A DNA stretch of 64,000 nucleotides from the human T2T-CHM13v2.0 reference genome, Homo sapiens. Location: the NCBI RefSeq assembly GCF_009914755.1, contig NC_060934.1. One strand, given 5' to 3'. A model generated the notes under the pieces. That model was not told where the DNA came from. It made no database searches and was given only the letters and a program-made list of their open reading frames with translations. Below, piece after piece: positions 1 to 64,000 of this stretch. Position 1 is the first letter of the stretch. The number at the start of each line of letters is the position of its first letter. The translations under genes and the position numbers were made by a program.

Positions 1-99
1 TAAATAAGTACTTGGTGAATTGAATAAGTGCCATTATGGTAGAAGAGAAAAACAAACAAATTACAAAAACAAGTCATAAGGAAAAAAGTAATTATAAAT

Positions 100-490
100 T
101 ATTACAAGTGCTATTAAAAAAGAACTAAGAAAAAGAATGAAATGGGGGACCTGTTTTTGGATAGAATCATCAGGGAAGGCCTCTCCAGGAAATGACATGT
201 AAGGTGAGACTTAAAAGATGAAAAGGAGCTGGCCACACGAAGAGTAGGGAGAACAGCATTTCAGGCAGAAGGACTAGCATATACAGAGATCCAGAGGCAG
301 ATATGCACATGGACCTGAAAGAACTGAAAGACCACTAGTTAGCTGGGACAGAATAAGGGCAGAGTGGCACCAGATGAAATCAGAAAGTAGCAGAGGCCAA
401 ACACAAAAGGCCAGTGTGGAGAGTTTGGCTTTTGCTCCAAGTGCAAAGGAGAGACATTGTGGGTTTTCAAGCAAGGGAATGACAAGATCC
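100..490 (-). mobile_element. L2 LINE fragment (degenerate)
   Basis: Purine-rich motifs typical of antisense L2 (cagggaaggcctctccagg...agcatttcaggcagaagg...ggagagacattgtgggttttcaagcaaggg). Boundaries are approximate. Confidence 0.55.
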
Positions 491-530
491 TCTAGCTTAC
501 TCAATCCATGACTCACACAAACAAACTTAA

Positions 531-959
<429 letters not shown>

Positions 960-962
960 TTA

Positions 963-998
963 GGTGGGGAACTTTTCTTCAGAGGGAGAAGCAATCTT
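963..998 (+). repeat. 36-bp exact direct repeat, copy 1
   Basis: ggtggggaacttttcttcagagggagaagcaatctt is identical to 2935-2970. Confidence 0.92.
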
Positions 999-1943
999 AA
1001 TAAAGATTTAATCCACTTCATTTTCTTTCACATCTGTAATGAATCCACAGTGGATAGTGTGACCCACTTCAAACAGAGGATAGACAGAAGGAGTACATAC
1101 GCTAGGCAGGAAGGGTTAGAGTAATTGAGAAAGAGGGCCATTGCCAAGGCCTATGAGGGCCCTGAGTAAAAGCACAGTCTGAGTTGAGAGCACCACATTA
1201 GACAAGAGATGATTTGGAAGATATTGTGAAATAGATTTCTCAGAGAAAAGAAGAACAGGATTCCAGTATACAATTAGTGAGACATTGACTGTTAAGGGCT
1301 GGACCTTCTGGTACAAATGCCCTAAGGGAACTTATAGAATATTTAAATTTATTTATCAGATAATTGTATTTTTCATTATCCTGCAGTAACAGGTCTTTTC
1401 CATTGTAAGATTCTTCCTGCAATGTTGGAGTTTATTCCCTTTCTTGAAGCTGCTTCATCTTGATACTCTTTTTTTAAAAAAAAGCTGCTTCATTTTAGAG
1501 ACTCACTTGGCAATAATTAAGACCACTGACATTAATATAACAAAATGTTTCTATTTTCCCATGATATATTGAGCAATTAAAATTATTGCCTGTCTTATAC
1601 AAGGAAATTTATTCCCAAAGGAAAAGCCTATGGGAAAACAGTGGCATGCTCAGATCCCCATTACCTGTTCACTGATGACAGATTAATTTAAAAGGGTACA
1701 TAATAGCTGAAATCTCCAAAATGCGTTAGTTGTTTTCTTAAATTTTTCTGAAAACAACCAAACAAAATTATAGTACTATGAGACAGTATGTGCCATAAAA
1801 ACAACTTTGGAGTTACTTTCAAATTTTTTCCTGGAGGATGAAGGATAGCTTATTAAATGTCAGTTATGAACTTAGTGACAACTAATTATCTTTCATTTCA
1901 CAGCAGCTGATAATAAGTAAGAGCAAAAATGGTGAATACCTAC

Positions 1944-1991
1944 TGTTGCCAGGTAACTGCATCTACTGTACTTCCTGCCACCTTCATGAAT
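1944..1991 (-). CDS. HPSE2: HPSE2 coding exon, probably exon 6 (48 nt, phase 2-2)
   Basis: Minus strand reads ctttctattccttacag|ATTCATGAAGGTGGCAGGAAGTACAGTAGATGCAGTTACCTGGCAACA|gtaggta. It gives (G)FMKVAGSTVDAVTWQ(H), continuing the previous exon's GG. Confidence 0.95.
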
Positions 1992-2934
1992 CTGTAAGGA
2001 ATAGAAAGAAAAAAGATATTACAACTTAGATTAAACCACATCCCCTAAATCAAAAGGAAATAAACTGAGACAGATTAGACCAATCCTTAAGCAGGTATGC
2101 TTTCTGAGAGGATCCTCCATAGCCACAATCATGGCCTAGACACAGCTATTGGAGGTCAAACTATACAGAAAGTGAAAGTAACCATACTTCCAGCTCCCCA
2201 CACATCCCTCACCATCTGGAAATCAAAATCCCAATAAGGCATTCTATCTACATCTGTCTTCCCAAGCCCACGCCTGATGACTCCCACATCAATTTCCTCA
2301 TAACCAAAACTTGTCTGTCCCATTTCCTATTCTCTAAGGACTCCAATCTCTGCTAGGAAACAAACAGTAATATTTCCCAAGGATGACAGCACAAAAGATG
2401 CCTTTGAAAAACTTCAGGCTTTCCTAGAGCGAGCATGGGAAAACCCAGTTTATTTATACAAGTAAAAAGTACCATCAAATATGCCCCAGTGAGAGGCTGC
2501 CACATCTGTCTCAGTGTAGAAAGTTGAGCAGCACAAAGAGAAATCTATCATCTACTTTTGGAGCAGCTAAATAGAGTACTGAGTGTTATCTGACAATCAT
2601 GCTCAGCTCAAAAGGTAAACCAGACTTGGTTCCGTGCAGTTAAGCATACATCAAAGCCTTGCCAGCAGTTCCCCAGCTTCTGTGTTTCTGGAGGCTTCAG
2701 GAAAATCAATAGGCCAAGAAGATGCATCTGGGGGCCCAAAGATGACACAGGGTCTCTCATAAATTGCATGTTTGTGAATAACTCAATTACCTATCTCCTT
2801 CTCCCTATCCACATGTTCTGAGGCCATGTGCTATCATGGTTATAACTACTAGTTGAGGGAGTCATTACCCAGGCACAGGAAACCAAAAGGAGTATCTCAG
2901 CTCTTTAAGACATTCCTTTCAGTCCGGAGACCCT

Positions 2935-2970
2935 GGTGGGGAACTTTTCTTCAGAGGGAGAAGCAATCTT
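2935..2970 (+). repeat. 36-bp exact direct repeat, copy 2
   Basis: Identical to 963-998. Confidence 0.92.
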
Positions 2971-3237
2971 TAATGGTACTTCTTAACTGAAGAATTCTTC
3001 CTCCAGGGAGAAGGATGGTGTTTTGTCTAGAAGGCCCTATCTCTACTTTACCCCAGCATAATCTTGCAAGGCAGATGCATGTTGCTCATGCTGTGTGGGT
3101 TGCTGTGTATTGCCTAAACAGAGGCTCTGATTTGCTGTGACAGCAGAAGAGAATTGAGTTTCTCTGGAGGAGTACATAAGAGAAACATAGGGCTGGATGC
3201 CAGGACTGTTGGTTAGCATTAAAGTGAAGTTTATAAA

Positions 3238-3345
3238 AGGAGAGGAAAAGAAGAAGGGGAAGGACAGGATGGGTCTGAGAAAGGGGGAAGAAAGAGAGAA
3301 GGAAGAGGAGGAGGAGGAGAAGGAGGACGAGGACGGAGGATGAGA
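3238..3345. repeat. GA-rich / (GAG)n low-complexity tract
   Basis: gaggaggaggaggagaaggaggacgaggacggagg and the flanking purine runs. Confidence 0.8.
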
Positions 3346-5907
3346 AGGCCACAGAAGCCCTGGCTTGGCCTTTGGCTGAATGGTTTTGCCTTTCTTTCTC
3401 CAGTACGATTCAGCAGTCCTCAAGCAAGAAAGTAGAAAATGACACATGGGAATGATCGAGGAATAGAACTGGTTTGATGGGCAGGGCCAAAATGTCAACG
3501 TGGGCTGGAGGGAATGTAACATTTACTACGTACCTACTGAGTGCCAGCCATTCACATGTTATTTCTTATAATTCTTAAAAAAGCCTTGCTTGGTAAGGTG
3601 GATATTGTCAGTTCCATTATATAGATTACCAGCTTCCCTATTGCCTAGAGAAGTACATCTCCTAACACTCCAAATAGCCAATTTTTGATGGAGTCATGCC
3701 ACCCCTCCTAGCAGCAGTCATTGGGAAGCATGGCACAGATATCCTCTGCTTTTGAAGCCCATGGATTTCTCTTCCTCTTTATCTCATCTCCTTTCCCCAG
3801 CCCAGGACAACCTCTTTTGGGTTTGGGAGAGTAGCTCCAATCTCCTCACTATTTCTGGCCCTATGCCTCTAAAATTCCTCTTCTGGAATTCAAAAGCCAG
3901 AAAGACTCATGCAGTATTTGCCTTTTCCTCCTGTCACGCGCTATCCTGTCATAGGCACACAACCAGCTCTTGAATGAATAGAAGGAAAATTGAAAAATAC
4001 AAGGAGAAAGAAAACAGATTAATATTCAAAATATTATCCCTGCCATCTATGCCACTCTAAGCAGGGAAGATCTGATAATAATCTTAGAAGTAGGATGGCC
4101 CAAGAATAAAGAGGAAGAGATGAAATTTTGTACCTCCTTCTCAGATATTCCAAAAATTAAAAAACCTAGACAATCTTAGACACAAATGTCATTTCAAAGA
4201 AAGAAACGTAAAAACAAATGTTTACATGGAATTTACTTCTCCAAAATAATTTCTAAAATCTCTGAAATAGAAATATTTTATGTAGGGACAGGGCCAAGAT
4301 AGCCAACTAGAAGCAGAGATGATCGGAGGCTCCCATAAAAAAAAAAAAAAAAAAAAAAAAAAACCATAATAGCGAGCCAATCCTGCACCAACAACCAAGG
4401 TATTCAGTTTCTGTCATCAGAACTGACTAGGCAGCTGGCGTGACCCACAGAGAGGAAGGAAGAGCAGTGTGGTGCTGCAGCCCACCTGAGAGCCACACAG
4501 GGCAGGGAAGCCCCGATCCTCAGTCAGGAAAGGCAGTCAGTGAGTGTGCTACCCAGCCTGGGAAAATGTGCTTTTTCCATGGAACTGTGTAAACCCATGG
4601 ATTGGAAGATCCCATTTATAAGCCCACACCACTGGGGCGAGGGTCCCAACCATGGAGCTGCGTAGATTCTCAACAGCCACTAAGCTAGAGTCTGCTTAAG
4701 CCTGCTGACCTCCCAGGAGGAGGGGTGACCAGCACCACAGCTGTGGCTCCCTGCTGTCTAAGCCTTTGAGCTCCTTAGGGGAGGGGCGACAGCCAACTCT
4801 GGGACCCATAGCTGCCTAACACACTAAGCTCCCAGGGTGGGGGAAGGCTGGCAGCCATCTCTACAACTCCAGGCTGTGCTTTTCCCCTGCTGGAGCCATG
4901 AATAGGGCCTGAACTGAACCCCCAGTGAACCGCAGCAGCCCTATAGAACAGGGACCTGACCACTGCAAGAAAAACAAACAAACAGAAGCAAAAACAACAG
5001 CATCAACAAAAAAATGTCCCACAAAAACCCCATCCAAGGGTCAGCAGCCTCAAAGATCGATAGTAGACAAACTCATGAAGATGAGAAAGAAGCAGTGAAA
5101 AAAAACACTGGAAACCCAAAAGGCCAGAGTGCCTCTTCTCCTCTAAATGATCACAGTGCCTCTCCAGCAAGGGCACAGAACTGGACAGAGGATGCGATGG
5201 ATGAATTGACAGAAGTAGGCTTCATTCAGAAGGTGGGTAACAACAAACTCCGCTGAGCTCAAGGAGCATGTTCTAACCCAGTGCAAAGAAGCTAAGAATC
5301 TTGATTAAAGGGTACAGGAGCTGCTAACTACCATAAGCAGTTTAGAGAGGAACATAAATAACTTGAAGGAGCTGAAAAACACAGCATGAGAACGTTGTGA
5401 AGTATACACAAGCATCAACAGCCAAATCAACCAAGTGGAAGAAAGAATATCAGAGTTTGAAGACCATCTTGCTGAAATAAGGCATGCAGACAAGAATAGA
5501 GAAAAAAGAATGAAAAGGAATGAACAAACCCTCTGGGAAGTATGGGACTATGTAAAAAGACTGAACATATGACTGACTGGAGTACCTGAAAGAGATGGGG
5601 AAAATGAAACCAAGTTGGAAAACACACTTCAGGATATTATCCAGAAAAACTTCCTCAACCTAGCAAGATAGGCCAACATTCAAATTCAGGAAATACAGAG
5701 AACCGCACTAAGATAATCTACAGGAAGATCAACCCCAAGACATGTAATGATCAGATTCCTCAAGGTCAAAATGAAGGAAAAAATGTTAAGGGCAGCCAGA
5801 GAGAAAGGCCAGGTCACCTACAAAGGGACTACAATCAGACTAACAGTGGTCCTCTCAGCAGAAACCCTGCAAGCCAGAAGAGAGTGGGGGCCAATATTCA
5901 ACATTCT

Positions 5908-9713
<3,806 letters not shown>

Positions 9714-11325
9714 ATAGTTTTAAACCCAGAATTTCAAATCCAGCCAAACTAAGCTTCATAAATGAAGGAGAAATAAAATCATTTCCAGACAAGCAAATGC
9801 TGAGGGATTTTGTCACCACCAGCCTGCCTTGCAAGAGCTCCTAAAGGAAGCACTAAATATGTAAAGGAAAAAACCAGTACCAGCCACTGCAAAAACATAC
9901 CAAAATATAAAGACCAATGACACTATGAAGAAGCTGCATCAACAAGTGTGCAAAATAACCAGATAGCATCATGATGGCAGGATCAAATTTACACATAACA
10001 ATATTAACCTTAAATGTAAATGGGCTAAATGCCCCAATAAAAGACACAGGCTGTCAAATTGGATAAAGAGTCAAGACCCATTGGTGTGCTGTATTCAGGA
10101 GGCCCATCTCATGTGCAAAGACACACACAGGCTCAAAATAAAGGGATGGAGGAATATTTACCAAGCAAATGGAACACTCACACAAAAAGCAGGGGTTGCA
10201 ATCCTAGTCTCTAATGAAACAGACTTTAAACCAACAGAGATCAAAAAAGACAAAGAAGGGCATTACATAATGTTAAAGGAATCGATTCAACAAGAAGAGC
10301 CAACTATCCTAAATATAAATGCACCCAATACAGAAGCACCCAGATTCATAATACAAGTTCTTAGAGACCTATAAAGAGACTTAGACTCCCACATAATAAT
10401 AGTGGGAGACTTTAACACCCCACTGTCAATATTAGACAGATCAACGAGACAGAAAATTAACAAGGATATTCAGGACTTAAACTCAGCTCTGGATCAAGAC
10501 ATCTACAGAACTCTCCACCACAAGTCAACCACATGGCACTTATTCTAAAATCAACCACACAATTGGAAGTAAAACACTTCTCAGCAAATGCAAAAGAATG
10601 GAAATCATAACAGTCTCTCAGACCACAGTGCAATCAAATTAGAACTCAGGATTAAGAAACTCACTCAGAAATCACACAACCACTTGGAATTTGAACAACC
10701 TGCTCCTGAATGACTCCTGAGTAAATAATTAAACTGAGGAAGAAATAAAGAAGTTCTTTTAAACCAATGAAAACAGAGACGAGACAACGTACCAGAATCT
10801 CTGGGACACAGCTAGAGCAGAGGGAAATTTACAGCACTAAATGCCAACATCAGAAAGCTGGAAAGATGTCAAATCAACACCCTAACATCACAGTTAAAAG
10901 AGCTAGAGAAGCAAGAGCCAACAAATCCAAAAGCTAGCAGAAGAGAAGAAATAACTAAGATCAGAGCAGAATTGAAGGAGATAGATGCATGAAAAACCCT
11001 TCAAGAAAAAAAACAATGAATCCAGGAGCTGGTTTTTAGTAAAAATTAACAAAATAGATAGACTGCTAACTAGACTAATAAAGAAGAAAAGAGAGAAGAA
11101 TCAAACAGACACAATAAAAAATGATAAAGGAGATATCACCACTTACCCCACAGAAATACAAACTACCATCAGAAAATGCTATAAACACCTCTACACAAAC
11201 AAACTTGAAAATCTAGAAGTGGATACATTCCTGGAAACATATACCCTCCCAAGACTAAACCAGGAAGAAGTTGAATCCCTGAATAAACCAATAGCAAGTA
11301 CTGAAATTTAGGCAGTAATTAATAG

Positions 11326-11550
<225 letters not shown>

Positions 11551-14039
11551 TAAAATGCTGGCAAACTAAATCCAGCAGCACATCAAGAAACTTATCCACC
11601 GTGATCAAGTCGGCTTCATCCCTGGGATGCAGGGCTGGTTCAACATATGCAAGTCAATAAACATAATCCATCACATAAACAGAACCACTGACAAAAATCA
11701 CATGATAATCTCAATAGATGCAGAAAACCCCTTTGATAAAAATCAACATCTCTTCATGTTAGAAACTCTCAATAAAATAGGTATTCATGGAACATATCTC
11801 AAAATAATGAGCTATGTGTGACAAACCTACAGCCAATATCATACTGAATGGGCAAAAGCTGGAAGCATTGCCTTTGAAAACTGGCCAAGACAAGGATGCC
11901 GTCTCTCACCACTCCTATTCAACATAGTATTGGAAATTCTGGACAGACAATCAGACAAGAGAAAGAAATAAAGAGTATTCAAATAGGAAGAGAGGAAGTC
12001 AAGTAGTCTCTGTTTGCAGAAGACATGATTCTGTATTTAGAAAACCCCATCATCTCAGCCCAAAAACTCCTTAAGCTGATAAACAACTTCAGCAAAGTCT
12101 CAGGAGACAAAATCAAAGTGCAAAAATCACAAGCATTCCTATACACCAATAGACAAACAGCCAAATCATGAATGAACTCCTATTCGCAATTGCTACAAAG
12201 AGAATAAAATACCTAGGGATACAGCTAACAAGGGATGTGAAGGACTCTTCAAGGAGAACTACAAACCACTGCTCAAGAAAATCAGAGGACACAAACAAAT
12301 GGAAAAACATTCCATCCTCATGGATAGGAAGAATCAATACCGTGAAAATGGCCACACTGCCCAAAGTAATTTACAGATTCAATGCTATTCCCATCAAACT
12401 ACCATTGACATTTTTCACAGAGTTAGAAAAAACTACTTTAAATTTCATATGGAACCAAAAAAAAAGCCCAGATAGCCAAGACAATCCTAAGCAAAAAGAA
12501 GGAAGCTAGAGGCATCATGCTACCTGACTTCAAACTATACTACAAGGCTACAGTATTTAAAACAGCATGGTACTTGTCCCAAAACAGACATAAAGACCAA
12601 TGGAACAGAACAGAGACCTCAGATATAACACCACACATCTACAACCATCTGATCTTCGACAAATTGGACAAAACAAACAATGGAGAAAGGATTCCCTATT
12701 TAATATATTGTGCTGGGAAAACTGGCTAGCCATATGCGGAAAACTGAAACTTGACCTTTTCCTTACACCTTATACAAACATTAACTCAAGATGGATTAAA
12801 GACTTAAATGTAAAACCCCAAACCATAAGAACCCTAGAAGAAAACCTAGGCAATATCATTCAGGACATAGGCATGGGCAAAGGCTTCATGACGAAAATGC
12901 CAAAAGCAACTGCAACCAAAGACAAAATTGACAAATGGGATCTAATTAAACTAAGAGCTTCTGCCCAGCAAAAGAAACTACAATCAGAGTAAACAGGCAA
13001 CATACAGAATGGGAGAAAAGTTTTGCAATATGCCCATCTAACAAAGGTCTAATATCCAGAATCTACAAGGAACTTAAACAAATTTACAAGAAAAAAACAA
13101 CCCCATAAAAACTGGGCAAAGGATATGAACAGACACTTCTCAAAAGAAGATATTAATGTGGTGAACAAATATATGAAAAAAAGCTCAACAGCATTGATCA
13201 TTAGAGAAATGCAAATCAAAACCACAATGAGATACCATCTCACATCAGTCAGAATGGCAGTTATTTCAAAAGTCAAGAAACAATAGATGCTGGCAAAGCT
13301 GCGGAGAAATAGGAATGCTTTTACACTGTTGGTGGGAATGTAAATTAGTTCAACCATTGTGGAAGATGGCGTGGCAATTCCTCAAGGATCTAGAACCAGA
13401 AATACCATTTGACCTAGCCATCCCATTACTGGGTACGCACCCAAAGGAATATAAATAATTCTACTATGAAGACATATGCACATGTATGTTTATTGTAGCA
13501 CTATTTACAATAGCAAAGACATGGAACCAACCCAAATGCCCTTTAATGATAGACTAAATAAAGAAAATGTGGTACAGACACACCATGGAATAATACGCAG
13601 CCTTAAAAGGAATGAAATCATGTCCTTTGCAGTGACATGGGTGAAGCCGGAAGCCATTATCCTCAGCAAACTAACACAGGAACAGAAAACCAAACACTGC
13701 ATGTTCTCACTCATAAGTGGGAGCTGAACAATGAGAACACATGGACACAGGGAGGGGAGCAACACACACTGGGTCCAGTCGCGGGGTGGGGGAGTGAGGA
13801 GAGGGAGAGCATTAGCATAAATAGCTAATGCATGCCGGGCTTAAAACCTAGATGATGGGTTTGATAGGTGCAGGATGCCACCATGACACACGTAGACCTA
13901 TGTAACAAACCTACATGTCCTGCACTTGTATCCTGGAACTTAAAGTAAAATTCAAAACAAAAGAAATATTTTATGTGAAACTGTTTTATAATCATATACA
14001 AATAACCATAATGAAAACAATACTGACATTAATAGAGCT

Positions 14040-14245
14040 TTGTCATAAAATGCTTTTCAGTTTCTTATATGTATAGCTTCCCATAGTCCTCAAAACAATC
14101 CAGTAAGGTAGATATTTCTGTATTTCAGTGGAGGAGGTTGTGAGATTATGAGACTTGCTCAAATTCATGTAGTTAGTGCAGGCTAAACTCAGGTTCTGAT
14201 TCCAAATCCGACCATCTTTCCAGTATCTTATGCTGCCTCCAAGCT
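14040..14245 (-). mobile_element. MIR fragment
   Basis: cctcaaaacaatccagtaaggtagat...gacttgctcaaattcatgtagttagtg resembles an antisense MIR core. Confidence 0.5.
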
Positions 14246-16203
14246 GTTTTCACTGAGGCTAGGAAGTATAGTAAACTCTAAGATACAAAAAATTAGCTGA
14301 ATTTTTGCTTGGAGAAAATGCTACCATATTGATTAGAAAAAGGAAAAAGCTGGAGCACCTTCTTTGCTTGTTAGCTTCCTCTCACAGACTTGAGCCCTTC
14401 AATGCTTATTGTAAGACAATGTGCTGGATGCAGGTATCAGAAGACGACTGGCTCAGGGCCTCTGCTACAAGACAACCACAATGAAGCCCAGGAGACAGAA
14501 ATGTGGACAAGGACATACCAAAATTTCTGTGTGCTGTAACAGATTATTAGTTTGTACCAGTAGTACAGTAAGAGGACCTCAGTAAGAGGAGCAGTTAGGT
14601 CTGCCTTATGGTGTCAGAAGGAATACAGATTAAGAAAACCTTCATATTGTCTACAATGTTGAATATGAGATTGAAAGAAGGGTAGGATTTTGCCAGGAGG
14701 AGCAGCCCAGGCAAAGAACAGCATGAGCAAAACAAGGAAGAGTCAAAATGAGCTGTTCACAGAAGTCCAGTATGGCTAGATGTCAGGGAACAAGTAAGGG
14801 AATGGCAGGAGGTCAGGTTGGTCAGATCACTAGGAGCTACCCTGTGTTGCCTTTATAAGTCTGGCCTTTACCCTTAACAACAAGGTACAAGTCCAGGTCC
14901 TATTTACCTTTGTATGATTAGCACCCAACATAATATTGTAAAATATAGCCAGCTCATCTTCCACGTATGTTTGTTGAATTTATTCCATCTTTAAACACAC
15001 ACAAGGGATTCTCAGGATCAGATTTGCATTTCAGGATCTGGCTAAACACTGAAATGAAAGATACTGGTGAAGATAAGCTGGCAAGAGATTACTACAGAGA
15101 CATGGGAGGCTTTGAAATGTAGGAATGAAAAAAAAAAAGGCCCACTTTAGAAACACTGTTGGTGTGCTCAAGAGAAAGAAGGGAATGCCAAAATGTTAAT
15201 TGCAATAATGAATGCTATTATCCAAGATGAGACCCAGGAGAGGACTTTCAATGCCACTGCTGGTAAATATATTCCAGTCCTTCTGAATATGCCTCAAATA
15301 ACTTGAAGTACTAGTCATTGATATTAACAGCCCTATATTCATAAGAAAATTAAGACCAAATAAATCATTAATGCCCTACTTGGCTAAAAGTCTCTGGACA
15401 GGCAATTCAGAACATTTCTAATTTGGCATGTTGAAAATTGGAAACTGGTCCTTCATGACACTATAATCAGGAGATCCTCATATGCACTGAATAGTTTTCT
15501 CTGCTATATGTGAGAATTAAGTCCTCATATAATGTTCTATTAACTAAAGGAACATTATATAAAAAATGAGAAAACTATTATTTAAATGTTAGTGATATTT
15601 AAAGTACTGTTATTGTATTCTCTCCACATCTGCACCCTACATCTCAAAGAAAATCCATAATATCTATAATTAAATAGGAAATATCCTGAGCCCATAAGTA
15701 GAATAGTATATAGTTTACAGAAAAATAGTTTAAAATCAGATATAGGAAAAGAGCTACCATGATCCTACAGAGGAAAATCAATTATTCTTCTTAAACCAAT
15801 TTATAGGCTTAATGAAATTCGAATAAAAAGTCCCAGCAGATATTTTTCAAGCTTTACAAAACCATTCTAACATTCATCTGGAAGAAGCCAAGAAAATTTT
15901 GAAAAACTGGAATAATGAAGGGGCATTTATTGGATCTACCATATATTATCATGAAATTTGTAATGATTAAAACATTCAAGATTTAGTAAGGAGATCTATG
16001 GAATAAAATTTAAAAAACTATATAAGAATTTATTACATAAAAAGGAATTCAGTATGTGAAAAACTGAAGCATTTTGAAATGTGCTATGTGATTTGTTGTC
16101 TACTTGGGAAAAAAATTAAAGTCACAGATCCTCACCTAATATTCTGTATAAGAAATCAAAATATTAAAATGTAGTTTAGTTTCATTATATTTAAAAAATT
16201 TCA

Positions 16204-16501
<298 letters not shown>

Positions 16502-18649
16502 TCAATCCCAATTTAATATTTTTAGACAAATTATATTATTTTTTAACCGTAGTGGTATATTGAAGCAGTAGAAAAGTTGTTTTACCTGACTTTGAGGAAA
16601 CACCATTATTAAGTATGTGCTCATGTAAAAATTGCTGTAAGCTACATTTTTTCCTTTTTCCTTCCTAACAAAATGATGAGATCAACTTCAACCATATGGA
16701 AGCATTTCTACACTTAGTTTGAGGAGGAAAAAATCAAATTTGCAAACAATGTCAAACAAAATATGCATTTCCAAATTCTAGCAAGATGACCAAACACATC
16801 CTTCTCTTTTTAGAAAGACCTCATCTAAAATAGGACAACTATTCTGTTTCCAGAAGTCTTCGAATAATATTTATATTTTTTAAAAACTAGAAAAGGAAAG
16901 CCAACCACAGAAATAACTCATGAAGAAAAATAATTAGATACAATTCCAAAGAACAGCTATTACAGTCAATGAGTTTGGAGTATTCTCCCTGCCCCCATGA
17001 ACCTTCCCTGAACGTTAGGCTTTCTATATCTTATATGCAGAAATCTATACCATTCCTATACTCCATTTTTATATCTGTATTGACACTGTGGAGGACAATT
17101 CCAAAAAGATCATTATTTTCTTTGTTCAAATCTAACATTGATAGATTGTTCTGCTCTCTAGTTCTGCCTGTTTCTCGGAAACTGGCCCAAACCACATAAA
17201 TGAACAACTTCAACACAGCTGCAAAATGCTCAGCAACAGTAATATTAGAGGTGGAATAACATGCACACGGAATAGTGCTGTCAGGAGTGAAATTCCACTG
17301 GGAGAGTGAAATTCTGTTTAGGGTCTGGTATTATCCAAGGACTTTCTACCATTCACTTCCATTCTAATCCCTAGATTTAGGTCTATGAAGGTACAAGTTA
17401 ATGATGACTCAGGCTGTGAATACTGACAAGAGTGGAAGATCTTGGTTTTCCAAGGTTGGATGTTTCCATAGCTGAATTATGGTGACAGAAATCTGGACTA
17501 TGATCTCAGAGGACAAGGGGTCTTTGCCCTCATGCTGATCTTCAGTCACACAGAAAAGTGTAAGAGAGGGAAGAGGACAGGGCCTGTATCTAATGAAATT
17601 GGCCAGTGCCAGGCAGACATTTCGGTATTTGGGGGCCTTCCCATCAGGGCCATTCTGCTACTATAGAAAATAACAAAATATCTCCTTTCATTGTGAGAGT
17701 TCCTACCCCCACCCAACAGGGGACTCCAAATCTAGGAGAATTTCTTTCCTTTGTTATCCACCTGCACATATGATGTATCTGAAATATTGTTGAGCCTTCT
17801 CTCCCAGGGCATATCACAGCTCTCTATTATAATAAGGCCCATCTTTACTCATGGTCTTTGGGGTTTGATTTCTACTTCTGGATCACAGATTGCAACCCTA
17901 AAATCTGATTTCTGAATTTTGCTCCCAGGAAAGGGGATAAATCCTTCACCAGGAACTGGATATCTAACTGAGTACATACTTTAATAAGAGCATAGTAGCC
18001 TGATCTTTCCTGTCCACAAAGAGAATCTTTGGTTATGCTAACTAACACAAATAAGATGTGACAGCCGTTCTACACAAAAGCCTAGGGAAAGCTTGTGAGA
18101 AAATAATTCATCCTGAGTTATAGTAAACCAGGCTGAACTCTAGATAAACAACATTTTGGGGCATCTTTCATTTGGTCCAAAGCCACTTACTTTTTCATGG
18201 TTAATTATATGTCGAGCTAGACTGGGTGCTACATAGAAGAAATGAAATATTGACCTCTCTCTCTCTTTCTCCCTTTCTCCTTCTCTCCCTCACCTTCAGT
18301 CCTCCATTTCTTTCTCCTTTACTCACTCCTTGCCTCTCCTCTCCCCATCCCTATTTATGTATATTAATAATATCACATTGGCAGTGGACCAATAAAAAGT
18401 ATATAGTTATATGTTTGTCGACTTTAATGGCTAGTGCAGATCTCTATTTAGGCTTCCCTTGGAGCTTATGTTTCCCTTAGTTTGATAGGTTTATAGAGGC
18501 TTAAATATACAGGAATTAAGATGGGTGAGACTCTTTGACCAATCCATCTTGTTGATAAAAGTTACTTCCTTGCAGTTTAATTTAAGGAGAATCCTGAATG
18601 AAGAAAGGAAAAAATAAGTTAATTACCATTTGCCGACTGACAGGCATTT

Positions 18650-18800
18650 GGTAAGCAGATTATCTATTTTACAACTCTATAAGGTTGGTATTATTAATCT
18701 CATTTTCTAGATAAGAAACTGTGCTCAAGATCACACAGGCAGTTAATTGCAGAGCTGGGATTCAAACCCAATTCTGATTCTAAAGCCCTTGTTATAACCA
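18650..18800 (-). mobile_element. MIR fragment
   Basis: ctcattttctagataagaaactgtg...gcagagctgggattcaaaccc. Confidence 0.6.
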
Positions 18801-19489
18801 TGCAGAGTTGGCAAATTTGTACCACATGTGGTATTGTTCCTTTTTGCTGAGCCTATAGTAAGAGAGCTCAATACTCCCTCATTTATCTCACAATTGGCCT
18901 AAGATTTTTTCTCAAGATAGAGTGCCAGGCCCTGTTTACTAAAACTGGCACCCAAGATGAAGCCTATTTGCTGCCAGTGAAGGGTTGAGAGATGGGAGGC
19001 TATAGGACAATGTCTGGAACAAGATAGAGGCAGATGTGAGAGAATAACACATATAGGAAGACCAAATAGATTTGCTTGATTGGAAAGAAGAAAAAGACAG
19101 GGAAATGGGGGATGATGAGAAAAGATGATGAAAGAGATCTGGAAGGCTCTGGCTGGAGCTGGAAGGTGCTGGTTAGAAGATCATGATACACACCCCTTGA
19201 CAGTCCAAAATGCTGCTGAGGAAGTTGTAAAGACTTGGATTCAAGCAAAGAAGGCTCTAATAACCTGAAATGATTTGACCTGGCTGTAGAGCCTGGTGAG
19301 AAGGAGGAAAAATGCATCAGGATTTTGTTATTTATTTCACATGAAAAAGCAAACTTTTTCTTTTGGAGCTCAAGCCCTGCTATAAACCTGACTGTAAGTG
19401 TGAACATTGAGGAACTGAGGTTGAGAAGAACTGTATTTTATTTTGTATGCTAGACTATTTAGCTTAATTGAAATATGAAGATTCAGAAA

Positions 19490-19716
19490 AATAGCATCAC
19501 TGAATAGCAAGAGCATGGGCCCCAGAGTCAGACACTTATCTGATTTGTGACCTGGCTCCACAGTTCATTAGCCATGTGACCTTGGGTAAGTTGTTTAACT
19601 TCCTTGATCCATGTCATATGGAAAGAACAGAACCTATTTCCCAAAAGTGTTGTGAGAATTAACAAGAAAACGAGAAACAAAGGTAGTGTCTGGTACACTG
19701 TTGGCACTCAATAAAT
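19490..19716 (+). mobile_element. MIR fragment
   Basis: agagcatgggccccagagtcagac...agccatgtgaccttgggtaagttgtttaac...gcactcaataaatg. Confidence 0.65.
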
Positions 19717-20869
19717 GTCAGTTTCCTCTTCTTGGTTCTGGTTTTTGAGCTTTGTAAATCATTTAATATTTGTGCACCTACATTCTTTGATCTTTAAAAT
19801 AAAGATAATAAAACTTGCTTTGCCTATATTACAGGGTAGTGGTTCTCATACATTAGTGTGTAAAGAATTATTTGAGGTCTTTATTCAAAATGCCAATATC
19901 TGGCTCACATCCCCACACATCTGCTTCAGGAGGTCTGAGCTGGAGCCTAAGAATCATGCTGCATGCATAGCAATCCCTCTAGGTGCTTCTAATGCAGGAG
20001 GACCATGGACTATACTTCTGACAAATTCTGATCTTAGCAGCACCTATAAGGGGAGAGCATTCTTGGAGGGGAAAGCAGGGTTGTGAGGGAAAGAAGAGGG
20101 AACAGAGGAAAAACTGGAAAATAAGAAAGTGAGGAAGAATATTTCTCAAGACCATCTGACTAGTAAAGTGTCAAATCGAAGTCTATGTTTCAGGACTCCA
20201 GCCTCCATCTCCAATGTTCGACAGACTGACTTCTCTGGTATTAGAGACAGAGAGAAACATCCTCCATTATAATGACAGTATTTTTGTTGTTGTTGTTAAA
20301 ATTAGAAGAAAAAAAAAAACAAGTTTAAGGTTGAAAAAAATTGTTATATGTCTTTATACCAATGGAGTGTAAATATAATTTTTAATATGTCTTTAAGGAA
20401 GGGACTCATGAAGTCAAAAGTGCCTTGGGCCCATAAAAGTCACAATGGAAGTCTGTGTATAGGAATACAGTAAAATTTCCATCCTCATCCACTTATACAG
20501 CTTTCATACCTACCCATGCTTTGAGGAAAAGATGGAATCGATAAATCAGGATTAGGCACTTAGTAGAAGTATTGTTGATTAGACACAACTAAAGACAGAA
20601 ATCTGGATATAAAATGGCAATTTTTCTATTTGTGCTTTATTGAACATATAGCATATATCATGTGGTCTGCCGTGATGGCAAAGACCATTATTTGCTTCCT
20701 AGTTTTGTCCTGCTTCTATCTCCTTTGCTCAACTTTAAATGCTTCCCATAGCTCTCTGAGCCACGATAGGAGCAGAAAACTGTCTAGCTTTCTATTCTAA
20801 CACAGGTTCAGGTTAGAATATTCCACTAGCAATTCTGTAGAATGTTGGATTAACTTCCATTCTTCATTC

Positions 20870-21470
20870 TTCACTCATTCAACAAACTGGAGTACCTATT
20901 ATGTACCAGGCTTGTTGCTAGCACTGCATATACAATAGTAAATACAACATACTTCTTGCCCTTATGGAATTTATAATCTATAAAGGACAAGCAAACAAAC
21001 AATAAATATATAGTTAGAAAGTATAACTATCTATAGCCTGTTAGTTTAGATAGAGAATTACTTCGCTAGATGACTCAAGAAAGCACTCTGATGGATGAGA
21101 AGAAACCAGTCATGTGGGGAGGAGACTGCTCTAGCATGGTACTAGCTTAGCACATAACCAGGCCCATGAGGACTGAGTGAGGTAAGAAAAAGAGAATGTG
21201 GTAGAAGATAAAAATGAAGATCTGGATAGAGGTCAGCTCATTCATTGTAAAGCCCTGCAGGCCATGGTCAAGAGATTACATTTTATTCTAAGAGAAATGA
21301 AAAGTCATTAAAGCATCTTTAGCAAGTGACTGACATCATATGAACTAGGTTTGTAAATGATTCTTCTGGCAACTGAGTGAACAGATAGGAGGGGAACAAG
21401 ATGCACGCAAGCAGAGTAGTAATGAGGGTACTGAGGCAATCCAGGTTCTCTGAATCCTCCAAATTGTAAT
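20870..21470 (-). mobile_element. L2 3'-end fragment
   Basis: cactcattcaacaaac...tacctattatgtaccaggc is an antisense L2 tail, followed by purine-rich L2 body. Confidence 0.55.
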
Positions 21471-22229
21471 TCTTTTTTTTAACGTTTCCTTTACTGCCAT
21501 CACCCACCGAAACCAGAGTGCATATTCGAAGTCAATGTGATCCAAACATGTTAGTGGAACATTAATCCCTCAAGATGGTCTCTGAAAGTAAGATGCTGTG
21601 GTCAAAAAAATTCAGAAAATTCTGCATGCTAAATCCCCTTCTTGGAGATTCCGAATGTAAACTAATATATTAAAAGCACAGGTAAGTGTTTCAGTAAATG
21701 TGTGGATCCCAGCATTTCTCAAGCTTACTTGACCATGGAATGTTTTATTTTTTTTTCCTCCACATAATGTTAATATCCTGTAGAAGTGATATTCTCCAGA
21801 GCATACTTAAGAAAGTGCTGCCATAAGTCATTCTAACCAAGAGTCAAGCAAATTCCATGTGCTTGGTTTACTGGGTCCCTTCTCCTTTACCTCTCCATTT
21901 ATTATTCTAATAGTTTAGACAATATTTTCTGAATCATCATATATTATGTAAGGATATCACCCCTCACATATGGTATTTCTTCTCTCCATTTCTACCTTCT
22001 ATTTCTATCAACTGTCTCTTTACTTTTATATTGCCAAGGTTGGCAAAGTTTTCATTCTTTCTGTAACTATAGTTCTCTTTCTTGTTTTGGGATCTGGCTG
22101 TCCTATAAGCCAGCTGTTGGATATCCTTAATTGATTCTCTATATCAATAATATTTCTCTGTCTCTGTATAAAGCTTGGTGTATAGGAGCTTTATCTTTTA
22201 TCTTCTAAATATTTTATTAGACTCTTAAA

Positions 22230-23290
22230 TGCTTTTTGGAAATATAATTTACATATCATACAATTCACTCAGAGAAGTGTTCAATTCAGTAGTTTTTATT
22301 ATATTGTAAGTGTTGTGCAACCATTAACAATCTAATTCTAGAATATTTCATCATTCCAAAAAGAAACCCTGTATCCATTACAGACACTCTTCATTTCCCC
22401 AAAATCTTCACCAGCCCTAAGCAACTACTAAACTATGTTTTGTTTCTATTGATTTGTGACATTTAATATAAAAGGAACCATACAATGTATGGCCTTTTGT
22501 GACTGGCTTCCTTCAGTGACCATAATATTTTTAAGGTTTATCCATGTTATAACATGTATTGGTGCTTCATTTCTTTTCATTGTCTAATAATATTTAATTG
22601 TATGGATATACCACATTTTCCCTATTAATCAAGTGATGAACCTTTGTTTCTATTTTTTAGCTATTATGAATACTGCTGCTATGAATATTTGCGTACAAGT
22701 TTTTGTGTGGATATATGTTTTTATTTCTCTTAGGAAGTGCTTAGCCTTATGTTAATTACATTTAACATTTTAAGTAATTGCCAGACTGTTTTCCAAAGCA
22801 GCTGAACCATATTATATTCCCATTAGCATTGTATACGGGTTCCAATTTTTCTACATCCTCTCCAGTACTTGTTATTGTATATAATCTTTTTGATTATAGC
22901 TATTTTAGTGGATGTGAGGTGGTATCTCGCTGTGGTTTTGATTAGCATTTCCCTAACAACTAACAATGTTAAGTATCTATTCACGTGCTTATTGGCCATT
23001 TGTATAACTTGGTAAATATGTCCACTCATATCCTTTCTGTCCATATTTTAGTTAGGTAATTTGTCTTTTCATTGTTGAGTTGTAAGAATTCTTTAAATAT
23101 ATTCTGGATACCATTCTCTTATCAGATATATGACTTGCAAATATTTTCTCCTATTCTGCATGTTATCTGTTCACATTCTTGATGGTGTCATTCGACACAC
23201 AAAAGTTCTTAGTTTTGGTAAAGTCCAATTTATCATTGATATATTTTATCACATTTGCCTTTAGTGTTGTATCTAAGAAATCACTCCTTA
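22230..23290 (-). mobile_element. Old L1 (L1MB-like) 3' end, minus strand
   Basis: aaatataatttacatatcatacaattcac...; ORF 22823..23044 encodes an ORF2 C-terminal remnant ([13 protein letters not shown]). Confidence 0.8.
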
Positions 23291-23561
23291 AACTTTATTA
23301 GAAAATTTCAGCAAGAATATATTTACTTTCAAAATGATCTTTTTGTACTGATTCATAGCTTTTTCATGGAAATTGCTTTTACTCCATAAATACCATATAT
23401 TTCTATATCATTATAAGGATACCAATTACAGATTTTTATTTTTAAAGCACTGGATCTTGAATTATAATTCTTCTTGGGTCAATTGTTTAATTAATTTATC
23501 TTGGTTTTTTTCTTTCATGCTACTGATTTCTTTTTTGTGTCTTGTGATCTTTGGCTCTCTA

Positions 23562-25912
23562 CAGGCATACCACAGAGGTATTGCAGGTTCAGTTCCAGAC
23601 CACTGCAATAAAGTGAATATTACAATAAAGAGAGTCACACAAATTATTTGGTTTCTCAGTACATATAAGAGTTATGTTTACACTATACCATAGTCTATTA
23701 AGTATGCAACAGCATTATGTCTAAAAGAACAATGTATATACCTTAATTCAAAATACTTTATTGCTAAAAATGATAACGATCATCTGAGCCTTCAGTGAGT
23801 CATAATCTTTTTGCTGATAGAGGGTCTTGCCTTGATATGGATGGTGCTGACTGATCAAGGTGGTGATTACTAGAAGGCTGGGATGGCTGTGGCAATTTCT
23901 TAAAATAAAACAACAGGGATGTTTGCCACATTAAGTGATTCTTCCTTTCATGGAAGACTTCTCTGTAGCATTCAATGCTGTTTGATGGCATTATACCCAC
24001 AGTAGAAACTCTTTCAAAATTGGAGTCAATCCTGTCAAACTCTGCCACTGTTTTATCAACTAAGTTTATGTAATATTCTAAATCCTTTTGTATCATTTCA
24101 ACACTGTTCAGAGAATCTTCATCAGGAGTAGATTCCATCTCAAGAAACCTTTTTATTTGCTCATTTATGAGCAACTCATCATCCATTCACATTCTATCAT
24201 GAGATTGCAACAATCGAGTCACATTTTCAGGCTACACTTCTAATTCCAGTCTTCTTGCTATGCCCACTACATCTGCAGTTACTTACTCCACTGAAGTCTT
24301 GAATCCCTCAAAGTCATCCACAAGGGCTAGAGTCCACTTCTTCCAAACTCCTGTTAATAATGCTATTTCATCTAGCATTAGGTGCAGCACACCAGCATGG
24401 CACATGTATACGTATGTAACTAACCTGCACAATGTGCACAGGTACCCTAAAACTTAAAGTATAATAATAAAAAATAAATAAATAAATAAATAAATAAATA
24501 AATTTAAAAAAATAATGCTATTTCAACCTTTTCCCATGAATCACAAATGTTCATAATGGCATCTGGAATGGTGAGTCTTTTCCAGAAGGTTTTCAGTTAA
24601 CCTTGCCCAGATCCATCAGAGAAAGAATCACTATCTATGGCAGCTATGGCCTTATAAAATGTACTTCTCAAATAATGTATTTCTTAAATAATAAGACTTG
24701 AAAGTCAACATGACTCCTTGATCTCTAGGCTGCAGAATGGAGGGTGAGTTAGCAGGCTTAAAAAATTAATTTCTTTCGTACATTTCCATCAGAGCTCTTG
24801 GGTGACCAGGCACATTGTCAATGAGCAGTAATATTTTGAAAGGAATCTTTTTTTCCTGAGCAGTAGGTCTCAGTAGTGGGTGTAAACTATTCAGTAAACC
24901 ATGCTGTAAACAGATATGCTGTTATCCAGGCTGTATTGTTCCATTTATAGAGTACAGGTGGAGCAGATTGAACATAATTCATAGAGACCCTACGATTTTC
25001 AGAGTTTCAGATTTCCAAGAGAAGGATGTCTCATCCATATTGAAAATCGGTTGTTTAGTCACTTTCATTAATTATCTAAGTTGCATCTTCTGTAGAGCAC
25101 TGGCTGCTTTCCCTTGTACTTTTTATGTTATGGATATAGTTTATTTCCTTAAACTTCATAAACAAACCTCTGCTAGCTTCCAACTTTCCTTCTGTAGCTT
25201 CCTCACCTCTCTCAGCCTTTATAGAATTGAAGAGAGTTAGGGTCTTGTCCTGGATTAGGATTTGGCTTAGGGAATATTGTGGCTGGTTTGATCTTCTATC
25301 TAGATCACTACAACCTTCTCCATAGCTGCAATAAGGCTGTTTCACTTTCTTATCATTCTTGTGTTCACTAAAGTAGCACTTTTAATTTCCTTCAAGAACT
25401 TTACCTTTACATTCACACCTTGGCTAACTGTTTGGCACAAGAAGCCTAGCATTCAGCCTGTCATGGCTTTCAACATGCCTTCCTCATTAAGCTTAATCGT
25501 ATTGAGCTTCTGCCTTAAAGTGAGAGACATGTAAGTCTTTCACTTGAGCACTCAGAGGCCATTGTAGTGTTATTTATTGGTGTAATTTTAATATTGTTGC
25601 ATCTCAGGGAATAGAAAAGCCTGAGAACAGGGAGAGAGATGCGAGAATGGCTGGTGGGTGGAGCAGACAGAACACACATTTGTTGATTAAGTTTGCCATC
25701 TTATAGTTCATGGCGCTCCAAAATAATTACAATAGCAGCATCAAAGATCATTGATTACAGATCACCATAATAGATATAATAATAATGAAAAAACGTGAAA
25801 TGTTGCAAGAATTACCAAAATGTGACACAGACACATGAAGTGAGGTACTACAAACCTTCAATTTATAAAAAATTCAATATATGTGAAGCGCAATAAATAT
25901 GAGGTTTGCCTG
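23562..25912 (-). mobile_element. Tigger1 (TcMar) DNA transposon, near full length, dead
   Basis: Terminal inverted repeats caggcatacc / gaggtttgcctg flanked by TA duplications (23560-61, 25913-14). Transposase remnants are in minus ORFs 23800..24186 and 25076..25345. Confidence 0.9.
24371..24510 (+). mobile_element. Very short young L1 (L1PA2/L1HS-like) 3'-end insertion with a 5' micro-inversion, inside Tigger1
   Basis: L1 3'UTR ggtgcagcacaccagcatggcacatg...ctgcacaatgtgcac...aacttaaagtataat with an (AAAT)n tail. The perfect 15-bp TSD aataatgctatttca is at 24356-24370 and 24511-24525. Confidence 0.9.
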
Positions 25913-26444
25913 TACTCATTTTTAAAAATTAGGGACTAAGTAGATTTGTCAAGGTAGAGGTATAGGTTTTTCTCTGTTATTGGATATATAATTTTTTTAG
26001 ATAAATCTCCTTTTGACTAGGATTTCTATTTTGTAGGCAGAGCTTGTTGAACAATATGAGACAAGAAAAACCATAATGAAAAGAAAATTCTAAGACAATA
26101 AAAACATCTTTTAGGACACACACAAGAAAAGCACTAGATTAAGATAAAATTGTCATTACATAGATGATGCATAAAAGTTTACAAAAGAAAAACAAGAAAC
26201 TGATATAACTCTAAATAGTAATTCTCATGCCTTTAGATAAAACTGATGATTAAGAATAGCCAGTTCCCAAATAAGGAAATGAAAACAATAAAATAGGCAC
26301 TTTATTAAGTAATTCCCATTTTCCAGGCCACAGGCTGATCCCTGAAGATACTAAATACGAACATGAAGATTCTATCTCTGTCTTCATAGAGTTCATATCC
26401 TAACTGGAAAGACAGTCCTGTTTAGTTCTGTAACTACCTCAATA

Positions 26445-27065
26445 AAAAAGCTTACCCAGCAATCCCACCTATGGGTATGTATCCAAAATAGAGGAAGTCA
26501 GTATATCAAAAATATTATGCACACCTCAATGTTTATTTCAGCAATATTCACAATAGTCAAGATATGGAATCAACCTGTGTCCATTAAAGGATGAATGGAT
26601 AAAGAAAATGTAGTATATATACACATGGAATACTATTCAGCCATAAAAAGAGTGAAATTCTGTCATTTTCAGCAACACGGATGGAACTGGAAGACATTAT
26701 ATTAAGTGAAACAAGCCAGGCACAAAAAGACAAATATTGTATGTTCTCATGCACATGTAGGAGCAAATGAAAAAGTGGACCTCACGGAGGTAGAGAATTG
26801 GTGGTAACCAGAGGCTAGGAAGGGAAGGAGAGAGGGAGGATAAAGAGAGGTTGGTTAATGGGTACAAAAACACAGTTAGATAGAAGGAATAAGTTCTAGT
26901 GTTCAATAGCACAGTAGTGTGACAATAGTTAACAGTGGCTTATTGTATATTCCAAATAGTGAGAAGAGATTTGGAATGTTCCCAACACAAAGAAATAATT
27001 TAAAAATTGTCATAAATATGTACAACAAATACGTACGATTTTTATGTATCAATAAAATTTTTTAA
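26445..27065 (+). mobile_element. Old L1 (L1MA-like) 3' end
   Basis: cccagcaatcccacctatgggtatgtatcc...atggaactggaagacattatattaagtgaaacaagccaggcaca...tcaataaaa. Confidence 0.8.
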
Positions 27066-27775
27066 AAACTTAGACATTGGTATAGTTTCATAAAACTGAA
27101 GTTAGTCATGATTTATAAAATCAACATAAGCCATTCAAATCATTATTTATACAATGCTTTTCAATGCTTCATAATTACAATTATGCATACTGTTTTTACG
27201 TTAGATGACCTTAAAATCAGTTGTTGAATAAGACAGATACTACTCATTCAACAAGCATTTATAACACACTTACTATGTTCCTAGATTCTGAAGATATAGA
27301 ATGAATAAAACAAATGGGGTCCTGACCCTACTCTGTGGTTTATCATGGCTGGCAGATATATAAACAAATGTTATCATCAATTTGATAAGTGCTATAGCAG
27401 AAAAATACAGTGCCATGCAAGGACAGAGGAGGCCCTAAGAAACCCTGCCTCAACATGTCAGAGAAGATCTAGAGAAAGGAGAAAAACAAGAGGAGAGGCT
27501 GGTATTCTTAACAAAATGAAACAAAATAAAAAGATGTAAAGGTATAAAAGAGTAGGGTATCTTCCAAAATTTACATTAAAAATTTACTGTACTTTGATGT
27601 AGTTAGATGTAATTAGAGGGCAAGGGGGTATCACTGCTTATTAGCTGCAAATTTAGGCAGGCGCAGACCCTAAACGTCATGAGTGCATCTGAAAGGGTTT
27701 GGATTTCAAGCAGAAGTGACTTGACCAGATGTTGCATTAAAAAAAAAAAAAAAAAAAGAAGAAGAAAAAAAACTA

Positions 27776-28064
<289 letters not shown>

Positions 28065-28313
28065 TCAGGAATCTATATGGAAAGATTATTAGAGTTTGAG
28101 GCTAGCTAGATACCAAGAAATCACTTAGAATTAAAAACAGTAAGGTTGAAAATAAAATAAGGTTTAAAATAAAAATGAAAAGAAAATGGGATATGAGGGA
28201 TAATAAGAAATCAGAAATTACAGTACTTAATAACGAATTGAGTGTGTGAACAAAGGAAAAGACTGATCTAAAACGGCTTCCATGTCTGGGTCTCAGGCAA
28301 AATGGTTATTGCA

Positions 28314-28405
28314 TTACTAACCAAATTTGGGGGATAAGAGGAAACATAAGAATTTGGTTGTGTTACTAACCAAATTTGGGGGATAAGAGGAAACATAAGG
28401 ATTTG
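28314..28405 (+). repeat. Local duplication, 43-bp unit, period 49
   Basis: ttactaaccaaatttgggggataagaggaaacataag(a/g)atttg occurs twice with a 6-nt spacer gttgtg. Confidence 0.88.
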
Positions 28406-28439
28406 AAAATGCTGAGTTATTTTCATAGTTAACAGAATT

Positions 28440-28980
28440 CAAGTTAAAACAACCATGCAACATGATCTTGCATTAATTAAAATAGGGTAAATTAATAAAA
28501 TTGACAACATTTATTGCTATAGATATTAGGGAAAAAGATATACTAATACATTGCTGCCCTGAAACCTGATGAAATTGTTCTGAAAAAAATTTGGCAACAA
28601 ATATAAAAGCCATAAAAATTATCATATACTTTGACCAAGAAACCCTACTTTTTGGAATATAGCCCAAGGATGTAATTCAAAAGAAATAAATAACCGATTT
28701 GTATAAAAATGTTTATAGCTGTGCTATGTATTACAAGCAAAATTTGGAAACAGTCCAATGCCCAACAGTGAGGGAATGCTTAGGCAGACTTTGGTGCACT
28801 AATGCAATGGTATATTTTATTGCTATTAAGAATGACAATATGAGAACTATGTAGAAATAAGGAAAGGGTCATGTGAAGCAATGAGTAAAAAATGCAGCAC
28901 TCAAAATGATGCATATACAATGATCACAACTATGTAAAATTATATCTGTATAACCAGGAGGATTAGAAAGGAATACAGAG
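28440..28980 (+). mobile_element. Ancient L1 (L1ME-like) fragment
   Basis: atactttgaccaagaaaccctactttttggaatatagcccaagg...tggaaacagtccaatgcccaacag. Confidence 0.55.
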
Positions 28981-29693
28981 CTGGTAATTTAGAGTGCTGA
29001 CATTTTTGTTATTGTTAGTTCAAGTTGCTGGGGATGTTTATGTGTTTCTAGTTATATTTCACTGTATATTTAGTACATACACATTAAGAGAGATAAATCT
29101 CTATTTTTTTTTTCTGACACATAAAAGAAAAATTCCTGATCAGTATCTTTCCTTGCCTTGCGTGATTTTAAAAAATGATTGTCAGATTCAGTCAAAACTA
29201 AATAGGAAAAGTGGTAGCAATTCTCTAGAATATCTGCTAATAGGCCTATTAAGACCTTTAATCTACCAGTATTTGTAGTGTTTTGCAACTTTTTAACCCA
29301 GCTTTGCTGGCCAAGATTTTGTAAAGCTTCACTTTCTACAAGAGGACACTGGTATAGAGTAATTTTTTTTTGTTTTAAAAAATATAAAATGATGCTATAA
29401 GATGCATAATATTAATTGTGGTTTTTCAAACAATGTTTCCTTTCCAACCCATCCTAGAGATTGTGATATACCTTCCCCATCCCACCACCCCCTGTTGACT
29501 ATGGAAGGCCTAGAAAGATGAGAAAGATGGAGAATCTCTGTCTTAGAGTGGGTGAAGCCACTATGGAAAGAGTCCCTCCTTTTTTCTTAAGACCAAAATA
29601 AATAAATAAATAAATAAATAACCAAGAGAAATGCAAATACATTAATTCATTAAATGAACAATGTCATAAGAAAAGCTAAATAATCTGACCTAC

Positions 29694-29865
29694 CCATCTA
29701 GGAGGGCGATGACATTCTTCCTCGGCCGCCCAATATTAGGGCCATATAAGCTGGCTCTGGAATAAATCCGGATGGGCTGCAACAGGCTCTTCAGCTGGAT
29801 GTAATCCTTTCCCAACTGGCTGCCATTTACTGCCCGGCCATGCATGGTCCGATAGTTATTTGGCT
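29694..29865 (-). CDS. HPSE2: HPSE2 coding exon, probably exon 5 (172 nt, phase 1-2)
   Basis: Minus strand reads ttttaatctag|AGCCAAATAAC...CTAGATGG|gtaggtc. It encodes EPNNYRTMHGRAVNGSQLGKDYIQLKSLLQPIRIYSRASLYGPNIGRPRKNVIALLDG (C-terminal part of ORF 29690..29977) and is in frame with both neighbouring exons. Confidence 0.97.
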
Positions 29866-30139
29866 CTAGATTAAAAGCAGACATGTAAGTCAGAATGAGA
29901 AGTGTAAGGTTCTGCCAACACTTTCCTGTCCACAGATCTCTCTGCCTTTTTCTTAATAATATGAAAAAAAAAAACAATAAAAAAGTGGGTGTGAATTATT
30001 TTAACTTAAAGAACCACCCAAACAAAAAAAGGTCAAGTTAGCTTGCTGTTCCATTCATTTTCAAACTAATTTTCACAAAAAGATAACCTAATCAACACCG
30101 GAGACCATACAGATTTTCAGGTGCTACTTCATAACGAAT

Positions 30140-30580
30140 TGTATACTGGATTGAACAGTGTCCCCCAAAATTTATGTCTACCAGAATCTCAGAATGTGAG
30201 CTCATTTGGAAACAGGATCTCTGAAGATATAATTAGTTATGATAAGGTCATACTAGATTACAGTGGGTCCTAAATCCAATGACTTCTGTCTTTATAAGAG
30301 AAAGGAGAAGGAAGTTCAGATACCCAGACACAGAGAGAAGAATGCCACGTGACAACAAAGATTGGAGAGATGTTGCTAGGCTAAGCATTGCTGGCAGCCA
30401 CCGGAAGCTAGGAAAGAGGCATGGAATAGATTCTCTCTCAAAACTCCCAGAAGAAACCAATACTGTTGATGCTCTGGTTTCAGATTTCTGGCCTCCTAAA
30501 ATATCAGAGAAGCAATTTTTGTTGTTTTAAGCCACGAAATTTGTGATAATTTGTTATGGCAAGCCTAGAAAACTAATACA
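30140..30580 (+). mobile_element. MLT1-family (ERVL-MaLR) solo LTR
   Basis: tg...gaacagtgtcccccaaaatttatgtc...ttggaaacagg...ctggcctcc...gttttaagccac...aactaataca. It lies ~275 nt upstream (in gene sense) of the 172-nt exon. Confidence 0.85.
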
Positions 30581-30893
30581 CATGGTAAGAAGTGAAATCT
30601 TCATAAAGATGTTCACTGCCAAAAAGTCAGAAAAAATATTAATATTCATTAATAACAAAGTAGCTAATTGAAGTAATTTTGAGCAAAGCCTCCTCTTTCA
30701 GCTTCCATTACCTTGGTAGTTCTAAAAGGGGAGAAAAATTCCCTGAAACGAGCAGCTCCACAGCTGGAGGAGGCTAATTTGATTTGGAATGGTGTGCATA
30801 CCCCAGGAAAGGCCAACATCTCAGCTGGCTTGAGACTATGATACTGGCAGGTACAAGAAATAAACCTGTAGACTTGCAAGAAATATAATAGGA

Positions 30894-34708
<3,815 letters not shown>

Positions 34709-35407
34709 GAAATATAATAGGAAAATTTGGGGAATAAGGCAGCCACAGTGAACCTTGACAATCTCACACATACTCCCTGTAATCTAGAAGGCTAAATATG
34801 CTTAGGAGGGACTACAGGATAGAAGTGTGGATAGTAGGAGGATTCCTAGCTATCCACACATTTCCAGATAAGTGTGAAACCTAGGACACTTATAAAGGAA
34901 ACATCAGAAGCCATGACTGAGAGTAAAATCCCAGTTAGACTTGTAAAAGACCTAAATTTTTAATGTGTTTCCCAACCAACACAGAGATGCACTGGCAAAA
35001 GGTGGAAGGCTTACTGGCTCAAGGGAATTAAGCAAAACCTCTGATCAATCTTCAGCTCACCATTAAGCTATGTTGACTCAAGTGCAACCCCCAGGAGACT
35101 TGTCTTAACAATTAAAAAATGATTAAGAAATAAAAAAACTTAAGAGATATCAGTAGCTACATGACTCAAGGGAGACAGACTCTATAGAGTTAGTCCAAGA
35201 CCTATGGTATGGAAGTACAGAATTCAGAGTTGGTCCAGTATATTATCTAAAATATGTAGTTTTCAACAAAAAAGCTATTATACATGAAAAAAATAGAAAA
35301 GTTTGACTCATACCAGCAAAAAACATAGAAACTGCCTCTATATTAGGGGCCCTAAATATTAGACTTGGCAGTCAAAGACTTATAAATATGTTCAAGAACT
35401 AAAGACA

Positions 35408-35728
35408 GTCTGGGCACAGTGGCTCATGCCTGTAATCCCAGCACTTTGGGAGGCCAAGGCAGATGGATCACTTGAGGTCAGGATTTTAAGACCAGCCTGG
35501 CCAACACAGTGAAACCCTGTCTCTACTAAAAATATGAAAATTAGCTGGGCATGGTGGTATGCGCCCATAGTCCCAGATACTTGGCTTGGGAAGCTGAGGC
35601 AGGAGAATTGCTTGAATCCAGGAGGCGGAGGTTGCAGTGAGCCAAGATTGCACCATTGCACTCCAGCCTAGGTGACAGAGTGAGACACTGTCTCAAAAAA
35701 ACAAAAAACAACAACAACAAAAAAAAAC
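35408..35728 (+). mobile_element. AluS
   Basis: Dimeric Alu with an A-rich tail and short TSD aactaaa. Confidence 0.9.
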
Positions 35729-36374
35729 AAACTAAAAATAATAAAGAGCTAAAGGAAAGTATAATGTTAATGATTCATCAAATAGAAATATACATAAAGA
35801 AAAAGAAATTATAAAAAACAGTCAAATAAAATTATTGAACTTAAATGACTAATCTCATACAGGAGAACACAATGAGATTAACAGCTCAGTTTTTATCAGA
35901 AAAAAATGGAGGCCAGAATATGGTAGGATGATATATTCAAAATGCTGAAAGAAAACAAAACAAAACTGATAACCAAGAATTCCATATGCAGCAAACTATC
36001 CTTGAAAACTGCATGCAAAGTTAAACATTCTGAGAAAAACAGAGAGAAGAGATTTTGTTGTGAGCAAATATGCCTTATAAGAAATAAAAAAGGAAGTCAT
36101 TCAGATTGGAATAAAATGATACCAGATGGTAACTCAAAATCACACAAAGAAATAAAAGACATAAATAAAGGTAATTACATGAATAACTGTAAAAAATATT
36201 CATTACTCTTTTCTTCTCTTAACTGATTTAAAAGACAGTGCATAAAACAAAAATACACAACTCTATTGTTGGGCTTATAAAATATAAAGATATAATATTT
36301 AGAATAATAATAGCACAAAGGACTGGGGAATGAAACTGTACTGAAGCAAGTTTCTGTATTAAACTAGAATTAAG

Positions 36375-36674
<300 letters not shown>

Positions 36675-36764
36675 AACCTAGAATTAAGTTAGTATTACTT
36701 GAAAATAGATTGTGATGAGTTAAGATGTATTGTGATAAGAAACTACTAAGAAAATAACAAAACA

Positions 36765-37085
36765 GGGTGGGTGTGGTGGCTCATGCCTGTAATCCCAGCA
36801 CTTTGCTAGGCTGAGGTGGGAGGATTGCTTGAGCCTAGGTGTTCAAGACCATCCTAGGCAACACAGTGAAACCCCATGTCTACGAAAAATTTTAAAAATT
36901 AGCTGGGTGTAGTGGCATGCACCTGCAGTCCCAGCTACTCAGGAGGCTAAGGTGGGAGAATCGCTTGAGTCCAAGAGGTTGAGGCTACAGTTGGCTGTAG
37001 TTGTACCACTGCACTCTAGCCTGGGCAACAGAGCAGGGCCTTGTATGAAACAAAAGAAAAGAAAAGAAAAGAAAAGAACAAAACA
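36765..37085 (+). mobile_element. AluJ-like
   Basis: ggaggattgcttgagcc and gaggttgaggctacag diagnostics, with a (GAAAA)n tail. Confidence 0.88.
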
Positions 37086-37365
37086 ATGAAAACAGTACCT
37101 TAGACAATATTTCTTTTACATAAAAAGGCATGAAAAGTGAGACAGAGGAACAAAAATGCCACGAGATAAATGGAAAACAGCAAGATGGCACATGTAAAGT
37201 CAATTATATCAACAATCTCAAATAATGGAAATGGATTAAATACTCCAATTAAAAGCAGAAATTATCAGACTGAATAAAAAATAGATCCTAATATGAGACA
37301 TATTTCAGATTCAAAAATACAAACAGATTGAAGGTAAAATTTTTTTTTAAAAGGTAGACTATGTA

Positions 37366-37676
<311 letters not shown>

Positions 37677-39041
37677 AAAAAGGTAGACTATATAAACAGT
37701 AACCATAAGAGAGCAGAAATAACTATACTAATATCAGAAAAAATAGATTTTAAGATAAAAACATTACTAGAGATAATATGAGGCATTTTATAATGATAAA
37801 AGGCATTTTATAATGAGAAGAAAGGTCTCAACATCAGGAAGATATAACAATTAGAAACATATATATACCTAACACCACCATCAAAATACCTTAAACAAAA
37901 TTGAAGAGAGAAATAGAAAATTCAAGAACAATTGAAGGAGACTTCAACACTACATTCTTAATAATAGATGAAACGACTGGATAAAAAAATCAGCAAGAAT
38001 ATAGAAGACTTGACTGGCACTATCAGCTAACTTTACCTAATTGCCATCTACAGAATATTCCACCCAACAACAGCAGGATACATATTCTTTTCTAGTACAT
38101 AGAGAAAACATCCTTCAGGACAGATCATATTGTAAGACATAAAACAAATCTCATAAATTTAAAAGGATTAAAATCATACAATGGATGTGCTTTAATCACA
38201 ATAGAATTAAACTGGAATTCAACAAAAATTGAGAAATCCCCAAATATTTGAAAATTTAACAAATAATCCATTGATCAAAGAAGAAATCACAAGGAAATAA
38301 ACAAAATTAAAGTGGAATAAAAATGAAAATAAAATACATAAAAAGATATGGGATGCAGCTTAAGCAATGCTTTAGGGGGAAATTTATAGCCTTAGGTGCC
38401 TATATTAGAAATGAACAAAGATCTCAAATCAATAACCTAAGTTTCCTCCTTAAGAAAGGAAAAAAGAACGGAAAACTACACCCGAGCAAAACAAAGGAAT
38501 GAAATAATAAAAATTAGAGTAGATATCAATGATATTTTTAAAATAGAGAAAATACAGGGAAAGCGAAAGTTGGTTATTTGAAAAGACCACAAAACCGATA
38601 TACCTTTAGTTAGACTGACCACCGAAAAAAGAGAGAGAGAAGTCACAGATTACCAAAAGGGAACACCACTAAACAATCTCACAGTAATTAAGTTGATAAG
38701 GAACTACTATGAAAATCTTTGTGCCAATAATTTAGAAAACTTAAATAAAATGGTAAATTTTTTTAAAAAATGCAGAAATTATTAAAACTGACTAAATAAG
38801 ACACAGAAAATCTATATAGACACATAACAACAACGAAAACCCATTGAGGTAGTAATTAAAAATCTTTCCACAAAGAAAGCCCAGATCCGTATGGATTAGT
38901 TGGTGAATTCTATTAAATATTTAAATAAGAAACACCAATGCTTTACAAACTCAGAAAATGGAGGAAGAGGGAACACTTTTCAACTTATGTTATGAGGCCA
39001 ATATTGCCCTGACACCAAAGCCAGTCAAAGACATCACTAGA

Positions 39042-39342
39042 GGCTGGGTGCAGTGGCTCACGCCTATAATCCCAACACTTTGGGAGGCTGAGGCAGGTGG
39101 ATCATTTGAGGTCAGAAGTTCAAGACCCACCTGGCCAACATGGTGAAACCCCGTCTCTACTAAAAATACAAAAATTAGCCAGGCATTAGAGGTGCACACC
39201 TGTAATCCCAGCTACTCAGGAGGCTGAGGCAGGAGAATCGCTTGAGTCTGGGAGGTGGAGTGAGCCGAGATTGTGCCACTGCACTCCAGTCTGGGCGACA
39301 GAGTGAGACCCTTTCTCAAAAACAACAACAACAACAACAAAA
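39042..39342 (+). mobile_element. AluS
   Basis: Dimeric Alu with an (AAC)n tail and TSD aaagacatcac(t/a)aga. Confidence 0.9.
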
Positions 39343-41160
39343 CAAAGACATCACAAGAAAACTACAGACAAATATTCCTCATAACATAGATGTAAAATCC
39401 CCAACAAAATATTTACAAAGTAAGTCCAGCAACATATGAAAAGTATTATACACTATGACCAAGTGGGATTTATGCCAAGAACGCAAGGTTGATTTAATAT
39501 TAAAGCCTTTTAACTAATGTAAAATACCATTGTAATAGAACAAAAGACCAAAACTAAATTATCATCTCAATAGCTGCAACAACACCACCAAAACTCATCT
39601 GACAAAATGCAACACCCATTCCTGATAAATATTCCCAACAAACTGAATAGAAGGGAACTTTCTCAACTTGATAAAGCGTATCTAAGAAAAACCTAGACCT
39701 AACATCATACTTAATGGTGAAATATGGACTGTGTGCCCCTAAGACTAAGGAGAAGACAAGGATGTCTGCTCTTGCCACTTAAGAGTCAACATTTGTACTA
39801 GAGATTCTAGCCAGTGCAGTCAGGCAAGGGAGAGAAATAAAAAGCATCCAAATTGGAAAGAAAGAAGCAAAACTGTTATTATTCTCAGACAATATGATCC
39901 TACATACAGAAAATCCTAAGGAATCCACACACAGGAGGGGAAAAAATACAAAATCTAAAGAATAAATTCAGCAAGGTTGGAGGGGATACAATATCAATTT
40001 ATAAAATCAATTATATTTCTAAGTACTATTGATACACAATCCAAAAGTGAAATTATAAAAATACTTCCATTCCCAATTGCATCAAAAAGAATAGTATACT
40101 TAAGAACAAGTATTTAACAAAAGAAGTACAAAACTTATACACTGAAAACTACAAAACATTGCTGAGATAAATTAAAAATTAAATAAATGGGAGATAATCT
40201 AAGCTCGTGATAGGAAGATTTTGTATTGTTAAGATGGTAATTCTCCCTAAATTGATTTATAGATTCAATGCTATCCCATTAAAATTCCAGGAGGCTTTGA
40301 TGAAGAAATTAACAAGCTAATCCCAAATTTTACATGGAAATGCAAACACCCAGGATAGCCAAATTAATTTTGAAAAACAAAGGAACAAAGTTGGAGGATT
40401 TACATTTCCAAATTCTAGCACTCTTTGTAAAGCTATTGTAATTAAGACAATGTAGTCCTAGCATAAGGAAAGACATACAGATCAGCGGAACAGAATTAAG
40501 AGTATAGAAACAAAACTATGTATGGTCAATTGATTTTTTTTTTACAAAGGTGCCAAGATAAGTAAATGGGGAAAAAATGGTCTTTTTAATAAATGGTACT
40601 GGGAATCTCTATATCCACATGCAAAAAGACTAATTTATAGCCTTACTTCACAACGTTCACAAAAATTAACTCCTAATAGATTTAGGGCCAAATGTAAGAG
40701 CTAAAACAATGAAACTTTTAGAAGAAAATATAGGAAAAAACTCCTTGTTATCTTGGATTAAGCAAAGATTATAGCACCAAAAGCATAATCCATAAAGTAA
40801 AACCTCATAAATTGAACTTTATCAAAATTCAAAGCTTTTAGACTAAAAGATGCCATCAAGTTACAAAAGACGAAGTAAAAAAATTATTTGCAAATCATAT
40901 ACTTGAATTTTTAAAAAAATACGTGTATCCAGAATATATAAAGAACTCTTACAATTCAATAATAAAATAACCCACTTAAAAGAGCAAAAGCTTTGGGCTG
41001 ATATTTCACAAATTAAGAAGTAGAAATGGCTAGTAAGTACATGAAAAGGTGCCCAACAACATTAGTCACTAGGGAAGAGCAACTGTTTTCAGGTCCTTCT
41101 ATTTAATATCTATCTCTTCTATAAGGATGTAGGCAGTTATATTCATCTGTTATTTACTAT

Positions 41161-41488
<328 letters not shown>

Positions 41489-41879
41489 TAGTGAAGAAAG
41501 CCAAGAAATCTAAACATAATTTAAAAAGTAATAACCATAGGGCAGTAGAAAACGTACTTCACTTTCTATTAGATTTCCCAAGTTCCTGACATAGATTTGG
41601 TACTTACTGCTGCCTTTAGCAAATCACGTCACCTCTTTGAATGTGTTTCTTCACTTGTTTAATACTTTATCAGGCACTTTATTTAGTATTTTGAGGTCCA
41701 AATAGAAGAGTCTATTTGGAAGTGCTACATAAACTAAATACTATGCAAATATAGGATGACAATATTGCTGATAATTACAAATATAAGCCTCTAAGAGAGT
41801 AACACTAAGTCTTTGTAATCAACCGGTGGCAAGAAATAGGCATTTTATACCCTTTAAAATGAAAGATAAACACGTTATT

Positions 41880-42720
41880 CTTTTTAAATAGCTTCATTGA
41901 GATATAAAACACATACAATTCACCAATTTCATGTGTATAATTCAATGGTTTTTAGTATTTTCACACAGTTGTGCAACCATCACAACACATTTTAGAACAT
42001 TTTAATAATCCCAGAAAAAACTCTGTGCCTTTTAGCAGTCACCCCTCACCCCTCATGGGCTCCCCAGCCCTAAGCAAACACTAATCTACTTTCCGTCTCT
42101 GTAGGTTTGTCTATTCTGGACATTTCATATAAGGGGAATTATACAATGTGTTGTCTTTTGTGACTGGATTCTTTCATTCAGCATAATCTTCTCAAGGTTC
42201 ATCCATTTGTAGAATGTATCAGTACTTCATTTTGCAGCACATAGTATTTCTTTGTATGTATTTGTCACGTTTCATTTATCAAGTCATCAATTGATGGTCA
42301 TTTAGGTTGTTTCCACTTTTTTTGCTATTAAAAGTAATTCTGTTATTAACATTCATGTAGAAGTTTTTGTATGGATGTATGTTTTCATTTCTCTTGGATA
42401 TATATCTAGAAGTGGAATTGTTGGGTTACTTGGTAATTTTATGTTTAACTTTTTGAGGAACTACTGGACTATTTTCCAAAGTGGCTGTACCATTTGACAT
42501 TCCCACCAGCAGTGTGTGAAGGTTTCAGTTTCTCCACAACCTTGTCAACATTTGTTACTTTACTTTTCCTTTTTAAAATTTGGCCATCCTATAAGTGTGA
42601 AGTGGTATTTAATTGTGGTTTTGATTTGCTTTTCCATGATGGCTAATGATGTTGAGCATCTTTTCATGTACTTGCTTGTCATTTGTATATCCTCTTTGGA
42701 GACACAAAATATTTTGTCCA
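41880..42720 (-). mobile_element. Old L1 (L1MB-like) 3' end, minus strand
   Basis: agcttcattgagatataaaacacatacaattcacc...cattcccaccagcagtgtg...gatgttgagcatcttttcatg. Confidence 0.82.
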
Positions 42721-42829
42721 AAATATTCTTTTAACTGCTTCTTGTGTTGTCCTTAATATCAGTGAAACAAGACAGCAAATGATATTCATATTTCCAAGAA
42801 GTAGGTCTTCATCATGACTCACACTTTTT

Positions 42830-42924
42830 TTTTAATTGATAAACTTTATTTTTATTTTTAGAGCAATTTTAGGTTTACAGAAAATTGAGTAGACAGTACA
42901 AAGAGTACCCATATAATTTGTCCC

Positions 42925-42962
<38 letters not shown>

Positions 42963-43152
42963 ACAAACACACACAATTTCCCATTATTATCTTGCCTTGG
43001 TCTGATACAGTTGTTACAAATGATAAACTAATATTGACACATCATTATTAACTGAAATCCATAGTCTACATTTGGGTTTACTCTTCGTGTTATACAGTTG
43101 TGTGAGTTTTGAAAGGTGCAAAATGTCATGTATCCACCATTACAGTACCATA
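42830..43152 (-). mobile_element. Old L1 (L1MC-like) 3' end, minus strand, with (CA)n at ~42927-42974
   Basis: tttagagcaattttaggtttacagaaaattgag...ttgacacatcattat...gtatccaccattacagtaccatac. Confidence 0.7.
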
Positions 43153-43539
43153 CCTCTTTTTCTTTATAAATTACCCAGTCTTGGATATATCTCTATCAGC
43201 AGCAAGAAAAGGGACTAATGCAGTAAATTGGTACCGGGTAGTGGGCCACTGCCATAAAGATACCCGAAATGCGAAAGCAAGTTTGAAACCTGTTGCCCAG
43301 TTTCAAACTTGCTTTCGCATTTCGGGTATCTTTATGGCAGTGGCCCACTACCCGGTACCAATTTACTGCATTAGTCCCTTTTCTTGCTGCTGATAGAGAT
43401 ATATCCAAGACTGGGTAATTTATAAAGAAAAAGAGGTATGGTACTGTAATGGTGGATACATGACATTTTGCACCTTTCAAAACTCACACAACTGTATAAC
43501 ACGAAGAGTAAACCCAAATGTAGACTATGGATTTCAGTT
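43050..43539. repeat. Perfect palindrome: 240-bp arms (43050-43289, 43300-43539) and 10-bp spacer ctgttgccca
   Basis: Base-by-base reverse-complement comparison found no mismatch. The mirror ORFs 43109..43393(+) and 43196..43480(-) encode near-identical peptides. Confidence 0.97.
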
Positions 43540-43664
43540 GGAATAGTTTGAAGGGCTCAGAAGAAGACAGGAAAATGTGTGAAAGTTTGGAACTTCCTAG
43601 AGACTTGTTGAATGGCTTTGACCAAAATGCTGATAATAACACGGACAATGAAATCCAGGCTGAG

Positions 43665-43986
<322 letters not shown>

Positions 43987-44119
43987 TCAGATGGAGATGA
44001 GGAACTTGTTGAGAACTGTAGTAAAGGTGAATCTTGCTATGTTTTAACAAAGAGGCTGGTGGTATTTTGCCCCTGCCCTAGAGATATGTGGAATTTTGAA
44101 CTTGAGGGGGATGATTTAG

Positions 44120-44451
<332 letters not shown>

Positions 44452-46867
44452 TAAACAGTAAAGCATTCAGGATATGACTTGGGTGCTGTTAAAAACACTC
44501 AGTCTTAAAAGGCAAACTGCAGCCTGATGATGTGATAGAAAAGAAAAACCCATTTTCTGAGGAGAAATTCAAGCCTGCTGTAGAAATTTGCATAAGTAAC
44601 AAGGAGCCAAATGTTAATTGCCAAGACAAAGGGAAGAATGTCTCCAGGGCATGTCAGAGACCTAAACAGCAGTTCCTCCCATCACTGGCCAGGAGGCCTA
44701 GGAGGAAAAAATGGTTTTGTGGGCTGGGCCCAGGGCCTCCCTTCTCTGTGCAGCCTAGGGGCTTGGTGCCACTCTAGCCATGGCTAAAAGGGGCAAAGGT
44801 ACAGCTCAGGCTGTGGCTCCAGAAGGTGCAAGCCCCAAGCCTTGGCAGCTTCCACATGGTATTGAGCCTGCAGGTGCATAGAAGTCAAGAATTGAGGTTT
44901 GGGAGCCTCTGCCTAGATTTCAGAGGATGTATAGAAATGCCTGTATATCCAGGCAAAAGTTTGCTACAGGGGTGAAGCCCTCACAAAGAACCTCTGTTAG
45001 GGCAGTGTGGAAGGGAGAAGTGGGGTTGAAGCCCCCATAAAGAGTCCCCACTGGGGCACTGCCTAGTAGAGCCATGAGAAGAGGGCCACCACCCTTTAGA
45101 CCTCAGAAAAGCTCCAGAGACTCAATGCCAGCCCATGAAGGCAGCCAGGAATGGGGCTGTACTCTGTAAAGCCACAGGGGCAGAACTGCCCAAGACCACG
45201 GGAACCCATCTTTTGCATTGGCGTGACCTGGATGTGAGATATGGAGTCAAAGGAGATCATTTGGGAGCTTTACGATTTGACTGCCCTGCTTGATTTCAGA
45301 CTTGCATGTGGCCATTAGCCCCTTTATTTTGGCTAATTTCTCCCATTTGGAACAGCTGTATTTATCCAATGCCTGTTCTACCATTTATCTAGGAAGTAAC
45401 TAACTTGCTTTTGATTTTACAGGCTCATAGGCAGAAGGGAATTGCCTTGTCTCAGATGAGACCTTGGACTGTGTACTTTTGAGTTAATGCTGAAATGGGT
45501 TAAGACTTTGGGGTACTGTTGGGAAGGCATGATTGGTTTTTAAAAATGAGGACATGAGGTTTGGGAGGAGCCAGGGGTAGAATGATATGGTTTGGTTTGG
45601 CTGTGTCCCCACTCAAATCTCATCTTAATTGTAGCTTCCATAATTCCCATGTGTTGTGGGAGGGACCCAGTGGGAGATAATTGAATCATGGGGTCAGTTT
45701 CCCCCATACTGTTCTCATGGTAGTGAATAAGTCTCGCAAGAGCTGAGGATTTTATAAGGGGTTTCCCCTTTTGCTTGGTTTTTTTTTTTTTATTCAGTTC
45801 TGGCTGCTGCCATTTAAGACATGCCTTTCACCTTCTGCCATGATTGTGAGGCCACCCCAGTCACATGGAACTGTGAGTGCTTTAAACTCTTTTTCTTTAT
45901 AAATTACCTAGTCTCGAGTATGTCTTTATCAGCAGCATGAAAATGGACTTTATACAGCAGCTGTCCCACAAATGTTTTCTGTAACTATCTAACTGTGACA
46001 GTAACCAGAATTTTAGTGAGAGAACATGATTCTCCACCATGATAATGAACTCCAAGAACCAATGTAATTCAAACTTCACTCACTTCCCTTAATAATCAAA
46101 GGATAATTAACTTAAGTGCTTAAAAATGTAAGCTATGAATTTATGAATACATTTGTGCATTAATTTATACTTTTATTATATATTATTTGTTGGTTTAACA
46201 ATTTTCCTGATTCAGTTCTTCACTTCTTTCAAACTATAAGAGATTCCTCCAGTTCTAGCATATAAGAGTTTAATAGTTTAATAGTTTTAAGTTTATCCTA
46301 ACTTTACCTTTAGATACTAAACTCCTGGAGACTAGAATTTCTTTGTTCTGTATATTCACTCTGTGTCATAGTATGTTATGCCAAGCTATAAAGTAGTGGC
46401 CAGAGAAGGAATTCAAGGATTCCTCCAACTCCCATTTCACACTTGGCATATTTTGCAGGTGCTCCACACATACATAGTTAATGCAAGAATGACTAAATAC
46501 CATGAGAGTATGTTTCTGGATAAGAGTCTGTGGGGAAAGAATTGAGAAGATGAAGGTTGAAGGAGAGAAGCAGACAGGAAGAGAAAACTGAGAAAAGAAG
46601 CAGGTAAAAAGACTATATGGTTTCTTGTTTTTTTCTTCCTCCTCCTCTTTTCCCCTCCTCTCCTTCCCTATCAAAACTCTATGTTCTGAAAATACAGTTT
46701 TCTAAAGCTCTTAGCTGTGACCTACCCTCATAAATAATTGACAATATGTGTGAAGACTGTGACTGAATCTTATGTTTGGCTTTCACCTGTTATATACACA
46801 TAAAAATACAGGACCAAAATATATAAATGCACATTTATATATTATACATAAAGGAACATAAATGCAA

Positions 46868-49049
46868 TTCCCTGGCAAGATGGCCAAATAGGAACAGCTC
46901 CAGTCTGCAGCTCCCAGCAAGACCAACACAGAAGGCAGGTGATTTCTGCATTTCCAACTGAGGTACCCAGTTCATCTCATTGGGACTGGTTAGACAGTGG
47001 GTGCAGCCCAGTGTTGTATCTGGGCCAGCAAGCACTATCCATCACAGCATAGTCCCTCATGGCTTCTCTTGGCTAGGGGAGGGAGTTCTCTGACCCCTTG
47101 CACTTCCTGGGTGAGGTGATGCCCCACCCTGCTTCTGCTCACCCCATCATCTCAGCCCCAAAACTCCTTAAGCTGATAGCAACTTCAGCAAAGTCTCAGG
47201 ATACAAAATCAGAGTGCAAAAATCACAAGCATTCCTATACATCAATAATACACAAACACAGAGCCAAATCATGAGTAAACTCCCATTTACAATTGCTACA
47301 AAGAGAAAAAACCACCTAGGAATCCAACTTACAAGGGATGTGAAGGACTTCTTCCAGGAGAACTACAAACCATTGCTCAAGGAAATAAGAGAGGACACAA
47401 ACAAGTGGAAAAACCTTCCATACTCATGAATAGGAAGAATCAATATTGTGAAAATGACCATACTGCCCAAAGTAATTTATACATTCAATGCTATGCTCAT
47501 CAAGCTACCATTGACTTTCTTCACAGAAGTAGAAAAAACTACTTTAAATTTCATATTTCATATGGAAACAAAAAAGAGCCCATATAGTCAAGACAATCTA
47601 AGCAAAAAGAACAAAGCTGGAGGCATCACACTACCTGACTTCAAACTATACTACAAGGCTACAGTAACCAAAACAGCACGGTACTGGTACCAAAACAGAT
47701 ATATAGACCAATGGAACAGAACAGAGGCCTCAGAAATAACACCACACATTTACAACCATCTGTTCTTTGATAAACCTGACAAAAACAAGCAATGGGGAAA
47801 GGATTCCCTATTTAATAAATGGTGTTGGGATAATTGGCTAGCCATATTCATAAAACTGGACCCCTTACTTATACCTTAAACAAAAATTAACTCAAGATGG
47901 ATTAAAGAGTTAAACGTAAGACCTAAAGCCATAAAAACCCTAGAAGAAAACCTAGGCAATACCATTCAGGACAAAGGCATGGGCAAAGACTTCATGTCTA
48001 AAACACCAAAATCAATTGCAACAAAAGCCAAAATTGACAAATGGGATCTAATTAAACTAAAGAGCTTCTGCACAGCAAAAGAAACTATCATCAGAGTGAA
48101 CAGGCAACCTACAGAATGAGAGAAAATTTTTGCAATCTATCCATCTGACAAAGGGCGAATATCCAGAATCTACAAAGAACTTAAACAAATTTACAAGAAA
48201 AAAAACCCCCATCAAGAAGTGGGTGAAGGATATGAACAGACACTTTTCAAAAGAAGACATTTATGCAGCCAACAAAGATATGAAAAAACGCTCATCATCA
48301 GTGGTCATTAGAGAAATGCAAATCAAAACCACAACAAGATACTATTTCATGCCAGTTAGAATTATGATCATTAAAAAGTCAGAGAACAACTGATGCTAGA
48401 GAAGATGTGGAGAAATAGGAATGCTTTTACACTGTTGGTGGGAGTGTAAATTAGTTCAACCATTGTGGAAGACAGTGTGGCGATTCCTCAAGGATCTAGA
48501 ATTAGAAATACCATTTGACCCAGCCATCCCATTACTGGATATGTACCCAAAGGATTATAAACCATTCTTCCATAAAGACACATGCACACGTATGTTTATT
48601 GCAGCACTATTCACAATAGCAAAAACTTGGAACGAACCCAAATGCCCGTCAGTGATAGACTAGAAAAAGAGAATGTGGCACATATACACCATGGAATACT
48701 ATGCAGCCATAAAAAAGAATGAGTTCATGTCCTTTGCAGGGACATGGATGAAGCTGGAAACCATCATTCTCAGCAAACTAACACAGGAACAGAAAATCAA
48801 ACACTGCATGTTCTCACTTATAAGTGGGAGGTGAATAATGAGAACATATGGGCACAGGGAGGGAAACATCACACACTGTGGTCTGTCGTGGGGAGTGGGG
48901 TAGGGGAGCGATATCATTAGGACAAATACCTAGTGTAGATGACAGGTTGATGGGTACAGCAAACCACCGTGGCACATGTATACCTATATAACAAGCCTGC
49001 CCATTCTGCACATGTAAAAAAAAAAAGAAGAAGAAAAAAAGAAAAAAAA
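46868..49049 (+). mobile_element. Complex rearranged L1PA (L1PA7-like): 5'UTR forward 46868-47010, 5'UTR inverted 47011-47145, ORF2 3' part and tail 47141-49049
   Basis: ggcaagatggccaaataggaacagctccagtctgcagc is the L1 start. The next segment is the reverse complement of gagcagaagcagggtggggcatcacctcacccaggaagtgcaagggg. ORF2 ORFs span 47214-48663. A degenerate TSD (aaggaacataaatgca / aaagtacataaataca) is present. Confidence 0.85.
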
Positions 49050-49708
49050 GTACATAAATACATCATACATTTATCCACCTAAACTCAGGCTAAAAGCTTA
49101 ATAAATATTGAGGGAATGCATTAATCAAGCTGTGCTGCCAGAATCATAAGAATCATCATCTCTGACTTTCTAAGGTCAGAAACTTGATTTTACAAAATTA
49201 CTTAGTAGACAGGCTCCAGAGAACTGAGTCATATAACTAATTCTTATAAAAGAATAACATGTGAATGTATATAGGTCAGGTTATGGGTATGAATATATAA
49301 TATTGATTCAATAATTAATTATAGTAGCTTTTACTTGCTTATAGAAATGGGCAGATATATTTGGGAAGCACATTTATAGTTCATAATGTAGTTCAGTGTT
49401 CATTCAATTAGAGGTATTACATTATCTTAAGGTAATTTTTGTGATTAAGTATAGCTCTCTAGAGAACAAACACCATTTCCCTGAAATGGAGTTGGACTAG
49501 AATTTATATACACTTCCAGAGTTTGAGTCCCAGCTTCAAAAATTTCTCCAGTTCTTTCTTACTTTAGATTCACCAATGGTTAATATAAATGTAAAAATCT
49601 GTAATCATTACATTAATCAGTTACAGAGTTTACAATTTATGGACATTTAGGGAAATATGTTATATCCAAAGAAAGTAATTGTAAAAAAGTATGGTGTCAA
49701 GAAAGTCA

Positions 49709-50038
49709 TTTTTTTTTGTTTTGCTTTTGATTTTCTTTTCTTTTGTCTTTTTTTTTTTTGAGACAGGGTCTCACCATGTCACCCAGGTTCAAGAACAGTA
49801 GCATGATCATGGCTCACTGCAGCCTCAACCTCCCAGGCTCAAGTGACCCTCCAGCCTCAGTCTCCCAAGTACCCAGGATCACAGGTGCATGCTACCACGC
49901 CCAGCTAATTTTCTAGTTTTTTGTAGAGATGGGGTCTTGCTATACTGTGGCTGGTCTCAAACTCCTGACCTCAAGAAATCCTCCCATCTTGGCCTCCCAA
50001 AGTGCTGGGATTACAGGTGTGAGCAACCATGCCTGGCC
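49709..50038 (-). mobile_element. AluJ-like, minus strand
   Basis: gagacagggtctcacc...gcagcctcaacctcccaggctcaag, with TSD aagaaagtcatt. Confidence 0.9.
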
Positions 50039-52334
50039 GAAGAAAGTCATTCTTTCATATTCTTTAACATCCTAACCTTTCTCATCTTTGCCTCTTGATA
50101 TTGGGTATATCTTGCTTTTGTGGTCTGTAGCCCACACTATTCACTGCTTTCAAAGAAGAGGAAAAGAGGTAGGTTAGTCACTTAAAGTTTAGCCACTCTA
50201 GAAGAAACAATCACAGAAACTTATACTTTGTTTTTTCCAATGCTAGATTTGCTCTAGAGATAAAATACTTGTTAACATGGTGTAGGTATATGGAAAGATG
50301 AGTGATAAGAAGACTGACCTGTTCTATTGTCCTTTCCTGAATGTGAATATAATGATTAAATGATTACCTCTGTCCAAAAAGATAAGGTTACAAAGCAGAA
50401 ATGGCTAGAATATTGGAGAAACATGTCTACCATGAAAATATTTTGAGGGGGAAGAGGCTCAATATACAACACAGAATAGTTTTGAGCAGAATACTGTACA
50501 TTGGATATCTTAAGAGAGATGATTCTAGTACAAGAAAAACTATCAGTAGTTGTAAAATGAATTAGAGAAACAGCAAAATAAATCTTCAAACAATAAAATG
50601 TATTCTTTAGACTCTAAAATGTAGCTTTAATAAATGATTATTTATCATTAATAATCATTTATTATTTATTAATCATTTATTATGGTTACAGAAAAAATAG
50701 AAAGGCACTTTAAGGGGAAAACACTAAATCTAGATTTTCTGACGAGATTCATAATGACCTATAGAAATACACATTATTGGCTATTTTTCACTTTATTGAG
50801 TTTTTTTTGTTCTTTTCCTATCTATATTCCTATTTTCTTATCAATGACAGTGCCCTTTCTCCTCTTTATAAATAATTCTTTGTTGTTGTTAACCCCTGAG
50901 GAGGCACTTTAAAAGACAATGATGGGAACCAAATGATGTGTGGTTCAGGTGTCTAAATAACATTTTTTTAAGTGTAATTAGCTCCCTTTCTGAACTATGT
51001 AGCACAGTCTGAAGGAAGGAGGTTGATGGGGAGGGGCAAGTTCTTACTTGTCTGGAACAGATATATACAGAAAGATGTATATATTCTCTTCTCCAACCCA
51101 CCCCCGCCACAAAATCACTCCAATTATGCCAGTTGTAGATTTATTTAATTTAACAAGCTCCCACACTCAGAGATGCCAAAAACCCTAGAATAATTATTCC
51201 CATCAATCACTTGTAGGTAAGTTTTAATTGCTTTGGGCGTATCTATTATTAGTTGAGATGTTTTACAAACCAGTTTTATGTAGGCAGCACAATATTTTTA
51301 CAAGAAAACCAAACAAAGCCTTTGGGCATGTATTCTCCAGTTCAACAAAAGCCCCACCATTCTTTAGTGTCTGATACTCACCTCTTTTAACCATTATGCC
51401 TAATTGGTCTCTCATGGCAGGTGTCATGCCCTGTTTGAAGAATATTTTGCCCTGTTTGGAGAATAAAGCTAAGTTGGGCAGAGCCTAATATTTGAGGAGG
51501 GTAAGGTTAGGTGAGTGGTCATGAGTATACAACATAAAATACCAAAAAATGTCAAAAAATATAAATAGAAGATGGGATGGAAAGGGATCAGTAAAAGACT
51601 TTACTGACAATGTAATACTTTTGCCTACTTCAAAGCTGATCATATCATTCCTGCTTTTGTTGTCAAATGTATGATACTCAGGCAAGTCTGGAATACGAAA
51701 AACTTCAGGCTACCCTAGTTGAGACTCCTACAGTCATGGTATCCTGAGTTTAACTCAACAGGTCTCCATTTGGTCAACTAACTATCCCCAAATTTCCACA
51801 GGTAAAGAAGAGAGAAAAGCAGAGAAAGAGGAAAGAAACTGAGGGCTACGTTCCAGTTAGTGGCTACTGGTAGGAAAGTTGGACATTTATTCTTTTCTTC
51901 CCTTGCCATCTTATTTTGAGAAATCCAAATTCCAAGATGCAATAAATACACATGGGCACACACACACACTCACACATATAGTGCTCCAAACAAATATGGG
52001 TTAGCTAGAGACATATAAGACTGTTAATGAAAATGTTGGAATCAATTTGCATCAGTAATTTTAAGAGAATTCTTGGTTTGTTCGATTCAATTGTTTTGTT
52101 CTAAAGTATACCAAAAGGTCTTTTAATTTGAGAATCACATATTTTCATATCTATACTATCAATAATTTTAACTATAATCCATATTGACTCAATATTACAG
52201 ATTCATGAAATCTACAGAATAACATATGTCACAAATAAATATATATCATTGAGAAAATAGCACGATTTAGGAAATATTTCTCCAAATTGTGTTCCATGGA
52301 GTATTGTTCCATGGAATGAATGATAACTTATGTT

Positions 52335-52350
52335 ACACATACACACACAC

Positions 52351-52388
<38 letters not shown>
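52335..52388. repeat. (CA)n microsatellite
   Basis: acacatacacacacac... run. Confidence 0.9.
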
Positions 52389-52390
<2 letters not shown>

Positions 52391-52401
52391 TAATGATTAA
52401 A

Positions 52402-52909
<508 letters not shown>

Positions 52910-53450
52910 GTTAAATTGTTTAAGAAATGCTGGGTTAAAAAATGTCTAACAGATTTCTTTGCAACAAGACTTCTTATAGCCTTTTATATACTAATGTGCA
53001 CTGTGAACCTTCAGGAGGTTCACATACTGTATAAAGGTCCTCAAATATATTTGACCAAAGCTCTTTTCAATTATTATTTTAGAAGGATCATCTTGTAGGA
53101 CCAATGTTCCACAGAACACACATTGTAAAAGGCAGCTCAGGCTGTGCAAACAGGTTATAAAATCAATTTGTTAGTCATAAATCACTATATATTTCCCATT
53201 TTGTGGCATTTTCCCCATATTTGGAATGAGGTAACTAGAGATAACTATAGATGCAAATGGTGGTATTCACTAAATATACTGTCCTTCACTATTTGGTCTT
53301 CTACCATTTGGATAGTCAACTCAGTGGCCAAACATCACAAACGTTTTCTGGGCCAGGGTACTAGAGATGGTCTGATTGAGACTGTATCACAAGCCAACTT
53401 ATTTTTCCCCTTTATTTTGTCAATTCAGAGGAAGTAACATCCTTACTTAC

Positions 53451-53624
53451 CATTACCCAGTTCCCAAGAAATGTTGTACTTTTTGCTGGCGCTGTACTTC
53501 AACAGACTCAGGGCACTAGAACTGTTCCAGGAGTTATTGGGATTACGACGCAGTGCATTTAGAGCAAATATCAGGTGGAGTCCAGAGCAATCAGCAAAGT
53601 TATAAAGTTTGTCTAGAGACCTGG
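53451..53624 (-). CDS. HPSE2: HPSE2 (inactive heparanase-2) coding exon, probably exon 4 (174 nt, phase 1-1, cassette exon)
   Basis: Minus strand reads ttcttcccag|CCAGGTCTCTAGAC...GAACTGGGTAATG|gtaagtaag. It translates to (A)[57 protein letters not shown](E), the GH79 WELGNE motif recognised as HPSE2. Not in the supplied ORF track. Confidence 0.96.
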
Positions 53625-53813
53625 CTGGGAAGAAGCAGAGAAAGGCTTGTAACTTTCAAATCAACATTCCAACAAAAGGAAAATAGTAGCTAATATAAAA
53701 AGCCTTTCTATGAGCTTCCCACTAATAAGGAATAACACAGACAGGCTTCTAAAAGGGACTATTACCTTTTGGTCTGGGTACATTTCAAGTTGACTTTAGA
53801 AAGCAGCAGACAG

Positions 53814-54138
<325 letters not shown>

Positions 54139-54489
54139 AAGCAGCAGAGAGAATTCCAGACAGAGGTTGCAAATTGGCAACCAAATCTAGTCCATCATAT
54201 GTTTTATTTAACAAAGTTAAATTGCTGATGTTTGAAAATGGGAAGATTTCACAAAGTAGCTGAATTTCTTAATTTTCCTTGAAAAGTCAGACAATATGGC
54301 ACTGCTAGGTCCATATTCCTACAGGACATAAGATGAATAATAGGGTACAAGGCCAGGAAGGATAACTGGCTGGTGAGTCTTGGAAAATAGCTCAGCCTAG
54401 TATGATTTCCAAACATTTTCACTGAAGTCCAGATTTCTAATATTTCTGACAATGGAAATACTATGACCACTACTACAAATACGTTCATT

Positions 54490-54794
54490 GCCGGGCGTGG
54501 TGGCTCACGCCTGTAATTCCAGCACTTTGGGAGGCCGAGGCGGGTGGATCTCGAGGTCAGGAGATGGAGACCATCCTGGCTAACACGGTGAAACCCCGTC
54601 TCTGTTAAAAATACAAAAAATTAGCCAGGCGCGGTGGCGGCTGCCTGTAGTCCCAGCTACTCAGGAGGCTGAGGCAGGAGAATGGCGTGAACCTGGGAGA
54701 CAGAGCTTGCGGTAAGCCGCGATTGCGCCACTGTACTCCAGCCTGGGTGACAGAGTGAGGCTCCGTCTCAAATAAATAAATAAAATAAAAAAAA
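54490..54794 (+). mobile_element. AluY
   Basis: atcctggctaacacggtgaaacc and gaatggcgtgaacc, with TSD aaata(c/t)gttcatt. Confidence 0.92.
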
Positions 54795-55251
54795 GAAATA
54801 TGTTCATTATCAGGTTGATACCAGATACCATCAACTCTATCACCATGTGTCTCCTATTTATCCCATTCCTTCATTTCTATTGCCACCATTCTTTTTCTGG
54901 CTGTCATTTACACTTGGATAACTTACTATAATCTCTGTACTTGCCTGTCTACTTCTAGATTCTTCCCATCCGGCCAATTCATCTTCCCCCAGTCACTCTC
55001 AGCCAGTTTTACTCAATCCTCAAAACCAGTGGATTTTCAAGACCATTTTCTTCCTTAATTCAAGGCTTCTACAACTCACCCATAATTTTCCCCTCAACTT
55101 TAGGCCTCCCTATTTCTCTTAATGAGTTCTTTGTTGATGTCAGCCAGTTTATTTGTTAGAGAACTCCTTGCCCCATTGACCTTTGCTCTCCTTATTTGTC
55201 ATGCCCTTACTGCTTTTTAAAACATATCCATATTTTACTTGTCCTTTTACA

Positions 55252-57210
55252 CAGTGTATCCCAAGGTATGGATAATATGACTTCAGGTAGTACACAGTTT
55301 TAAAAAGCTTCTTAGATTAATAATTATGTAGAAGAGTTTACGTTATCCTAGTAGCCGTTAAAGCTAATGCAGAGTTTCTCAAATGGGGTTCTGTGAAACA
55401 CTAGGGTTCCACAAGAGGTCACCAGAGGTTCTGCAAGAGATGATGCAGAGTGTCCAAGTTACCCCATTAGCAATTTTGTTATAGATCTTTTAGTCCTTTA
55501 AAAAAGAACCATTATCATTGGGTTGAGTATTTTATCAGTTTTTGAAGCAGGATATAGGAAGACTGCCATTTTCATCTTCTTACATATATAAGAAAGTATT
55601 TCTTAAGAAGCACCAAGAACAAGGACAGAAATTGTCTCATTTCTGTCAACTTATATCATACTCTACCCAGAAATAAAATCGATGTCAACTTACATCATAC
55701 TCTACCCAGAATTGAGTAATTGGGCAACAACAACAACAACAAAAGGAATAAATTTCACATTCAGGAAATACATTTAATTATTATTTTTAGTTCCAAATAC
55801 ATTTAATTATTATTTTTAGTTCCAAAATAACAATTAAAATTAAAATGCATTTATAGCTTAGTAAAGTGATCATGAAACCAGTATATAATAATTTTATAAT
55901 TATCTACATGCCATTAGGTAAAAAAATAATTTTTGTCAAAGTATCATATAAAATTGTATCATAGGCTATAATTTTATTCATATTGCTTTGATGTATAGTT
56001 TTACATGCTTTACTATTCAACATCATTAATACATTTTATATTCAAAATAATATTAAAGTAAATTCATAACCTTTATTTAAATTAAACCTAACAAACCTAC
56101 CCTTAGAAAAATTTTATCCCATTGTGGCTTAAACTAGTTACTTAACAAAAACAAATTATGTTTGCCTTATAAGATTTTCAAATTTATGAAAAGGAAATGA
56201 TGAAATTAATTTCAAGAAAGACAGATAACTACTCTTTTTTTTCTTTTCAATCATAGTTGTCTAAAATAGTTGTCCTATTTAGTTTTAAATAGGACTTGCA
56301 TTTACCATACCTCAGTAGTATTGATACAACAGAAATTTGTGTTAAGACTTTGAGGCCCACTTGTATAAGATACAAAAAAAATCTAGTAGGATTTTTTTTT
56401 AAAAAGAAAAACTGAAGTTTCTTTTATCTATACCATTAGAATTGGTATCCTTTGTGGGGATAGGGAAACAATGCAAAAAATAAATAGGTTAAGAAACTGC
56501 CCAAACTAAACAGATTCTAAGGAAAATATAACTCTCTATTTAACAGAACACTGGCAATATTGGATAATTATATATCTACAACTCAATAGTCATTCTAATA
56601 TACTATGAGCTTTAGATATAATAACTTTTATCCAGAAGTTTCCTTGAGATTTGAGAATTATTATTCTAGGTTACTCAAAAAATAATTTGAGTATTATAAG
56701 ATCAACAGAGGTCCATTTTTAAGTCCTCTATTATTCATGTCATGAAAGTTATATTATCATAAAAAATACTCAATATTCAATTAAATAACATTTTATTCAT
56801 CCATAGTTTCAATGACATCTATTAAGCATGCAATAAAATTACTTATTTTCATAATTTTTGGTTTCATTTATATACTAAAATCCATATCAAATGTTTGCAT
56901 CAAAATTTAATATGAATGACTGATATTCCTTTTGGATAGATTGATTCCATTTAAGTCATCTTTTTCTAAAACTATTTCCATATAATGAGTATTTTACTGT
57001 GTATGTTTCACATGTATTAGAAACACAAACACACATCAAACACAAAAGCATATCAAACCTTTGATTTCATGGATTTGATGGTTTAAGGCAAGGCAAAATG
57101 TATTTACAAAAAATGTGTCAACATAAAGAGCAGTATGGGAGAAACAGTATGGATAGTTTGTTCACATAGCAAAAATTGGGAACTAGAATGCTAAAAGTTT
57201 GGGAAATACT
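55252..57210. mobile_element. Probable degenerate hAT-Charlie DNA transposon remnant(s), very AT-rich
   Basis: Charlie-like termini cagtgtatcccaagg (55252), cagagtttctcaaatggggttc (~55370) and aagtttgggaaatact (~57210). No ORF support. Confidence 0.4.
55644..55826 (+). repeat. Two short local duplications (29-bp unit, period 39, 55644-55711; 29-bp tandem, 55766-55826)
   Basis: tgtcaactta(t/c)atcatactctacccagaa twice, and aaatacatttaattattatttttagttcc twice. Confidence 0.85.
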
Positions 57211-57613
57211 TCTTTAAGAATAAGTTTAAGTCCTGCCTCTTCCATGACGCCATTCCTGAACACACCAACCTCCCGAAAGTGATTTCGACTTTCTCTAAAC
57301 TCAAGAGCTATACCATTTGTTGGCATCTCACTGCTCTGTGACATATTATCTGTGACATAATATTATCTTGGGATTTACTTCTTGATTTATTCACTTCTCC
57401 AGAGTGAACAACTTGTTTTCCCAGTTAAACTGTGAAGTTTCTTAAGTTTGGTACCGTATCTTATATCCTTCATAGCATCTAACACACAGCAATTTTCTGC
57501 CTTAATATCATGCCGAAGAGTTCTCAAGGCCCAAATCCTTTGTGTTGCATAAAAGTGGCCTATAAGAAGTAGAAAGAGGCAAAAGAGAGATCTGTCTAAA
57601 ATAATTATTGCTA

Positions 57614-57907
<294 letters not shown>

Positions 57908-58924
57908 ATAATAATTATTGCTAATCTAAGACATATGTTCTACAGTTTATTAGAAAAGTACATATATTTGAATATAGAGAATTTAGTAGATATTCAACAC
58001 ATGTAATCTCCCTTAGAAAATTTGCTCAGGTTCCATCAAAACAAATAGATACTTAAAGATTACTTTCTACTCCCTCCACCAGAGGGGGCCAATGCCTCTA
58101 TGTCTTATAGTCAGGGTGCATTGACATTTCACAGGCATATAATTCTAAGAAGCACTGGATAGTGGGCAGTTGAAGATGAGGAGCTGGGACTTGAGAAAGA
58201 TGTAAAAGTATACAGGCTTGGGTGTCACTCAGTGCTGACACTTGATGCTGTGAAAGTTCTTGAGATTTCTGAAGGGCAAAATGTAGAAAGATGGCTGAAG
58301 AGAAAACCTTAAGAAATGTCCACATATAAGGGTCATGGAGAACAACAACAACAACAAAAAGAGAAGAAGAAGAACCCAGATATGCAGTCTTAAGGAACCC
58401 AAAATAAGAGACTTGCAAGGAGGTGCTGTTCCATAACAGTAGGTGTTCATGACAAACTGAGGAGGAAAAGGACTGAGAAAAAAAAAACCATTAGATTAAT
58501 CAAACAGTGAGGTTAGAAATTAGATTTAGGTTGTGATGAGAACTTAAAGAATGAGTAGATGAACAAGGAATAGATTCTGATACATTCAGCTTACTTATTG
58601 AAGTTCTGTGGCAATAAAAAGAAGAAAAGAAACAAAATAGTAATGAGAGAAGAACCAGATTGTTTTTTTTAAATGCAAGATCCAAGGTAAGCTACTTCTT
58701 TAATAAAGTTAATCTCAGTTTTCTATTAGGAAAATGTAGATAAGGGTCAATGAATTCACACTAAGATATGAATGACAGATTATTTCTCTTAGTTTCCCTA
58801 GTACTTGACACTTTAAAAACCAAACAGACAAGCAATCCAACAAACAAAAAATTGGACATTCATTAACTTATTAAATTACTCAACAAATATTTATTAAGCA
58901 GTTACTACGTGACAGGCACTATTA

Positions 58925-59140
58925 TACACCATATATATCTGTAAATATACATATATGCATGCATATATATCTATATATACAGATATACATGCGTGTATAT
59001 CTGTACATATACATGCATATATATATCTGTTCTGTATATATACATATATGCATGCATATATACATATATACATGCATGTATATATACAGATATATATATG
59101 CATATATACATACATACAAGAAGATAGATATACATATATA
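58925..59140. repeat. Degenerate (TA)/(TATG/CATA) simple repeat
   Basis: atatatgcatgcatatatatctatatatacagatatac... It is the source of the spurious Y/I/C-rich ORFs. Confidence 0.9.
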
Positions 59141-59169
59141 AAAGAAGATTATATAGTATATAATAGTGC

Positions 59170-59487
59170 CAGCTTTATGATGGTGCAAAAGCAATACACA
59201 CTCAGTAGAAATCGTACTTCAAATACACAACCATTTTGTTTTTCACTTTCAGTATAGTATTCAATAAATTACTTGAAATATTCAATACTTTATTATAAGA
59301 TAGGCTTTCAGTTAGATGATTTTGCCCAACAGTAGGCTGATGTAAGTGTTCTGAGTGCATTTAAGGTAGGCCCGGCTAAGCTATGATGTTCAGTAGGTTA
59401 GGTGTATTAAATGCATTTTTGACTTACCATAGTTTCAACTTATGATGAGTTTATTGGGACATAACCTCATAAGTTGAGGAGCATCTG
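59170..59487. mobile_element. Tigger3/MER7-type DNA transposon fragment
   Basis: atgatggtgcaaaagcaatacac...ggctaagctatgatgttcagtaggttaggtgtattaaatgc...gttgaggagcatctg. Confidence 0.75.
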
Positions 59488-59507
59488 CATGTGTAATTTA
59501 TATATTT

Positions 59508-59524
59508 TATATATATATATTAAA

Positions 59525-59571
<47 letters not shown>

Positions 59572-59581
59572 TACACACACA
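59508..59581. repeat. (TA)n(CA)n microsatellite
   Basis: Direct reading of the sequence. Confidence 0.9.
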
Positions 59582-62334
59582 TTTATATTGCAATGAGCAA
59601 AACAGAAAACAGGCCCTACCCTCATGGAGGTTACATTTAATGTGGCTGGCAGGAGAAGTAAAGCAGGGTAGGAGATAGTATAGAACCAATAGTAGCTAGT
59701 ATGCTATTTTAAATAAGCATCACAATTAAGGTGTCATTTGATCAGAGACCCAATGGAAAGAAGGGAGCAAGTCAAGTAGATAACTATGGAAAGAATTCCA
59801 GGCAGAGGGTCCTACAGTAAGGGCAAAGGCCCAAGACTCATGTGAGACTGATGAATGTGAAGAACACTGAGAGGCTGGTGTAGCTGCCCCAGAATGAATG
59901 AGAGGGAGAGCAGTAGGAGATGAGATCACAGTGGTAGCAAGGACATGTCACGAAGGGCCTTACTGGTCATTATAAGAACTTTGGCTTTTGCCCTCATTGA
60001 CATAGAAGCCATTAGATGGTTTTGAATATGACCCAACTCACACTGTGAAATCATCACTCTGGCTGCTGAGCTGAAGAGACTGAAGGGGATGGGAAGAGCA
60101 AGGGTGAAAGCAAGGAAATTAGGAGTCTATAGCAATAATTGAAGCAAGGGATCATTGTGGCTTGGACCAGGGTGGTAGCAGCAGAGCGGTAGAAGTGGTT
60201 GGTTTCTGGGGATGTTTTAAAGGTTGAGCCAGTAAGATTTGCTGAAGGATTGGAATGTGGTGTGTGAGAAAAAAAGAGTCAAGAAACTCTGAAGTTTTTG
60301 GCTTAAGCAACAGAAAGATAAACTTGATATTTATGAAGGAAGTGTGAAAGATTGGGAGAAGAGAGAAGAAGGCCAAGATGAGAATTTGGGCTTGGGGCAT
60401 GTTAAGTTTGTAATGTCCTTAGATGTATAGGTAAATAATTTGAGTGGGCAGAATATGCAAATCCAGAGTTAAGCAGTGGGATGTGGATGGGAAGTATAAA
60501 GCTGATTAAGCAAAACATTTTCAAAGGTTGGGAGAGATAGAGAACCTTTTACTGGAAAGAAGAGAGACAGGAGCTGTCATAGGGATCTTCCAGTTTACAG
60601 ATGCCAATGTCATTAAAGTAGCTTAGTTTCCAACCCAGCTCTTCCCCCTCCTCCCCTTAATGCTGAGCATCTACTTGAGTCTCACCTTCCTTGATTCCGT
60701 ATTCAGAATTAACTTCCCACCTTTTTATCCTGTTTTTGTTACGTATTTCCCTCAAAGTCACAGCTACCTTACTTTCCCTCCATTATTTGACAGAGACGAT
60801 TAACATTTTCTTCATGTTTTGTAAGCTACTATGCAAACAAAGCTTATAGACATGGCTCCAGCCCTCACTTTTCAAATTGATGGCCCCCTCTAAGCTCCTC
60901 TTCCATAGAAATGATGGAGCAACAACTGTTACCTGGGAATTAAATTGGCACAAATTTTATTAGACTAGTGTTTGAGACCAAGTGTATGCAAGTTTCACAT
61001 AGAAAACATAGTTAATTTGTTTTAAGGACTCAGTTCAATACTGTTCTTTTCTTAATTGGCAAAAATAACTCTAATACCCCTTTGTGACTATTTTATTCTT
61101 TTGCAACCTTCACATGAAGAAAGAGTGTTTTTTCTGTGTGGTTAAGAACTTGGGCACATGATCCAGACCCTTAGCTCTTGGAAGACAGGGCTGGTGACTC
61201 CAGAAGGAAAAATGGGTGCCTATAGAACAGTATCAACTTATTCTAATTGTGAGCATGTGAGAATATGGACAGATTATCAAGTCACATGAACAACAAAATC
61301 TAGAGACTGGACATACTTGAACAGAACTCAACGCTTTGATGTCAGGCCTCTGAGAACAGCTTCCCCATAGTTCCCCAAGGGGGAAAAACATGCAATGGAA
61401 AGGGGCCTATTTGGGGTTGGGTTAATACTAGGGATGACATCTTAAGTATTGAGCTATGAAGAAGCTTTAATGAGTTGTGATAGAACTCAAGAAGCAAAAT
61501 TGGAAGTCAAAATTACTGAGAAGTTAAAATTTAAGGGTTTACTTTTGTGGAAAGATTTTTTAAAAAGTAAGTCTTTAATGCTATTGCTTAACTCTTCTTC
61601 ATAAACTCTGTTCTTTTTAAACACAATTCTCAATCTTTCTATCAGTCTATTCCATGTATATTTTGGAGAGGACAGGCTCCCTACTCACTGCTCTTAATAT
61701 AACCTTGCATTTGGTTGTAGTGAGACAAAGAACATTTGGATTCTTCTTATCTAGGTTTATGAAAGGAATTTTCAGGCTCTGAAAAATAAACACTATTATG
61801 AAAAGGATAGAAAAATATGTGACTGTGACAAAGACACATTTTATAAGGAAAAAAGTCAGAAAAACTTGGGAACAAAAGAGCTGCATAAGAAAGTCAAGTC
61901 CAATATGAAATAAACTAAAATGTGATATGGTCTTAAGCAGTTAAAAGAGTACAAAGTAAAGACAGACAAATTTGACCTTGAGGATAGGAAGATTCTTTGG
62001 GTAGCCTATGGGTTTTAACATTAGACTATATAGCAGAAAATATTAACCTAACATAGATCTTGTCCCAGCAGTAAATGACATTTATATCATCATAATTATA
62101 TAAATACTCTTCATTGCTTTTCAGTATCTGGATACTTTCTACAGAAAACTGTAAATAATTTGGCTGGGATTGCAGAACAAAATGTAATAACACCAATGAT
62201 AAAGTAAAAATAAACGTGTTAGTGAAAATGGCAAAAGTCTTGAAAGGGTATAGGGGACATAGATAAAAGGACATCAGTATTAATATTCTCATCTTACAGA
62301 GCTGTAAGAGCATCAAGAAATATTGCCAAAAGAC

Positions 62335-63197
62335 CAAAAAGATATCTGCACTCCCATGTTTATCACAGCACTATTTACAGTAGCCATGATATGGAATCAG
62401 CCTAAGTGTCCATCAACAGATGAATGGATAAAGAATATGTAGCACACATACACAATGGAATACTACTCAGCCACAAAAAGAATAAAATCCTGTCATTTGT
62501 GACAATGTGGATGAACATGGAGGACAGTACGTGAAGTGAAATAAGCCAGGCACAGAAAGACAAATACTGCATGATTTTACTTATATGTGGAATCTAAAAT
62601 AAGTTGATCTCAAAGAAGCAGAGGGTAGAATGGTGGATACCAGATGCTGAGGACTTTAGTTGGGAGGTGGGGGTGAGGAGGTGTTGATTAAAGAATACAT
62701 AATTACAGTTACATAGGAGGAATAATTTCCAAGAGATCTATTGTGGAACAAGGCAACTATAGGTAATGATGATACATTGTATTCTGTAAAAATGTAAAGA
62801 GAACAGATGTTATGTATTATCACTAAAAAAATGATAACTATGTAAGAAAAAAAGTCAGGTAATGACAAGTGCTGGCGTGGGTAAGAGAAATTGGAACCCT
62901 TTGCATTGCTGGTGGGAATGTAAAATGCTGCAGCCTCTGTGGAAAACAGTGGTGGTTTCTCAAAAAGCTAGATCTAAAATTACCATATGATTCACAATTT
63001 CACTCCTAGGTATATATCCAGAAGAACTGACAGTGGGGACTCAAAAGGATACTTGTACATCAATGTTAATAGCAGCATTATTCACAATAGCCAAAAAGGT
63101 GGAAAAAACTCAAGTGTCCATTACTAATAAATATATAAACAAAATGTGGTATATCAATACATTGGAATATTATTCACCCATAAAAAGGAATGAAGCA
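62335..63197 (+). mobile_element. Old L1MA/L1MB 3' fragments (two adjacent pieces)
   Basis: gatatctgcactcccatgtttatcacagcac...gataactatgt, then gctggtgggaatgtaaaatg...aaaaggaatgaagcac. Confidence 0.75.
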
Positions 63198-63199
63198 CT

Positions 63200-64000
63200 T
63201 TTGCTGGCACCTTCCATCAGAGTGTTGTGGCCAGCAGACTGGGAACATATTGGCCCCTCCAGCACAGCAGCAAGTGCTTAACCTTGGGGGCCGGAGGACA
63301 AAGCCTTGGGCCTGGTACCAGCCCCCCAGGGTTAGAGCATGCAGCCCAGAAATGCTTAGCTGAGCCTCGGCCCCTGAAATCCAGAAAAGAAACTAGTCAA
63401 CTGAATCCAGCTTATACCACAGTCAAACCTTCAAGGGCATCAAAGAATATAAAAGCAAAAAACCCTATCCAAATGACAGTAACTTCAAAATTAAAGGAAC
63501 ATCAGCACCCACAGATGAGAAAGAACCAGAATAGGAACTCTGGCAACTCAAAAACCCAGAGTGTCTTCTTACCTCCAAATGACCACACTAGCTTCCCAGC
63601 AATGGTTCTTAACCAGGCTGAAATGGCTGAAGTGAGATACAGAATTCAGAATCTGGATTGCAATGGAGATCACTGAGATTCAGGAGAAAGTCAAAACTGA
63701 ATCCAAAAAATCTAAAAAATCCAATAAAATGATACAAGAGCTGAAAGATGAAACAGTCATTTTAAGAAAGAACCAAACTGATCTGATAGAGTTGAAAAAC
63801 TCACTACAAAAATTTCGTGATACAATATGGAAGTATTAACAGCAGAATAGATCAAGCTGAGGAAAGAATCTCAGAGCTCGAAGGCTAGTTCTTTGAATCA
63901 AGTCAATCAGACAAACATAGGGAAAAAAGAATACAATGTAATGAAGAAAACCTCTGAGAAATATGAGATTACGTAAAAAGACCAAATCTATGACTCGCTG
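63200..64000 (+). mobile_element. L1PB/L1M-type 5'UTR-ORF1 remnant, runs off the window end
   Basis: cagatgagaaagaaccag...gactcaaaa-like ORF1 start, then agcagaatagatcaagctgaggaaagaatctcagagctcgaag coiled-coil coding sequence. Confidence 0.75.

What the first reader, a model, noticed from the sequence alone, without database searches (positions are those of the whole stretch)
43281..43550. Palindrome junctions record a two-step replication template switch
Seen: the spacer ctgttgccca reverse-complements to tgggcaacag, and after the right arm the sequence resumes gttggaatagtttgaagggctcagaagaag. From my recall of THE1-int, the ancestral text is ...gaactgggtaacaggcagaggttggaacagtttggagggctcag. 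Inference: synthesis stopped at ...gaaac and jumped ~11 nt ahead onto the opposite strand (1-nt 'c' microhomology). It copied ~250 nt backwards, then returned at a 'gtt' microhomology, losing only ~5 nt. This gives an inverted spacer plus a duplicated arm in one event, as in short-range template-switch/FoSTeS models, but with a long tract.
Basis: partly seen in the sequence, partly recalled or inferred. Interest (0 to 1): 0.7.

Follow-up and report, generated by a model that had tools for sequence, protein, structure and literature searches.

The report
Perfect palindrome from a replication slip
A perfect 240-base mirror-image repeat inside an old retroviral-like element in an intron of the human HPSE2 gene was likely made by a local copying slip during DNA replication, and it is a clear but ordinary example of a known kind of mutation.

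Summary
The feature is real. Arms 43050-43289 and 43300-43539 match at 240 of 240 bases around a 10-nt spacer; the next-longest perfect inverted repeat in the window is 18 bp. The right arm is the derived copy. In 51 of 57 paralogous copies of the host LTR element, 19 nt separate the homologues of the arm end and the resume point; the spacer matches the first 10 of these only when reversed. So 250 nt were copied in reverse, 6 nt are missing, and the net gain is 231 nt: switch order 3-1-2-4, a described class (26% of ape events, with its mirror case). The tract length is typical of human inverted duplications (median 284 bp). The 1-nt microhomology is at chance level, and a 3-nt reading of both junctions fits too. 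Fork direction cannot be read from sequence. A fold-back followed by a later spacer flip gives the same sequence. No orthologue or second haplotype was available. Verdict: new member of a known kind, low interest; one switch pair 0.6, fold-back plus flip 0.3.

The parts
43050..43289 (+). Left arm, the original copy (240 nt): end of a LINE-like fragment, remnant of the 5' LTR, and start of the internal region of the LTR element
   Evidence: LINE-like homology runs on leftwards past 43050 (to about 42970-43030) in 18 of 18 copies
43290..43299 (-). 10-nt spacer, inverted relative to the host element
   Evidence: Reversed match 6-10 of 10 in 53 of 57 copies; forward match at most 5 of 10
43300..43539 (-). 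Right arm, the derived inverted copy; begins and ends with the same triplet (GTT)
   Evidence: Interrupts the internal region, which is colinear in the paralogues; carries the mirror of the locus-specific LINE/LTR junction
43537..43539 (.). Return junction with a 3-nt microhomology
   Evidence: Equal to +17..+19 in 39 of 51 copies; chance of 3 nt or more is about 0.05
43287..43290 (.). First junction: 1-nt microhomology (minimal reading), or 3-nt priming plus a 6-nt slip (alternative reading)
   Evidence: 48 of 51 copies (1 nt); 36 of 51 have a 3-bp inverted repeat between arm end and +17..+19; 32 of 51 have a 3-nt direct repeat 6 nt apart bounding the missing bases
42970..43153 (+). Old LINE-like fragment (L1 label recalled, not tested), joined directly to the LTR remnant
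   Evidence: identity to copies falls from 14 of 18 at 43153 to 1 of 18 at 43154
43154..43219 (+). Last 66-71 nt of a 5' LTR; about 300 nt of it are missing, a loss that both arms share
   Evidence: 87% to the 3' LTR; the rest of the LTR is found nowhere else in the window
43540..45582 (+). Resumed internal region of the LTR element (THE1/MaLR label recalled), with two Alu-like insertions at about 43667-43961 and 44138-44440
   Evidence: Colinear with the paralogues; best copies 93-95% identical over 43540-43660
45583..45957 (+). 3' LTR, about 375 nt
29866..53450 (-). Host intron of HPSE2; the palindrome lies 13.2 and 9.9 kb from the flanking exons
   Evidence: Hub annotation

Best explanation
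The palindrome is a local inverted duplication with an inverted spacer, likely made in one round of replication by a switch to the opposite strand and a switch back. Shown: left arm original, spacer reversed, 250 nt copied in reverse, 6 nt missing, net +231, order 3-1-2-4. Inferred, reading left to right: the new strand stopped at 43289, re-primed 10-19 nt ahead on the opposite (lagging-template) strand, ran back through the spacer and 240 nt already copied, and rejoined its own template at a 3-nt match. The first switch may have primed on a pre-existing 3-bp inverted repeat whose far arm is the same triplet used for the return. In that reading the 6 nt went by a slip between 3-nt direct repeats before, during or after the event. 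It is probably a neutral scar, young relative to the host element. It would fold as a 240-bp hairpin in HPSE2 pre-mRNA, but no function is indicated.
For: Junction counts on 57 copies. Colinearity and direction of copying. The right arm holds a LINE/LTR junction for which only this locus matched at 100% among the 40 candidates scored, so its template was local. The pattern 'inverted repeat with inverted spacer' is 26% of gold-standard ape events (PMC7954356 S1 Table), and point 2 ahead of point 1 needs an inter-strand switch. Human polymorphic inverted duplications have median 284 bp and mostly 1-15 bp microhomology (PMC12350158). Both arms share all 10 copy-specific substitutions in 135 nt of LTR-element sequence, which bounds the time since the arms were last identical to about the last 8% of the element's mutational history.
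Against: Spacer orientation is the only sign of an inter-strand switch, and it can change later: 9 of 10 yeast spacer inversions were on already perfect arms, some recurrent (PMC8604942). The plain inverted-repeat class that includes fold-back is commoner (49%). The microhomologies are weak: 1 nt P = 0.44, 3 nt P about 0.05. The 3-nt reading is post hoc and needs a 6-nt slip; 0 of 57 copies show that 13-nt gap. Paralogues stand in for the pre-event allele and were picked by likeness to the window. Arm homogenisation would void the age bound.
Confidence: 0.6

Rival explanations
1. Fold-back plus later flip: the new strand ran past the spacer, folded on itself at the 1-bp or 3-bp inverted repeat, copied 240 nt of itself and returned (3-2-1-4). 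A second, arm-mediated switch or crossover later inverted the spacer.
For: Gives the same final sequence. The class that holds fold-back is 49% of events. A 3-bp inverted repeat spans the loop in 36 of 51 copies, and departure and return would fall on the same triplet. Spacer flips on perfect arms are documented in yeast. Fold-back of 3' flaps is proposed for small inverted triplications, median inverted part 160 bp.
Against: Needs a second event and its spread within a short history. No flip rate for human arms of this size was found. There is no third copy as in small inverted triplications.
Confidence: 0.3
2. Break repair with a templated insertion (MMBIR-like or polymerase-theta end joining): a break near +11 to +16 was repaired by a 3' end copying 250 nt in reverse from the sister chromatid before rejoining.
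For: A small deletion plus short microhomologies are what such repair leaves; germline templated insertions with microhomology are described in humans (PMC8421209).
Against: The template runs unbroken across the first junction, so an intact sister is needed and the model merges with the best explanation. 250 error-free bases is long for end-joining inserts (own knowledge, not tested).
Confidence: 0.07
3. Assembly artefact, or an event private to the CHM13 cell line.
For: Perfect palindromes are a known read artefact (own knowledge). No second genome was available. Graph node numbers leave room for a variant site in window 29,251-46,791.
Against: The sequence returns to the host element 19 nt on, with a reversed spacer and a 6-nt loss, which simple fold-back chimeras would not give. 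The window has no N.
Confidence: 0.03

Closest known systems
Short-range template switch, type 3-1-2-4 / 1-3-4-2 (Loytynoja and Goldman 2017, PMC5453318; Walker et al. 2021, PMC7954356)
   Same: Inverted repeat with inverted spacer, local template, net length gain; 23-26% of events.
   Different: Reversed tract 250 nt against median 12 and maximum 128; the 2017 search used only 100-200 bp of context, so such tracts were out of its reach.
Small polymorphic inverted duplications in 1000 Genomes long reads (Schloissnig et al. 2025, PMC12350158)
   Same: 277 events of median 284 bp, mostly 1-15 bp microhomology, replicative origin suggested.
   Different: Spacer orientation was not discussed in what I read; whether this locus is in that call set is unknown (no inversion table in the held part).
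Ripley-type inter-strand switching at inverted repeats with spacer inversion (yeast; PMC8604942)
   Same: A switch at a short pre-existing inverted repeat inverts the spacer and lengthens the arm (REG2: 5 to 16 bp).
   Different: Here a possible 3-bp repeat was extended to 240 bp with a net gain of 231 nt.
Small inverted triplications (PMC13334657) and ODIRA junctions (PMC10766186)
   Same: Tract near Okazaki-fragment size; leading-to-lagging or flap-primed reverse synthesis.
   Different: No third copy, no second palindromic junction; junction homology 1-3 nt rather than 5-6; spacer 10 nt rather than 30-80.

Membership tests
Four-point template switch 3-1-2-4 | Central fragment is a reverse-complement copy of nearby sequence | tested here: met
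   240 of 240 arm bases plus the spacer
Four-point template switch 3-1-2-4 | Switch order 3 < 1 < 2 < 4 on the pre-event sequence, with the spacer inverted | tested here: met
   By proxy on paralogous copies: 19-nt gap in 51 of 57, reversed spacer at +1..+10, resume at +17..+20
Four-point template switch 3-1-2-4 | Polarised against the true orthologous allele | not testable with these tools
   The genome has no relatives here
Four-point template switch 3-1-2-4 | Both junctions and the spacer inversion arose in one event | tested here: inconclusive
   One haplotype; fold-back plus flip gives the same sequence
Small inverted duplication (structural-variant class) | Gain of 50 bp or more that is an inverted copy of adjacent sequence, with short microhomology | tested here: met
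   Net +231 nt; 1-3 nt microhomology
Small inverted duplication (structural-variant class) | Polymorphic among humans | tested here: inconclusive
   No row for this place in the held tables; indirect node-number hint only
Small inverted triplication / DUP-TRP/INV-DUP | Three copies, with the return point upstream of the departure point | tested here: not met
   Two copies only; the return is downstream, with 6 nt lost
Mobile-element insertion | Target-site duplication, poly(A) or own element ends | tested here: not met
   the insert is a LINE/LTR chimera of the adjacent DNA
THE1 / ERVL-MaLR host element | Match to the family consensus (Dfam) | not testable with these tools
   Name recalled. 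Shown only: paired LTRs of about 375 nt, about 2 kb internal region, many copies at 80-95%
Described structured RNA family | Rfam match at gathering score | tested here: not met
   0 matches in 42500-46500

The most novel reading that the evidence does not exclude
The locus is a young, still segregating human palindrome made by a leading-to-lagging switch that primed and returned on one pre-existing 3-bp inverted repeat and copied one Okazaki-sized gap. Its spacer flips between haplotypes, making it a natural germline reporter that links short template switches to the roughly 280-bp inverted-duplication class, and it puts a perfect 240-bp duplex into HPSE2 pre-mRNA.
Probability: 0.15. Interest if true: 0.5.

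Novelty: new member of a known kind. Interest (0 to 1): 0.25.

Why it matters
It is a clean worked case showing that a roughly 250-nt human inverted duplication parses as a four-point template switch, and that dispersed repeat copies can polarise such an event without an outgroup. If spacer orientation were scored across the several hundred known small inverted duplications, inter-strand switching could be told from fold-back in the human germline. Alone, the locus changes little. The predicted pre-mRNA duplex is intronic and under the 300-bp class reported as most depleted.

Tried and rejected
Excess mutation in the arms: 10 of 135 private bases against 16 of 282 in the flanks, p = 0.52, although one subset gave 10 of 70 for the internal part; rejected. 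A recurrent 6-nt deletion in the family: 0 of 57 copies, so the 3-nt reading gains no support from recurrence. An 11-nt mini-palindrome at 43299-43309, absent from 51 of 51 copies: 9% of nearby positions lie within 10 nt of one, so it is not counted as evidence. The 8-mer at 43280/43545 as a target-site duplication: rejected. In one search four copies gave gaps of 68-79 nt because the probe aligned to a second, downstream match; taking the nearest match gave 19. One copy (L063) had a weak arm alignment and was kept. Literature: no paper holds both 'HPSE2' and 'inverted repeat', and none of the 15 listed concerns this locus by title or abstract start. The Walker event table has no chr10 row starting 986 or 987 (the GRCh38 position near 98.7 Mb is recalled), which is uninformative given that method's reach. 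The palindrome catalogue PMC7680136 needs a perfect 8-base centre, so it cannot list this one. The Barak table covers duplexes over 300 bp; I saw 2 of its 11 chr10 rows.

Full report
Observation. The window holds a perfect inverted repeat: arms 43050-43289 and 43300-43539, 240 of 240 bases paired, with a 10-nt spacer. Nothing else in the 64 kb exceeds 18 bp, and 75 other fetched loci reach at most 27 bp. On the HPSE2 sense strand it is predicted to fold at -457 kcal/mol, with 0 of 100 shuffles as stable. It lies deep in an intron, 9.9 and 13.2 kb from the exons (hub annotation).

Anatomy. The left arm spans three older pieces: a LINE-like fragment to 43153, the last 66-71 nt of a 5' LTR, and the first 70 nt of the element's internal region. 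The names L1 and THE1/MaLR are recalled; no repeat library was on hand. LINE-like homology continues leftwards beyond the arm in 18 of 18 copies, while the right arm interrupts a region that is colinear in the paralogues. The right arm is therefore the derived copy. It includes the mirror of the LINE/LTR junction, and only this locus matched at 100% among 40 scored candidates, so it was templated locally and is not a mobile insertion. No poly(A) or target-site duplication was found.

Junctions. No orthologue was available, so 57 non-overlapping paralogous copies were compared one at a time. They were the best-scoring matches to window pieces, which biases them towards likeness. The gap between the homologues of 43289 and 43540 is 19 nt in 51 copies, 18 in 4, 11 in 1 and 22 in 1. 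The spacer matches the first 10 nt only when reversed (6-10 of 10 in 53 of 57; forward at most 5). Among the 51, base +11 pairs with 43289 in 48, +12 pairs with 43288 in none, and +17..+19 equal the last three bases of the right arm in 39. So 250 nt were written in reverse where 19 stood, 6 nt are absent, and the net gain is 231. The switch order is 3-1-2-4.

A second reading of the first junction. Both arms begin and end with the same triplet. In 36 of 51 copies the arm's last three bases are complementary to +17..+19, and in 32 of 51 the missing 6 nt are bounded by a 3-nt direct repeat. The first switch may thus have primed on 3 nt at the very triplet later used for the return, with the 6 nt lost by slippage. 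This is post hoc, and 0 of 57 copies show that deletion. A 1-nt match occurs at 44% of random junctions and a 3-nt match at about 5%.

Mechanism. Shown: which arm is derived, the inversion of the spacer, tract length, loss and order. Inferred: one replication-associated switch pair onto the opposite strand (0.6). With point 2 ahead of point 1, an intra-strand switch is excluded for a single event (PMC7954356), but fork direction cannot be read because 1-3-4-2 is a mirror case. The main rival is fold-back followed by a spacer flip (0.3): it yields identical sequence, its class is commoner (49% against 26%), and 9 of 10 yeast spacer inversions occurred on already perfect arms (PMC8604942). Break repair with a templated insertion (0.07) and artefact (0.03) remain. 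These weights are my judgement, not computed.

Age. The 5' LTR remnant is 87% identical to the 3' LTR over 63 nt, yet the arms are identical and share all 10 copy-specific substitutions in 135 nt. Without homogenisation this confines the duplication to about the last 8% of the element's mutational history, or under about 5-12 million years for assumed rates of 0.5-1e-9 per site per year (rates recalled). Switching between arms can reset this clock. The arms show no excess mutation (p = 0.52).

Population status is unknown. The held tables of PMC12350158 list no variant at this place, but they cover only differentiated variants and mobile elements, and the file is cut after Table 18. Node numbering leaves room for one more variant site in the 17.5 kb around it; this is a lead only. 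Unseen supplements, including bioRxiv ones and the large alignment file of PMC7954356, could list the locus.

Comparison. It works like, and on the features that could be tested belongs to, the 'inverted repeat with inverted spacer' class of template switches. The tract is about twice that catalogue's maximum (128 nt) but near the 284-bp median of 277 human inverted duplications, which mostly show 1-15 bp microhomology. It is not a small inverted triplication and has no Rfam match. I found no paper on this palindrome.

What was read. PMC7954356: passages, part 1 of 2 of one results section, S1 Table, searches of the event table. PMC5453318, PMC7680136, PMC10766186, PMC8604942, PMC8421209: passages. 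bioRxiv 2021.11.26.470150: part 1 of 7. PMC13334657: part 1 of 8 and passages. PMC7006430: passages and a supplement search. PMC12350158: passages, the Inversions section, supplement index and searches. All other papers: search listings only.

Verdict. A real, well-resolved mutational scar and a new member of a known kind; interest 0.25. The boldest open reading, a segregating palindrome with a flipping spacer that reports leading-to-lagging switches, has probability about 0.15 and would merit about 0.5.

Noticed in passing
window 43153/43154: About 300 nt of the 5' LTR, and the adjoining LINE-like sequence, are missing at a sharp junction with little overlap. Both arms carry it, so it is no younger than the duplication.
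   Followed up: partly
window 29251-46791: Published graph ids put an L1 insertion at 29251 (nodes s465772/3) and a 308-bp deletion at 46791 (s465775/7; Fst 0.22 in East Asians). If backbone nodes are numbered in order (my inference), two more breakpoints lie between. The palindrome is a candidate; 8 Alu-like copies there have only 2-11 CpG, so they look old.
   Followed up: partly
window 43281, 43286, 43544, 43551: Four copy-specific substitutions lie within about 12 nt of the two junctions; three of them make an exact 8-mer direct repeat and two make an 11-nt mini-palindrome. Weak, possibly chance.
   Followed up: partly
L004, L006, L013, L020, L023, L025, L029, L030: These paralogous copies carry an extra, overlapping match of about 60 nt just after the resume point, which looks like a subfamily-specific tandem duplication.
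   Followed up: no
window 55766-55826: Perfect 29-nt tandem duplication, 2.1 copies.
   Followed up: no
window 50628-50682: AT-rich inverted repeat with 15-bp arms and a 7-nt spacer, overlapping an 18-nt tandem repeat.
   Followed up: no
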